A stretch of DNA of 64,000 nt, taken from an uncultured Pelagibacteraceae bacterium (lineage in GTDB: Bacteria; Pseudomonadota; Alphaproteobacteria; Pelagibacterales; Pelagibacteraceae). Below the pieces are notes generated by a model. That model was given only the letters and a program-made list of their open reading frames with translations. It searched no databases and was not told where the DNA came from. Both the position numbers and the translations under genes were made by a program. The stretch covers positions 31,924 to 95,923 of the forward strand of contig CACBRY010000001.1 of NCBI GenBank assembly GCA_902541825.1, read 5' to 3'. Shown one piece after another: positions 1 through 64,000 of the stretch. Position 1 is the first letter of the stretch. The number at the start of each line of letters is the position of its first letter.

Positions 1-609
1 TGATTGAGTATCCGCGTCGTTTAAAAATAGATCTAGACAATCTATAAAATTTGTACCATTGATAGGATCACCTCCAATTCCAATACAGGTTGATTGTCCT
101 AATCCGTTTTCTGTAGTCTGAGCTACTGCTTCATAAGTTAAAGTTCCTGATCTTGAAACTATTCCAACTGTTCCTTTTTTATGAATGTTGCCAGGCATTA
201 TGCCAATTTTACACTCATCAGGAGTTATGACACCTGGGCAGTTGGGTCCAATCAATCTACTTTTTGAATTATTCAATCTCTGTTTAACTTTTAACATGTC
301 CTGAATAGGAATCCCTTCAGTTATACATACAATTAGCTCTATAGATGCATCTATTGCTTCAATAATTGCTGAGGCTGCAAATTTAGCTGGGACGTATATC
401 ATAGTTGCATTAGCTCCCTCAGACTCTCTTGCCTCTTTCACTGTATTAAAAACTGGAAGGCCCAAATGTTTTTGGCCACCCTTTTTTGGTGTCACCCCAC
501 CAACTAAATTTGTTCCATATTTGATTGTTTGCTCAGAGTGAAATGTTCCATGGGAACCTGTAAATCCTTGACAGATTAATCTAGTATTTTTATTGACTAA
601 AACTGACAT
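1..609 (-). CDS. sucD: Succinyl-CoA synthetase alpha subunit (3' end outside window)
   Basis: ATG at 609-607 directly after the sucC stop. Hand translation [27 protein letters not shown]...GPNCPG. Confidence 0.95.
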
Positions 610-1769
610 TTACTTAATTGCCTCAACAATTTTTTTCGCTGCATCATCTAAATTTTCAGCAGATATTAATTTTAAACCTGAATTATCTAATATTTCTTTA
701 CCTTCTTTAAAATTTGTGCCAGCTAGTCTGACTACCAAAGGAACATTGATTTTCATTTCTTTTGCAGCATCTACAACACCTTGAGCTAGAACATCACATC
801 GCATTATGCCACCAAAAATATTGATTAATATACCTTTTACATTTTTATCTGACAAAATTATTTTGAAAGCCGCTGAAACCTTTTCTTTTGATGCTCCCCC
901 ACCGACATCTAAAAAATTTGCTGGCTCTTCTCCATATAATTTTATTATATCCATAGTGGCCATTGCTAAACCAGCTCCATTAACCATGCATCCAATGCTA
1001 CCATCTAATTTGATGTAAGCTAGGTCATGTTTACTAGCTTCAATTTCAGTAGGATCTTCCTCATTCAAATCTCTAAGTTCTAAAATTTCAGGATGTCTAA
1101 ACAAAGCGTTACTATCAAAATTTACCTTTGCATCTAGACAAATAATTTTCTTTTCTTTTGTGAGTATTAAAGGGTTTATTTCAACCATATTTGCGTCAGT
1201 TTCAACAAACATCTTATAAATTGATTTGATTAAAGATATTGCCTCGTTTTTTGGATTGTCCTCTAATTTAAATATTTGTATAATCTTTTCACACTCCTCA
1301 TTTGAAATTTCATCTTTTAATTCTACTTTAGTTGTCAAAATTTTGTCAGGTGATTTGCTTGCTACATCCTCAATGTCCATTCCACCTTGATCACTAGAGA
1401 TAAAAGCAATTTTTGAAGAAGCTCTATCTACCAAACATGATAAATAAAATTCTTTCTCAATATCTGACGAAACTTCAACATATAATCTTTTAACTTCTCT
1501 TCCTTCAGGTCCTGTCTGATGAGTTACTAATTTTTTTCCTAAAAGCTCTTTGGCTGATTTCTCAAGTTCTTCGAGATTATTCAGAATTTTAACACCTCCC
1601 GCTTTCCCTCTTCCACCTGCATGAATTTGAGCTTTTAAAACATATTTTTCTGTTTTTAATGACTTACATTTTTTTAAAAGTTCCTCAACCGTTAAACCAA
1701 ATACACCTTCTGGTACAATCGCTCCAAATTTTTTTAAAATTTGTTTTGCCTGATGCTCGTGTATATTCA

Positions 1770-1770
<1 letters not shown>
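610..1770 (-). CDS. sucC: Succinyl-CoA synthetase beta subunit
   Basis: MNIHEHQAK, KAQIHAGGRGKAGG, NGAGLAMATMD, NIFGGIMRCD motifs. Confidence 0.98.
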
Positions 1771-2735
<965 letters not shown>

Positions 2736-2738
2736 TTA

Positions 2739-4232
2739 TTACTTCATTGTTGGCATCACAAATTCAGCACTAGATCTAATTCCTGAGGGCCATCTTGAGG
2801 TTATCGTTTTTAATTTAGTATAAAATTTTATTCCTTCCATTCCATGCATTGCACTATCTCCAAACAAAGATCTTTTCCAACCACCAAAACTATGAAAAGC
2901 CATCGGCACAGGTATTGGCACATTTATACCAACCATTCCAACCTGAATCTTGCTTGCAAAAGTTCTACCAGCATCTCCATCTCTTGTATAAATACTTACA
3001 CCATTTCCATATTCATGATCATTTATTAATTTAGAAGCTTCCTCAAAAGTTTTAACCCTTACAACAGATAGAACTGGGCCAAATATTTCCTCTTTATAAA
3101 TCCTCATATCTTTTGTCACGTTATCAAATAAACAGCCACCAATGTAAAAGCCATTTTCATATCCTTGTAACTTTAAATTTCTTCCATCAACAACTAATTT
3201 CGCACCCTCTTTTACACCCAAATCAACATAACTTTTTACTTTTTCTAAATGTTCTTTAGTGACTAAAGGGCCCATTTCTGAGTTTTTGTCCATTCCTGGT
3301 CCAACTTTTAAAGCCTCTGCTTTTTTTGATAATCTAGACACTAATTCATCTCCAATATCACCAACTGCTACAGCCACTGACTGAGCCATACATCTTTCTC
3401 CAGCGGAGCCATAAGCTGCACCCATTAAGCCATTTACAGCACCATCTAAATCACAGTCTGGCATTACTACTAAATGATTTTTAGCTCCTCCTAATGCCTG
3501 AACTCTTTTTTCATTTTTTGCTGAATTTTCATAAATATATTTAGCAATAGGAGTTGAACCAACAAAACTAACTGCTTTAATATCTTTGTTATTTAAAATT
3601 GCATCTACTACTTCTTTGTCTCCATTTATCACATTAAATACACCGTCTGGAAGACCAGCTTCTTTCAATAATTCTGCTAATCTTATTGCACAAGAAGGGT
3701 CTTTTTCTGATGGCTTTAATATAAATGTATTTCCGCATGCAATAGCAATTGGAAACATCCACATCGGAACCATAGCTGGAAAATTAAATGGTGTTATTCC
3801 GGCAACAACACCTAGTGGTTGACGCATTGACCAGCTGTCAACATCTGTCCCTACATTTTCTGAAAATTCTCCTTTAAGTAAATGTGGAATTCCACAAGCA
3901 AATTCTACAACTTCTAATCCTCGTGTTAATGAGCCTTTTGCATCCTCATAAACTTTTCCATGTTCAGAAACAATTAATTGTGTCAATTCATCAGAATTTT
4001 TTTCTATTAACTCTTTAAATTTAAACATTATCCTTGCCCTTTGAAGTGAAGGTTTTATTGACCATGTCTCAAAAGCTTTTTTTGCAATTACTACTGCTTG
4101 GTCTAAGTCACTAGAGGAGGCAAGTCTTACTTCCTTTTCCTGTTCACCAGTAGCGGGGTTAAAAACTTTTCCTTTTTTTTTTGAACCTCCAGGGATTATT
4201 TTCCCACCTACAAAATGTTCAATTAATTTCAT
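2739..4232 (-). CDS. mmsA: CoA-acylating (methyl)malonate-semialdehyde dehydrogenase
   Basis: ITPFNFPAMVPMWM, GAAYGSAGERCMA, EEIFGPV, GINVPIPVP. Confidence 0.93.
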   Translation of the reverse strand: MKLIEHFVGGKIIPGGSKKKGKVFNPATGEQEKEVRLASSSDLDQAVVIAKKAFETWSIKPSLQRARIMFKFKELIEKNSDELTQLIVSEHGKVYEDAKGSLTRGLEVVEFACGIPHLLKGEFSENVGTDVDSWSMRQPLGVVAGITPFNFPAMVPMWMFPIAIACGNTFILKPSEKDPSCAIRLAELLKEAGLPDGVFNVINGDKEVVDAILNNKDIKAVSFVGSTPIAKYIYENSAKNEKRVQALGGAKNHLVVMPDCDLDGAVNGLMGAAYGSAGERCMAQSVAVAVGDIGDELVSRLSKKAEALKVGPGMDKNSEMGPLVTKEHLEKVKSYVDLGVKEGAKLVVDGRNLKLQGYENGFYIGGCLFDNVTKDMRIYKEEIFGPVLSVVRVKTFEEASKLINDHEYGNGVSIYTRDGDAGRTFASKIQVGMVGINVPIPVPMAFHSFGGWKRSLFGDSAMHGMEGIKFYTKLKTITSRWPSGIRSSAEFVMPTMK

Positions 4233-4274
4233 GAATAGGATCTTTTAGATTAAAAATTCTTATTAGTCTATTGT

Positions 4275-5054
4275 TTAAATATTGGCTGTTGCTAACATTT
4301 TTTTTATTTCAGCGATTGCCTTTGCAGGGTTTAAACCTTTGGGGCATGCACTAGTACAGTTTAGAATAGTATGACAACGATATAATTTTAATTCATCAGC
4401 TACTTTTTTTAATCTGGCCTGTCTTTCCTCATCTCTACTATCAATGATCCATCTATAAGCTTGTAATAAAACTGCAGGTCCTAAATACTTATCTCCATTC
4501 CACCAATAACTTGGGCAAGAAGTAGAACAACAAGCACACATAATACATTCATAAGCACCGTCAAGCTTAGCTCTATCCTCTTTTGACTGAATCAATTCAG
4601 CTGACTCAGATTTTGAACTCGATTTTAACCATGGCTCAATAGATTTATATTGCTTGTATAATCCATCTAAATCTCCGATTAGGTCTTTTTTAACTTTTAA
4701 GTGTGGTAACGGATAAATATCAATATCTCCATCAATATTTTCATGGGGAGTTGTGCAAGCAAGACCATTTTTACCACCTATGTTCATTGCACATGACCCG
4801 CATACGCCATGAGCGCATGATCGTCTGTAAGCAAGGGTGGGGTCTATTTCATTTTTAATTTTATTTAAAATATCCAATACTTTGGATGGACAGTTATCCA
4901 TATCAACTTCATATGTATCTATTCTCGGACCTTCTCCTGAAGATGGATCCCATCTATATACATTAACTTTTCTTAAATTTTTTGAACCGGTTTTGTCCTT
5001 AAAATATTTACCTTTTTTTGTTTTGGAATTCTCAGGTAAACTGATTTGCACCAT
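4275..5054 (-). CDS. sdhB: Succinate dehydrogenase Fe-S subunit
   Basis: [37 protein letters not shown] cluster motifs. Confidence 0.97.
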
Positions 5055-6829
5055 TAATATACTCTCTCCTGAGGTGGAAAATACTGTACTTCATTGGTTA
5101 ATGTAGACTTATGAACATCTCTATAACTTATTTTGGATTTTTTTCCATCACTCCAAGCTAATGTATGTTGCATAAACTTCTCATCATCTCTTTTTGGATA
5201 ATCTTCTCTTGCATGAGCTCCTCTACTTTCTTTCCTATTATAAGCGGAGTCAACTGTCACAACAGCTTGTCTAATTAAATTATCAAATTCTAAAGTTTCT
5301 ACTAGGTCAGTATTAAAGATTAATGATTTATCTTTAACTGATAAAGAATCCAATCCATCAAATGTTTGTCGTATTTCATCAACACCCTCTTTAAGTGTTT
5401 TCTCTGTTCTAAAAACCGCACATTTTGATTGCATTGTTTTTTGCATGGACAGTCTTAGTTCAGCAGTACCAATATCTCCATCAGAATTTCTAATCTTATC
5501 AAAACGATCTAAACATTTTTGAGTTTCTGACTCATTGATCTCCTCATGTGGTGTACCAGATTTAATTAGTTCAGCAGCTCTTTTTGCAGCTGCTCTTCCA
5601 AAAACAACAAGATCAATCAAAGAGTTAGAGCCCAATCTATTTGCTCCATGAACTGAAACACAAGCTGCTTCTCCTATAGCCATAAGTCCTGGAACAGTTT
5701 TTTCAGAACCATTTACAGTCAAAACTTCTGCTTTATAATTGGTTGGTATACCGCCCATGTTATAATGAACTGTGGGTACAACTGGAATTGGTTCCTTAGT
5801 AACATCTACATTAGCAAATAATCTTGCTGCATCTGTTATACCTGGCAATCTACTTTCTATTATTTCTTTATCTAGATGACTCAAGTTTAAGTGAACATGA
5901 TCTTGATCTTTTCCAACTCCTCTTCCTTCATTAATTTCAATTGACATTGATCTACTTACAACATCGCGTGATGCTAAATCCTTAGCTTTAGGAGCGTATC
6001 TTTCCATAAATCTTTCACCCTTAGAATTTGTAAGATAACCTCCTTCACCTCTCGCACCTTCTGTTATTAAGGTGCCGTGTCCATAAATTCCAGTTGGATG
6101 AAATTGTACAAACTCCATGTCTTGTAACGGTAGACCTGCTCTTAACACCATTGCATTTCCATCACCAGTACATGTATGAGCAGATGTTGCAGAATAGTAA
6201 ACTTTTCCGTAGCCACCTGTAGCTATAATAACAATATGAGATCTAAATCGATGAATAGTTCCATCATTTAAATTCCATGCTATCAATCCTTTACATTCCC
6301 CATCTTTCATTAAAAGATCGAGAGCAAAATACTCAATAAAAAACTCTGTCTTATGTTTTAAAGCTTGACCATATAGAGTGTGCAAAATTGCGTGTCCTGT
6401 TCGATCAGCTGCAGCACATGTTCTTTGGACTATTCCATTTCCATAATTTTTGGTCATACCACCAAAAGGTCTTTGATAAATTTTGCCATCCTCTGTTCTG
6501 CTAAATGGAACACCATATTTTTCCAATTCAATAACTGCCTTAGGTGCTTCTTTGCAAAGATACTCAATGCTATCTTGGTCTCCTAACCAATCTGCTCCTT
6601 TTACAGTGTCATACATATGCCAACGCCAATCGTCTTCGCCCATGTTTCCAAGGGCAGCTGAAATTCCACCTTGCGCAGCAGAAGTATGACTTCTTGTTGG
6701 AAATACTTTTGAAATACATGCAGTTTTTAATCCTGCTTCACTTAAACCAACAGCAGCTCTTAAGCCGGAACCACCAGCACCAAGGACTACAACGTCATAT
6801 TCATGATCTATTATTTTATATGAACTCAT
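5054..6829 (-). CDS. sdhA: Succinate dehydrogenase flavoprotein
   Basis: [10 protein letters not shown] (FAD-His), [23 protein letters not shown]. Confidence 0.98.
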
Positions 6830-7149
6830 AAGCTAGAGATTAATATAATTGTAATTAGAGGAATTACTACTGCTGATGCATATAAAAGCTTATTTGCGAC
6901 ACTTTTGATTTTGTCATTTTTAATATAATCCTCAAAAACCTCACTTATACTTAAAGCTGAAAAAAAATAAGCATTTATTATAAAAATGCTAAACAAAAAT
7001 TTAGATAAAGGCTTTGTAAAAAATTCTATTAAATTTAAGTATTCTTTATCATAAATCATTGTGAAATTTAAAATAAACCATGTCATCAATGGCACTAGTA
7101 AAACTCCACTTATCTTTAAAAAAATCCATTTTTTAGTCGCACTAATCAT
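6826..7149 (-). CDS. sdhD: Succinate dehydrogenase membrane anchor (heme His absent)
   Basis: 3 TM helices, EDY motif, position between sdhC and sdhA. Confidence 0.88.
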
Positions 7150-7150
7150 A

Positions 7151-7534
7151 CTAAATAAAATTTTTTCCTAATGTAAAAAAAATAATCGTCAAAATTATTG
7201 ATCCAAATATTACTATTAAACCCGTAATCCTAGTTATCTTAAGTTCAAAACCATAACCTAAATCCATTATTAAGTGTCGGATTTCACTTAATATTTGAAA
7301 TGAAAAAGACCATGTGATTCCCAAAATTATAAATTTTCCAAATAAAGATTTTAAAAATAAATTAATTGCTTCATAATTATTTTCGCCAAGAAGAAGTAAG
7401 CAAGACCAAATACAAATAAAAGTAATTCCAATAATATTTATTATTCCTGTAATTCTATGAGTAATTGAAACCAAAGAAGAAATATGCCATCTATAAATTT
7501 GAATATGTGGCGATAGAGGAGTTTTATTTTCCAT
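7151..7534 (-). CDS. sdhC: Succinate dehydrogenase cytochrome b556-like subunit
   Basis: PLSPHIQIYR, SITHRITG, IRHLIMD motifs. Confidence 0.93.
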   Translation of the reverse strand: MENKTPLSPHIQIYRWHISSLVSITHRITGIINIIGITFICIWSCLLLLGENNYEAINLFLKSLFGKFIILGITWSFSFQILSEIRHLIMDLGYGFELKITRITGLIVIFGSIILTIIFFTLGKNFI

Positions 7535-8531
7535 AAAAATTATTTTTAATTAATGTTTCAGCTATTTCAACTGCATTCAATGCAGCGCCTCTTAAAAGAT
7601 TATCAGATACAATCCACAAATTTAATCCATTTTTTATTGTTTTATCTTCTCTTATCCTTGAAATAAAAGTTTCATCTTTTCCTTCTGCCTCTAATGGTGT
7701 CGAGTAACCTCCATCAATTCTTTCATCAATTACTTTGCAACCATCAAAACTATTCAATGCTTTTTTAATTTGTTCTAACGAAAAAGATTTCTCAAATTGA
7801 ATATTTACCGACTCTGAGTGAGAGACAGATATTGGTAACCTAACACATGTTGCTGTTAGATCGATTTTGTCATCTAAGATTTTTTTAGTCTCGTTTCTCA
7901 TTTTTAACTCTTCTTTCGTGTAGCCATCTTCTGAAAAAACATCGATATGTGGAATAGCATTAAAAGCAATCGGTTTTGTAAAATTTTCAGATTTAATATC
8001 TTTACCTTCTAAAGCTAATTTAGTTTGTTTAATCAGTTCATCCATAGAGGCTTTACCAGCACCAGAAACAGATTGGTATGTTGAAACAACTATTCTTTTA
8101 ATTACAAATAAATCATGTAATGGTTTTAATGCGATTACTAATTGTGCTGTTGAGCAATTAGGATTTGCAATAATATTTTTTTTAATATTGTTTAAAGCAT
8201 CTGAATTTACCTGCGGGACTATTAAAGGAACATCCGGATCCATTCTGAAAAAACTAGAATTATCAATCACTAAACAATGCTTGGCTGCTTTTTCAGCAAA
8301 TTTTTCAGAAATTTTACCGCCTGCTGCAAAAAAAGCGATTTTAACTTTGGAAAAATCAAAATTTTCTAATTCACTCACCACAATATCTTTACCTTGAAAA
8401 TGAATTTTTTTTCCAGCGCTTTTAGACGAAGCAACTAAGTAAAGATTTCCTAAAGTAAGTCCTTTTTTTTTGAGAACTTCCAGAGTTTTTCTTCCGACAT
8501 TACCTGTTGCTCCTACTATTGCTATATTCAT
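7524..8531 (-). CDS. asd: Aspartate-semialdehyde dehydrogenase
   Basis: GATGNVG, ANPNCST, YQSVSGAG, DNLLRGAALN. Confidence 0.97.
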   Translation of the reverse strand: MNIAIVGATGNVGRKTLEVLKKKGLTLGNLYLVASSKSAGKKIHFQGKDIVVSELENFDFSKVKIAFFAAGGKISEKFAEKAAKHCLVIDNSSFFRMDPDVPLIVPQVNSDALNNIKKNIIANPNCSTAQLVIALKPLHDLFVIKRIVVSTYQSVSGAGKASMDELIKQTKLALEGKDIKSENFTKPIAFNAIPHIDVFSEDGYTKEELKMRNETKKILDDKIDLTATCVRLPISVSHSESVNIQFEKSFSLEQIKKALNSFDGCKVIDERIDGGYSTPLEAEGKDETFISRIREDKTIKNGLNLWIVSDNLLRGAALNAVEIAETLIKNNFYGK

Positions 8532-8546
8532 GATGTAGGGTTTATA

Positions 8547-9656
8547 CTAGATGAAAGGTAAATCGCAAACTTTTACAGCTATTAAATTTCCATCAATTTC
8601 CAATAATCCTGTAGCAGATGCTTTACAATGCGGCTCATTTATCATTGCAATACCTATAGACTTTTTAAAATGAGGTGAATAACAGGCAGATCTTAAATCC
8701 CCAATTAAATTTCCTTTTTCATCTTTGATATTAAGAGATTTAATTAAATTAATTTTGCTAATATCAATCTGAACACCCATTAATTTTCTTTTAATCCCGT
8801 CTTTTTGAATCTTTTTCAATTCTTCCTTACCTAAGAAATCTATATCTGTATCTAGATTTACATACTTTTCAAAACCACATTCAAATGGATTATCATTATT
8901 GTCAAAATCATTTCCATAAGAAAGTAAACCACTTTCTATTCTTTCAATTAAATTTGGACATCCAGCTTTTACATTAAATTCTTTTCCTAATACAAAGAGT
9001 TGATCATATAAATCTAATCCAGATTTGGTATTTTCAACATAGATCTCAAAACCTCCTTGTTTTGACCAACCAGATCTAGCAATTAAATGTTTTACACCCT
9101 CAAAATCATAATAATCAAATCCAAAAAATTTTAACTCTTTTATCTCCTTACCAAAAATTTTTTCCATCAAATCAAAAGATTTGGGTCCTTGAATTGCTAA
9201 GATATCAACATTAGGCTCAAAAATTTTTACATTGAATTTATTTCCTGATGCTAATCCTTTTGCAAAAAAAATAACATCGGAGTCAGCAATTGAGATCCAC
9301 CATCTATCTTCAGCTAGCTTTAAAATAACTGGATCATTTACTAAATTTCCACTTTCATCAATTATTGGGCAATAATAACATCTGCCAATTTTGGAATTGG
9401 ATAAATCTCTACAGGTCATAAGTTGAACAAGTTTCGCTGCATCATTGCCTGAAATTTCAACCTGTCTTTCTGCTGATACATCCCATACTTGAACATTTTT
9501 TTTTAAATGATCACAGGATTCTTCTAAAGATCCAAATGCCGCTGGTAACAGCATATGATTATAAACTGTGTAGGCAGTCACACCTTGATTTTCAATTCTT
9601 GAAGTATACGGAGTACTTCTCACTCTTCTTGATTTAGCTATTGGATAACTTTTCAT
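8547..9656 (-). CDS. dmdA: Dimethylsulfoniopropionate demethylase (GcvT-like)
   Basis: [53 protein letters not shown]; closely resembles recalled SAR11 DmdA. Confidence 0.92.
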
Positions 9657-10429
9657 TTATTTAAGAATTCTAAAATCTTTTCTCTCATTTCGAATGCTTT
9701 TTCAATCATTATCATATGGCCACATCCTTTGATCACGTGAGTAGTTGAATTTTTAATCAAATTAGAGAATTTTTTTCCTGCTTCTAAATTAACCATTTTA
9801 TCTAATTCTCCAAATATAAGCATCGATGGTAGATCAATTACTTTTGCAGCCTCAGAGCCATTTGAATAATTGTTACATGCATTTAAATCAATAGCCAAAA
9901 TTTCACTTATATCTCTCGGCGATTGAATGATTTTTTCTACTGGGTTACCACCAATAAACTTTTTTGAACCCTCATATCCCCATTTCATCATTAATTTAAC
10001 AGCGTCTGAGTGTCCACTTTGAGCTAATTCAATTAGATCCGGATGTACCGGCAATTTATTTGAACCTCCAACAAAAACTAATTTTTTGAGTCTCTCTTTA
10101 TATCTTAAAGAATATTCGAGTATTTCTAAACATCCTTGAGAATGACCAACTAAAATTAAGTTTTTTAATTTTAATTTATCAAATACTTTTTCCATCCAAT
10201 CAGCAATTTTTTCAATACTATCTAAACAAGGACCATCTGAATTTCCATGTCCCGGTAAATCTATAGATAATACATTATAATTTTTTGATGAAAAAAATTG
10301 TTCAGCTAGCGACCAAACAATGTGTGAGAGACCACTTCCATGTAAAAATACTATCGTATCTTTATTTATATCAATACCCTGACCAGAGTCGGATGCATGA
10401 ATGTTTTTGTTTTCTAGTTGGAATATCAA
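9653..10429 (-). CDS. Alpha/beta hydrolase within dmd operon
   Basis: FLHGSG oxyanion loop, DLPGHG, GHSQG nucleophile, GCGHM His; TTG start. Confidence 0.88.
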
Positions 10430-10437
10430 TTATTTTC

Positions 10438-12054
10438 CTAAAATTTTTTTCTTAACTCAAATTTTTGAATTTTACCTGTTGAAGTCTTTGGTAATTCACA
10501 AAAAACAACTTGTTTCGGCACTTTAAAACCAGCAAGGGTTTCTTTACAAAAACTTATTAATTCTTTTTCTGTAACCGGTTTATCTTGGACCATCTCAATA
10601 AATGCACATGGAACTTCGCCCCATTTTTCATCTGGTTTTGCTACTACTGCTGCAATAGAAACTGATGGATGCTTTGCTAAAGTGTTTTCTATTTCGATTG
10701 AAGAAATATTTTCACCTCCAGAAATAATGATATCTTTGGATCTGTCTTGAATTTTAACATATCCATCTGGATGCATGACCGCTAAATCTCCAGAATGAAA
10801 CCATCCACCATTCATAGCTTTATCTGTAGCATCTTTATCTTTGAAATAGCCCTTCATAACGACATTTCCTTTAATCATGATTTCACCAATCGTTTTTCCG
10901 TCTTTTGGTACTTCTTTCATTGACTCAGGGTCCATAACTGTAATTCCCTCTGTATTAGGGTATCTTACTCCTTGCCTTGCCTTTATCTCATTCTGCTTTT
11001 CTTCATCAAATTCATTCCAAGAGTCGTTCCAAGCACATTGAGTAACATGACCATAGGTTTCTGTTAATCCATAGACATGCATTACTTCAAATCCAAGTTC
11101 TTTCATTTTTTTAAATATGATGCTTGGTGGCGGTGCTCCAGCAGTCAATACATAAACTTTTTGTTTTAGTTTTTTTCTGTCAGACGCAGGAGCTCCTGTA
11201 ATCATATTGAGCACTATTGGCGCCCCTCCAAAATGAGTGACATCATATCTGTCAATTAATTCAAAAATTTTCTTAACATCAATATTTCTTAAGCAAATAG
11301 TTCTTCCATTTAACATGGGAACAGTCCACGGATAACCCCAACCATTACAATGAAACATGGGCACAATAGTCAAAAAATTTAATCTGTTTGGCATATTCCA
11401 TGCAACTGCACTTCCAGTTGACATCAAATATGATCCTCTGTGGTGGTAAACCACCCCCTTAGGGTTTCCAGTAGTTCCTGAAGTATAACTTAGTGACAAC
11501 GCCTGCCATTCATCCTTTGGCATTTCCCAATTATAATTTTCGTCACCAGTATTTAAAAAACTTTCATATTCTAACTCTCCAATTTTCTCACACTTAGATT
11601 GATCTGCAAATTTATCGTTGATATCAATTATTATAATTTTCCTTTTTAAAGTATTTAGGGCCTTTTTTACCTCAACATGAAGTTGCCTATCAACAACTAA
11701 AACTTTTGCCTCACTATGTTTTAAAATATATGCAATTGTCTTAGCATCTAATCTTATATTGATAGTATTAAGAACTGCACCTGTCATTGGAACTGAATAA
11801 TGTCCTTCAAAAATTTCAGGGGTATTAAAAGCTAAAAACGAGACAGTATCACCCTTGCTAACTCCAATTTTATTAAGTGCGCTAGCAAATTTTACAGTTC
11901 GTTTATAAACATGACTCCAAGTATATTTCCTATCTTCATAAATAACTGCTTCATAATTGGGATAAATTTCATAAGCTCTTTTTAAAAAAGTCAAAGGTGT
12001 TAATGGAACATAATTTGCATCATTTTTATCAAGATTAGTTTCGTAATGGCTCAT
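10438..12054 (-). CDS. dmdB: Acyl-CoA ligase, probable methylmercaptopropionate-CoA ligase
   Basis: YTSGTTGNPKG, YGLTETYG, PKTSTGKIQK; between dmdC and dmdA. Confidence 0.85.
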   Translation of the reverse strand: MSHYETNLDKNDANYVPLTPLTFLKRAYEIYPNYEAVIYEDRKYTWSHVYKRTVKFASALNKIGVSKGDTVSFLAFNTPEIFEGHYSVPMTGAVLNTINIRLDAKTIAYILKHSEAKVLVVDRQLHVEVKKALNTLKRKIIIIDINDKFADQSKCEKIGELEYESFLNTGDENYNWEMPKDEWQALSLSYTSGTTGNPKGVVYHHRGSYLMSTGSAVAWNMPNRLNFLTIVPMFHCNGWGYPWTVPMLNGRTICLRNIDVKKIFELIDRYDVTHFGGAPIVLNMITGAPASDRKKLKQKVYVLTAGAPPPSIIFKKMKELGFEVMHVYGLTETYGHVTQCAWNDSWNEFDEEKQNEIKARQGVRYPNTEGITVMDPESMKEVPKDGKTIGEIMIKGNVVMKGYFKDKDATDKAMNGGWFHSGDLAVMHPDGYVKIQDRSKDIIISGGENISSIEIENTLAKHPSVSIAAVVAKPDEKWGEVPCAFIEMVQDKPVTEKELISFCKETLAGFKVPKQVVFCELPKTSTGKIQKFELRKKF

Positions 12055-13818
12055 TTAATTGAACTTGAAATTCATTATATTTGAACTTCCAGAAATTGCA
12101 GACTTATAGTGGTGTTCGGCTCTAGGTAATACTTTGTCAAAATAAAATCTAGCAGTATCTATTTTATCATTATAAAAATTTTTATTTTCCTCATAATCTT
12201 TAAAACTTACCTCAAGAACCTTAATCCATGCATATGCAATAGATACGTAACCTAAAGTTTTAAGATAGTCATTAGCCGCTGCGCTAACATCATCTTTTGC
12301 TGAGGTTGCTTTATCTATCATCCAATCACTAAATTTTTTAAGAGTGTCTAAATTCTTATTAAATTCAAACAAAAATGGTTTAATTTTTTCATTGTCAGTT
12401 TTACACTCTGACTTAACCTGATCTAAAAATTTATTTATTATATTACCATTTTTATTTGATAATTTTCTGAAAACTAGATCCGAAGCTTGAACCGAATTTG
12501 TACCTTCATAAATAGGTGTAATTCTATTATCTCTATATAATTGTTCTATTCCTTGATCTTTAGTGTATCCGTATCCACCATGTATTTGCATAGCATCACT
12601 TGTGATTTCCATTGCCAAATCTGTGAATAACGATTTTACAACAGGAGTCATGAGGGAAACATAATCTGAGGCCTCCTGACGAGTTTGTTCGTCTGGATGA
12701 TTTAAACTTACTTCTGTTTGCTGTGATAACCAAAAACATAAAGCTCTTTCACCTTCAATAATTGATTTCATATTGAGTAGGGTTCTTCTAATGTCAGCAT
12801 GTTCAATTATAAAATCTGCACCATTTTTTGAATTAGAATTATTTGACTTTCCTTGTTTTCTTTCTTTCGCGTAAGTTAGTGAATTTTGATAAGCAATTTC
12901 AGAAATACCTAAACCTTGTATACCAACTACTATTCTTTCAAGATTCATCATAGTAAACATTGCGCTTAATCCTTTTTCTTTAGCACCTATCATATACCCA
13001 GTAGCGTCATCAAAATTTAATACACAAGTCGCTGATCCCTTTATTCCCATCTTGGTCTCTATTGAACCTGTAGATATCCCGTTTCTAGGTCCGATTGTTC
13101 CATCATCTTTAACCACAAATTTTGGAACTAAAAATAAACTTATTCCTTTTGTGCCTGCTGGAGAGTCATCTGCTCTTGCCAAAACTAGATGAATAATATT
13201 CTCGGTTAAATCATGATCGCCAGATGTTATAAATATTTTTTGACCACTTATTTTATAAGTTCCGTCAGTTTGTTTTCTGGCTTTTGTTCTTAGTAAACCC
13301 AAATCGGTACCACATACTGGCTCAGTTAAACACATAGTGCCACTCCATTTTCCTTCAACTATTTTAGGTAAATATTTATTTTTTATATCGTCTGTAGCAT
13401 GATGATTAATACAATTATATGCACCTATACTTAGTTCACTGTATAATTTGAAAGACAGACTTGCTGAGGAAAGCATTTCATCAAAAAATGCACTTACAGT
13501 TTTTGGCATTCCTTGACCCCCATATTTTGGATCACAAGATAGTGAGGTCCATCCATCCTCGATATATTTTTTGTAGGCTTCTTTATAACCTGGAGGAGTT
13601 CTTACTACTCCATTTTCTAAAACTGCAGGATTTTCGTCACCAGCTTTAGCTAATGGTAAAATTAAATTTTGATTAATCTTTGCTGCCTCCTGCAAAATAT
13701 CTTTTACTAAATCAGTTGTTACCTCTTTATATTTTTCTAACTCATTATATTTTTGATTATTTCTAAGTTTCTCGAATAGAAACATCATATCATCAACAGG
13801 AGCGGTATAGCTTGGCAT
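12055..13818 (-). CDS. dmdC: Acyl-CoA dehydrogenase, probable MMPA-CoA dehydrogenase
   Basis: GTMCLTEP, GQKIFIT, QIHGGYGY, IYEGTN; dmd context. Confidence 0.85.
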   Translation of the reverse strand: MPSYTAPVDDMMFLFEKLRNNQKYNELEKYKEVTTDLVKDILQEAAKINQNLILPLAKAGDENPAVLENGVVRTPPGYKEAYKKYIEDGWTSLSCDPKYGGQGMPKTVSAFFDEMLSSASLSFKLYSELSIGAYNCINHHATDDIKNKYLPKIVEGKWSGTMCLTEPVCGTDLGLLRTKARKQTDGTYKISGQKIFITSGDHDLTENIIHLVLARADDSPAGTKGISLFLVPKFVVKDDGTIGPRNGISTGSIETKMGIKGSATCVLNFDDATGYMIGAKEKGLSAMFTMMNLERIVVGIQGLGISEIAYQNSLTYAKERKQGKSNNSNSKNGADFIIEHADIRRTLLNMKSIIEGERALCFWLSQQTEVSLNHPDEQTRQEASDYVSLMTPVVKSLFTDLAMEITSDAMQIHGGYGYTKDQGIEQLYRDNRITPIYEGTNSVQASDLVFRKLSNKNGNIINKFLDQVKSECKTDNEKIKPFLFEFNKNLDTLKKFSDWMIDKATSAKDDVSAAANDYLKTLGYVSIAYAWIKVLEVSFKDYEENKNFYNDKIDTARFYFDKVLPRAEHHYKSAISGSSNIMNFKFN

Positions 13819-13844
13819 AGTATGACTTTAAGATAATTAATTAA

Positions 13845-14951
13845 TTATTGCAATTTTGAAATGATCGCATCACCCATTTGAGAAGTAGAAACCTCTTTCA
13901 TTTTATCAGACATTATATCTTTTGTTCTCAATCCATCATTAAGAGCCTCTTGTACAGCCTTTTCTAAGGCCTCTGCCTCTTTATCTAAATCTAGAGAATA
14001 TCTCAGTGCCATAGCAAAACTCAAAATTGAGGCGATAGGATTTGCAACTCCTTTTCCAGCAATGTCTGGAGCTGAACCATGAATAGGTTCATACATAGCT
14101 CTCATTTCGCCATCCTTGTTTTTTGCACCTAATGATGCAGAAGGTAGTAATCCAAGAGAACCTGTTAACATAGAAGCCTCATCTGATAACATGTCACCAA
14201 ATAAATTATCAGTTAAGATTACATCAAATTGTTTTGGGTTTCTTACTAATTGCATCGCACAATTATCAGCTAACATATGACTTAACTCAACATCCTTATA
14301 ATCTTTATCATGTAATGATTGCACTTCTTCTTTCCAAAGTTGGCCTGCTTCCATTACATTAGATTTTTCACAAGATATGACTCTATTTGATCTTTTTTTA
14401 GCTAAGTCAAAAGCAACTCTAGCTACTCTAATAATTTCACTACTAGTATAAGTATGAGTGTTTACTCCTTTTCTTTCTCCATTTTCTATTGGTTTAATTC
14501 CTCTTGGTTCACCAAAATATACTCCACCAGTTAATTCTCTTACTATTAAAATATCTAAACCTGATACAATTTCTGGTTTTAAAGTTGAAGCATTTACTAA
14601 TTGTTCAAAGCATATTGCTGGCCTTAAATTAGCAAAAAGTTTTAGTTCTTTTCTGAGTTTTAAAAGGGCTCTCTCAGGTTTTTTTGAAAATTCTACACCA
14701 TCCCACTTTGGTCCACCAACTGCACCTAACATTATTACAGCGCTCTCTAATGCTTTATAAAAAACTTCATCAGTAAGAGGTGTTCCATGCTTATCAAATG
14801 AAATTCCTCCAACTAAATCCTCATCAATTTCAAAATCTAAAGATTTTTTATCATTGAACCAATTGATTACTTTTTTAACCTCTGCAATAACTTCAGGACC
14901 TATTCCATCACCTGGTAGCAATAGCACTCTTCTTTTTTTTACTTTAATCAT
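13845..14951 (-). CDS. leuB: 3-isopropylmalate dehydrogenase
   Basis: [36 protein letters not shown]. Confidence 0.97.
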
Positions 14952-15549
14952 TAAACACCCAGGGCTTTTTGACTTTTAAATCTTTTTCAAAAATTTCTAT
15001 TTTATCAGATTTTTTTAATGAAAGAGCTATATCGTCCAATCCTTCTAGCAAACACTTCTTTTTAAACGAATCTACTTTAAATTTTAATTCATTATTTCCA
15101 AAAATAACTTTTTCTTCCTTAAGATCTATAAAAATTTCCTCTTTTCTTTTTGCATATTCTGATAGTTCTTTAATTTTATCATCATCTAAAATTATTGGTA
15201 AAATTCCATTTTTAAAACAGTTGTTATAAAAAATATCTGCAAAACTTGAACTTATCACACACGTGATACCGAAATCTAATAATGCCCATGGAGCGTGTTC
15301 TCTTGAAGAACCACAACCAAAATTTTTTCCAGCAATTAAAATTTTTGAATTATTGTAAGGATCTGTGTTTAAAACAAAATCATTTATTTCTTTACCTTGA
15401 TCGTCATATCTCATCTCAAAAAATAAATTTTTGCCCAGTCCAGTTCTTTTAATTGTTTTTAAAAATTGTTTTGGAATAATCATATCTGTATCAATATTAA
15501 CTATTGGCAAATACGCTGGTATACTCTTCAAAGTATTAAATTTTTGCAT
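14944..15549 (-). CDS. leuD: 3-isopropylmalate dehydratase small subunit
   Basis: [26 protein letters not shown]. Confidence 0.98.
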
Positions 15550-15550
15550 G

Positions 15551-16954
15551 TTAATTTTGATATTTCCTTACATCATCAAGATTTCCAGATATTGCTGCTG
15601 CTGCTGCCATACCTGGGCTTACTAAATGAGTTCTTCCACCTCTACCTTGCCTACCTTCAAAATTTCTATTTGATGTAGAGGCACATCTTTCTTCTGGTTT
15701 TAATTTATCTGCATTCATAGCTAAACACATTGAACAACCCGGCTCTCTCCATTCAAATCCAGACTTTACAAAAATTTTATCTAATCCTTCTTGTTCTGCT
15801 TGTTCTTTAACTAGCCCTGATCCAGGAACAACCATTGCATGAACATGAGAGGCAATTTTTTTATCTTTTAAAATTTTTGCAGCCTCTCTTAAATCCTCAA
15901 TTCTCCCATTAGTACAGCTCCCAATGAAAACTTTATCAATTTTAATATCTTTAGCTGCCATATCTGGTTTCAAGCCCATATAATTTAAGGCTCGTTCCAA
16001 AGAATTTTTTCTATCCTCATCTTTCTCATTTTTTGGATTTGGTACTCTTTCATCTATCGTAATAACATCCTGAGGTGAAGTTCCCCAAGTTATCATTGGC
16101 GAAATTTCATTGGCAGTTAGGTTTACCTCTTTATCAAACTTGGCACCTTCATCAGTATTTAAATTTTTCCAATTATCTAGTGCTTTATCCCAATCATCTC
16201 CTTTAGGAGACATTGGTCTACCTTCTAAGTATTTAAATATTTTTTCATCAGGAGCGATTAATCCTGCCCTTGCGCCACCTTCAATTGTCATATTACAAAT
16301 TGTCATTCTATTCTCAACACTAAGCGATTTAATTAGATCACCTGCATATTCTATTACACATCCTGTTCCTCCAGCAGTTCCAATTTTTCCAATTATCTGG
16401 AGAATTACATCTTTTGATGTAACACCTAATGGAAGTGTGCCGTTGACATTTATTCTAAAATTCTTTGCTTTTTTTTGAACTAATGTTTGAGTTGCTAAAA
16501 CATGTTCTACTTCTGAAGTTCCAATACCAAAAGCTAATGCACCAAATGCTCCATGTGTTGCTGTATGACTATCACCACAAACAATAACTGTTCCGGGTTG
16601 AGTAAAGCCCTGCTCAGGCCCTGTGACATGAACAATTCCTTGTCTCTTATCGCTCATTCCAAAAAGTTTAATACCAAACTCTTTACAATTAGCCTCTAAA
16701 GTTTCAACTTGAATTTTAGACTCATGGTCTGAAATACCTTTTGACCTATCCGTTGTTGGAACATTATGATCTGCAACAGCTAATGTCAATTTTGGGTGTC
16801 TTACTTTGCGTTTAGAATTTCTTAATCCCTCAAAGGCTTGCGGACTAGTGACTTCATGAACTAAATGTCTGTCAACAAACAATAAAGCTGTTCCATCTTC
16901 TTGCTGATGAACTAAATGTTCGTTCCAAATTTTATCGTAAAGAGTATTGGGCAT
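15551..16954 (-). CDS. leuC: 3-isopropylmalate dehydratase large subunit
   Basis: [35 protein letters not shown]. Confidence 0.98.
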
Positions 16955-16965
16955 TGAGAAAAAAA

Positions 16966-17541
16966 TTATTTTTTTTCCTGTAAATTTTCAAGTTTTTTTT
17001 CAGTTTTAGTTTCAGCTTTGGGTGCCTCTTTCTTCATCTCTGTTTTTGGGGCTTCTTCTTTTTTAGGCTCTACAGTTGGGGTAGCCTCTTTTGCAGATTC
17101 TGGTGCACTTTCTTTTTCAGCTGGCGCTAGATTTTCTTCAGTAACAGTCTCAGGCTTAACGTCAATATCAATACCAATTTTTTTTCTTATTTTTTCAGCA
17201 ATCCTCGCAGATTTTCCAGTTCTATCTCTTAAATAATACAGTTTAGCTCTTCTTACTTTTCCTGAACGAATTACCTTGATTGAGTCAATAACAGTTCCAT
17301 ACAACGGGAAAGTTCTTTCAACACCTTCTCCAAAAGATATTTTTCTAACAGTAAAAGAGGAGTTTATGTCTCTACTTTTTTTAGCTATACAAACACCTTC
17401 GAAATATTGAATTCTCTCTTTTTTTCCCTCTGTAATTCTGACGCCAACTTTAACAACATCACCAGGAAAGAAATCAGGGATCTTTTTTTCTGAAAGAATT
17501 TTTTTAACGTTATTTTGGTTTATTTCTTCTATTGTTTTCAT
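16966..17541 (-). CDS. rplS: 50S ribosomal protein L19 with long charged C-terminal extension
   Basis: [28 protein letters not shown]; ATG at 17541 preferred over upstream TTG. Confidence 0.95.
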
Positions 17542-17557
17542 TTTAATATTTAACAAG

Positions 17558-18244
17558 TTAATTCTTCTTATATTTATGCCACAAATCTGGTCTTCGGTCG
17601 CGTGTTATAGCCTCAGATTGAGATAAACGCCAGTCTTTAATTTTAGCGTGATCACCAGATAATAACACATCTGGAACTGATTTTTCCTCCCAAATCTGGG
17701 GTTTGGTATATTGTGGATACTCCAAAAGGCCATTTTCAAAAGTTTCTTCTGAAGCTGATTTATCATTCCCTAAGACACCAGGTAAAAGTCTCAATACACT
17801 ATCAAGCACAACTAGCGCAGCAGTTTCTCCACCTGACAATACATAGTCTCCTACACTAATCTCTTCAATATTTCTTGTAGATAATACTCTCTCGTCAACA
17901 CCCTCGAAATGACCGCAAATTAATGAGAAGGATTTTTCTGATGATAGATCTTGTGCAAGTTTTTGATTAAATACTTTGCCTTTCGGTGAAAGATATAAAA
18001 TCCTATCTCCTTTATTTATGTTTTGATCGATAGAATTTGCTAAAACATCAGGTTTTAATAACATGCCTGTTCCACCACCGTAAGGAGTATCATCAACTGT
18101 TTTATGTTTATCTGTAGCTGCATCTCTAATATTTATCACATTCAAACTCCACAATTTTTTAGACATTGCTTTTCCGTAAAGACCTTTTCCTAAAGGCCCA
18201 GGAAAAATATCTGGATAAAGTGTAAATACTTGAGCTTGCAACAT
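17558..18244 (-). CDS. trmD: tRNA (guanine37-N1)-methyltransferase
   Basis: [35 protein letters not shown]. Confidence 0.97.
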
Positions 18245-18258
18245 TAATATCCTTTACT

Positions 18259-18711
18259 TTATTTCTTCTCTTCTTTTTTAGCTTCTGCTTTTGGTGCTTC
18301 CTCTTTTTTAGCTTCTGCTTTTGGTGCTTCCTCTTTTTTAGCTTCTCCAGCTGGAGCAGCATCTACCTTTGAAGACTCTTCCTTTTTAGTTTCTTCCGAA
18401 CCTTCTTTTTTTCTATCTTTTTTTGGAATTGCCTTTTGTGGGTTATTTCCATTAGCAGGCATAGGCATCAATTCATTCTCACCTAAAATTCTAGCTACTC
18501 TTGTTGTAGGTTGTGCACCTTGACCCAGCCAATACTTTATTCTCTCAGCCTCTAATCCAATTCTTTCTTTTTTTTCTTTTGGTAACAATGGATTAAAAAA
18601 ACCTACTTTCTCTATAAATCTACCATCTCTAGCAAATCGACTGTCGGCTACAACAACCTTATAAACAGGCCTCTTTTTTGTGCCACCTCTAGATAATCTT
18701 AATTTTAACAT
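18259..18711 (-). CDS. rpsP: 30S ribosomal protein S16 with repetitive C-terminal extension
   Basis: [29 protein letters not shown]; SD AGGAGAG upstream. Confidence 0.97.
18272..18346. repeat. 30-bp tandem repeat (~2.5 copies) encoding [10 protein letters not shown] in rpsP tail
   Basis: Unit ctcttttttagcttctgcttttggtgcttc repeated at a 30-nt period. Confidence 0.9.
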
Positions 18712-18723
18712 TTACTCTCCTTT

Positions 18724-20082
18724 TTATTTTAATTGATTAAATAATTCTGGAGGTATTCCTTTATCAGACATACCTTTCAGATTTCCTTTTGACATCTTCT
18801 TCATCATTTCAGACATCATTTTAAATTGTTTCAACAATTTATTGATAGTGGCTGGATCAGTTCCTGAGCCATTAGCAATTCTTTTTTTTCTAGAACCATC
18901 AATTATTTTTGGGTTCTCTCTTTCTTTTTTAGTCATTGATAGAATTATAGCCTCATTTTTTGTAATAACACTCTCATCAATACCCGCAGCATCCATTTGA
19001 GATTTAACCTTTGAAACTCCTGGCATGAAAGACATGATGCCTTCAATCCCTCCCATTTTTTTCATTTGTCTCAGTTGAATTAAATAATCTTGCATTGAGA
19101 ATTGTCCTTTTTTTAAATTCTCCTCTGTTTTTTTTATATTTTCTTCCCCAAGATCTTGGGCTGCTTTTTCAACAAGAGAAACAATATCTCCCATCCCAAG
19201 AATTCTATTTGCAATTCTATCTGGGTGAAAAACTTCAAGATTTTCGATCTTTTCCCCAATGCCTAAAAATTTAATTGGAACCTGTGAAACAAATTTCATA
19301 CTTACAGCGGCCCCGCCTCTCGCATCACCATCTGCCCTTGTTAAAATAATTCCGGATAAATTTACTGTATTATTAAATTCTTTTGCTACTGATGCAGCTA
19401 CCTGTCCAGTGAGAGAATCGGCAACTAAAAACGTCTCCGCAGGTTTAATGGTATTTTCAATTTGTTTAATTTCACTCATCATCTGCAAATCTATTTGTGT
19501 TCTACCAGCAGTATCGAATAAGATAATATCTGCGCCATTCAAGTTTGCTGCACTAATTGCTCTTTGACAAATATCACTGGGTTGTTGACCTTCAATTATT
19601 GGAAGAGTTAATATATTATTTTGTTCACCTAAAGATTTTAACTGCTCTTGAGCAGCTGGTCTGTAAATATCTAAACTGACCATCATTACTTTCTTTTTTT
19701 TTGTATTCTCTAAATATCTCGCAAGTTTAGCAGTTGTTGTTGTTTTACCAGAACCTTGTAGCCCGACCAGCATCATTGGCACTGGTGGAACTGCATTTAA
19801 ATTTACATCATTATTTTTTTCACCTAAAAGATTAACTAATTCATCATAAACAATTTTTACCACCATATCGCCAGGTGATGTTGATCTAATAATTTCTTGA
19901 CCTAATGCTTTTGGTTTAACCTTTTCAATAAAATCTTTAGCAACTTCAAGAGACACATCAGCTTCTAATAAAGCTTGTCTTATTCCTCTCAATCCCTCAT
20001 CAACCTGATTTTCATCAAGTGATGGGGCTTTTTTTAGAGAGGAAAAAACTTCCTCAAATTTATTTGTTAAATTTTCAAACAT
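18724..20082 (-). CDS. ffh: Signal recognition particle protein Ffh
   Basis: GLQGSGKTTT, DTAGR, DGDARGGAA, RILGMGD; start MFENL at 20082. Confidence 0.97.
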   Translation of the reverse strand: MFENLTNKFEEVFSSLKKAPSLDENQVDEGLRGIRQALLEADVSLEVAKDFIEKVKPKALGQEIIRSTSPGDMVVKIVYDELVNLLGEKNNDVNLNAVPPVPMMLVGLQGSGKTTTTAKLARYLENTKKKKVMMVSLDIYRPAAQEQLKSLGEQNNILTLPIIEGQQPSDICQRAISAANLNGADIILFDTAGRTQIDLQMMSEIKQIENTIKPAETFLVADSLTGQVAASVAKEFNNTVNLSGIILTRADGDARGGAAVSMKFVSQVPIKFLGIGEKIENLEVFHPDRIANRILGMGDIVSLVEKAAQDLGEENIKKTEENLKKGQFSMQDYLIQLRQMKKMGGIEGIMSFMPGVSKVKSQMDAAGIDESVITKNEAIILSMTKKERENPKIIDGSRKKRIANGSGTDPATINKLLKQFKMMSEMMKKMSKGNLKGMSDKGIPPELFNQLK

Positions 20083-20099
20083 ATTTATTACACACAGCA

Positions 20100-20185
20100 G
20101 TAATCGCACTAGTGGGCGAACCCTCGCTGACTAGTGTCGATCTCTTTGTTTCCAAAGACACCGCAAATTTAATGTTTTTGCGGAA
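20100..20185 (-). ncRNA. ffh leader RNA motif (cis-regulatory)
   Basis: GC-rich nested stems in the ffh 5' UTR: atcg/cgat, cactagt/actagtg, gcga/tcgc, tctttg/caaaga, ccgcaaa/tttgcgg. An ffh leader motif is known from Pelagibacter and other alphaproteobacteria. Confidence 0.75.
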
Positions 20186-20243
20186 ACTGCCACAAACTAT
20201 AATAGAGGTTCAAAAAGTCAATAAATAAGTTAAATAACTATAT

Positions 20244-21068
20244 ATGGACATCAAAGCTTTTAAAATGGACGGATTGGGTAATGATTTTGTGATAATCGAT
20301 AATAGAGAAAAAATTACCAATTTAACGAAAGATCAGATTGTAAAAATCTGTGACAGAAATTTTATTGGCTGTGATCAACTAATATTTATTGAGACAGATA
20401 GTTCTGCAGATGCAAATTTAAAATTTTTTAATTCAGATGGAGGAGAGTCTGGAGCATGTGGAAATGGAACTAGATGTGTTGCAAATTTGATTTCAAATGA
20501 AAAAAATAACAAGTCAATAATTTTAAATACGCTATCTGGAAAACTAAAATCTGAAATTTTAGAAAAAAAAATTGTTACAACAGAAATTGGGAAAGCAAAG
20601 TTAAAATGGGATGAAATACCTTTATCAAAAGAAATGGATACAAAAAACTTAAATATCAAAATTATTGATACAAATAATAATGAGCACTTAGGTGGCACTG
20701 CAATTAATGTGGGTAACCCACATATTGTTTTTTTTGTTAAAAAGATTGAGGATTTCAATATAGAAAAAATTGGCCCTGAGATAGAAAATCACGAAATTTT
20801 CCCAGAAAAATGTAATGTAACGATTGCACAAATTTTAAATAAAAATTTGATCAAAGTAAAAGTTTGGGAAAGAGGAGCTGGTCTTACTAAAGCTTGCGGA
20901 ACTGCAGCGTGTGCTACAGCATATGCAGGTAAATTAAATAATCTTACAGAAAATAAAACTGATATAGAGTTTGCAACTGGAAAATTATCAATTTCTATAG
21001 ATGAAAATGATTCTATTCACATGAAAGGACCTGTTTCAAATATTAAAGAAATAAATATAAAATTGTAA
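20244..21068 (+). CDS. dapF: Diaminopimelate epimerase
   Basis: GLGNDF, CGNGTRC, GNPH, WERGAGLTKACGT. Confidence 0.96.
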   Translation: MDIKAFKMDGLGNDFVIIDNREKITNLTKDQIVKICDRNFIGCDQLIFIETDSSADANLKFFNSDGGESGACGNGTRCVANLISNEKNNKSIILNTLSGKLKSEILEKKIVTTEIGKAKLKWDEIPLSKEMDTKNLNIKIIDTNNNEHLGGTAINVGNPHIVFFVKKIEDFNIEKIGPEIENHEIFPEKCNVTIAQILNKNLIKVKVWERGAGLTKACGTAACATAYAGKLNNLTENKTDIEFATGKLSISIDENDSIHMKGPVSNIKEINIKL

Positions 21069-21985
21069 TGGGAATCTTTGATAAATTTAAAATCGGATTT
21101 AAGAAAAGTGCATCAGCGTTTACATCAGGACTTAAAGAAATAATTGTCAAAAAAGAAATTAATGACGAAAATTTAAATAAAATTGAGGAATTTTTAATTC
21201 AATCAGATGTGGGGGTTGAAGCTGCCTCTGAAATAAAAGAAATAATTTCTAAAAAAAAAATTGATCCAAATAAAGAACTATCTAGAGAGATAAACTCTAT
21301 TTTAAAAGAATACATAATTTCTTTGATGAAACCTTTAGAAAATAAATCCTTTTTTGAGAAAAAAGAAAAGCTTAATGCAACATTAATTTCTGGGGTAAAC
21401 GGCGTTGGGAAAACAACAACTATAGGTAAAATAGGAAAGATATTAAGGAAGAACGGCAGTAAAGTCATATTTGCAGCTTCAGATACATTTCGTGCCGCTG
21501 CAATTGAACAACTAGAAAATTGGGCAAGTAAAGTAGATGTTCAAATAGTAAAATCATCTCAAGGAGCTGATCCCGCCTCAGTTGCTTTTAAAGCAGTAGA
21601 TGAAGCTATTAAAAATAATTTTGATCAAGTTTTAATAGATACTGCGGGACGACTCCAAAATAAAAAAAATTTAATGGAAGAATATAAAAAGATAGCGAAT
21701 GTCACAAAAAAAATAGATCCCAACGCGCCTCATAATGTTATCTTAATTTTAGACGCAACCTCAGGACAAAATGTATTAAATCAAGTCGAAGAATTTAACA
21801 AAATCATCCCAATAACTGGTATCGTGATGACAAAATTAGATGGCACAGCCAAGGGAGGAATTTTGTTAGCACTAGCAAAAAAATATAAAATTCCAATTAT
21901 TGCGCTAGGTTTGGGTGAAAAAGAAGACGACTTACAGTTGTTCGAAGCAGAAAAATTTGCCGAGGCTTTTACTCAAATTAATTGA
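21068..21985 (+). CDS. ftsY: SRP receptor FtsY
   Basis: GVNGVGKTTT, DTFRAAA, DTAGRL, TKLDGTAKGG. Confidence 0.97.
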   Translation: MGIFDKFKIGFKKSASAFTSGLKEIIVKKEINDENLNKIEEFLIQSDVGVEAASEIKEIISKKKIDPNKELSREINSILKEYIISLMKPLENKSFFEKKEKLNATLISGVNGVGKTTTIGKIGKILRKNGSKVIFAASDTFRAAAIEQLENWASKVDVQIVKSSQGADPASVAFKAVDEAIKNNFDQVLIDTAGRLQNKKNLMEEYKKIANVTKKIDPNAPHNVILILDATSGQNVLNQVEEFNKIIPITGIVMTKLDGTAKGGILLALAKKYKIPIIALGLGEKEDDLQLFEAEKFAEAFTQIN

Positions 21986-22541
21986 TTAAATTGCTAGAAA
22001 TTAAAGGCTTGTAGATATTACATTTATAATTATCATCAAATTTATAATGACCACAATCTTTAGAAAATGAGGAGATTATAAAGTCGAATTTACCGGTGGT
22101 TGGATAAAGCTCTAGTTTTTTACTGGCAATGTCATATTTAAAATTAGCATCTAAACTTTTCACGGCGCTAATCAATACTAATGTTTTATCGTCTTTTAAT
22201 AAATAATATGCAAAATCATCTGGAAACACTGGAAAATCATATTCTTGTAAAAGATATTTAGCTTGCGAAGGAAACCACTCATAAGAAATTAGAGGTGAAG
22301 AGGACTTTGTTAAATGATTATAAATATAAAGATCCTTTGGATAATCATTTATATAATTTTCATTTTCGCCTCTTGCTAAAATAGATTTTTCTCTACCTTT
22401 AAAATATAAACTAAATTCTTTGTTATGTGAATTCATGTGATCTATGTGAAATAAATCGTCTGGTTGAAAAAATTCATCTTGTGAATAAACGTTGGTAGTA
22501 AAAACAAAGAACGCAATAAACAAAACAGATAATCTTTTCAT
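21978..22541 (-). CDS. Exported hypothetical protein
   Basis: 187-aa ORF with signal-peptide-like N-terminus; no recognised motif. Confidence 0.7.
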   Translation of the reverse strand: MKRLSVLFIAFFVFTTNVYSQDEFFQPDDLFHIDHMNSHNKEFSLYFKGREKSILARGENENYINDYPKDLYIYNHLTKSSSPLISYEWFPSQAKYLLQEYDFPVFPDDFAYYLLKDDKTLVLISAVKSLDANFKYDIASKKLELYPTTGKFDFIISSFSKDCGHYKFDDNYKCNIYKPLISSNLIN

Positions 22542-22590
22542 TATCTTATAATAAAATCAAATTCTGAAGTATATTTGTTGATATTGTGGC

Positions 22591-23409
22591 TTAATTTAAA
22601 CTTTTTAAAAATGAGTTAAGGGCATTAACAAGGTTTTCATCATACTCCATCATATGATTGTCATGTTTTGTAAAATAAGAATATTTCGGTTCATTAGCTT
22701 TTTCATACATTTTTTTTCCCATAAAAAATGGAACAATTTGATCAACCTCACCATGCATTATTAAAATTGGAACATTTATATTCTTAATTTTGCTTTTATT
22801 ATCAAACTTATCTTTCAATAATAAACTTACAGGTACATACGGATAAAAGGTTTTGGCTGCATCAATCATAGAAGTAAAAGGAGTTTCCAATACAACGCCA
22901 GCAAAATTCTTATTTTGTGACAAATGAGTTGCAACACCAGTTCCTAATGACTCGCCATAAATAACAATATTTTCTTCCTTTACACCTTTTCTAACTAGCC
23001 AATTTATTCCACTTCTTCCATCTTTATAAAGGCCTTCCTCAGATGGTTTACCTTTATTGCCACTAAAGCCTCTCCAGGCAATTATTAAAAAATTAACATC
23101 CATTTTATGGAAATGGTTTAATTTATGAATTCTATTTTCAAGGGAGCCGGCATTTCCGTGAAAAAATAAAACTGTTTTATATTTTTCTAAGTCTTTTTCA
23201 TGAAACCAGCCCAATAAATCAATGTTATCCTCTGTCTTAATTTTTACTTTTTCAATAGGGACTGATATTTGATCACCAGAATAATTATTTTCATTAGGAT
23301 GATATAATAAATTTCTCTGATAAAAATATAAAAAAACTAAGATTAAAAAATAGACAAAAATAACTATTTGGAAAAATAACAACAAAATATTCCTAAACTT
23401 TTTTAACAT
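22591..23409 (-). CDS. Membrane-anchored alpha/beta hydrolase (ABHD13/Bem46-like)
   Basis: N-terminal TM, FHGNAG, YGESLG, HGEVDQIVP. Confidence 0.87.
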   Translation of the reverse strand: MLKKFRNILLLFFQIVIFVYFLILVFLYFYQRNLLYHPNENNYSGDQISVPIEKVKIKTEDNIDLLGWFHEKDLEKYKTVLFFHGNAGSLENRIHKLNHFHKMDVNFLIIAWRGFSGNKGKPSEEGLYKDGRSGINWLVRKGVKEENIVIYGESLGTGVATHLSQNKNFAGVVLETPFTSMIDAAKTFYPYVPVSLLLKDKFDNKSKIKNINVPILIMHGEVDQIVPFFMGKKMYEKANEPKYSYFTKHDNHMMEYDENLVNALNSFLKSLN

Positions 23410-24298
23410 TTTTTTTCTTTGCTAAGTATATGCCAAAAAAAACCAAGATTGTTCCGATGAAATGATAATTTTCAAATTTTTCATCAAATAAAAAATAACC
23501 ATAAATTGCTCCATAGACTGTAAAAACGTAAAGAGTAAAGCCTGTTAAAGACGCACCTAATTTTTTTTGGGCAACAGTGTAAAGCGTAAAAGCAATTATT
23601 CCCGGCGAAATAGCAGCAAAGATTACCCAAAAATAAAATTCAGGTGTAAAAACTGTCTGTTTATAAAATATTTCCTCACCTATATAGAATGGTAATAAAC
23701 TTAAAGCTCCAAAAAATGATATTAAGGTAAATCTTTCAAAAATTTTTAGTTCTGAATTCCAATAAAATAAATAAATTGAATATAATGCCCATCCAATAGC
23801 GGCAGCCAACATCCATAAATCACCGATAGTAAATTGTAAATTAATTAATAAATTTAAATCTCCTTTTATAATAATTGTAAAGACTCCTATCAAACATGCA
23901 ATTAATCCAATTATTTTCGTTAAATTTATTTTTTCATGAAAAAAAAAGTATGAAATCAAAATTATGAACACAGGTGAAGATGTATAAATAATTCCCATAT
24001 TTGTTACAGTTGTAGTTTCACCTGCCAAAAATGGAAAGGCCCCGCATACTCCACATCCCATTGAGCCTAAAAAAAATAATTTTTTATATTCTTTTTTAAT
24101 AATCTTAAAATTTTTTTTTAATGTTATGTATGTGAAAGGTAATAATATCAAAAAAACTAGTGTCCATCTCCAAAAAGCTAATGATATTGGAGGTACAAAC
24201 TCGACACCACCTCTAGCTACAACAAGATTACTAGCCATAAAAATTGGCTGAATAAATAATAAGGAAAATGAAAAAAAATTTTTTTTCGAATTATTCAA
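23393..24298 (-). CDS. DMT (EamA) family transporter
   Basis: ~10 TM helices, PISLAFWRW, GDLWML. Confidence 0.88.
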   Translation of the reverse strand: MNNSKKNFFSFSLLFIQPIFMASNLVVARGGVEFVPPISLAFWRWTLVFLILLPFTYITLKKNFKIIKKEYKKLFFLGSMGCGVCGAFPFLAGETTTVTNMGIIYTSSPVFIILISYFFFHEKINLTKIIGLIACLIGVFTIIIKGDLNLLINLQFTIGDLWMLAAAIGWALYSIYLFYWNSELKIFERFTLISFFGALSLLPFYIGEEIFYKQTVFTPEFYFWVIFAAISPGIIAFTLYTVAQKKLGASLTGFTLYVFTVYGAIYGYFLFDEKFENYHFIGTILVFFGIYLAKKKNVKKV

Positions 24299-24309
24299 TT
24301 TACGACAAA

Positions 24310-24486
24310 TTAACTTTTATCAAAGAAGGCTTCGTAAATCATCATTATGATGGCAGCACCCATCAACAAATAAACTGGAATTACATCTAAAAAACCGATC
24401 ATCATTGATCTAGTAAGAGTAGTCGCTAGACCAATTAAAAAGAAAACAGCAAATGACAAACCTATTATTGTTGTTATTTTATTCAT
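24310..24486 (-). CDS. Small two-TM membrane protein (58 aa)
   Basis: MNKITTIIGLSFAVFF...; ATG 4 nt after the amidase stop. Confidence 0.7.
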   Translation of the reverse strand: MNKITTIIGLSFAVFFLIGLATTLTRSMMIGFLDVIPVYLLMGAAIIMMIYEAFFDKS

Positions 24487-24490
24487 ACAG

Positions 24491-25819
24491 TTAATCCTGA
24501 CACTCCTTTTCAAGCCAATTGGCAACACCTAAAAATCTATGATCATCATATTTGTTGCCAATTAATTGAACTCCTAATGGTAGATTATTTTCACCCTCAA
24601 GTAAAGGCAGTGATATGCAAGGGGTACCTAGATAAGACCAGACTTTGTTAAATTCTGCTGTTCCAGTACTCTTTAATCCTTTAGGTGCAACACCTGGACT
24701 AGATGGCGATAATACTCCGTGATAGTCTTCAAATACTTCTTCATAAGACTCATAACTTCTTTTCATAAAATCAATTGCCTCGGCGTATTCTTTTGCGGTG
24801 TACTTATTTCCATTTGAAATAGCATCCTGCATATACTTTGAAAGTTTCTTTTTAAATTTTTGATAATAAATAGAAAAATTATTTGCTAAGTCTGTTTCAT
24901 GAATAATTTGGTGATATTTGTGTATATCCTTAAAATATGAGGGAGTATCAAATATCTCAATATTTTTTTTAAAGGATTTAATAAAATACTCAAAAGACTC
25001 TCGTGATTTTTTATCAATTATTTTCCAATGATCAGTTTTATAAAAGATAAACTTAGGCTCAAAAATTGGACCTTTCTTAGTTTCAGTTAAAATATTTTCT
25101 GTAGAGTAATGAATAGTAGCTGGATCATATTTATCTTTCTTTATCAATACCTTTGCTAACATAGCTACATCTTCAACTTTACGACCAAACATTCCAATTT
25201 GATCTAAGCTGTATGAAGTTCTTAGAACTCCGTTTCTTGAAATAAGTCCATAGCTAGGTTTATAACCAACTACACCACAATAAGATGCTGGTCTTATTAC
25301 AGATCCTCCTGTTTGAGAGCCGATAGAAGCTGGTGCCATAAAGGAAGCAACCGTAGCTGCTGATCCACTAGATGAACCCCCCGGTGTTCTATTTTTATCG
25401 TGAGGATTAGTTGTTGCTGGAGGTCCTAAGTAGGCAAGTTCTGAGGTTGCTGTTTTGCCCATAACAATTGCTCCTGATGCATGAAGCAAATCAATTATTT
25501 CAGCATTTTGAGAATATGATTTTCCTTTCCTGATTACAGTTCCACACTCAGTAGGCATATCAACTGTTCCAATAATATCTTTAACTGCTATCGGCACACC
25601 ATGCAGTGGTCCTACTGGTTTTCCTGATCTTCTATGATCATCAGCCTCATTTGCTTTTTCTAATAAAACTTTTTTATCAAAATGTGCCCAGGCTTTTACA
25701 TCTTTTTCAAACTTATCTATTCTTTCAATATATTTTTCACAAACTTCGACTGATGTAAGTTGGGCATCTTTTATTTTTTTTGCTAGTTCTTCGAGACTTA
25801 AAGAAAATATGTCTGTCAT
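24491..25819 (-). CDS. Amidase-signature family enzyme
   Basis: GVPIAVKD, GGSSSGSA, GSQTGGSVIRPASYCG (Ser-cisSer-Lys triad). Confidence 0.9.
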   Translation of the reverse strand: MTDIFSLSLEELAKKIKDAQLTSVEVCEKYIERIDKFEKDVKAWAHFDKKVLLEKANEADDHRRSGKPVGPLHGVPIAVKDIIGTVDMPTECGTVIRKGKSYSQNAEIIDLLHASGAIVMGKTATSELAYLGPPATTNPHDKNRTPGGSSSGSAATVASFMAPASIGSQTGGSVIRPASYCGVVGYKPSYGLISRNGVLRTSYSLDQIGMFGRKVEDVAMLAKVLIKKDKYDPATIHYSTENILTETKKGPIFEPKFIFYKTDHWKIIDKKSRESFEYFIKSFKKNIEIFDTPSYFKDIHKYHQIIHETDLANNFSIYYQKFKKKLSKYMQDAISNGNKYTAKEYAEAIDFMKRSYESYEEVFEDYHGVLSPSSPGVAPKGLKSTGTAEFNKVWSYLGTPCISLPLLEGENNLPLGVQLIGNKYDDHRFLGVANWLEKECQD

Positions 25820-25825
25820 TTAAAA

Positions 25826-27187
25826 TTAATTTGCAAATAATGTCTCTGGTAACCAAAGTGCTATTCCTGGGAATAAATACATTAGAACCATCGCTAAAAT
25901 TACAATTCCTAAGAAAGGCATTATTCCCCCAAAAATTTGCATAAGTTCAACATTCTTTGATTGAACTCCTTTCAAATAATATGCTGACATTGCCATGGGG
26001 GGTGTCAAAAATGAGGTTTGTAAGTTTAAAGCGATTAGCATTGCAAAAAAATATGGGTTAACACCAAAAAATTCAACTAAAGGTAAAAATATCGGCACAA
26101 ATATAATTAATATCTCTGTCCATTCTAGAGGCCAGCCCAATAAAAATATAATTAATTGGGTAATAACTAAAAACTGCCAAGGTTGTAAATTTAAAGATTT
26201 AAAAAAATGCTCAAAAACTTCATGGCCACCTAAATATGAAAATACTGAAGCAAAAGTCCAAGATCCAATAAATAACCACATGATCATAGCTGTTGTTTTT
26301 GCTGTAAGAAAAACTGACTCTTTAAAATTTTTCCATTTAAGTGTTTTATAAAAATATGAGAGCACTAATGAACCAAATGCACCAACAGCGGCTGCCTCTG
26401 CCGGAGTTGCTATACCTGCAAGTATTGTTCCTAAGACTAGGATTATTAAAGAAAATAATGGTAAGAAAGAAACCAAAACCTCTTTCATAATTACCGCAGT
26501 AGGAGGTATCTCCTCTGCTGCAGGTTTTGGAGCTATCGAAGGATTCATCCAAGCCCTAAATATTGCGTAACCAATATAAAGTCCGGCTAACATTAATCCT
26601 GGGAAAATTGCAGCTGCAAATAATCGTAAAGGCGACAATTGAGCAATAACAGAATAGACAATCAACATGATGCTAGGTGGAATTAAAATTCCTAAGCAAC
26701 CACCTGAACAAATAATTCCAGATGCAAATTTTTTATCATAACCAGCTTTAATCATTGCTGGCCAAGCAAGAAGGCCCATTAACGTCACTACTGCTCCTAT
26801 GATACCTGTTGCAGTTGAAAATAGTGCACAAGTAATTAATGCAGCAACTGCCATTGAAGCTGGAAGTTTGTGAGATGCTAATCTTATTGCAAAAAATAAT
26901 TTTGCAACAATTCCAGCTCTTTCAACTAAATATCCCATAAATAAAAAGAGGGGGACTGCAGTCAATACATTGTTATCCATTACAGTATAAGTATTTTGAA
27001 CAAAGAGTTGAAATATCCTGTTATCAAATAGATGTTCCATCTTGGTTGGATCAAAATAAGCGTAGTATCCAAAACCTAAACCCATTGCCATTAGAGTGAA
27101 CGCAATAGGAAAACCTAGTAAGACAGCAAATAGAAATATTCCCATCATCATAATTGCTACTTCAGGATTTGTTAAACTAAATAACAT
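25826..27187 (-). CDS. TRAP transporter large permease (DctM)
   Basis: AVPLFLFMG, GILIPPSIML, SFLTPP. Confidence 0.93.
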   Translation of the reverse strand: MLFSLTNPEVAIMMMGIFLFAVLLGFPIAFTLMAMGLGFGYYAYFDPTKMEHLFDNRIFQLFVQNTYTVMDNNVLTAVPLFLFMGYLVERAGIVAKLFFAIRLASHKLPASMAVAALITCALFSTATGIIGAVVTLMGLLAWPAMIKAGYDKKFASGIICSGGCLGILIPPSIMLIVYSVIAQLSPLRLFAAAIFPGLMLAGLYIGYAIFRAWMNPSIAPKPAAEEIPPTAVIMKEVLVSFLPLFSLIILVLGTILAGIATPAEAAAVGAFGSLVLSYFYKTLKWKNFKESVFLTAKTTAMIMWLFIGSWTFASVFSYLGGHEVFEHFFKSLNLQPWQFLVITQLIIFLLGWPLEWTEILIIFVPIFLPLVEFFGVNPYFFAMLIALNLQTSFLTPPMAMSAYYLKGVQSKNVELMQIFGGIMPFLGIVILAMVLMYLFPGIALWLPETLFAN

Positions 27188-27770
27188 CTTCTTTGTTTCC
27201 TTGTTGTGAAGTTCTCATTAATACTTTTTCAGTTTCCTCAGCATCACGCTCTGTTCCTCTTTCAGGCCAACTACCTGTTTTAATACAGATGATACATCTA
27301 AATACCTCACCAATTCCTTGGAGTGTTAAAAGTGTTCCAGATAATGGTATTAAAGATTTTGCCATATAAATTTGAATTTGTGCAGGACTATTCCAACTTG
27401 TTTCTTTAATTTTCCATGCCAATGCTGCATATTCATAACCATAAAAAGCTAAAGCAATAACGCCAGGAAAGAAGAAAATAAAATATAAAACAACATCTAT
27501 CCAAGCTTGTGTTCTCTGAGAAAATAATCTGTATATAACATCTCCTCTAACATGTGCTTCAGTGCATAAAGTATAAGCTCCTGCCATCATAAAAATTGCA
27601 CCATACATCTGAAGACTAAAATCAAAATTCCATAAAGTTGGGGCATTCAAAGCATACGCCATAAAAACTTCATAGCATGTTCCGCCCATCAAAATTACTA
27701 TACACCACGAGAATGCTTTACCCATTGAGACACTCAAACGATCAGCGAATTTTATGTAAGATCTCATCAT
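27177..27770 (-). CDS. TRAP transporter small permease (DctQ)
   Basis: 4 TM helices, AHVRGD motif, located between DctP and DctM. Confidence 0.9.
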   Translation of the reverse strand: MMRSYIKFADRLSVSMGKAFSWCIVILMGGTCYEVFMAYALNAPTLWNFDFSLQMYGAIFMMAGAYTLCTEAHVRGDVIYRLFSQRTQAWIDVVLYFIFFFPGVIALAFYGYEYAALAWKIKETSWNSPAQIQIYMAKSLIPLSGTLLTLQGIGEVFRCIICIKTGSWPERGTERDAEETEKVLMRTSQQGNKEDVI

Positions 27771-27810
27771 AGATATAGACTCTTATTGAATTGTTCTAAA
27801 TTAATCAAAT

Positions 27811-27834
27811 AAAAAAGGGGGCCGAAGCCCCCTC
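27811..27834 (-). terminator. Intrinsic terminator/stabilising hairpin after TRAP solute-binding gene
   Basis: Minus strand GGGGGC-UUCG-GCCCCC followed by UUUUUU. Confidence 0.85.
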
Positions 27835-27855
27835 ATTAAAATTTATAAAAGTTAA

Positions 27856-29013
27856 TTATATCTTAACTTTTGCAATTGGACCAAACTCATTTTCATATGC
27901 AAGTTTGTAATTAGGCTGATTCATCAGCAAGTACTTCATTACTCTCTTCGCATAAGATTTTTGAGAATCAACAACTTTCTTAAAGAAAGGATCTTTCTTA
28001 TTAAAGTCACCAATTACTTTGTCCCAACCTTTTAATTGTTGAGCCAAAATCTCATCTGAAGTTTGGTAAACATTTACTTTATGCTCATTCATCAACTTAG
28101 CTAAGTCAGCTGAGTATCTTACTAAAGCTTTAAAGTAGTTATCACTGTTTGCAGCATAAGCAGCATTTTTCAATATCGCTTGGTGCGCAGGTGATAAACT
28201 ATTATATGTTTTTTTGTTAACTGGAATCTCAAACATCTCTTGAGATTGGTGGAAACTTCCTAAGTGATAGTGCTTAGAAACGTCTTGCATACCAAATTGA
28301 GAGTCTGAAGTTGGGTTGTTAAACTCAGCAGCTTCAATCAAACCAGTTTTCATAGCTGGCTGAATTTCACCACCTGGTAATTGTCTAACTACCATTCCCA
28401 TTGCAGTCAAAACGTTAGTCGCTAGACCAACTGTTCTGTACTTCATACCTTTAACATCAGATACTTTTGTTACGTTCTTTTTGAACCAACCAAAAGGCTG
28501 TGCTGGCATAGGCATATGGAAAAAACCAATGTAATCGAAACCTACTTTTGCAAGAGTTTCGTCATACAGTTTTCTTCCTCCACCATACTCCATCCATCCC
28601 ATAACTTCTTGAGATGACATACCGTATGAAGGACCAGTTCCAAATAGTGATGCAGCTGGATTTTTACCATACCAATATGCAGTCACCCAGTGACCCATAT
28701 CTACTACACCTGAACTTACTGCTTGTCCGATTTCTGAAGTCTTTACGACTGCTCCAACTGGTTGAAGATCAATCTTAAGTGTACCTCCAGACATCTCATC
28801 TACCATTTTGCAGTAGTCACCGGCCATTTCAAAAAAGATGTTTGCTCCACTTGGCCATGCAGCTTGCATCTTTAAAGTTTTATGACCGCCAGCAGTTGCT
28901 ATGTTTGGCATTGCAACCGCAGCTGCAGCTACAGCACCAGCTTTAGCAGCAGTTTTAAAGAACTTACGTCTTGAAGATGTTTTCACCTTCAATGATTTAT
29001 TTTCTTTTGTCAT
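27856..29013 (-). CDS. TRAP solute-binding protein (TakP-like, 2-oxo/2-hydroxy monocarboxylate), Tat signal
   Basis: SRRKFF twin-arginine signal, GWFKK, MKYRTVG, EAAEF; SD AGGAG. Confidence 0.88.
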   Translation of the reverse strand: MTKENKSLKVKTSSRRKFFKTAAKAGAVAAAAVAMPNIATAGGHKTLKMQAAWPSGANIFFEMAGDYCKMVDEMSGGTLKIDLQPVGAVVKTSEIGQAVSSGVVDMGHWVTAYWYGKNPAASLFGTGPSYGMSSQEVMGWMEYGGGRKLYDETLAKVGFDYIGFFHMPMPAQPFGWFKKNVTKVSDVKGMKYRTVGLATNVLTAMGMVVRQLPGGEIQPAMKTGLIEAAEFNNPTSDSQFGMQDVSKHYHLGSFHQSQEMFEIPVNKKTYNSLSPAHQAILKNAAYAANSDNYFKALVRYSADLAKLMNEHKVNVYQTSDEILAQQLKGWDKVIGDFNKKDPFFKKVVDSQKSYAKRVMKYLLMNQPNYKLAYENEFGPIAKVKI

Positions 29014-29131
29014 TATTACTCCTATTAAAGTTAATTAACTCGATCAATTTAAGCACAGATTCAATTTAGAGTCTTTCCAAAAAATGGGGTATATGTCGCA
29101 GAATTTAAATTAATTTCAATCTGAAGTAGAA

Positions 29132-30085
29132 TTAATTTACTTTATTTGTGCAATTTCCTGTCTTGAAGAATTCATCAATATTATCTATCGCAAGGTTTGC
29201 CATCGCAATTCTAGTATCTTTAGTTGCGCTGCCTAAGTGGGGTAAAATAAAGGCTGACTTAATCTTTAAGTATCCTGGATTTAAATTTGGCTCATTCTTA
29301 TAAACATCAAGTCCCGCAGCATAAATTTTTCTTCTATTAAGTGCATCTATCAATGCATCATCATCAACTATATCACCTCTTGCAACATTAGTGATTACTG
29401 CACCTTTAGGGAAATACTCAACTGTCTCTTTGTTTATCATATTTTCAGTCTCTTTTGTTGCTGGACAACAAATAGATAAAACATCTGATACTGAAAAAAG
29501 ACTTTTCAAATTATCATGATAAATGGCACCTTGCTCTTTTTCCTCGCTCAGTTTTGACCGGTTATGATAGTGAATAATCATTCCTAATGATTTTGCAATC
29601 CTTGCAATTTTCTGTCCAATTCTGCCCATTCCTAAAACTCCAAGCCTTGTTCCGGTTAATTGTTTACCAATTAGATAATCTGCAGACCATTTCCATCCAC
29701 CCTCTCTGGCAGAATCAATTCCTTCTGCAGCTCTTCTACAAGCTCCTAATATTAAAAGAATACCGATCTCAGCTGTTGCGTCTGATAAAACATCAGGTGT
29801 ATTAGTAACTGCAATTCCTCTTTTTTTTGCTGCCTCCAAATCTATATTTCCGAAACCAACTGCAAAATTTGAAATAATTTTTATTGTATCTGGTAACTTA
29901 TCAATAGTCTCTTTATCCATCTTATCGGTTAAAGAGGATAGTATACCGTCACAACCTTGACTCATCTCTATGACTTTTGATTGTGAGTATAACTCATCAT
30001 TAGAATTAAATATTGGGTCAAATGTTTTTGATGCTTTATCTTCACTTTCTTTGATTAATTTTCTTGTAATCAAAATTTTTTTCAT
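29132..30085 (-). CDS. D-2-hydroxyacid dehydrogenase (glyoxylate/hydroxypyruvate reductase-like)
   Basis: VTNTPDVLSDATAE, GMGRIG, NVARG, PHLGSAT. Confidence 0.9.
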   Translation of the reverse strand: MKKILITRKLIKESEDKASKTFDPIFNSNDELYSQSKVIEMSQGCDGILSSLTDKMDKETIDKLPDTIKIISNFAVGFGNIDLEAAKKRGIAVTNTPDVLSDATAEIGILLILGACRRAAEGIDSAREGGWKWSADYLIGKQLTGTRLGVLGMGRIGQKIARIAKSLGMIIHYHNRSKLSEEKEQGAIYHDNLKSLFSVSDVLSICCPATKETENMINKETVEYFPKGAVITNVARGDIVDDDALIDALNRRKIYAAGLDVYKNEPNLNPGYLKIKSAFILPHLGSATKDTRIAMANLAIDNIDEFFKTGNCTNKVN

Positions 30086-30097
30086 AAAATATTTTTG

Positions 30098-31471
30098 TTA
30101 ATTAAGATCAAATATCTTGCCTGGATTCATTATATTGTTTTGATCAATGCTTCTTTTGATTAATTTCATAACAGGAATGTTGTCTCCATGCTCCTTCAAA
30201 AGATATTCTTTTTTATGAAGACCCACACCATGTTCTCCTGTAATTGTTCCTTTTAAATCTAAGGCCTTTTTTATTAATAAGTCATTGAATTCTCGTATTT
30301 TTTTATACATTTCTTTTTTTTCAGGATCAAAAGGTAATAATACATGAAAATTTCCATCTCCAAGGTGGCCCACCATTGGAGCTCTAAGTCCAAACTTTTT
30401 AGCTTGTTCCTCTGCATAATTTACACATTCTGTTATATTTGAGATAGGTAAACACACATCTGTTGAATAAACTCTTCCATTATTTATCAAAGCTTTTACA
30501 GAATAGTAAACATCCCATCTTGCTTGCCAGAGTTTATTTCTTTCCTCTAAATCTTTTGCCCATTTAAAAGAGCTTCCATTATTATCTTTAGATATTTCCT
30601 CTACTATTTTGATATTTTCGTTATTAGATAATTCGGATCCATGAAATTCAAAAAATAATGTCGGCGTTTCTTCAATATCTTTTAATTTTGAATAATTAAT
30701 ACTTATTCCCATTTGATCTTTATTTAACATTTCAATTCTTGCGATTGGGACTCCATATTGGATTACTTGTTGCGCAGTTTGAACTGCTTTTTCTAAAGTT
30801 GGGAAGTGACAGACAGCTGACATTATACTTTCTGGTATAGGAGAAAGTCTTAATTGAACTTCCGTTATAACTCCTAAAGTTCCTTCAGAACCAATAAACA
30901 AATTAGTTAGATTATAACCCGCTGAGGTTTTTTTCGTTCTTCCTCCTGTGTTAATAATATCTCCATTAGGCAAAACAACAGTTAGACCCGTAATTACAGT
31001 TTTCATAGTGCCGTATTTAACCGCCATTGTTCCTGAAGCCGATGTGGAAGCCATACCTCCGATCGCTGCATTAGCACCTGGATCAATTGGAAAAAAGACA
31101 CCATCCTCTCTAAGATATTCGTTTAATTGTTCTTTTGTAACACAGGCTTGCACTCTGCAATCGAAGTCCTCAGCATTAACACTTAAAATTTTATTCATTT
31201 TTTCAAGGCTTATGGTTATCCCTTTTTCATTACCAACCACATTACCCTCTAAAGAGGTACCTGTACCAAATGGTACTACAGGAATTTTATGCTCATTACA
31301 TAGTCTTAATATTTGTGAAACCTCCTGATTAGTTTCTGGAAATACTACAGCTTTTGATAAAATTGGATCATAAGTGTCTTCACCTCTGGCATAATTTGTT
31401 CTCGTGGATACAGAAGTTGAAAATCTTCCATTAAAAATTTTTTTTAGCTCAGCTTGTACTTGATCGTTCAT
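30098..31471 (-). CDS. FAD-linked oxidase (D-lactate dehydrogenase/GlcD family)
   Basis: PFGTGTSLEG, GSEGTLG, GHLGDGNFH, GEHGVG, NPGK. Confidence 0.9.
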   Translation of the reverse strand: MNDQVQAELKKIFNGRFSTSVSTRTNYARGEDTYDPILSKAVVFPETNQEVSQILRLCNEHKIPVVPFGTGTSLEGNVVGNEKGITISLEKMNKILSVNAEDFDCRVQACVTKEQLNEYLREDGVFFPIDPGANAAIGGMASTSASGTMAVKYGTMKTVITGLTVVLPNGDIINTGGRTKKTSAGYNLTNLFIGSEGTLGVITEVQLRLSPIPESIMSAVCHFPTLEKAVQTAQQVIQYGVPIARIEMLNKDQMGISINYSKLKDIEETPTLFFEFHGSELSNNENIKIVEEISKDNNGSSFKWAKDLEERNKLWQARWDVYYSVKALINNGRVYSTDVCLPISNITECVNYAEEQAKKFGLRAPMVGHLGDGNFHVLLPFDPEKKEMYKKIREFNDLLIKKALDLKGTITGEHGVGLHKKEYLLKEHGDNIPVMKLIKRSIDQNNIMNPGKIFDLN

Positions 31472-31510
31472 AAGAAGTGATATTAATAAATAATGCTAAA
31501 AAAATATACC

Positions 31511-32677
31511 TTATTTAGATAGCATTTTCTTTATATTTTCCAATGCTTGTGAAATATTATCTCTTGATGCAGCAAAACTAAATCTAACATAATTTTGGCA
31601 TGTTTCACCAAAAGCTGATCCAGGAACTATTGCTACTCCTGCTTCATGCATAGCCTTTCTTGCAAACTCTGCACCATTCATACCTGTACCGATCACTTTA
31701 GGAAATGCATAAAAAGCTCCTCCAGGTAAACTACATTCTACACCTGGTAAATCATTTAAACCTTTATAAATTAGGTCTCTTCTTTGAGTAAATTTTTCCA
31801 TCATTGCATCAATTGAATCGTCTGGTCCATCTAGAGCAGCAATACCAGCAAATTGAGCTGCAGCATTAACACATGAAACACTATTAATTAATAATTTATT
31901 AACATGTTCAACTAAATGCTCTGGCCAAAAACTCCAACCAAGTCTCCACCCAGTCATCGAGTAAGCTTTGCTCCATCCCTCTAATACAATTAATCTTTCT
32001 CTCAACTCAGGATAATTAAAAAATGTTGGCATTTCTTTTCCATCAAAAATTTGTCTGCTATAAATTTCATCGCTTAATATTGTTACATGAGGGTGCTTTT
32101 TCAGACCATCAGCTAAAACATCTACGTCTTTTTTCTCAACAAAGCTTCCAGTTGGATTATTGGGATTTATCAAAATTAACAAACGAGTTTTATCTGTTAT
32201 CATAGATAATATTTTGTCTGGATCGAATTTCAAATCTTTATTTTCTGTTAAGTCATATGGGACTGAAGTTGAGCCTGTATAGTTAATCATTGACTCATAA
32301 ATTGGAAAAGCAGGTGTTGGGTGAATAATCTCTGCTCCAGGTTCACCAAAACATTGAATAGCATAACTCATTGTTGGCTTACCACCTGGCATGATTAAAA
32401 TTCTTTCAAAATTGATGTCAACATTGTAACGTTTTTTTATCCACCTCGTAACAGCTTGTCGACATTCAGGAATTCCATTCGACATTACATATCCATGATG
32501 TCCATCATCAAGTGCTTTCTTAGCCGCTTCAACAACATGTTTTGGAGTTTTAAAGTCTGGCTGCCCCAATCCTAAATGGATCATTGGTTTACCTTGAGAT
32601 TCTAATTTTTTCGCTTCTGCAAGGACTGTAAATGCAGACTCTGTTCCTAATCTTTCTAAACTTTTAGCTAGTTTCAT
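31511..32677 (-). CDS. PLP-dependent class I/II aminotransferase
   Basis: GQPDF, NPNNPTG, SDEIY, SKAYSMTGWRLG. Confidence 0.92.
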   Translation of the reverse strand: MKLAKSLERLGTESAFTVLAEAKKLESQGKPMIHLGLGQPDFKTPKHVVEAAKKALDDGHHGYVMSNGIPECRQAVTRWIKKRYNVDINFERILIMPGGKPTMSYAIQCFGEPGAEIIHPTPAFPIYESMINYTGSTSVPYDLTENKDLKFDPDKILSMITDKTRLLILINPNNPTGSFVEKKDVDVLADGLKKHPHVTILSDEIYSRQIFDGKEMPTFFNYPELRERLIVLEGWSKAYSMTGWRLGWSFWPEHLVEHVNKLLINSVSCVNAAAQFAGIAALDGPDDSIDAMMEKFTQRRDLIYKGLNDLPGVECSLPGGAFYAFPKVIGTGMNGAEFARKAMHEAGVAIVPGSAFGETCQNYVRFSFAASRDNISQALENIKKMLSK

Positions 32678-32693
32678 AATTTTTATTTTAAGC

Positions 32694-33845
32694 CTAATTT
32701 CTATAAATTAATTTTGAACTATTCAACTCTTTTAAATTTTTACAACCCATTAATACCATATTTCTATTTATCTCATCGTGCATGTTTTTCAATAAATGCT
32801 CAACACCTTGCTGTCCACCTGCGGCTAAAGAGAACAAGAATATTTTTCCAAAACTACAGGCTTTTGCCCCAGCTGCTAAGGCTTTTAAGACGTGTGTCCC
32901 TCTCCTTACTCCACCGTCTAAGATTATTTCCAGCTTATCTCCAACTGCATCTGAAATTGCTTTAATTTGATCAAAGGGTGATCGAGATCCGTCCAGCTGA
33001 CGACCTCCATGATTTGAAATCATAATTGCAGTGCAACCAATATCAATTGCTCTTTTTGCGTCATCAACACTCATGACTCCTTTTAATGCAAAAGGACCAT
33101 TCCATTTTTTAACGCAGTACTCTGCATCTTTCCAATTCATTGAAGGATCATATTGCTCATTAATATATTCTATAACAGATTTAGCGATGTTAGTCCCTTT
33201 ATCAGTCTTTGATGCCACATTAGCTAGTTTAAATTTTCCATGTGTTAAATAATTAAAAACCCAACTAGGATGTGATGCAAAACTCATTAAACTTTGTAAA
33301 GTCAATTTAGGTGGTGTTGTAAATCCGGTTCTATGATCTCTTTCTCTATTTCCTGCAACTAATGTATCAACAGTTAAACACATTCCATTAAATCCTGATC
33401 TTTTACATCTATCTATTAAATCATCTGTTATTGATTGATCCTTGTGCACATACAATTGGAACAATTTTGGCCCACCAGAAATATTTGAAATCTCTTCTAT
33501 AGTATTGTTTGCCATTGTTGACATACTATAAAAAGTTCCAAATTTTTCAGCTGCTCTAGCTGAAGCTTTGTCTCCGTCATGGTGGTATAATCTTTGCATT
33601 GCACAAGGAGATAAAAAAATTGGCATATCAATTTTTTTGCCGAATATGGTGGTTGATAAATCTGGCTTACCAACACTTGCCAGGATATTTGGAACTAAAT
33701 CACATTGGTTAAAAGCTTCAGTGTTTCTTTTTAAGGTCGTCTCATCATCGGCACCACCGTCAATATAATGAAAAATCGGTGAGGGAAGTTTTTTTTTTGC
33801 TAGATTTCTAAAATCATTAAAATTATAGCAATCTTTTAAAACCAC
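32694..33845 (-). CDS. FMN-dependent alpha-hydroxy-acid oxidase/dehydrogenase, paralog 2
   Basis: FHYIDGG, GNRERD, SNHGGRQLD, DGGVRRG; GTG start overlaps the upstream TAG. Confidence 0.92.
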   Translation of the reverse strand: MVLKDCYNFNDFRNLAKKKLPSPIFHYIDGGADDETTLKRNTEAFNQCDLVPNILASVGKPDLSTTIFGKKIDMPIFLSPCAMQRLYHHDGDKASARAAEKFGTFYSMSTMANNTIEEISNISGGPKLFQLYVHKDQSITDDLIDRCKRSGFNGMCLTVDTLVAGNRERDHRTGFTTPPKLTLQSLMSFASHPSWVFNYLTHGKFKLANVASKTDKGTNIAKSVIEYINEQYDPSMNWKDAEYCVKKWNGPFALKGVMSVDDAKRAIDIGCTAIMISNHGGRQLDGSRSPFDQIKAISDAVGDKLEIILDGGVRRGTHVLKALAAGAKACSFGKIFLFSLAAGGQQGVEHLLKNMHDEINRNMVLMGCKNLKELNSSKLIYRN

Positions 33846-34996
33846 TATTTTCTGAATCTTAAATTACTTCTATTTAGATCACTAATCTTAGTGCACCCCA
33901 TAAGTTTCATATCACGTACTAGTTCAGCTTTATATTTTTCTAAAGCTCTTTCGACACCTGCTTGACCTCCAGCTGCTAAAGCATAAAGATATAATCTTCC
34001 ACCTGAACAAGCCTTAGCACCTAATGATAATGCTTTAAGCATATGAGTACCTCTATGAATTCCACCTTCACAAATGACATCTAATTTATCACCAACTGCA
34101 TCAACAATTTCTGCAAGTTGATCAAAGGGCGCTCTAGATCCGTCTAACTGTCTTCCGCCATGATTTGATACCATTATACCTGTGCATCCTATGTCTACTG
34201 CTCTTTTTGCATCTTCAACACTCATAATTCCTTTGAGAGCGAAATGACCTCCCCATTTAGAACAAAGATTTTCAGCATCTTTCCAATTCATTGATTGATC
34301 CAGCATAGTTGAAAAATAATTTCCAATTGATGAGTTAACATCGGTACCTTCTTTCACAAAATCTTGTAAATGAGGTAATTCAAACTTACCTTTTGTTAGA
34401 TAATTAATTCCCCACATCGGTTTAGTAGCAAAACTATATAAACTTGCTAGAGTTAACTTTGGTGGTGAGGTAAATCCTGTTCTTAAGTCTCTCTCTCTAT
34501 TTCCTCCAGTAATAGTATCAACTGTTAAGGCCATCACATCAAAATTTGCTGCTTTAGCTCTTTCCAAACAAGAGTCGTTTAAACCCCTATCTTTATGAAA
34601 ATAAAACTGAAACATTTTAGGTGTATCAATCATTGAAGAAATTTCCTCAACACTAACTGTGGCTAGAGCAGAGACACCAAACATTGTATTAAATTTTTTT
34701 GCTGCTTTTCCAACTGCTCTTTCTCCATCGTAATGAAAAAGTCTCTGTAAAGCAGTTGGTGATAAATAAAAGGGTAAATCTAATTTTTTTCCAAATATCG
34801 TAGTAGACAAATCAACTTCTTCAACTCCTCTCAAAACATTAGGAACTAAATCCACATCATCGAATGCACTAGTATTTCTAGCATATGTAACTTCATCATC
34901 TGCTGCACCATCAATATAATGAAAGATTGGCGATGGTAACCTTCTTTGAGCTAATTTTCTAAAATCACTAAAGTTGTGACAATCTTTTAAATTCAT
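33845..34996 (-). CDS. FMN-dependent alpha-hydroxy-acid oxidase/dehydrogenase, paralog 1
   Basis: FHYIDG, GNRERD, SNHGGRQLD, EGGIHRG. Confidence 0.92.
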   Translation of the reverse strand: MNLKDCHNFSDFRKLAQRRLPSPIFHYIDGAADDEVTYARNTSAFDDVDLVPNVLRGVEEVDLSTTIFGKKLDLPFYLSPTALQRLFHYDGERAVGKAAKKFNTMFGVSALATVSVEEISSMIDTPKMFQFYFHKDRGLNDSCLERAKAANFDVMALTVDTITGGNRERDLRTGFTSPPKLTLASLYSFATKPMWGINYLTKGKFELPHLQDFVKEGTDVNSSIGNYFSTMLDQSMNWKDAENLCSKWGGHFALKGIMSVEDAKRAVDIGCTGIMVSNHGGRQLDGSRAPFDQLAEIVDAVGDKLDVICEGGIHRGTHMLKALSLGAKACSGGRLYLYALAAGGQAGVERALEKYKAELVRDMKLMGCTKISDLNRSNLRFRK

Positions 34997-35004
34997 GGTT
35001 TCTC

Positions 35005-35514
35005 TTAAAACTTTTTGAGGAAATTAAACATATAACTATTTGCCCCAGGATTTTTATCCCCTAAACTTGCATTAGATACATGATTATATGATACGGCAAA
35101 ATTTGTTGTATCAGTGGTTTTGTAAGAAAGCTGTAATTCTGACTTAAATTCAAGAAGATGCCCAAGGTCCTTTCCATCCCCTTCATGGTAAAGTCCGGGA
35201 GTAAAACTTGGAGTTAAAAAAAATGGGCCCATGTTCATATTCCACTCAACACCTGTATAAATATACGCAGCGGAATTGGCAGTTATGAAACCTCCGCTAA
35301 CTGGTGAAATATTTCCTAGAAATGTATTTCTTTTTAAATTTTCATTTTGATGCTGAAAACCTAACAACATCGATTTTTGGTTATTATCACTAAAATCAAA
35401 ATTCCCAAGGTATAAATTAAATTGATGATTGTTATCATCAATATCAGTATCTCCCAATAATTTTGAAGGCAAAGTCAAAATTAACAAAACTAAAAAAATT
35501 CTTTTTACAATCAT
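35005..35514 (-). CDS. PagL-like outer-membrane acyloxyacyl hydrolase
   Basis: Signal peptide, beta-strand pattern, HVSNASLGDKNPGAN motif, C-terminal Phe. Confidence 0.8.
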   Translation of the reverse strand: MIVKRIFLVLLILTLPSKLLGDTDIDDNNHQFNLYLGNFDFSDNNQKSMLLGFQHQNENLKRNTFLGNISPVSGGFITANSAAYIYTGVEWNMNMGPFFLTPSFTPGLYHEGDGKDLGHLLEFKSELQLSYKTTDTTNFAVSYNHVSNASLGDKNPGANSYMFNFLKKF

Positions 35515-35529
35515 TTTACCTAACTAAGA

Positions 35530-35892
35530 TTATTTTTTATTATAAAACCTTTTGATGATTATTGCACCACCCGCTAAGAATATCAAGATAGGCAATAACC
35601 ACAAAAAATAGGTATTTCTGTTGAAAACTGGATCATACAATATCCATTCTCCATATTTCATTTTTAAAAAACTATAAATTTGTTCCTCACTCAAACCTTG
35701 TTGAATTTTATTTTTAATAACTAACTTTAGACTTATCGCGAATTCTGAGTCTGAATCATACACTGACTGGCCTTGACAAATCAAACATCTTAAATTTTTA
35801 GCTATTTTATTTTCAGTTTTAATTTCATCTGCCTTTAAGAGATTGAAATTCAAAATTATACTTACAATCAAAAATATTGGAATAAATTTCAT
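35530..35892 (-). CDS. ccmH: Cytochrome c biogenesis protein CcmH
   Basis: LRCLICQGQSV, YGEWILY. Confidence 0.92.
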   Translation of the reverse strand: MKFIPIFLIVSIILNFNLLKADEIKTENKIAKNLRCLICQGQSVYDSDSEFAISLKLVIKNKIQQGLSEEQIYSFLKMKYGEWILYDPVFNRNTYFLWLLPILIFLAGGAIIIKRFYNKK

Positions 35893-36407
35893 CTAATTAT
35901 TTTCTCAATTTCTAATAGGTCCTTATTGTTTATTGGCCCAATAAATCTTTTAATAATTTTATTTTGATGTATTAAAAAACTTTCTGGCACCCCATAAGCA
36001 CCCCATTCAATTGATGCTGTGCCATCCTTATCTAATACTATTATATTGTAAGGATTTCCCAAGTCTTTTAAAAAACTTGAGGCTTTTTTAAAGTTATCTT
36101 TATAATTAAATCCTATCAATTCTATTCTTTCATTTTTTTTTAGTTTCATTAAAAATTTATGTTCTTCCTTACAGGGGACACACCATGATGCCCATATGTT
36201 CATCAAATAATACTTATTATCTTCAAAAATTTTTTCTGAAATAATAATAGAATTATTCTTAAAAGACTTTAACTCAAATGATGGAACTTCTTTTTTTAGT
36301 TCGGTGCTCGGAGTATAAATATTTGAATTTTTTAATCCCTTGAAGAAAATAACAAAAGTAATTAAAAAAATAAAAATTAAAATTATTGGAATAAATTTAG
36401 ACTTCAT
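35889..36407 (-). CDS. ccmG: Thiol:disulfide oxidoreductase CcmG/DsbE
   Basis: WASWCVPC, YGVPES. Confidence 0.92.
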   Translation of the reverse strand: MKSKFIPIILIFIFLITFVIFFKGLKNSNIYTPSTELKKEVPSFELKSFKNNSIIISEKIFEDNKYYLMNIWASWCVPCKEEHKFLMKLKKNERIELIGFNYKDNFKKASSFLKDLGNPYNIIVLDKDGTASIEWGAYGVPESFLIHQNKIIKRFIGPINNKDLLEIEKIIR

Positions 36408-38271
36408 ATCTTTTTTTAAAAAAACTTAAAAAACCACCGAAACTTATTAATATTACTGAAACCCATATCCAAATCATGAAAGGTTTAACTTGATATCTTA
36501 TATTGAAATATTCCTGGTTCTGAACGTAATTCATCGTCATAAATTTATCTGTGAGTAAGTTTGTTTTTATATCAGCCTCACTCGTAATTATATTTGGTTG
36601 ATTATATATTCTTAACTCAGGGTTGAGGATATCTGATGAGCCATCCAAATTTTGTACATTAAATTTTCCTATAATTGCTTTGAAGTTTTTTTCATCTTCT
36701 TGCTTAATGTTCTCGAAGTTTATCGTAAATTTTTCAGTCTCAAAAGTTTCACCAATTTTAAGGTTGGTAATTACCTCATTAGAAAAAATATTATTAAATA
36801 AAATACTTAGAATTAATAAGCTAAAACCAAAATGAGCAATGTTCTGAGATAAATTTCTAAATCTTTTGACAAAAAATTCTCTAGAAGTAGAAAAAAATAA
36901 AAAGAAAGCAGAAGTAACCAAAATTGTGTTAATCAAGAAATTTATATCAAATTGTTTAATTATTACTGCTGATAACAAAAAAGATATTATTAAAAATATG
37001 GTCATATAAAATTTATCTTTAAAATCTGATTTAACCCAATTAAGATTTGGTCCAATTGCCATAGCTATTAAAAATGGAATTAAGAAAGGCAATATGAGCT
37101 TGTTATAAAAAGGTGGTCCAACGGATATTTTATTTGCGGTTATAACTTCTAAAAATATTGGATAAATTGTTCCTATTAAAACTACTGATAAAAAGTACAT
37201 CATAAACCAATTATTTACTAAAATAGATGTCTCCTTGCTTAGCCAAAAAAAATTATTTTCTAGTTTTTCTTTCTCCGAATGAAAAAAAATGAAAATAAAA
37301 ATTGATAAAAAAATAAGCGTAAAAAGAAAAATTAAAATAAATAAACCTCTCTCTGGATCATTGGCAAATGTATGAACTGAATTTAAAATTCCAGATCTTA
37401 CTAAAAAAGTACCACTCATACTCAAAGCAAAAGTTGCAATTGACAATATCATGGCCCACGAAGTTAATATTTTCTTCTTCTCCAAAACTAAAATACAATG
37501 AAGTAAAGTTGTTAGTGCAAACCATGGCATTAAAGATACATTTTCAACTGGATCCCAAAACCAAAAACCTCCCCAACCTAATTCATAATATGCCCAAATA
37601 GATCCAAGTAAAATTCCTAATGTAAGAAAAACCCAAGATGCTAAAACCCATTGTTTAATATGCTTTGCCCATTCTTTTGATACATATGACGTAACCATGG
37701 CAGCAAGAGCTGACGAGAAAATTATCGAAGAACCTACATATCCTAAATATAAAATTGGTGGATGTATTGCTAAAGCAGGGTCTTGTAAAATTGGGTTCAA
37801 GCCTAAACCCTCATTTGGTGTTGGAAAAATATAATTAAATGGGCTTGAAGTCTTAATCAAAAAAATAAAAAAACCTACAATTATTATTTGTTGAAATAAT
37901 AAGGTAAAAATTCTGTACTTTTTTGGCTGCTGATTAGATTTAATTAAAAAAATTGAAATAAACAAAGTTAATACTAGCAACCATAGCAATAAACTACCCT
38001 CATGATTACCCCAAGTTCCTGAGATTTTATAAAATAATGGTTTGGTTGTATGAGAGTGATTAAAAACAGTTTCGTTGCTAAAATCTGAGTTGATAAAAGA
38101 GATAATTAATCCAAAAAAACTTATGACTACAAAAAAAAATTGAATAAATGTAAAAGTTATTATCTTTTTATCTAAGATTTCAGCTTTTAAATTTTTAACT
38201 GAAAAAAAAATAATTAAAATTGAAAAAAGAAGTCCAAAACTTAATGAATAAGAACCTATTAAACTCGCCAA
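36397..38271 (-). CDS. ccmF: Cytochrome c heme lyase CcmF
   Basis: WGNHEGS, HPPILYLGY, WAYYELGWGGFWFWDPVEN, SVHTF. Confidence 0.96.
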   Translation of the reverse strand: MASLIGSYSLSFGLLFSILIIFFSVKNLKAEILDKKIITFTFIQFFFVVISFFGLIISFINSDFSNETVFNHSHTTKPLFYKISGTWGNHEGSLLLWLLVLTLFISIFLIKSNQQPKKYRIFTLLFQQIIIVGFFIFLIKTSSPFNYIFPTPNEGLGLNPILQDPALAIHPPILYLGYVGSSIIFSSALAAMVTSYVSKEWAKHIKQWVLASWVFLTLGILLGSIWAYYELGWGGFWFWDPVENVSLMPWFALTTLLHCILVLEKKKILTSWAMILSIATFALSMSGTFLVRSGILNSVHTFANDPERGLFILIFLFTLIFLSIFIFIFFHSEKEKLENNFFWLSKETSILVNNWFMMYFLSVVLIGTIYPIFLEVITANKISVGPPFYNKLILPFLIPFLIAMAIGPNLNWVKSDFKDKFYMTIFLIISFLLSAVIIKQFDINFLINTILVTSAFFLFFSTSREFFVKRFRNLSQNIAHFGFSLLILSILFNNIFSNEVITNLKIGETFETEKFTINFENIKQEDEKNFKAIIGKFNVQNLDGSSDILNPELRIYNQPNIITSEADIKTNLLTDKFMTMNYVQNQEYFNIRYQVKPFMIWIWVSVILISFGGFLSFFKKRYEV

Positions 38272-38273
38272 AT

Positions 38274-38693
38274 TTATTTCTCCTCTAATGCTGCCTTAAC
38301 TTCTGGTGGCATATAATTTTCATCATGTTTAGCCAAAATTTTTGTGGCTAAAAAGAAATTTTTATCTTTTAAATATCCCTCAGCAACAACACCCTTCTCC
38401 TCAGCAAAAAGATTAGGTACGACCCCAGAATAAACAACATTTATCTCGTTTTTAAAATCTGTAACAATAAATTTAATTTCTTTTGAAATCATAGTTATAG
38501 AGTCTTTTTTAACCATTCCACCTATTCTAATTTTCTTTTTACCAATTTCACTTAAAGTTTTAATTTCTGTTGGAGACTTAAAAAAAATAACGTTTTCCTC
38601 TAAAGACTTAACTAATAAAAAGACTGATAACGCTAAAGTTGTTATTATTAATAATATAAAAAAAAATCTTAATTTAACTTTTCGGCCATACAT
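38274..38693 (-). CDS. ccmE: Heme chaperone CcmE
   Basis: [18 protein letters not shown]. Confidence 0.95.
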
Positions 38694-38703
38694 GTTTCAA
38701 AAG

Positions 38704-38931
38704 TTAAATGTTTGAAGTATTTGACAAAATTTCTTTATTTATACTTTGAGATTTTGCAAAAGCTGCTCTCTCAGAATTTAAAGATCCAAATTTTGCTAAA
38801 AATTTATTTTTTTCTTTTTTGTATTGAATTTTGATAACCAAAAAAAGTGTCAAAAAACTTACTAAAGTAAACGAAAATGCTGACCAAACATACAGTCCAT
38901 ATCCATTCATAAAAAATAAATTTTCAATCAT
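38704..38931 (-). CDS. ccmD: Heme exporter protein CcmD
   Basis: MNGYGLYVWSAF, single TM, between ccmC and ccmE. Confidence 0.85.
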   Translation of the reverse strand: MIENLFFMNGYGLYVWSAFSFTLVSFLTLFLVIKIQYKKEKNKFLAKFGSLNSERAAFAKSQSINKEILSNTSNI

Positions 38932-39635
38932 AATCTATCTAACCCTTTATTCTTAATTTTTATCAGTTCTGTATTATATTTCATTAAAAAAATCAGTAGA
39001 GAAAATAGGGCAAATGCCGCAGTCATTGTCATTAATGGAAACAGCATTGATATGTGAATTGAGGACTTCGAGAGTATGTTGATTGAAGCTGGTTGATGCA
39101 ATGTATTCCACCAATCTACTGAATACTTAATTATAGGAACATTAATAATTCCTAAAATTGTGATAATTGATGTAACTTTAAATGCTTTGTCATTATCTTC
39201 AAAAATTCTCCATGCAACAAGATACATTATGTAAAACAGTGCTAGTATTAACATTGAAGTTATTCTTGCGTCCCAAGCCCACCAAGTTCCCCATGTGGGT
39301 TTGCCCCATATGGAACCAGTGACAAGAGCTATTATATTAAATACTAACCCAGAGGGTGCCAAACTTTTTGCGATTAAAAAAAAATTTCTTATTTTAAAGA
39401 TGTATCCAACTATAGATAAAAAAGTAATAGCTGAAAAAATTCCAAGCGAAATCCAAGCTGCTGGAACATGAACATACATTATTCTGACAGAGTGACTTTG
39501 CTTATAATCTTCAGGAGATAATATTAATGCCTCTGTTAATCCTATTGAAAGAATGACAATAAATAAAAATAATACATACTTAGGAGCTTTTGATGTTATT
39601 GAAAAAATTTTATTCGGTTCAAAATATTTAAACAT
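38928..39635 (-). CDS. ccmC: Heme exporter CcmC
   Basis: YVHVP, WGKPTWGTWWAWDAR, WWNTLHQ. Confidence 0.96.
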   Translation of the reverse strand: MFKYFEPNKIFSITSKAPKYVLFLFIVILSIGLTEALILSPEDYKQSHSVRIMYVHVPAAWISLGIFSAITFLSIVGYIFKIRNFFLIAKSLAPSGLVFNIIALVTGSIWGKPTWGTWWAWDARITSMLILALFYIMYLVAWRIFEDNDKAFKVTSIITILGIINVPIIKYSVDWWNTLHQPASINILSKSSIHISMLFPLMTMTAAFALFSLLIFLMKYNTELIKIKNKGLDRL

Positions 39636-39657
39636 ATATGAAATTATATTTATTATG

Positions 39658-39730
39658 AAAAAACTGCCTGATCAAGAATGCCAGAGGGAGATAATAACGA
39701 AGGGTAAATAAGTAGCACCCTTGATCAGAA
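39658..39730 (-). ncRNA. Candidate structured RNA (16-bp stem, 29-nt CU-rich loop, U-tail)
   Basis: Minus strand CUGAUCAAGGGUGCUA pairs with UGGCAUUCUUGAUCAG (3 G-U pairs), followed by GCAGUUUUUU. Confidence 0.55.
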
Positions 39731-39796
39731 TTAACCCCATAAAAGCAAATTGCTGTGTCAAAGGTTTGAGCTAAATGTGTTAAAAAAGTGATTTAT

Positions 39797-40120
39797 TTAA
39801 TTAGATAGCTTAAAATAGCTAGATCCCTTTTTCCCAGAGAAAATTTCTTCAATTAAAGGATGTTTAATTGGTTCATCTGAGTCATCAACAAGAAGATTTT
39901 GCTCGGAAACGTATGCCTCGTATGTGATTTCATCATTTTCAGCTAACAGATGATAAAAAGGCTGATCTTTTCTTGGTCTTACATTTTTTGGTATCGATTG
40001 ATACCATTCTTCTGAATTATTAAATTCAAAATCAACATCATAAATTACACCTCTAAAGTCGAAGTGTTTATGTTTCACTATATCTCCAATTGAAAATTTA
40101 GCTTTTTGAATTGCCATCAT
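39797..40120 (-). CDS. hspQ: Heat shock protein HspQ (YccV-like)
   Basis: AKFSIGDIVKH, FRGVIYDVD, QPFYHLLAE, AYVSEQNL. Confidence 0.93.
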   Translation of the reverse strand: MMAIQKAKFSIGDIVKHKHFDFRGVIYDVDFEFNNSEEWYQSIPKNVRPRKDQPFYHLLAENDEITYEAYVSEQNLLVDDSDEPIKHPLIEEIFSGKKGSSYFKLSN

Positions 40121-40125
40121 ATTTA

Positions 40126-40152
40126 GTATGGGTATTTAAAAACAAAAATCAA
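40126..40152 (-). promoter_or_regulatory. Putative RpoH (sigma32) promoter of hspQ
   Basis: Minus strand TTG-N17-CCCATAC, 5 nt upstream of the ATG. Confidence 0.5.
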
Positions 40153-40205
40153 TAAGAAAAATTAAAAGTTTCTATGAAAATATTATTTATGTTAATATCT
40201 CACCT

Positions 40206-40757
40206 GTGAACAAATCTTTTTTAAAGTTTTTAACAGATTTTGGACCTCTAGTAATTTTTTTTTACTACTACTACGATAGTGGAAAAGACTTAAAAATTGC
40301 AATTCCCCCATTTATTATTGCGACAATAATTGCATTAGCTATTGTTTGGTTTTTAGAAAAAAAAATACCAAAGATTCCTTTGTTAAGTGGAGTTTTAATT
40401 ACTTTATTTGGAGGCTTAACAATTTACTTTGATAATCCAGTTTTTATCTATGTCAAACCAACAATTATAAACATTCTCTTTGCATTCGCTCTGATATTTG
40501 GAAGGTACTTTACAAATGAACCTGTTTTAAAAAAATTAATGGGTAAGTCTGTCTCTCTAACTGATGAAGGATGGGAAATATTAAATAAAAGATGGATATA
40601 TTTCTTTTTTGGTCTAGCTATTCTAAACGAAATTGTTTGGCGAACTCAATCTGAAGAATTTTGGGTAAATTTTAAAGTATGGGGACTATTACCAATTACA
40701 TTTATATTCACTGCTTTTCAAATAGGTTTAATAAATAAGTATAAAACAAATGAATAA
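40206..40757 (+). CDS. yciB: Inner membrane protein YciB/IspZ
   Basis: DFGPL, FGGLTI, KPTIIN, WVNFKVWG. Confidence 0.92.
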   Translation: MNKSFLKFLTDFGPLVIFFYYYYDSGKDLKIAIPPFIIATIIALAIVWFLEKKIPKIPLLSGVLITLFGGLTIYFDNPVFIYVKPTIINILFAFALIFGRYFTNEPVLKKLMGKSVSLTDEGWEILNKRWIYFFFGLAILNEIVWRTQSEEFWVNFKVWGLLPITFIFTAFQIGLINKYKTNE

Positions 40758-41091
40758 TAATCTACGTCTAATAATCAATAATGTTAATAAAAAGAATATT
40801 GAAGAAAAACATTTTTTTGAAAAAGATGAATTAAAGATTATTTTAGACTTATACGCTAAAATGGTTTCTGAAGGATCATGGAAAGACTATGGACTTAATA
40901 TTTCAAGCAAACAAGTTGGTTTTAGTGTTTTTAAAAATACTACAGAAAATGCTCTGTATAAGATTTGCAAAAATTTTAAGCCAAAAAATAAAAATCTTAA
41001 ATACTTAATTACCGATGCAAATGGAAAAATATTTAGAAACTCGTCTGATTTAAATAATCTATTGAAAAATATTAATTGGAAAAAACTTTAA
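40750..41091 (+). CDS. DUF2794-like protein
   Basis: ELKIILDLYAKMVSEGSWKDY motif. Confidence 0.75.
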   Translation: MNNNLRLIINNVNKKNIEEKHFFEKDELKIILDLYAKMVSEGSWKDYGLNISSKQVGFSVFKNTTENALYKICKNFKPKNKNLKYLITDANGKIFRNSSDLNNLLKNINWKKL

Positions 41092-41092
41092 A

Positions 41093-41857
41093 TTATCTTC
41101 TTTGACCAAAAAGTCTAAGCAACATGATAAATAAATTAATAAAGTCTAAATAAAGCGTCAATGCACCCATTACAGCTTTTTTGCCCATTAATTCACCCGT
41201 GTCACTAGCCGCATACATGTTTTTGATTTTTTGTGTGTCGTAAGCAGTAAGTCCTACAAAAATTAAAACACCTAAAATAGAAATTACGAAATACATCATT
41301 GAAGACTTCATGAATATATTAACTATTGATGCGATAATGATACCAATTAAACCCATCATTAAAAAAGATCCTAATTTTGTTAGGTCTCTTTTTGTTGTAT
41401 ATCCATATATGCTCATAGCTCCAAATGTTGCAGAACAAATGAAAAATACCCTTGTGATACTCATGCCAGTATAAACTAATAAAATTGATGAAAGAGACAG
41501 ACCCATTAATGCAGCAAAAATCCAAAAAGTTGTTTGCGCTTTAGCTGCACTCATTTTATTTATACCAAAGCTCATGTAAAATACGATTCCAAGCGGAGCT
41601 AACATTACTAGCCATTTTAGCCCAGACATGTAGATTGCGTTACCCACTTGAGTTAGTCCAACTATAGATCCTGAACTATCAGTCACAACAGACATTTTGA
41701 AAGTTATAAGGGCAATTATCCCTGTCATTAGGATTCCCGTTGCCATGTAGTTATATACTTTTAACATGTAGGCTCTTAAGCCTTCATCTGTTACTGCTGT
41801 TGATTGTTGTGCAGCCTCTTTTGCTCTACCTAGTATACCTTTTTTATTAAATTCCAT
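41093..41857 (-). CDS. Bax inhibitor-1/YccA family membrane protein
   Basis: GLRAYMLKVYNYM, YGYTTKRDL, AYDTQKIK, LYLDFINLF. Confidence 0.93.
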   Translation of the reverse strand: MEFNKKGILGRAKEAAQQSTAVTDEGLRAYMLKVYNYMATGILMTGIIALITFKMSVVTDSSGSIVGLTQVGNAIYMSGLKWLVMLAPLGIVFYMSFGINKMSAAKAQTTFWIFAALMGLSLSSILLVYTGMSITRVFFICSATFGAMSIYGYTTKRDLTKLGSFLMMGLIGIIIASIVNIFMKSSMMYFVISILGVLIFVGLTAYDTQKIKNMYAASDTGELMGKKAVMGALTLYLDFINLFIMLLRLFGQRR

Positions 41858-41935
41858 GCTGTAACATATATAATCTTTTATTAATTATTCAAGATATCAA
41901 AAAAAACAATAAATGACTAATATTTTAAAATACTA

Positions 41936-42976
41936 ATGAATTATAAAAAATTAGGAAATACTGATCTAGATGTAAGTACAATTTGTCTCGGTACAATGAC
42001 CTGGGGTGAACAAAATTCAGAGAAAGAGGGGTTTGAACAAATGGATTTTGCTTTAAGCCAAGGAGTAAATTTTTGGGATACAGCTGAAATATATTCAATT
42101 CCAATGAGAGAAGAAACCTATGGAGAAACTGAAAAAATAATTGGTAATTGGTTTCAAAAAACAAAAAAAAGGAATGACGTTGTTCTTGCCACTAAAGTTT
42201 GTGGAAGTACGTCGAACAAATATATTAGAGGTGGTGGAAATAGTTTTGGTAAAAAAAAAATTAAAGAAGCATTAGATGAAAGTTTAAGGAGATTAAAAAC
42301 AGACTATATTGATTTATATCAACTTCACTGGCCCGAAAGAAGCACAAATTTTTTTGGTGATTACGGTTATGAGCATGACGAAAATGATAAAAATTGGACA
42401 CCTTTTGAAGAAGTTTTAGAAAGTTTGAAAAAATTTATTGAACAAGGAAAAATTAGATATGTAGGTTTATCGAATGAAACTGCCTGGGGTTTATCAAAAT
42501 TTCTTGAACTCTCAAAGATGAAAGGGCTTCCAAAAATGATGTCTGTCCAAAATCCTTACAACTTACTAAATCGAACGTATGAGGTTGGTTTGGCCGAAAT
42601 TTCCATTAGGGAGCAAAGTGGATTATTAGCTTACTCTCCATTGGCGTTTGGATATTTAACAGGAAAATATAGAAATAATAAATTACCAGCGAAATCGAGA
42701 ATGCAATTATTTAAAAATTTTAACAGATATAAAAATGAAAATGGTCAAAAAGCCATTGATGAATACTACAAAATTTCAAAAAAATATAATTTAGATTTTA
42801 CTCAAATGTCTTTAAAATTCTGTGAAATTCAACATTTCACAACTAGTGTTATTATTGGGGCAACGACAATGGAACAGTTGAAAACAAATATAGAAAGTGT
42901 AAATGTAAATTTAAACAGCGATATAATAAATGATATTAATAAAATTCAACAGAAATACCCTAATCCATGTCCATAA
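41936..42976 (+). CDS. Aldo/keto reductase (Tas-like)
   Basis: CLGTMTWGEQN, DTAEIY, DLYQLHWP, AYSPLAFG. Confidence 0.92.
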   Translation: MNYKKLGNTDLDVSTICLGTMTWGEQNSEKEGFEQMDFALSQGVNFWDTAEIYSIPMREETYGETEKIIGNWFQKTKKRNDVVLATKVCGSTSNKYIRGGGNSFGKKKIKEALDESLRRLKTDYIDLYQLHWPERSTNFFGDYGYEHDENDKNWTPFEEVLESLKKFIEQGKIRYVGLSNETAWGLSKFLELSKMKGLPKMMSVQNPYNLLNRTYEVGLAEISIREQSGLLAYSPLAFGYLTGKYRNNKLPAKSRMQLFKNFNRYKNENGQKAIDEYYKISKKYNLDFTQMSLKFCEIQHFTTSVIIGATTMEQLKTNIESVNVNLNSDIINDINKIQQKYPNPCP

Positions 42977-43473
42977 CTAAAAAATTTATCTTCACATTTT
43001 TATTTTTTATTATTCCAATTACATTTAGTTTAGCTGATATAAAAAAAGTTGGTAAGTTCAAAGATTGGGAAACATTAGTAATCCAAGAAAGTTCTGGTAA
43101 AGTTTGTTTTGCTCAATCTACCCCTGTTTTACAAGCACCAAAAACAAATAAAAGAGATGCTAGATTATTTGTTACTTTCAGACCGAATGAAAAAATTTCT
43201 AATGAAATAAGTGCAACTGCTGGGTATGAGTTTAACAAAAATAATACTGTTTTAGCAACTTCAGGAAATAACAAATTTAAATTTGATATTAAACAACAGG
43301 GTTTTGCTTGGATGACGAGTAATAAAAAAGAAAAAATAATGGTTAAAGTTATGAAAAAAGGATCAAGAATTATGGTTACTGGTTACAATGAAAAAGGTTC
43401 ACAAACCATAGATCATTATTCATTATTAGGATTCACAAAGGCCTACAATTCTGCAAAAAAAGCTTGCAGTTAA
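42967..43473 (+). CDS. Invasion-associated locus B (IalB)-like exported protein
   Basis: Signal peptide, GKFKDW, KVCFA, YSLLGFTKA, C-terminal Cys. Confidence 0.75.
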   Translation: MSITKKFIFTFLFFIIPITFSLADIKKVGKFKDWETLVIQESSGKVCFAQSTPVLQAPKTNKRDARLFVTFRPNEKISNEISATAGYEFNKNNTVLATSGNNKFKFDIKQQGFAWMTSNKKEKIMVKVMKKGSRIMVTGYNEKGSQTIDHYSLLGFTKAYNSAKKACS

Positions 43474-43476
43474 TTA

Positions 43477-44664
43477 ATGAAATCAAAAAAAAGAATTGTC
43501 TTAGCTTATTCTGGTGGCTTAGATACATCTATAATTCTAAAATGGCTTCAAGAAAATTATAACGCAGAAGTCATTTGTTACACAGCTGATATAGGGCAAG
43601 AGATAGATCGAAAAAAAATAATCAATAATGCTAAAAAATTTGGTGTTAAAAAGATCATAATTAAAGATTTAAAAAATCTTTTCGTAAAAGATTACGTTTT
43701 TCCAATGATACGAGGTAATGCGATTTATGAGGGAGTTTATTTATTAGGAACTTCTATAGCAAGACCATTAATCGCAAAAGACCAGATAAGAGTAGCAAAA
43801 AAATTTAAAGCATACGCAGTATCTCATGGAGCAACTGGAAAAGGTAATGATCAGGTCAGATTTGAGTTAGGTTATCACTATTTTGGCCCAAAGATAAAAG
43901 TTGTTGCACCCTGGAGAATTTGGAAATTAAAATCTAGAAGCGATTTAATTAATTATGCAAAAAAACATAAGATACCTATCCCCAAAGATAAAAAAGGTGC
44001 ACCCCCTTTTTCTGTTGACGATAATTTATTTCATACCTCAACTGAGGGTAAAATTTTAGAGAACCCAAAAAATTCAGCTCCAGAATTTATTTTCCAAAGA
44101 ACAACTTCCCCTGAAAAAGCACCGAATAAACCAACTTTTATTTCAATTAATTTTAAAAATGGTGACCCTGTTGGAATAAATGGAAAAAAATTAAATCCTG
44201 AAAACATTCTTACCGAATTAAATTTTATTGCTGGAAAAAATGGCATAGGAAGAGTTGACCTCGTTGAAAATAGATTTCTTGGAATTAAATCAAGAGGAGT
44301 TTATGAAACACCGGGCGGAACACTTTTGATTCATGCCCATAGAGCTATTGAGTCAGTGACATTGGATAAAGAAACAATGCACAAAAAAGATTTGATTATG
44401 CCAAGATATGCCGAACTGATTTATAATGGTTATTGGTATTCAAAAGAGAGATTTAAATTACAAAAAATTATTGATCAAAAAAGAAATAAGGTGAATGGGT
44501 CAGTAAAACTTAAACTATACAAAGGGAATATTACTATTCAATCTAGAATTACAAAAAGTAATGCATACTCAATGAAAAAAGTTTCTTTTGAGGAAAATAA
44601 AACATTTAATAAATCTAATGTTGAAAGATTTATTAATTATCACAAGAAAAAACTGAGATATTAA
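43477..44664 (+). CDS. argG: Argininosuccinate synthase
   Basis: LAYSGGLDTS, HGATGKGNDQVRFE, KSRGVYETPGG. Confidence 0.97.
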   Translation: MKSKKRIVLAYSGGLDTSIILKWLQENYNAEVICYTADIGQEIDRKKIINNAKKFGVKKIIIKDLKNLFVKDYVFPMIRGNAIYEGVYLLGTSIARPLIAKDQIRVAKKFKAYAVSHGATGKGNDQVRFELGYHYFGPKIKVVAPWRIWKLKSRSDLINYAKKHKIPIPKDKKGAPPFSVDDNLFHTSTEGKILENPKNSAPEFIFQRTTSPEKAPNKPTFISINFKNGDPVGINGKKLNPENILTELNFIAGKNGIGRVDLVENRFLGIKSRGVYETPGGTLLIHAHRAIESVTLDKETMHKKDLIMPRYAELIYNGYWYSKERFKLQKIIDQKRNKVNGSVKLKLYKGNITIQSRITKSNAYSMKKVSFEENKTFNKSNVERFINYHKKKLRY

Positions 44665-44721
44665 TAAGTTTTAGGACAATTTATAGTTTGTTAAATTTAT
44701 TTTTAGCTATATCTTAGAATT

Positions 44722-45180
44722 ATGGAATCACTTAAAAATTGGATGAGAGATACTGCAAACATTTTGTTTGATGACAGTAAAAATGATCTCCGATCTCTTC
44801 CTAAAACTGTTAGGTTGCAAATTTTATTAGTTTTGAGCTTTATATGGACCACAGTTTTTAGTTTATATGTTTTTTCTTACACAACTTTTGTTTTTGGTTG
44901 GACTGGTCTTTTTTTAGCTCACATTGGTTTAATCTTTGCCGTGTATATGACCTTTAAACATTTTCATAGAGCAGAAGAAAATTCAGCTAGTGTTTTTAAA
45001 ACAAAAAATTTTGACCCTTTTAAAATAATGGTTCTTGTTTTTGTGATTGTATTTATATTTGTTTTTTCAAAAGGTATTGAAGTATTAACAAGTCCGAATC
45101 CATATTCTTATTCAATTCCTTATGAAGGTTCTTCAAAATCAGTGTTTGAAAAATGGTTGCCTTTTAGTAAAGATAAATAA
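44722..45180 (+). CDS. Hypothetical membrane protein (3 TM)
   Basis: 152-aa hydrophobic ORF; 1-nt overlap with the next gene. Confidence 0.7.
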   Translation: MESLKNWMRDTANILFDDSKNDLRSLPKTVRLQILLVLSFIWTTVFSLYVFSYTTFVFGWTGLFLAHIGLIFAVYMTFKHFHRAEENSASVFKTKNFDPFKIMVLVFVIVFIFVFSKGIEVLTSPNPYSYSIPYEGSSKSVFEKWLPFSKDK

Positions 45181-45560
45181 TGGAAAAAATAGCAAAAAAT
45201 TTACAGCTTATTTTAATGGTTATCATTTTAATAAGCACAGTTATTGCAGTCGGTATAGAGATGTACAAAATGTTTGAGAATAGATCGGTAACTTTAGCTG
45301 ATTTATTATTAATGTTTCTTTACCTAGAAGTGCTAGCAATGGTAAGAGTTTTTTGGAACCAACAATCAATTAGTATTACCCTTCCTTTATTAATTGCAAT
45401 TACTGCTTTAGCACGATTTATTATTCTTCAAGGTAAGGAAATGGATCCAACAGCATTAGTTTATGAGGCTATTGCAATTGTTCTAATTGCTGGTGCAATT
45501 GTTATTTTAAGATTAAGACATAGCGACAAGCTTGGTTTAAAGAAAAAAAAATCAAAATAA
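45180..45560 (+). CDS. PsiE family membrane protein
   Basis: LADLLLMFLYLEV, IAITALARFIIL. Confidence 0.85.
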   Translation: MEKIAKNLQLILMVIILISTVIAVGIEMYKMFENRSVTLADLLLMFLYLEVLAMVRVFWNQQSISITLPLLIAITALARFIILQGKEMDPTALVYEAIAIVLIAGAIVILRLRHSDKLGLKKKKSK

Positions 45561-45566
45561 ATCAAA

Positions 45567-46706
45567 ATGAAATTTGAAGCCTCAAAGGCTGCGGCCTTAA
45601 ATAGATTAAATAATTTTGTAGAAAAAAATCTTTCTGAATATTCCAAACTAAGAAATTTTGATTTTGGTCCGGAAAAGAGAACAAATATATCTGGTTTATC
45701 TCCATATATTACTCATGGAGTTATCAACGAGAAAGAAGTTATTGAAAAATCACTTAGCAAGTTTTCTTTTTCAAAAAATGAAAAATTCATTCAAGAAGTT
45801 TTGTGGCGAACATATTGGAAGGGTTGGTTAGAATTACGACCAAACGTTTGGACAGATTACTTAGTTGAGTTAAATAAAATTCGAGAAGAATATAAAGATA
45901 ACCAAAATTACAAAAATGCAATAGATGGAAAAACCAATATTGAATGTTTTAATTTTTGGGTAACAGAGCTTAAAGAAAATAACTATTTACATAATCATAC
46001 TAGAATGTGGTTTGCTAGTATTTGGATTTTTACATTAGAATTACCCTGGCAATTAGGAGCAGAATTTTTTATGCAACATCTTTACGATGGTGACTCTGCA
46101 TCTAATACTCTTGGTTGGAGATGGGTAGCTGGAATTCAAACACAAGGAAAACACTATTTAGCGAGCGAGTGGAATATTAAAAAATTCACTAATAATAGAT
46201 TTAATAGTATTAAATTAAACGAAAACGCTCCTCCAAAAGTTTCTGAAAAAACTTACTCAATAGTTAAACAAGATTTTAGCAATAAAAATATAGATGATGA
46301 AAATCTTTTTATTTTTGAAAATAGTTTATCATTTGAAACCACAGATTTTCAAAATCATAAATTTAAAAAAATTTACATAATTTCAAATAAAAATGAAAAT
46401 AGATCTATCAAACTAAGTGAAAAAGTTATTAAATTTAAAGCTCTTTTAGTAGATGATCAAAAACAAAGATTAGAAAATAATTCTATCACTTGTGAAGTGG
46501 TAGACATAAGTGAGATTAAAAATATAAACGAAAAAATTATAGCGTTATATCCAACAGTCGGTGAAAACCTGGATTATTTAAATTTAAATAATTTAAAAAT
46601 AGATTTTTTATATAGAAAACTCGATCAATATTCATGGCAGTATTGTAATAAAGGTTTTTTTAATTTTAAAAATTATATTCCTAAAATAATTACAACTTTT
46701 AATTAA
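45567..46706 (+). CDS. Inverted-domain (NewPHL-type) DNA photolyase
   Basis: FAD domain at the N-terminus (SGLSPY, FIQEVLWR, YLHNHTRMWFAS, DGDSASN, WRWVAG) with no preceding antenna domain. Confidence 0.8.
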   Translation: MKFEASKAAALNRLNNFVEKNLSEYSKLRNFDFGPEKRTNISGLSPYITHGVINEKEVIEKSLSKFSFSKNEKFIQEVLWRTYWKGWLELRPNVWTDYLVELNKIREEYKDNQNYKNAIDGKTNIECFNFWVTELKENNYLHNHTRMWFASIWIFTLELPWQLGAEFFMQHLYDGDSASNTLGWRWVAGIQTQGKHYLASEWNIKKFTNNRFNSIKLNENAPPKVSEKTYSIVKQDFSNKNIDDENLFIFENSLSFETTDFQNHKFKKIYIISNKNENRSIKLSEKVIKFKALLVDDQKQRLENNSITCEVVDISEIKNINEKIIALYPTVGENLDYLNLNNLKIDFLYRKLDQYSWQYCNKGFFNFKNYIPKIITTFN

Positions 46707-46924
46707 AACCACCTAAACATCCCGATGATTCCCGCTGTAGCATAAAAGAATTGCAAAAATAATATTCCTCTGTGACCACCCCTATAGGCCCAAATTCCAA
46801 TTAAAATTGCGGAAATAAGTAACAAACAAAAACCAAAAAATTCTATGCCAATATTCATAGCTACAAATAATGAATATAGTATTGCAGTTATAACTCCTGC
46901 CCATTCAAAAATTTTATTATTCAT
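46703..46924 (-). CDS. Small 3-TM membrane protein
   Basis: 73-aa hydrophobic ORF, last gene of the minus-strand run. Confidence 0.7.
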   Translation of the reverse strand: MNNKIFEWAGVITAILYSLFVAMNIGIEFFGFCLLLISAILIGIWAYRGGHRGILFLQFFYATAGIIGMFRWF

Positions 46925-46929
46925 ACTTT

Positions 46930-47067
46930 TTATTCATTTTCCAGCTTGAATTTTTTTCTATTATAAATTTTTTTTTTATTTTTTACTATTTTATTTCTGA
47001 GCATTGCTGAGCTTAATAATTTAGCCATTGGATTTTTCTTCTTTAATTTTTTTATTTTTTTGCTCAT
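46930..47067 (-). CDS. Unannotated 45-aa basic protein, ArfA-like
   Basis: Hand translation MSKKIKKLKKKNPMAKLLSSAMLRNKIVKNKKKIYNRKKFKLENE; fills the gap between two genes. Confidence 0.6.
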   Translation of the reverse strand: MSKKIKKLKKKNPMAKLLSSAMLRNKIVKNKKKIYNRKKFKLENE

Positions 47068-47095
47068 ATGAGTTTTTAAAATTAGTATACAAAAT

Positions 47096-47785
47096 TTATC
47101 TTGCCAATTTTATGAAAATATCACCCATGCCAGCATCTAAATTTTCTAAAGGTGTATTGTTTCTTAAATTACAATACCTACCAGTAACTTGGTGGCTTTT
47201 AACAAAATCTATTTCATCTTTTTCACAACTTTTTCCATTATGCAACAAACCTATAACTATTCGATCATCAAGACTATAAACCTCTGATTTATTAATTTTT
47301 TTACCATCACAAAAATAATCTTTATTTACTCTGTTTGGAAAATCCTGTTTATCGCAAGGGTTTTTGATAGTTAAAACATAAAATTCCTTCAAGCCATCTT
47401 TAAATTCATATTTCATTTTTTGAGTTTCAGAGTACTTCATAAGATCACATGAACATGGAACACAACATCTATAATAATTTCCACAAATTTTTTTTTTAGT
47501 TTTAGTTTCTTCAATAAATAAAAATTCTGAGTCGCTATTTGGATCAATCAAAGATCCAGAAACCGCGCAGTATAATTTATTAAATTCAATAAAATCTTTA
47601 TAAGTGATTTTTTTATCTATAATATATTTAAAAAACTTTGGTCCTGCCGCATTTCTATTTTTATCAGGGAATATTCTTGACCAATCAGTAATAAGCTCCT
47701 TGTGATAGTTTTTTTCTTCAGCGAATGATTTAAGCTGAAATAATATTAAAAATATAATCAAAAAAAGATTTAAAAATTTTTTCAT
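47096..47785 (-). CDS. Exported Cys-rich hypothetical protein (10 Cys)
   Basis: Signal peptide, RCCVPCSCD motif, ATGA overlap with the CRTAC1-like gene. Confidence 0.8.
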   Translation of the reverse strand: MKKFLNLFLIIFLILFQLKSFAEEKNYHKELITDWSRIFPDKNRNAAGPKFFKYIIDKKITYKDFIEFNKLYCAVSGSLIDPNSDSEFLFIEETKTKKKICGNYYRCCVPCSCDLMKYSETQKMKYEFKDGLKEFYVLTIKNPCDKQDFPNRVNKDYFCDGKKINKSEVYSLDDRIVIGLLHNGKSCEKDEIDFVKSHQVTGRYCNLRNNTPLENLDAGMGDIFIKLAR

Positions 47786-49212
47786 TTTTGTTTTACAGTA
47801 ATTGTTTGATTTAACTCAGTTACATTGAATAATTTTTTTGTTCCATTGGTCCATTTAATCTCTACTTTAAAATTTTTTTCGTTTTTTCTAATTCCATAAT
47901 GTGCCACAGGCTCCATTTGGCATAAGTAACCAGATCCTGCATCAATAGTTTTGGAATGCTTTCTTTTATTTGTTATTAATGTTACCGTAGCTCCTCTCGC
48001 CGGGGCACCATATTTACTTAATGGTTTAATTCTTAGGTATTTATTTCCTTTGTCAACTTTTGCTTTATAGAAAGTTAATGGTTGTTCTTTACTTTCACCA
48101 CGAGCAACTAACAATTCTAAAACTCCGTCATTATCAATATCTGCGACAGCTGCCCCAGTTCCATACCCATTAACTTCGAGACCAACTTGAAAATTTATCT
48201 GTTCAAATTTTCCATCATCGTTAATACGAAATAATTTATTTGGTTCTGCTATATTGTTCATAAAAACTTCATCAAAACCATCGTTATCAAAATCTGCAGA
48301 AATAATTGTTCTAATTCTAGAAGGTTTATCAAAATCTTTATTTCCTATGTCTTTAAATTCGTTTTTTTCCAAAACCCAGGCTCTATGATATCCAAGCCAA
48401 TTACCACTCAGAATATCTAATCTGCCTCGATAATATATGTCTGATAAAGCTGTACCTCTCCCATTTTGGATTGCATCATCTACTCTATAATCAAATGCTA
48501 CATCTTTAAAATTTCCATTATTATTTTTATAAAGATAATTTGCTCCCCTCTCATTTGCTGCAAAAATATCTGCTCTATCTGACAAGATATGTCCTGATAC
48601 CACTGCTCTTCCACCAGTGATATTATCAAGATTTAAACTCTGAGCCTTATCTTTAATCAATTCATCTTCAATCTCATAAAATCTGGTTGGGCCTCCGTAA
48701 TTTGCTACATAGACTCCATATTCACCATCTCCCTTTCTATCTACACAAACTACAGATCTTCCTGCTGTTAAATTTAGGTTTTCTTTATTTTTTTCTAATT
48801 CGAATAAATCAAAATAATTATTATCTTCTATATCTAATAATCTATCTGAATATTTTTTATCCCCACTATATGTATCTGTATTTAGAAAGTAAATTTCTTC
48901 AAAGCCATCTTTATCGATATCACACGCAGCAACTCCTATAGTTCTTTTTAAAGTATCTGAAAAAATTTTTTGCTGATTTAGATTCTTTAATTTTCCATCC
49001 TGAAAAGATAAAGCTAAGTTAGGATAACCAAATCCTGTTACTAAAAACTCATAATTTCCATCCATATTAAAATCTGTTACTGAGATACCATAGCTGAGCC
49101 TTTTTTCATTATTTTCAATAATTTTTGATAGATCCTCAAAAAATTCTGCACGAGTATTATTTGTAAAAATTACAAAAAAAATTAAAATCAAATATCGAGT
49201 AAGATTTTTCAT
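47782..49212 (-). CDS. CRTAC1 family protein (FG-GAP/VCBS beta-propeller plus ASPIC/UnbV domain)
   Basis: Repeated DxDxDG loops (DFNMDG, DIDKDG, DFDNDG, DIDNDG) and IDAGSGYLCQMEPVAHYG; signal peptide from ATG 49212. Confidence 0.88.
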   Translation of the reverse strand: MKNLTRYLILIFFVIFTNNTRAEFFEDLSKIIENNEKRLSYGISVTDFNMDGNYEFLVTGFGYPNLALSFQDGKLKNLNQQKIFSDTLKRTIGVAACDIDKDGFEEIYFLNTDTYSGDKKYSDRLLDIEDNNYFDLFELEKNKENLNLTAGRSVVCVDRKGDGEYGVYVANYGGPTRFYEIEDELIKDKAQSLNLDNITGGRAVVSGHILSDRADIFAANERGANYLYKNNNGNFKDVAFDYRVDDAIQNGRGTALSDIYYRGRLDILSGNWLGYHRAWVLEKNEFKDIGNKDFDKPSRIRTIISADFDNDGFDEVFMNNIAEPNKLFRINDDGKFEQINFQVGLEVNGYGTGAAVADIDNDGVLELLVARGESKEQPLTFYKAKVDKGNKYLRIKPLSKYGAPARGATVTLITNKRKHSKTIDAGSGYLCQMEPVAHYGIRKNEKNFKVEIKWTNGTKKLFNVTELNQTITVKQK

Positions 49213-49337
49213 TTTTTTGATGAACATTTTTTTGAGCAATATTTAACCTTTTCCCAATTGAGTCTCCATTTCCTTCTCCATTTAAATGGTCTTTGACATA
49301 TTGGACAAACCTTAATTGGTAAATTTTCTTTTTTCAC
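49209..49337 (-). CDS. Unannotated DUF2256-type zinc-ribbon protein (42 aa)
   Basis: Hand translation MKKENLPIKVCPICQRPFKWRRKWRLNWEKVKYCSKKCSSKK; TAGTG and ATGA overlaps with its neighbours. Confidence 0.88.
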   Translation of the reverse strand: MKKENLPIKVCPICQRPFKWRRKWRLNWEKVKYCSKKCSSKK

Positions 49338-50827
49338 TAAACTGTGTTTTCTTTAATGAATTTATCTGCAGCCGACAAAATTAATTTTTTTCTATCCATT
49401 TTCATTTTATCAAATATTCTTACCATCATTGAAAGTCTTGGATTTTTTAAAAAAAACTTTCTATTACGATCTATAAATCTCCAATAAAGTCCGTCCATCG
49501 TGTTACACCATTCTCCTTTTTTAAAATCCATCATTTTCATAAAATAACTTGATCCACAAATGTATGGTTTGGTTGCAAAAATTCCCCCGTCACTAAATAA
49601 CCCCATACCATAAACATTGGGTACCATTACCCAATCTGAGGAGTCGACAAACATCTCCATGAACCATTTGTAAACAATATTAGGTTTTATTTCACAAAGG
49701 TTCATTATGTTTGATAAAATCATTAATCTTTCAATGTGATGAGACCATCCAAAATTTAATGCGTTTTTAATTGCGTAATCTAATGGAGGTAAACCTGTCG
49801 TTCCATCATACCATGACTTTTTCATTTTACGATTTTGTTTGAAAAAATTTCCAGTTTCCATTTCATTTGAGTAACTTTGATAAATTCCTCTCATAAATTC
49901 TCTCCATCCTATAACCTGACGAACATAACCTTCTAGAGAATTTAATCTAATTTTTTTACTCTTATGAAAATCTAAAACTTTTTTGATAATAAATTCAGGT
50001 GTGATTAAACCTAGGTTGATATAAGGACTTAAAGCGCTGTGAAATAAGATATTATCTTTTTGATCCACTGCGTCCTCATAATCACCAAATAAATTAGATT
50101 TTTCTTTAATGAAAAAATTCAATAATTTGACTACATCATTATACTCTGTAGCAAACCAAAAATTTTTGGTTGTTCCTGGATGATCTTTAAATAGTTTTTC
50201 AATAATAGGTTTTAATTTTTTAGTATGATTTGTTTCATTAATTTTAGGAAACTTTGGAATAGAAATATTTTTTGGTAACTTATTTCTGTTATCTTCATCA
50301 AAACTCCATTTGCCTCCAATAGGATTTCCATCAGAACCCATTAATATTCCAGATTTCTTTCTCACTTCCTTATAAAAAGTTGCCATGAAAGGTTTTTTTG
50401 ATTTAGATAGATATTGTTTAAATTCATCTCTTGAATTCAAAAACATTGGGGTTTGAATAATATTCCATTTGATCTTTTCTTTTTTTACGAATTGATTTAT
50501 TTTTTTCTCAAAAAATTTATCCTCGACTTCAAAACTTGAAATCTCTTTTATTTTTTTTGAATTAATTATTTTTTTTAATTTTTTTAAATAGTCGTCTTTA
50601 AATTCTTTATCCTCAATTTTAGAATATTCTAATTTAAACTTATCTTTTCTGAGGTTTTCCGCATGTGAACGCATCGATGACAAAAAGAGAAGTATCTTAT
50701 TTTTATGATGTTTTTCATAAGTACATAATTGATAATCCTCTGCCATAAAAATTAGGTGGTCTTTTTTGAAGCAATCCAAGTATTTTGATGGAAATAATTG
50801 ATTACCCAGTATAAAAAATAACTTCAT
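49337..50827 (-). CDS. Bacterial (6-4) photolyase/cryptochrome (PhrB/CryB class), lacking 4Fe-4S ligands
   Basis: LGNQL, GGKWSFDEDNR, FGDYEDA, RQVIGWREF, HHIERLM, WVMVPNVYGM, TKPY. Confidence 0.9.
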   Translation of the reverse strand: MKLFFILGNQLFPSKYLDCFKKDHLIFMAEDYQLCTYEKHHKNKILLFLSSMRSHAENLRKDKFKLEYSKIEDKEFKDDYLKKLKKIINSKKIKEISSFEVEDKFFEKKINQFVKKEKIKWNIIQTPMFLNSRDEFKQYLSKSKKPFMATFYKEVRKKSGILMGSDGNPIGGKWSFDEDNRNKLPKNISIPKFPKINETNHTKKLKPIIEKLFKDHPGTTKNFWFATEYNDVVKLLNFFIKEKSNLFGDYEDAVDQKDNILFHSALSPYINLGLITPEFIIKKVLDFHKSKKIRLNSLEGYVRQVIGWREFMRGIYQSYSNEMETGNFFKQNRKMKKSWYDGTTGLPPLDYAIKNALNFGWSHHIERLMILSNIMNLCEIKPNIVYKWFMEMFVDSSDWVMVPNVYGMGLFSDGGIFATKPYICGSSYFMKMMDFKKGEWCNTMDGLYWRFIDRNRKFFLKNPRLSMMVRIFDKMKMDRKKLILSAADKFIKENTV

Positions 50828-50854
50828 AATTATATATAACTAATAAAATTTTTT

Positions 50855-51565
50855 ATGTCAGAAAAATATCTTATTCTTGGTGCGACAGGTTCAATCGGAT
50901 CTAGTTTAGCTGAACAATTAGTAAATTCAGGAAATTCAGTTCATTTAGTTGGCAGAAATGAAAATGAAACAAAAAATATTTCTGAGAAATTAGGTTGTAG
51001 TTTTACAATAGCCGATGTTTTGCAGGATGGATTTGTGGAAAAGGTTAAAAATGATATTTCTGATGTAAAAGGAATTGCCTACTGTGTAGGTTCAATTGAT
51101 TTAAAACCTTTGAGAATGGTCAATGAGCAGGATTTTAATAAGTGTATGAAATTAAATTTATACTCAGCAGTGGATGTTATAAAAGGCTACCAGGATAGTT
51201 TAAAAAAAAATAAAGGTTCAGTAGTTTTATTTTCCACAGTTGCAGCTCAAAGAGGTTTTACAAATCACGCTATAATTGCCTCTACTAAGGCTGCTGTAGA
51301 AGGTTTAACTGTTTCTTTAGCAGCGGAATTTGCTCCTAATATTAGAGTGAACTGTATTGCACCTAGTTTGACTAACTCGAAAATTGCTGAGCCAATGTTA
51401 AAAAATAAAGCATTAGCAGATGGTATAGCTAAAGCTCATCCTTTAAAAAGATTAGGTGAAGGTAAGGACTCTGCCTCTCTTGCAAAATTTCTTATCACTG
51501 ACGACAGTTCTTGGGTTACAGGTCAAATCATTGCTGTTGATGGTGGTAGATCAAAACTTTCTTAA
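50855..51565 (+). CDS. Short-chain dehydrogenase/reductase, atypical active site
   Basis: GATGSIG, IRVNCIAP, TGQIIAVDGG; HAIIASTK in place of YxxxK. Confidence 0.88.
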   Translation: MSEKYLILGATGSIGSSLAEQLVNSGNSVHLVGRNENETKNISEKLGCSFTIADVLQDGFVEKVKNDISDVKGIAYCVGSIDLKPLRMVNEQDFNKCMKLNLYSAVDVIKGYQDSLKKNKGSVVLFSTVAAQRGFTNHAIIASTKAAVEGLTVSLAAEFAPNIRVNCIAPSLTNSKIAEPMLKNKALADGIAKAHPLKRLGEGKDSASLAKFLITDDSSWVTGQIIAVDGGRSKLS

Positions 51566-51566
51566 A

Positions 51567-52631
51567 GTGAAAAGAACGCTTGTTACAATTTTTTTATTTA
51601 CACTTTTTATAAATTATTCATTTGCTGATAATTTAAAATTTAAGAAGATTGTGAATTTAAAAGGTCCATGGGGATCTACTTTTATTAATGATACAGAATT
51701 ATTAATTACCGAAAAAAGTGGAGAAATTAAGTTAATAGATCTAAATACTAAAAAAATTTCTTCATTAAACCACAATCTTAATTATTTAGAGCATGGACAG
51801 GGTGGTTTATTAGATATTCTTTATAAAGATGATTTTGTATATATTTCATATACCGAAAATAGAGGAAATTGGAAAACTAGTACCTCAATAGCAAGATCGA
51901 AATTTAATGAAAAAGATTTAATCTTTAAAAATATTTTCCAAGCAAATCCACCTATTGACTCTGGATATCATTTTGGATCAAGGTTGGCGATCAAAGATGG
52001 TTATCTTTTCGCGTCTGCTGGTGAAAGAGGTCAAGGTATGATTGCACAAGATCCTACAAAGCATCCTGGTAGTATCATAAGAATAAATATTGATGGAAGT
52101 ATCCCAAAAGATAATCCAAAATTTCAGGGTAAATCAGATTGGTTACCAGAAATTTATCAAATAGGTATTAGAAATCCTCAAGGTCTAACTTTATCACCAT
52201 TTGATGAAAAAATTTATATGAGTAATCATGGAGCGAGAGGTGGGGATTGGTTCGGTGAAGCAAAAAAAGGTGAAAATTATGGATGGAAAATTTTAGGTTG
52301 GGGAGGGACAAACTATTCAGGCATTCCTATCGGTCCAAAATGGAAACCAGGTTTTACAAAAGCGATACAATATTGGGTGCCGTCCATAGCAACAAGTGCA
52401 ATCACAATTTATAAAGGAAAAGAGTTTAGTGAATGGGATGGACATGCTTTAATTACTTCACTTAAAGACAAATCTTTGAGAAAATTAATATTTGACGACT
52501 TATCTAATGTGAAAGAGGAAATCATATTTAAAAATAAAATTGGAAGAATAAGAGATATACAAGTACATCCTGATAACGGAAAAGTTTACTTTTTAGGAGA
52601 AGATGCTCTCTGGCTGATGGAGAAAATCTAA
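51567..52631 (+). CDS. PQQ-dependent aldose sugar dehydrogenase family beta-propeller
   Basis: GQGGLLD, HFGSR, GIRNPQG, NYGW, GRIRD; GTG at 51567 gives a signal peptide. Confidence 0.87.
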   Translation: MKRTLVTIFLFTLFINYSFADNLKFKKIVNLKGPWGSTFINDTELLITEKSGEIKLIDLNTKKISSLNHNLNYLEHGQGGLLDILYKDDFVYISYTENRGNWKTSTSIARSKFNEKDLIFKNIFQANPPIDSGYHFGSRLAIKDGYLFASAGERGQGMIAQDPTKHPGSIIRINIDGSIPKDNPKFQGKSDWLPEIYQIGIRNPQGLTLSPFDEKIYMSNHGARGGDWFGEAKKGENYGWKILGWGGTNYSGIPIGPKWKPGFTKAIQYWVPSIATSAITIYKGKEFSEWDGHALITSLKDKSLRKLIFDDLSNVKEEIIFKNKIGRIRDIQVHPDNGKVYFLGEDALWLMEKI

Positions 52632-52688
52632 TTTTTTAGATGTAAGTAACCACTTAATTCGATTAAAAGATTATATCTAAATAAATTT

Positions 52689-53588
52689 ATGAATTGGGTA
52701 GTTTTTACAATTTTAGCAGCTTTTTTTCAAAATCTAAGAACTTCATTACAGAAAAAATTAAATAAAGATTTATCATTGGTTGCTTCTGCATACGTAAGAT
52801 TTGCCTTTGCATTACCATTTGCTTTTGTATTATTTTTTTTTTTTCACGATTTTAATATCATTTCAGATATTCTAGATCAAACTAACTTCATTTTTTTTAC
52901 TTTTTTAGGATCTATTTTACAAGTTACTTTTACAATAACGTTATTATACCTTTTTAGATTTTCGAATTTTGTTGTCGGTACTTCACTAAGTAAAACGGAA
53001 GTTATTCAAATTGCGATTTTTGAATATATCATATTAAAAGATAAACTAAATTTGCTTGGTGTTTTTGGAATAATAATTGCAACACTTGGGGTTATTATTA
53101 TTTCGATCAAAGATTATAAATTGTTTTTTAAAAATTTTTTTTCAAAGGTAACACTTATTGGATTGGGAGCGGGACTTTTACTGGGTCTCAGTGTTGTCTA
53201 TTTTAGGGCAGCAGCACTAACACTGGAAAATTTTTCATCAAACTTTGATAAAGCGCTTACTACAGTTTTTTTTGCTTTAATAATTCAAACTATAATCATT
53301 AGCGCATATTTGATAATTTTTGAAAAATCGGAATTCAAAAAATTTTTTGATAATAAATTTGAAATATGCTTGACTGGGTTAGCTGGTTTTTTAGCGACAC
53401 TATCTTGGTTTTTTGCTTTCACTTTAATTCAAGCATCTTTTGTTAGAGCTGTTGGTCAAATTGAAATATTTTTTAGTTACATCTCATCAAAATATCTTTT
53501 TAAAGAAAAAATAACTCTTATTGAAATTTTAGGTATTTTGATATTTATAGCTGGTGCAACTTTATTGCTTTTAACAAGATCAATTTAA
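52689..53588 (+). CDS. DMT family transporter
   Basis: ~10 TM helices, AAFFQNLR, YVRF, SKTE, VRAVGQIE. Confidence 0.85.
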   Translation: MNWVVFTILAAFFQNLRTSLQKKLNKDLSLVASAYVRFAFALPFAFVLFFFFHDFNIISDILDQTNFIFFTFLGSILQVTFTITLLYLFRFSNFVVGTSLSKTEVIQIAIFEYIILKDKLNLLGVFGIIIATLGVIIISIKDYKLFFKNFFSKVTLIGLGAGLLLGLSVVYFRAAALTLENFSSNFDKALTTVFFALIIQTIIISAYLIIFEKSEFKKFFDNKFEICLTGLAGFLATLSWFFAFTLIQASFVRAVGQIEIFFSYISSKYLFKEKITLIEILGILIFIAGATLLLLTRSI

Positions 53589-53591
53589 TCT

Positions 53592-53858
53592 TTAATTATT
53601 TAATAATTTATTTTTTGCCTTTTCAAACTCTTCTTGAGTTAATACACCGCTTTCTCTTAATGAGTTCAATTTTTCTAATTCATTACTCAAAGATTTGTCA
53701 GTGTTTGATTCCTCATTATTTTCATCTATTTCATTTTCATCTTTATTAGCTTGGTTAGCTTGTTTCGCACTAACACCACTCATGATAGCTCTCGTCCCTA
53801 AGTATAAAACAAAGAATAAAATAGGAATTACCAGTCCAAAAAAAATTAATTTTTCCAT
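53592..53858 (-). CDS. SHOCT domain membrane protein
   Basis: N-terminal TM; ELEKLNSLRESGVLTQEEFEKAKNKLL. Confidence 0.85.
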   Translation of the reverse strand: MEKLIFFGLVIPILFFVLYLGTRAIMSGVSAKQANQANKDENEIDENNEESNTDKSLSNELEKLNSLRESGVLTQEEFEKAKNKLLNN

Positions 53859-53861
53859 TAC

Positions 53862-54065
53862 CTATTCATCATCCTCTTCTCTCCAATTTTTTTCATACAT
53901 TAGCCAAGCTGCATATATAACTGAAAATGTTCCAACAATCATACCATAATCAAAACCTGTTTGTTGATCATATAAGTACCAGCCCAATTGGGTCGCTCCA
54001 ATGGTAGGAACTGTTAAAATTAAGAATACAATTGCAATTCTATAAGGATATTTAGGTTTCTTCAC
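53862..54065 (-). CDS. Small 2-TM membrane protein
   Basis: GTG start with GAGG SD, 67 aa. Confidence 0.7.
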   Translation of the reverse strand: MKKPKYPYRIAIVFLILTVPTIGATQLGWYLYDQQTGFDYGMIVGTFSVIYAAWLMYEKNWREEDDE

Positions 54066-54101
54066 ACCTCAAAATATCAAAAAATTTAATAGGTTGTAAC
54101 T

Positions 54102-54947
54102 TTAAAGTTGCGATCTTTTGAAACACTCTACAGTATTTTTTAATAAACAAGCGATTGTCATTGGCCCAACTCCACCTGGAACCGGTGTTAAAGCTTTAGC
54201 ATTTTTTGAAACTTCATCAAATGCAACATCACCAACAATACCTTTGTCGGTTTTATTAATTCCAACGTCAATTACGATTGTGTCTTTTTTAACCCAATCT
54301 CCTTTAACAAGTTCAGGGATACCGACAGCAGCAATAATAATATCTGCTTCTAAACATTCGGCCTTGAGATCTTTTGTTTTTGAGTGGGTAATTGTTACCG
54401 TGCAATTTTCTTTTAAAAGAAGTTGTGTCATTGGTTTACCATTTAAATTAGATCTTCCGACTACAACTGCTTTTTTTCCACTTAAGTTTGGCTCAATCTT
54501 TTTAATTAATAAATAACAGCCTAGTGGAGTACAGGGGACAGAACTTTCGTAACCTGAAGAAAGATTACCAACATTCATAGGATGAAATCCATCAACGTCT
54601 TTAGATGGATGAATAGCCTCAATAATTTTTTGTTTATCGATATGTTTTGGCAAAGGTAACTGAACTAAAATACCTGAAACGCTCTTATCTTTATTTAGAT
54701 CATTAATCTTGTCCAAAATAACTTTTTCTTCCACAGAGTCTGGGTATTTAATTACGTCAGACTTTAAACCAACCTCTTTTGCTGATTTCTCTTTGTTCCT
54801 TACATATATTTGACTAGGGGTAAGATCTCCAATCAAAATCACAGTTAAACCTGGTACTTTATTATACTTATTTTTTAATTCAGCTACTTCTTGTTTAAGT
54901 TCTTCTCTTAACTCTGCTGCTGCTTTTTTTCCGTCAATTAGAATCAT
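54102..54947 (-). CDS. folD: Methylenetetrahydrofolate dehydrogenase/cyclohydrolase
   Basis: YVRNK, VQLPLP, KDVDGFH, PCTP, TPVPGGVGPMT; start MILIDGK. Confidence 0.97.
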   Translation of the reverse strand: MILIDGKKAAAELREELKQEVAELKNKYNKVPGLTVILIGDLTPSQIYVRNKEKSAKEVGLKSDVIKYPDSVEEKVILDKINDLNKDKSVSGILVQLPLPKHIDKQKIIEAIHPSKDVDGFHPMNVGNLSSGYESSVPCTPLGCYLLIKKIEPNLSGKKAVVVGRSNLNGKPMTQLLLKENCTVTITHSKTKDLKAECLEADIIIAAVGIPELVKGDWVKKDTIVIDVGINKTDKGIVGDVAFDEVSKNAKALTPVPGGVGPMTIACLLKNTVECFKRSQL

Positions 54948-54952
54948 AAGTT

Positions 54953-55243
54953 TTAAAAAATTAAAGGTGCGATGTAGAGTTTCATACACATTTCTATAAA
55001 CCAAATCAATAGAAGTAATATAATGGGTGAAATATCTAAGGATCCTAAATTAGGTAAAAAACGTCTTATTTTATTTAGTATAGGATCTGTTAAACGATAT
55101 GTTAATTCCAAAATTGAATAAACAAATCTGTTTTGTGTATTTAAAACATTAAAAGCAACCAACCAGCTTATAATTACATTCGCTATTACTACGTAAGAAT
55201 AAAGCTTTAATATTTGTAAAGCTAAATAAAAAACGGCTATCAT
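54953..55243 (-). CDS. YggT family membrane protein
   Basis: ISWLVAFNVLN, LTDPIL, DISPI. Confidence 0.9.
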   Translation of the reverse strand: MIAVFYLALQILKLYSYVVIANVIISWLVAFNVLNTQNRFVYSILELTYRLTDPILNKIRRFLPNLGSLDISPIILLLLIWFIEMCMKLYIAPLIF

Positions 55244-56325
55244 TTTTTTTCTATATAAATAGACGAACTTGGGAATGCAAAAGATGCTTTGTTTTTTTCG
55301 ACAATTTTTTTAATTTCAATTGCTAATTTCTCTTTTACTGATAGCCATTCATTCCAACTGTCTGATTTAGTAAAACAACGAACATACATATCAATTGAAC
55401 TATCAGAAAATTTGTCAACTCTTACTGCAATTCCAATACTAGTATTAAAGTCCTCACTTTTTTGAATGTGATCTTCAATTTCATTTCTTATTGTTTTTAA
55501 TTGATCAACCGTTGTGTCATATTGAAGAGTAATAATCCAACTTATTAACCAATTCGAAGTTTCACTTACATTTACAACTGCATTTTCGGCAAATTGAAAG
55601 TTGGGAATAATAGCTAGTGATTTATCAAATTTTCTTATTGTTGTTGATCTAAATCCAATTTTTTCAACAATACCCTCTATAATTCCCTCTACTAATATCC
55701 AATCACCAATTTTAAATCTTTTTTCAACTAAAACTAAAATACCTGAAATCAAATTTTTAAATAAATCTTGGGCACCTAAAGCTACTGCAACACCAAATAA
55801 ACCAAGACCAGCAATAATTGGTCCTATCTTTATTCCCCAAAGTTCTAATACAGCAGCTAGACCTAAAATAAAAATAAGTATTTTTAAGGATTTAATGATC
55901 CAACCAATTAACTCTCTTGTTAAAAGTTTATCAAGTCCACTTAAAATATAAGACACAGGTTCAATAATTTGATGTATCACCCAAAAGATTAAAATTGTTA
56001 TTAAAGTTCTATTTATTGTGTCAACAACTTCTCTACCTTCAATTGAAAAAGTCATATAATAACTTGCCATAAAAAAACCCAAGACAATTGGTAAAAATCT
56101 TGCTGGTCCAATCAATGCAGACACAAAAGTATCATCTAATTTATTAGTCGTTCTTTTAGAAATTATCTCTAATTTTTTAATAATAAGTTTACTTATTAAT
56201 CCTCTAAATATTAAAAAAATTAAAAATATTCCAATACCAATTAATATTTGAAAAATATCTACTCCTAGAATCCCTCTGTTCCAGACTGATAAAAAGACTT
56301 CAGAAAAATTATTTATTATTTCCAT
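55240..56325 (-). CDS. Small-conductance mechanosensitive channel (MscS family)
   Basis: GLGLFGVAVALGAQD, FKIGDWI, GFRST, IPN, FAFPS. Confidence 0.92.
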   Translation of the reverse strand: MEIINNFSEVFLSVWNRGILGVDIFQILIGIGIFLIFLIFRGLISKLIIKKLEIISKRTTNKLDDTFVSALIGPARFLPIVLGFFMASYYMTFSIEGREVVDTINRTLITILIFWVIHQIIEPVSYILSGLDKLLTRELIGWIIKSLKILIFILGLAAVLELWGIKIGPIIAGLGLFGVAVALGAQDLFKNLISGILVLVEKRFKIGDWILVEGIIEGIVEKIGFRSTTIRKFDKSLAIIPNFQFAENAVVNVSETSNWLISWIITLQYDTTVDQLKTIRNEIEDHIQKSEDFNTSIGIAVRVDKFSDSSIDMYVRCFTKSDSWNEWLSVKEKLAIEIKKIVEKNKASFAFPSSSIYIEKK

Positions 56326-56327
56326 AA

Positions 56328-57026
56328 TTAAATTTTATATAACAAAAATTCCTCTTCTCCAGGATTAAAAAGAAATATCTTTTTCCACTTAATTTCATTT
56401 AATTTAGCTGATGTTTTTTCGCCTATACACATCAAATTAGTACTCATCCAAAGACTTTCTAGCTGATTAAATTTTATGAACTTTAAAAGACTTGATGCGC
56501 TATTTTGTGAATAAACGTAAACCATATCAGGCATATCAAGTTTTAACTTATTGATAAAATCATTATCAAATTTTTCATTATGTACAGTTTCATAGTTTAT
56601 CAACCTCTTAACTTCATATCCCTCATTTTGCAGTTGATTATCAAGATCCACCGAGATGTTTTCTCCACTTACATAAATTAATTTACCTTCTGTTTTATCA
56701 AAATTCTGCAATATCAATTCTTTCAAATTTAGAACGTTTCCCTCTGCAGCAATTGTATTGGAAAAACCATGGTCTCTTGCTTCTTGTTCGGTTGCATTTC
56801 CTACGCAAAAACATTTTATATTTTTATCTAGTCCGTTTAAATTTAAAAATCTTACAGCATTAGAACTTGTAAAAATAATACCTTTAAACTTAGAAAGATC
56901 TATTTCTTCATGTAGAATTCTTTTGATTGATAATAAAGGTAAATGTGAGACCTTATGACCAAGAGACTGAAATTTAATGATCATTTCAGAACAATCTTCT
57001 AAAGGTCTGGTTAATAGAATATGCAT
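56328..57026 (-). CDS. hemD: Uroporphyrinogen-III synthase
   Basis: LLTRP, FTSSNAV, VGNAT; follows hemC. Confidence 0.9.
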   Translation of the reverse strand: MHILLTRPLEDCSEMIIKFQSLGHKVSHLPLLSIKRILHEEIDLSKFKGIIFTSSNAVRFLNLNGLDKNIKCFCVGNATEQEARDHGFSNTIAAEGNVLNLKELILQNFDKTEGKLIYVSGENISVDLDNQLQNEGYEVKRLINYETVHNEKFDNDFINKLKLDMPDMVYVYSQNSASSLLKFIKFNQLESLWMSTNLMCIGEKTSAKLNEIKWKKIFLFNPGEEEFLLYKI

Positions 57027-57027
57027 T

Positions 57028-57945
57028 TTATCTTTTATAAGAATTATTCGATTTTGTTTTTAAAATTTGACCAATCTCATTTCCAAGTTCTCTAAAATTT
57101 TCTAATTTATCAGATTTTTTTTCATAAAATCTTTGTGAACCATCTAATGAGAAGAGCTCAGCTTCCACTGTAATTTTGTTTTCATCTATTTTAGAATGAA
57201 TTCCAACTGCTGTTTCACAATCCCCCTCTAAAATTTTTAGAATATTTCTTTCAGCATGTGCTCTTTTATAGGTCTCTTTATGATTAATCTTTTTTAACAT
57301 TGAAATCATATCTCCATCATTTTTTCTACACTGTATAGCAATTATCCCTTGCCCTGCACTTGGAATTATTTCATCAATAGAAAAAATTTCTGAAATTTTA
57401 TCCTCTAATTTAAGGTATTTTATTCCAGCATAAGATAAAATTATCGCATCATACTCACCATCTGCTAATTTTTTTATTCTAGTGTCAACATTCCCTCTTA
57501 TAAGTTTACAATTAACATCAGGCCTTATCTTTTTAATTTGAAATTGTCTCCTATAAGAAGATGTTCCAATAACAGCATTCTGTTTTAAATCTTTAAATTT
57601 TTTATTTCCATTAATTATTGCGATTTCTCTTGCATCAGTTCTTTCGAGAAATGTATCTGTTAAAAGACCATTGGTCTCAATTGCTGGCATGTCTTTTAGT
57701 GCATGAACAGCTATATCTATATTATGTTTTTGGAGCTGTTGTTCAATACTACTTGAAAACAAACCTTTGCCACCAATATCGGATAATCTGGTATCTAGTA
57801 TCTCATCACCTTTGGTAGAAATTTTTTTAATATTTATATCCTGATCAATAAAGTTGGTTACCTCAATAATTTTCTCTTTTACTTTTTGTGCATATAATAA
57901 TGCTAACTTACTTCCCCGGGACCCAATTGTTATTTTCTTTTTCAT
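57028..57945 (-). CDS. hemC: Hydroxymethylbilane synthase
   Basis: GSRGSKLAL, GGKGLF, VHALKD, GTSSYRR, RGNVDTR, cofactor Cys in EGDCET. Confidence 0.96.
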   Translation of the reverse strand: MKKKITIGSRGSKLALLYAQKVKEKIIEVTNFIDQDINIKKISTKGDEILDTRLSDIGGKGLFSSSIEQQLQKHNIDIAVHALKDMPAIETNGLLTDTFLERTDAREIAIINGNKKFKDLKQNAVIGTSSYRRQFQIKKIRPDVNCKLIRGNVDTRIKKLADGEYDAIILSYAGIKYLKLEDKISEIFSIDEIIPSAGQGIIAIQCRKNDGDMISMLKKINHKETYKRAHAERNILKILEGDCETAVGIHSKIDENKITVEAELFSLDGSQRFYEKKSDKLENFRELGNEIGQILKTKSNNSYKR

Positions 57946-58000
57946 AAAAAAATCATTTCTTACTTGTATTGGGATTGTACAATTATTAAAAACTATTTGT

Positions 58001-59074
58001 ATGAATAAAAAACCCTTAATTCTTGGAATAGAAACTAGCTGTGATGAGACTGCAGCATCTTTAATTTCAGAAAATGAGCAAGGAATACCAATAATTCTCT
58101 CTAATATTATTTCTAGCCAAACAGAAGTGCATAAAGAATTTGGTGGAGTTGTTCCTGAACTTGCTGCCAGATCCCATTTAGAAAAAATTGATTGGATTGT
58201 TCAAAAGGCTTTGGATGAAAGTGGAAAAAAAATAGACGAAATAGATGCAGTTGCTGCAACAGCCGGACCAGGATTGGTTGTTTGCTTATCAGTTGGTTTA
58301 AGTTTTGGTAAAACTTTTGCTAATTTGATTAAAAAACCATTTATTGCAGTTAATCATTTAGAAGGCCATGCCTTAAGTCCAAGAATTAACTCAAAAATAG
58401 ATTACCCATATTTATTTTTATTGATCTCAGGTGGACACTCACAATTTTTAAATGTTAAAGGACTTGGAAATTATAAAAGATTGGGCACTACTATAGATGA
58501 TGCTTTAGGTGAAGCATTTGATAAAACTGCAAAATTATTAGGAATAGAATTTCCAGGTGGACCCAAAATTGAGGTTTTTGCTGAAAAGGGAAATCCTGAA
58601 AGATATAAGTTACCAAAGCCAATTATTAATAGGGGTGGTTGTAACTTATCATTTGCAGGCTTGAAGACAGCAGTTTTAAAAATATCAAAAAAGATAAAAA
58701 CAGAACAAGATAAATTTGATTTAGCAGCGTCTTTTCAAAAAACAATAATAGAAATCCTGTATAAAAAAACAAAGATTGCTTTTTTAGAGTTCGAGAAACA
58801 AAGTAATCTAAATAAAAAAATTTTTGTTATTGCCGGTGGTGTTGCTGCTAACAAAAAAATTAGATCAATGTTAATTAATTTATGTAAAGAAAAGAATTAT
58901 GAAAGTATATTTCCACCAATAGAACTCTGTGGTGATAATGCTGCAATGATAGGGATGGCAGGCTTAGAAAAATTTAAATTAAATCAATTCAATGATTTGG
59001 ATTATCCAGCAAAACCCAGATGGCCACTAGATGAAAAAGCTAATTTCTTAAAAGGAGCAGGTGTAAAATTATAA
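58001..59074 (+). CDS. tsaD: tRNA N6-adenosine threonylcarbamoyltransferase
   Basis: GIETSCDETA, GGVVPELAAR, HLEGH, DDALGEAFDK, DNAAMI; start ATG 58001. Confidence 0.96.
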   Translation: MNKKPLILGIETSCDETAASLISENEQGIPIILSNIISSQTEVHKEFGGVVPELAARSHLEKIDWIVQKALDESGKKIDEIDAVAATAGPGLVVCLSVGLSFGKTFANLIKKPFIAVNHLEGHALSPRINSKIDYPYLFLLISGGHSQFLNVKGLGNYKRLGTTIDDALGEAFDKTAKLLGIEFPGGPKIEVFAEKGNPERYKLPKPIINRGGCNLSFAGLKTAVLKISKKIKTEQDKFDLAASFQKTIIEILYKKTKIAFLEFEKQSNLNKKIFVIAGGVAANKKIRSMLINLCKEKNYESIFPPIELCGDNAAMIGMAGLEKFKLNQFNDLDYPAKPRWPLDEKANFLKGAGVKL

Positions 59075-59484
59075 TGCAATACTGGTTACTTAAATCAGAG
59101 CCTGACGTTTGGTCAATTGATCAACAAAAAAAAGTTGGCGAAAAAGGAGCACCCTGGGACGGTGTAAGAAACTATCAAGCAGCTAAGAATTTAAAAACTA
59201 TGAAAAAGGGTGATCAATGTTTTTTTTATCACTCAAATATTGGAAAAGAAATTGTTGGAATAGTAGAAGTTGTGAAAGAACATTACATTGATAAAACAGA
59301 CAAATCAGGAAGATTTGTTGCTGTGACTGTTAAGTTTTTGAAAAGACTTAATAACCCTGTGTCTTTAGAGCAAATTAAAAAAAACAAGGATTTAAGCCAT
59401 TTATCTTTAATTAAACAAAGTAGATTATCTGTAATGCCTATTGACTCTAAAAGCTGGAAGATTTTAAATAAAATGAGTAAATAA
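59074..59484 (+). CDS. EVE domain protein
   Basis: [28 protein letters not shown]. Confidence 0.93.
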
Positions 59485-59492
59485 TAAAAAAA

Positions 59493-61580
59493 ATGCCAAA
59501 AAAAAAGAAATCAAAAAAGAAAAAAACCAAAAAGACAAAGAAAAAAAAATCTTCAAAAAAAAGAAGAAAAATTAAAAGAGTCTCAAAAACTAAAAGATCT
59601 GCAGCTAAAAGATTTAAAAAGAAAAATATCGATAAATCATCATCTAACGATCAAGTAATTAAAACTAAACCTGAATGGGTAAAAAGGAGTTTAGCAAATA
59701 AAGCTCAATATCAAAAAAAATATTCTGATTCTATTAAAAATAATAATTCATTTTGGAAAAAAGAAGGAAAGAGAATTACTTGGATAAAACCTTACAAAAA
59801 AATTAAAGATGTCAAATATAGTAAAGACGAAGTAAGAATTAAATGGTTTGAAGATGGTACTTTAAACGCATCTGCAAATTGTATTGATCGTCATCTAAAA
59901 GATAAAAAAGATAAAACTGCAATTATATGGGTAGGGGATGATCCTAAAGATACTCAAAAAATTTCTTATAAGCAATTACATCAAAAAGTTTCAAAAGCTG
60001 CTAATGGTCTAAAAAAACTAGGGATACAAAAAGGCGACCGTGTCACTATTTATTTGACGATGATACCTGAATTAGCAATACTGATGTTGGCTTGTGCAAG
60101 AATAGGTGCCGTCCACTCAATAATTTTTGGTGGTTTCTCTGCAGAGTCAATTTCAGGAAGAGTGAATGATTGTAAATCAGAATATATAATTACTGCTGAT
60201 GAGGGAGTAAGAGGAGGCAAAACTATTCCTTTAAAAGCAACGACAGATGAAGCTTTATCAAATTGTCCAGATGTTAAAAAATGTATTGTAGTAAAGAGAA
60301 CTGGTAATTATGTATATTGGGATCAAGATCGAGATGTCTGGTATCACGACCTAATTAAGGATGTACCAAATCATTGTGAGCCTGAGGAAATGAGTGCAGA
60401 AGATCCTTTATTTATTCTCTATACATCAGGATCAACCGGAAAGCCTAAGGGAGTATTACATACCACTGGAGGATATATGGTTTATGCTTCTATGACTCAT
60501 CAATATATTTTCAATTATAAACCGAATGACATTTATTGGTGTACAGCAGATATTGGATGGGTAACTGGTCATAGCTATATAATTTATGGACCATTAGCTA
60601 ATGGTGCAACAACCATTATGTTCGAAGGTGTTCCAAATTACCCAGATAGTTCAAGGTGGTGGCAGATAGTAGACAAATATAAAGTCAATACTTTTTATAC
60701 AGCACCAACAGCTATAAGGGCCTTGATGAGAGAAGGTGATGGCCCAGTTAATAAAACTACTAGAAAATCTCTAAAACTATTAGGAACTGTTGGAGAACCT
60801 ATAAATCCAGAAGCGTGGATGTGGTATTACAAAACTGTTGGTAATTCAAAATGTCCAATAGTCGATACGTGGTGGCAAACAGAAACGGGAGGAATTCTTA
60901 TAGCACCACAAACTGGAGCTATTCCACTTAAACCCGGATCAGCAACAAAACCTTTTTACGGAATTAAACCAGTGCTAGTAAATAAAGACGGTAAAGAAAT
61001 AAAAGGTGAAGGTGAAGGAAGACTTTGTATAGCTCAATCTTGGCCTGGTCAAATGAGAACCGTATATGGTGATCATCAAAGATTTATCGATACATATTTT
61101 TCACAGTTTGATGGAAAATATTTCACTGGAGATGGATGTAAAAGAGATAAAGATGGCTACTATTGGATAACTGGCAGAGTAGATGATGTAATTATTGTCT
61201 CTGGTCATAACCTTGGTACTGCTGAAATTGAAAGTGCCTTTGTTGCACATCCCAAAGTAGCTGAGGCTGCTGTGGTTGGGTATCCCCATGATATTAAAGG
61301 AAATGGTTTATATTGTTATGTCACCCTTAATGCAGGTGAGAGTGAGACAGGAGATTTAGATAGAGAGCTTAAACTTTGGGTGAGAAAACAAATAGGGCCT
61401 TTGGCAACACCAGATCTAATTCATTTTACGCCAGGGCTTCCAAAAACAAGATCTGGGAAAATTATGAGAAGAATTTTAAGAAAGATTGCAGCAAATGAGC
61501 ACGGACAGCTAGGTGATACAACTACTCTTGCTGATCCAGGTGTGGTCGATAGCTTAGTTGAAAATAGAAAAAATATTTAA
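59493..61580 (+). CDS. acs: Acetyl-CoA synthetase with Lys/Arg-rich N-terminal extension
   Basis: [30 protein letters not shown]. Confidence 0.96.
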
Positions 61581-62200
61581 AACTTTATTCTTTCATTAAA
61601 TTCTTTTTTTACAACATCCCATTTTAGAATAACTGAATTTAGAACTATTTTGCGATCTAAAGTTTTTAAATCTTCTGCAATTGGTGCCCACTTATACAAA
61701 GATAAAGCACTTGGATTAAATGGTAAATCATTGTGATGATCATCCCAGTTAATATTTTGTATTCTTTCATCAAAACTTTTTTTTGCATTTTCTATAATAT
61801 CAATCGGCATCTTATTTGAAATTTCATCGTCCAAAATTTTTAAAAAAATTTCTTTTGCTTTCTCTATGTCTTGGTAATTAAAATTTGCTTTCAATTTTGA
61901 AAATGTAAACAATGTAAGATCTTGAAGAGCAACTGCATAAATATTCCACTTAGCCAAGTTAACTGAGTCCATAAAAGTATCATTCTCAAAATGAAGAACA
62001 TACCTAGTTCCCATCCTCGTTTTAAGATAGCCGTAAAGAGTGACCTGACTCACCCAGGCAGATTTTGTTTGAATAAACATTTCAAGTTCATCCAAATTGC
62101 TAATTTTCCCCTTGGGAATGAAAGCTTTGAACATGGCGAAAAGATAAGTCTTAAAATCATGCCAAGTTAAGTCCCTCCACGTTAATTTGTATTTTCCCAT
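61577..62200 (-). CDS. Conserved hypothetical protein
   Basis: 207-aa ORF from ATG 62200 with a [12 protein letters not shown] motif; function unknown. Confidence 0.7.
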
Positions 62201-62325
62201 AAAAAGCCCTATTTTTGACACTTATAACTTGAAAAGGCTAGTAAATTTACCAATTTTAACACTTTAAATCTATTTCATAATGGTTATGGTTTTCGCCAGT
62301 TATAACTAAAAAGAGAGAGGTATAA

Positions 62326-62586
62326 ATGTCAAAACAAGAACAACACTGGGAAAAATCCAAAGGTTTGCTAATGATGACGTTAGCAATTTGGTTTGTTTTC
62401 TCAATTGGCATCTTCCTATTCGGGGCTGAAATGAACGAGGTTACGGGACCATTTGGTTATCCGTTAACTTATTGGTTTACATGTCAAGGTTCTCTTGGAA
62501 TTTTCGTATTACTGATTTTCTGGTTTGCGAACAGGCAAGAAAAAATTGATGAAGAGTTCGGCTTCAGTGAAAGAGGAGATGACTAA
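62326..62586 (+). CDS. DUF4212-type symporter small subunit
   Basis: 2 TM helices, GYPLTYWFTCQGS; coupled to the SSS gene; SD GAGG. Confidence 0.85.
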   Translation: MSKQEQHWEKSKGLLMMTLAIWFVFSIGIFLFGAEMNEVTGPFGYPLTYWFTCQGSLGIFVLLIFWFANRQEKIDEEFGFSERGDD

Positions 62587-64000
62587 TGATTAAAGGTAAT
62601 TTTATAGACAATTTACCTAAGGTTTATGGAATCTATACAGGTGGTTTTTTAGCTTTCATAATCATTATGTCAATTGCCGAGCAGATGGGTATGACAGCGA
62701 AAACAATTGGTATTTGTTTCGTTGCCTTCACGGTAGCCATCTATGCTATAATTGGTTATCTATCACGTACAGCTCAAGCTGATGCGTATTACGTAGCTGG
62801 AAGACAAGTACCAACCGTGTTCAACGGAATGGCGACAGCAGCAGACTGGATGTCTGGTGCATCATTCGTTGCAATGGCAGGTGGTATTTACTTTAAGGGT
62901 TACGGTTATATGGCATTACTTGTAGGTTGGACTGGTGGATATGTATTAGTTGCATCACTTTTAGCACCTTACCTAAGAAAATTTGGCTGTTACACAGTTC
63001 CAGATTTTATTGGTACAAGATACGGTGGTAATTTAAGTAGATTTATGGCGGTAGTAGTATTAACTGTTGCTTCATTTACTTACGTGACTGCACAAATTAA
63101 CGCCACAGGTACAATTGCATCTGTTGCACTTGATATTCCATTCCAATACGCTGTATACGTTGGACTTATAAGTATCTTACTTTGTTCAATGCTTGGTGGT
63201 ATGAGAGGGGTAACTTGGACACAGGTAGCTCAATATATCGTACTAATCATAGCTTACTTATTGCCAGTATTCTGGATCAGTAACAAAATGGGTGCGGGTT
63301 TCTTCCCTCACTTCATGTTAGCTGATGAAGTTTCTAGAATAGCTGAATTAGAGGCTCAGTTTGGTTTTGTTAAAAACTCTGCTGAAAATCTAAAAGAAGT
63401 ACCAAAAGGTTTGGCTGGAATAACTAAAGCTCACTCAGCGGTGAACGCAACACCTTGGGCATTTATTTCATTAGCGTTAGCGATGATGATGGGAACAGCT
63501 TCATTGCCTCACGTTATGATGAGATATTTTACTACTCCAAGTGTAAAAGCAGCTAGAAAATCAGTAGGTTGGTCATTATTCTTTATCTTCCTACTTTATT
63601 CTTCTGCTCCAATGTTAGCGACACTATCTAAGTTGTCATTGATTGATCCGTCACTACCAACAGGTATTATCGGTAAATCAATAGCTGAAGTTCAATCGAT
63701 AGATTGGTATCAAAACTGGAACCAAGCAAACTTAATGTTTGTAAGCGACTTTAACGGAAATGGAACTCTAGAATTAAATGAGTTTTTCATGGGTGGTAAA
63801 GCCGTTGTGTTAGCAACTCCAGAAATAGCTGGATTACCATATGTAATCTCAGGTCTGGTTGCTGCTGGAGGTATGGCTGCTGCCATGTCAACAGCTGATG
63901 GTTTGATTTTAGCAATTGCAAACGCAATTTCACACGATGTTTACTATAAGATCATCGATCCAAAAGCTGAGACTGCGAAGAGACTAGTTGTTGCAAGGGT
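62586..64000 (+). CDS. Sodium:solute symporter, ActP/VC_2705-like (3' end outside window)
   Basis: Hand translation MIKGNFIDNLPK...YYVAGR...NGMATAADWMSGASF...GTASLPHVMMRYFT...AAAMSTADGL. Confidence 0.92.
   Translation, partial: MIKGNFIDNLPKVYGIYTGGFLAFIIIMSIAEQMGMTAKTIGICFVAFTVAIYAIIGYLSRTAQADAYYVAGRQVPTVFNGMATAADWMSGASFVAMAGGIYFKGYGYMALLVGWTGGYVLVASLLAPYLRKFGCYTVPDFIGTRYGGNLSRFMAVVVLTVASFTYVTAQINATGTIASVALDIPFQYAVYVGLISILLCSMLGGMRGVTWTQVAQYIVLIIAYLLPVFWISNKMGAGFFPHFMLADEVSRIAELEAQFGFVKNSAENLKEVPKGLAGITKAHSAVNATPWAFISLALAMMMGTASLPHVMMRYFTTPSVKAARKSVGWSLFFIFLLYSSAPMLATLSKLSLIDPSLPTGIIGKSIAEVQSIDWYQNWNQANLMFVSDFNGNGTLELNEFFMGGKAVVLATPEIAGLPYVISGLVAAGGMAAAMSTADGLILAIANAISHDVYYKIIDPKAETAKRLVVAR

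What the first reader, a model, noticed from the sequence alone, without database searches (positions are those of the whole stretch)
46703..50827. Coupled operon linking a (6-4) photolyase to DUF2256, a CRTAC1 propeller, an exported 10-Cys protein and an ArfA-like factor
Seen: six minus-strand ORFs. The first four are joined by overlapping stop/start codons (TAGTG at 49335-49339, ATGA at 49209-49212, ATGA at 47782-47785), and two of the six are missing from the ORF track. An inverted-domain photolyase converges on the 3' end and an atypical SDR diverges from the 5' end. Known: photolyases repair UV lesions, and DUF2256 genes often sit beside PhrB/CryB. Inference: a light/UV-stress module combining DNA repair, ribosome rescue and an uncharacterised two-protein envelope component. 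I know of no description of this combination.
Basis: partly seen in the sequence, partly recalled or inferred. Interest (0 to 1): 0.8.

Follow-up and report, generated by a model that had tools for sequence, protein, structure and literature searches.

The report
Photolyase-flanked variable slot carrying CRTAC1/Cys-rich pair
The six tightly packed genes are real, but they are a strain-specific mix in a variable slot between two DNA-photolyase genes of a SAR11 bacterium. The only new unit is an exported pair, a CRTAC1-like propeller and a cysteine-rich protein of an undescribed family, that always travels together and sits beside photolyase genes more often than chance predicts.

Summary
All six minus-strand ORFs and the three overlapping junctions are confirmed. 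The array is not a conserved six-gene module. In Pelagibacter the backbone is NewPHL photolyase >< DUF2256-(6-4) photolyase <> SDR. The interval between the two photolyases is a variable slot with different cargo in different strains.

The 45-aa ArfA-like ORF and the 73-aa membrane ORF occur without the CRTAC1/Cys pair, and the pair mostly occurs without them.

The CRTAC1-like propeller and the 10-Cys protein are a genuine two-gene unit:
- adjacent in every locus examined (about 125);
- both absent from 10 complete genomes;
- fused in one 859-aa protein from elsewhere.

The Cys protein has no Pfam family. Its AlphaFold2 model is confident (pLDDT 94.6) but has no PDB match (best Z 2.5). Relatives occur in a GC-rich marine bacterium, in giant-virus-like contigs and in other non-SAR11 sequences.

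The pair lies next to three different photolyase-family genes in three separate genomic contexts out of about nine. This suggests a loose sunlight link, but hot-spot hitchhiking is not excluded.

First-stage readers of this scan noted the pair in other SAR11 windows; none of those notes had been followed up.

The parts
49337..50827 (-). Prokaryotic (6-4)-type photolyase (DPRP + FAD_binding_7), the subtype without an Fe-S cluster
   Evidence: Pfam DPRP E=4e-65 and FAD_binding_7 E=2e-8. Full-length match to Agrobacterium PhrB 4DJA, E=2.7e-84, and to CryB 3ZXS. In that alignment PhrB Cys350 aligns to Pro, Cys438 and Cys441 lie in a 10-residue loop that is deleted here, and Cys454 aligns to Asn. 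Fe-S-less members such as PromaPL are known (PMC9178010).
49209..49337 (-). DUF2256 four-Cys zinc-ribbon micro-protein (42 aa)
   Evidence: Pfam DUF2256 E=4.1e-18, above the cut-off. Its GTG start shares one base with the photolyase stop (TAGTG). It is present downstream of the photolyase in every Pelagibacter locus checked, with or without the pair.
47782..49212 (-). Exported CRTAC1-like FG-GAP beta-propeller with an UnbV_ASPIC domain (476 aa)
   Evidence: Pfam FG-GAP_3 E=1.5e-24 and UnbV_ASPIC E=2e-12. Match to PDB 9etn_A 'Cartilage acidic protein 1', E=2.4e-97, over residues 33-460. Signal-peptide-like N-terminus and DxDxDG-type loops were read from the sequence. ATGA overlap with DUF2256.
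47096..47785 (-). Exported 10-Cys protein (229 aa) of an undescribed family; obligate partner of the propeller
   Evidence: No Pfam or NCBIfam hit. 347 representative clusters at E<=1e-3. Invariant residues: R44, N45, C73, S76, G77, G102, C107, C108, P110, C111, D114, P143, C144, C159, R208, G219, M220, G221, F224. AF2 pLDDT 94.6. No PDB, BFVD or named Atlas match. Adjacent to the propeller in all loci. Fused to a propeller in P0216.
46930..47067 (-). 45-aa Lys-rich ORF, weakly ArfA-like; independent cargo of the slot
   Evidence: 28 intact copies, with variable sites by codon position 12/8/22. 173 metagenomic clusters, two of them named ArfA by JGI. hhalign against E. coli ArfA gives P=2.2e-4 and 40% identity over ArfA residues 11-42. 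The Smith-Waterman score of 57 was reached by 0 of 2000 shuffles. No Pfam ArfA hit. Present without the pair in G007.
46703..46924 (-). 73-aa hydrophobic (membrane) ORF; independent cargo
   Evidence: Only a sub-threshold PnuC N-terminal match, E=0.011. Conserved at 86-100% identity in relatives. Present without the pair in G007 and absent from the 79-81% clade.
45567..46706 (+). Convergent NewPHL/SPL-type photolyase with inverted domain order; one border of the slot
   Evidence: FAD_binding_7 lies at residues 74-198. Residues 1-197 align to residues about 200-400 of class I photolyases. The topology is as described for NewPHL (PMC7736829). Conserved in all Pelagibacter loci examined.
50855..51565 (+). 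Divergent SDR; the conserved neighbour beyond the photolyase end of the slot
   Evidence: adh_short_C2 E=3.9e-44. It lies 27 bp from the photolyase start. SDR<>photolyase is conserved in all Pelagibacter loci that reach that far. The catalytic Tyr is replaced (read from the sequence).

Best explanation
The array is a strain-level mosaic in a variable slot of the Pelagibacter chromosome. The slot is bounded by two conserved light-repair genes. On one side lies an Fe-S-less prokaryotic (6-4) photolyase with its DUF2256 zinc-ribbon companion. On the other side lies a convergent NewPHL-type photolyase.

Two independent cargoes sit in the slot in this strain:
(a) A mobile two-gene unit for exported proteins. 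It consists of a Ca2+-binding CRTAC1-like beta-propeller and a 10-Cys protein of an undescribed family. The two are gained, lost and moved together and therefore probably act together outside the cytoplasm.
(b) A small ArfA-like basic ORF plus a 73-aa membrane ORF, which are unrelated to (a).

Because the genes abut or overlap and no terminator is visible, the pair is probably read through from the photolyase promoter. That step is inferred, not shown.

The pair lies beside three different photolyase-family genes in separate lineages. The most likely reason is selection for co-inheritance or co-expression in sunlit-surface ecotypes. One example would be a periplasmic or surface role in coping with light-driven oxidative damage. 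The biochemical activity is unknown. I favour a disulfide- or metal-bearing Cys protein working with the propeller.
For: Shown:
- Gene identities.
- The slot backbone is conserved in pair-less genomes, where the slot holds other cargo: GATase, LrgA/B-like, MarC-like, methyltransferase-like and others.
- Among 80 close loci, insertions occur at three points of the array. The 45-aa ORF is present in about 25. The 73-aa ORF is absent from the 79-81% clade.
- G007 has both small ORFs without the pair.
- The pair is adjacent in 20/20, 80/80 and 20/20 SAR11 loci and in all five contigs of a 53-58% GC bacterium that include sequence upstream of the Cys gene, where the propeller gene is called short or cut in most.
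- The propeller is absent from 10 complete Cys-negative genomes.
- P0216 (859 aa) fuses the Cys domain with FG-GAP/UnbV_ASPIC.

Photolyase link:
- In genus g8 a divergent photolyase-family gene lies directly upstream of the Cys gene in 9 loci, with a 4-bp overlap where read (L045, L047).
- Its ortholog occurs in 10 of 15 pair-positive and 0 of 32 pair-negative genomes.
- In a second Pelagibacter clade an accessory photolyase lies 1 kb away in 3 of 9 loci.
- With about 3 photolyase-family genes per 1.3 Mb, uniform placement gives roughly 1.5% per context. Three of about nine contexts then has P of about 3e-4 (my rough estimate).
- In genus g5 an exported MsrB lies directly upstream of the Cys gene in one locus, L041.
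Against: - All three photolyase-adjacent contexts are themselves variable slots. Clustering of flexible genes could therefore inflate the association.
- Related genomes are not independent. The g8 association may be a single event.
- About six of nine contexts have no photolyase within 7-10 kb. These include all eight g5 loci, the 57-60% Pelagibacter clade and the GC-rich bacterium.
- The accessory photolyase of the second clade also occurs in pair-less genomes elsewhere in the chromosome.
- Giant-virus-like contigs carry the Cys protein without a called FG-GAP/UnbV_ASPIC gene in the 5-7 kb flanks shown.
- There are no expression data.
- Overlapping junctions are common in this genome.
Confidence: 0.6

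Rival explanations
1. Hot-spot hitchhiking. The pair has nothing to do with light. It is ordinary flexible-genome cargo, for example a cell-surface or envelope-variation function as is typical of SAR11 variable regions. It lies near photolyase genes only because both accumulate at the same few insertion-tolerant sites.
For: - Both the Pelagibacter slot and the g8 slot (rpoD-like | ... | 282-aa gene) are empty or hold unrelated cargo in other strains.
- The pair has no photolyase neighbour in most contexts.
- Overlapping junctions are common in this genome.
Against: - Three different photolyase classes are involved, in three contexts.
- In g8 the photolyase-family gene is never found without the pair (0 of 32).
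- That gene stays next to the Cys gene down to 74% protein identity.
Confidence: 0.3
2. All six genes form one light/UV-stress module that couples DNA photorepair, ribosome rescue and an envelope component.
For: - The packing is tight, with no terminator-like site between the genes.
- The 45-aa ORF shows weak but non-random similarity to the ArfA core.
Against: - The six-gene order occurs only in the closest strains (>=96% clade plus one other locus).
- The small ORFs and the pair assort independently.
- Insertions of 0.35-3.2 kb split the array at three junctions in relatives.
- There is no Pfam ArfA match.
Confidence: 0.07

Closest known systems
Bacterial (6-4) photolyases PhrB (Agrobacterium, PDB 4DJA) and CryB (Rhodobacter, 3ZXS), and the Fe-S-less PromaPL of Prochlorococcus, with the neighbouring DUF2256 gene
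   Same: Full-length homology at E=2.7e-84, with DPRP and FAD domains. DUF2256 lies downstream. Earlier follow-ups in this scan reported the same pairing in many bacteria (a lead, not my evidence).
   Different: Three of the four Fe-S cysteines are missing and the fourth is displaced, as reported for PromaPL (PMC9178010). Here the operon is extended by unrelated exported cargo.
Vertebrate CRTAC1 (cartilage acidic protein 1, PDB 9ETN)
   Same: FG-GAP propeller plus UnbV_ASPIC domain, E=2.4e-97 over about 430 residues. Secreted, with Ca2+-binding-type loops.
   Different: The protein ends after the ASPIC domain. Pfam found no EGF-like C-terminal domain. It is paired with, and elsewhere fused to, a Cys-rich protein that the 9ETN match does not cover. 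Its function in bacteria is unknown.
NewPHL / SPL inverted-topology photolyases (Emmerich et al. 2020, PMC7736829; Xu et al. 2021, PMC8476157)
   Same: The catalytic FAD domain is N-terminal and is followed by a C-terminal extension of about 180 aa.
   Different: Not characterised in SAR11. Here it overlaps the 3' end of the array convergently.
E. coli ArfA (alternative ribosome-rescue factor A)
   Same: 40% identity over 30 columns covering ArfA residues 11-42 (LL..P..R..V.KNKK..Y.RK), hhalign P=2.2e-4. Two homologues are named ArfA by JGI.
   Different: It has 45 aa and a normal stop. The GKGS loop is shortened. There is no Pfam ArfA hit. It belongs to an alphaproteobacterium, and from my own knowledge ArfA has been described only in beta- and gammaproteobacteria.
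Variable (flexible) genomic islets of SAR11 and other marine bacteria
   Same: Conserved flanks, with strain-specific presence or absence of unrelated cargo at the same site.
   Different: This slot is bounded by two photolyase genes. One cargo, the pair, recurs beside photolyase-family genes at other sites.

Membership tests
Prokaryotic (6-4) photolyase / FeS-BCP | DPRP-type N-terminal domain plus FAD-binding domain, with full-length similarity to PhrB/CryB | tested here: met
   (E=2.7e-84 to 4DJA, residues 3-491).
Prokaryotic (6-4) photolyase / FeS-BCP | Four cysteines ligating the [4Fe-4S] cluster (PhrB C350, C438, C441, C454; numbering from my knowledge, counted on the alignment) | tested here: not met
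   In the alignment C350 aligns to Pro, the loop with C438 and C441 is deleted, and C454 aligns to Asn. This files the protein with the Fe-S-less subtype (PromaPL-like, PMC9178010).
Prokaryotic (6-4) photolyase / FeS-BCP | Light-dependent repair of (6-4) photoproducts | not testable with these tools
   Needs an enzyme assay.
DUF2256 (PF10013) | Pfam match above the gathering score and a four-Cys zinc ribbon | tested here: met
   (65.7 bits against a cut-off of 25). CxxC...CxxxC read from the sequence.
CRTAC1 family | FG-GAP propeller followed by an UnbV_ASPIC domain, homologous to CRTAC1 | tested here: met
   (9etn_A, E=2.4e-97).
CRTAC1 family | C-terminal EGF-like Ca2+-binding domain of the vertebrate protein | tested here: not met
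   No EGF family in the Pfam scan. The match ends at residue 484 of the 586-residue 9ETN chain.
NewPHL / SPL photolyases | N-terminal catalytic FAD domain and no N-terminal alpha/beta antenna domain | tested here: met
   Definition from PMC7736829.
ArfA (PF03889) | Match to the family profile | tested here: not met
   No hit at E<=10 for two variants. No PF03889 match in the genome at E<=1. No PDB ArfA chain at E<=10.
ArfA (PF03889) | Similarity to the RF2-binding / mRNA-channel core of E. coli ArfA | tested here: inconclusive
   hhalign probability 45%, P=2.2e-4. Smith-Waterman z of about 6 against shuffles. The GKGS loop is not kept.
ArfA (PF03889) | Rescue of non-stop ribosomes through RF2, and expression from a truncated non-stop mRNA | not testable with these tools
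   The ORF has a normal stop. Activity needs an assay.
YHS/TRASH metal-binding domains (considered for the Cys protein) | Match to the family profile | tested here: inconclusive
   None of the 24 family members matches any shared Pfam family at E<=5. The by-eye C-x-V-S-G ... YY-x-CC-x-x-C resemblance remains untested by structure.
PnuC / NMN transporter (considered for the 73-aa ORF) | Profile match above the cut-off and a multi-helix transporter length | tested here: not met
   16.2 bits against a cut-off of 27.3. Only 73 aa against a 175-position profile.

The most novel reading that the evidence does not exclude
The CRTAC1-like propeller and the 10-Cys protein form a previously undescribed extracytoplasmic two-protein system with a new fold. 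It is shared by SAR11, another marine bacterium, giant-virus-like contigs and other non-SAR11 sequences. It functions in the cellular response to sunlight, for example in the repair or avoidance of photo-oxidative damage to the envelope. This would explain its repeated genetic coupling to photolyase and cryptochrome genes.
Probability: 0.25. Interest if true: 0.8.

Novelty: new variant of a known kind. Interest (0 to 1): 0.55.

Why it matters
SAR11 is the most abundant bacterial group of the sunlit ocean, and about 40% of the genomes sampled carry this pair.

The function of CRTAC1 is poorly understood even in vertebrates. An obligate bacterial partner, fused to a propeller in one non-SAR11 protein, gives a handle on what this ancient propeller does.

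The Cys-rich family is absent from Pfam and has no detectable structural relative. It is also found on giant-virus-like contigs, so it is a good target for structure and function work.

The recurrent photolyase adjacency gives a concrete, testable hypothesis: light or oxidative stress.

The finding also corrects an over-reading. Tight packing in streamlined genomes does not make an operon a functional module.

Tried and rejected
- Complex prediction of the propeller (residues 25-476) with the Cys protein (residues 24-229) gave no verdict: score 0.00 against a mark of 0.32 (after failed attempts). It is not evidence either way.
Co-transcription and light response could therefore not be examined, and read laying was not used.
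- Fold searches with the Cys-protein model:
  - Foldseek against PDB and BFVD gave nothing at E<=1e-3.
  - VIA-align against 48,161 chains gave a best Z of 2.5.
  - The Atlas returned only unnamed clusters.
- A Pfam scan of all 24 family members found no shared family, so the YHS/TRASH idea has no profile support.
- The promoter/terminator scan was uninformative: 19 promoter-like sites against 31 expected, and no terminator between the genes.
- The search for related loci with the broad alignment A1 failed for lack of a conserved stretch. The narrower alignment A2 returned only close Pelagibacteraceae among its best 80.
- The order-wide PF03441 search listed only part of its matches, so it could not be used for genome-wide distance statistics.
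- The 73-aa ORF after the pair in the GC-rich bacterium is not homologous to the window's 73-aa ORF.
- BLASTP with composition adjustment did not recover the ArfA alignment.
- Literature searches for SAR11 with CRTAC1, and for Pelagibacter photolyase with hypervariable region, found nothing relevant.
Full report
**Observation**

The window comes from a 31% GC, 873-kb, 74%-complete Pelagibacteraceae assembly. Six minus-strand ORFs occupy 46703-50827.
- TAGTG between the photolyase and DUF2256, and ATGA between DUF2256 and the propeller;
- ATGA between the propeller and the Cys protein;
- spacers of 28 bp and 5 bp before the two small ORFs.

The array ends with a 4-base overlap against the convergent gene 45567-46706. 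It starts 27 bp from a divergent SDR gene. Overlaps are common in this genome: 18 of 54 co-directional junctions in the window overlap. Packing alone therefore says little about function.

**Gene identities**

*Photolyase (49337-50827).* This is a DPRP/FAD_binding_7 protein. It is homologous over its full length to the (6-4) photolyase PhrB (4DJA, E=2.7e-84) and to CryB. In that alignment three of the four PhrB Fe-S cysteines are substituted or deleted, and the fourth position is Asn. The protein therefore belongs to the Fe-S-less subtype known from Prochlorococcus PromaPL (PMC9178010).

*DUF2256 (49209-49337).* A clear Pfam match.

*Propeller (47782-49212).* It has FG-GAP repeats and an UnbV_ASPIC domain. 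It matches the solved structure of cartilage acidic protein 1 (9ETN) at E=2.4e-97.

*Cys protein (47096-47785).* It has a signal peptide and ten cysteines, and no Pfam or NCBIfam family.

*45-aa ORF (46930-47067).* See the separate section below.

*73-aa ORF (46703-46924).* It has only a sub-threshold PnuC-like match.

*Convergent gene (45567-46706).* Its photolyase FAD domain is N-terminal. This is the NewPHL/SPL topology (PMC7736829).

**Is it a conserved module?**

No. I mapped the window's proteins onto three sets of loci: 20 Pelagibacterales loci with 9-kb flanks, 80 Pelagibacteraceae loci and 20 further loci.

In the clade whose Cys protein is at least 72% identical, the order photolyase...DUF2256-propeller-Cys is kept. 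Relatives nevertheless carry insertions at three points:
- 0.35-3.2 kb between the photolyase and DUF2256;
- about 560 bp between DUF2256 and the propeller;
- about 750-800 bp after the Cys gene.

The 45-aa ORF is present in only about 25 of the 80 loci. The 73-aa ORF is missing from the 79-81% clade, where the Cys gene directly abuts NewPHL.

Five complete genomes that lack the pair keep the same backbone, ArgG...NewPHL >< DUF2256-photolyase <> SDR. Their slot holds unrelated cargo: a glutamine amidotransferase and, judged by eye from their N-terminal sequences, LrgA/B-like, MarC-like, homocysteine-methyltransferase-like, OsmC-like, GNAT-like and DsbA-like genes. One of them, G007, has the 45-aa and 73-aa ORFs but no pair.

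The array is therefore a mosaic in a variable slot. The two small ORFs assort independently of the pair.

**The pair is a unit**

- The Cys protein was found in 122 of 301 Pelagibacterales genomes, in 3 of 11 genera.
- In every locus examined, the propeller gene is next to the Cys gene. The two are co-directional in the window's genus and convergent in genera g5 and g8.
- Ten Cys-negative genomes that are at least 99% complete have no propeller gene.
- In contigs of a 53-58% GC marine bacterium, a propeller gene directly abuts the Cys homologue.
- One 859-aa protein (P0216) has the Cys domain at residues 34-228 and FG-GAP/UnbV_ASPIC at 528-746. It lies on 2.8-kb single-gene contigs of unknown, non-SAR11 origin.

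Adjacency, co-loss and fusion together make a functional partnership likely. Direct binding was not shown.

**The Cys-rich family**

- A search of 1.8 billion representatives found 347 clusters at E<=1e-3.
- A 24-sequence alignment shows the conserved motifs NRN, YCxVSGS, CCxPCxCD, DPC and GGMGDIF, with six invariant cysteines.
- The family was not found in 400 other Pseudomonadota genomes from 211 genera.
- Other members lie on giant-virus-like contigs. These carry a fused topoisomerase II, DUF5754, an mRNA-capping enzyme, a RING protein, XPG, UvdE and a viral-type rhodopsin. No FG-GAP/UnbV_ASPIC gene was called in the flanks shown.
- Further fusions join the domain to DUF2237, rhodanese or GNAT domains.
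- In a maximum-likelihood tree the three bacterial sequences form one supported clade (100/98), separate from a clade of six other sequences that includes the propeller fusion.
- The AlphaFold2 model is confident (pLDDT 94.6). It has no match in PDB by Foldseek or VIA-align (best Z 2.5), none in BFVD, and only unnamed clusters in the Atlas.

I treat this as an undescribed family with no recognisable fold relative. It remains possible that a relative was simply missed.

**Link to photolyases**

SAR11 genomes carry about three photolyase-family genes each. I counted roughly nine distinct genomic contexts for the pair. Three of them include a photolyase-family gene.

1. *The window's slot.* It is flanked by the (6-4) photolyase and NewPHL.

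2. *Genus g8, in another family of the order.* A divergent PF00875+PF03441 protein lies directly upstream of the Cys gene in 9 loci, with a 4-bp overlap where read. Its orthologue occurs in 10 of 15 pair-positive and 0 of 32 pair-negative genomes. The site (rpoD-like | ... | 282-aa gene) is itself variable: it is empty, holds other cargo, holds the pair alone, or holds the photolyase gene plus the pair.

3. *A 62-67% Pelagibacter clade.* An accessory photolyase lies 1 kb from the propeller in 3 of 9 loci. That gene type also occurs elsewhere in pair-less genomes.

The other contexts have no photolyase within 7-10 kb. In genus g5 the flanks are a thioesterase and, in one locus, an exported MsrB directly upstream of the Cys gene. 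In the 57-60% clade the flanks look like DnaK/DnaJ genes, judged by eye.

Under uniform placement, three of nine contexts is unlikely (roughly 3e-4 by my estimate). However, the genomes are related and flexible genes cluster. The excess may therefore reflect shared hot spots rather than shared function.

**The 45-aa ORF**

It is intact in 28 copies, with most variation at third codon positions. It has 173 metagenomic clusters, two of which JGI names ArfA. It has no Pfam ArfA hit and no PDB hit.

A profile of the family aligns to residues 11-42 of E. coli ArfA with P=2.2e-4 and 40% identity. A Smith-Waterman score of 57 was reached by 0 of 2000 shuffles.

It is a real small gene and a plausible distant ArfA relative. 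Membership is unproven, and it is not tied to the pair.

**Verdict**

- The six-gene 'light/UV-stress module' is not a conserved unit.
- The photolyase-DUF2256 core and NewPHL are known kinds.
- The new content is the propeller/Cys-protein pair, its undescribed family, and its repeated but non-obligatory coupling to photolyase-family genes.
- The complex prediction gave no verdict.
- First-stage readers of this scan noted the same pair in other SAR11 windows, including the g8 arrangement. None of those notes had been followed up.

Noticed in passing
window 49337-50827: The (6-4)-type photolyase lacks the PhrB Fe-S cluster ligands: C350 aligns to Pro, the loop with C438 and C441 is deleted, and C454 aligns to Asn. 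This iron-free variant fits an oligotroph and resembles Prochlorococcus PromaPL.
   Followed up: partly
window 50855-51565: The SDR that diverges 27 bp from the photolyase is conserved in that position in all Pelagibacter loci that reach that far. By inspection it has a TGxxGxxG-type glycine motif and no catalytic Tyr (IASTK where YxxxK is expected).
   Followed up: no
L045:7835-9277 (G018) and eight other g8 loci: A divergent cryptochrome/photolyase-family protein (480 aa; FAD_binding_7 only E=3.6e-41; below every NCBIfam subfamily cut-off). Its stop overlaps the start of the exported Cys protein. It was found only in pair-bearing genomes of that genus.
   Followed up: partly
L161-L166 (metagenome contigs): Giant-virus-like contigs encode homologues of the Cys-rich protein. 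They lie a few kb from a viral-type rhodopsin (L161, L162), a UvdE endonuclease (L163, L164) or a DUF2237 gene (L165). DUF2237 is also fused to this domain in P0125 and P0261.
   Followed up: partly
L041:10034-10483 (genus g5): An MsrB (SelR) gene with a signal-peptide-like N-terminus lies 3 bp upstream of the Cys-protein gene. This hints at periplasmic repair of oxidised proteins.
   Followed up: no
L137:9684-10013, L138:8888-9217, L139:9070-9399: A conserved 109-aa ORF with no Pfam family recurs next to the photolyase or DUF2256 in pair-less Pelagibacter genomes.
   Followed up: no
window 46703-46924: The 73-aa hydrophobic ORF ends in a 4-base overlap with the convergent NewPHL gene. It has a weak match to the first third of PnuC (E=0.011). 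It is kept at 86-100% identity across strains.
   Followed up: no
window 51456-52631: The longest ORF of the glucose/sorbosone dehydrogenase gene overlaps the SDR gene by about 110 bp. The true start is probably further downstream, just before the signal-peptide-like segment.
   Followed up: no
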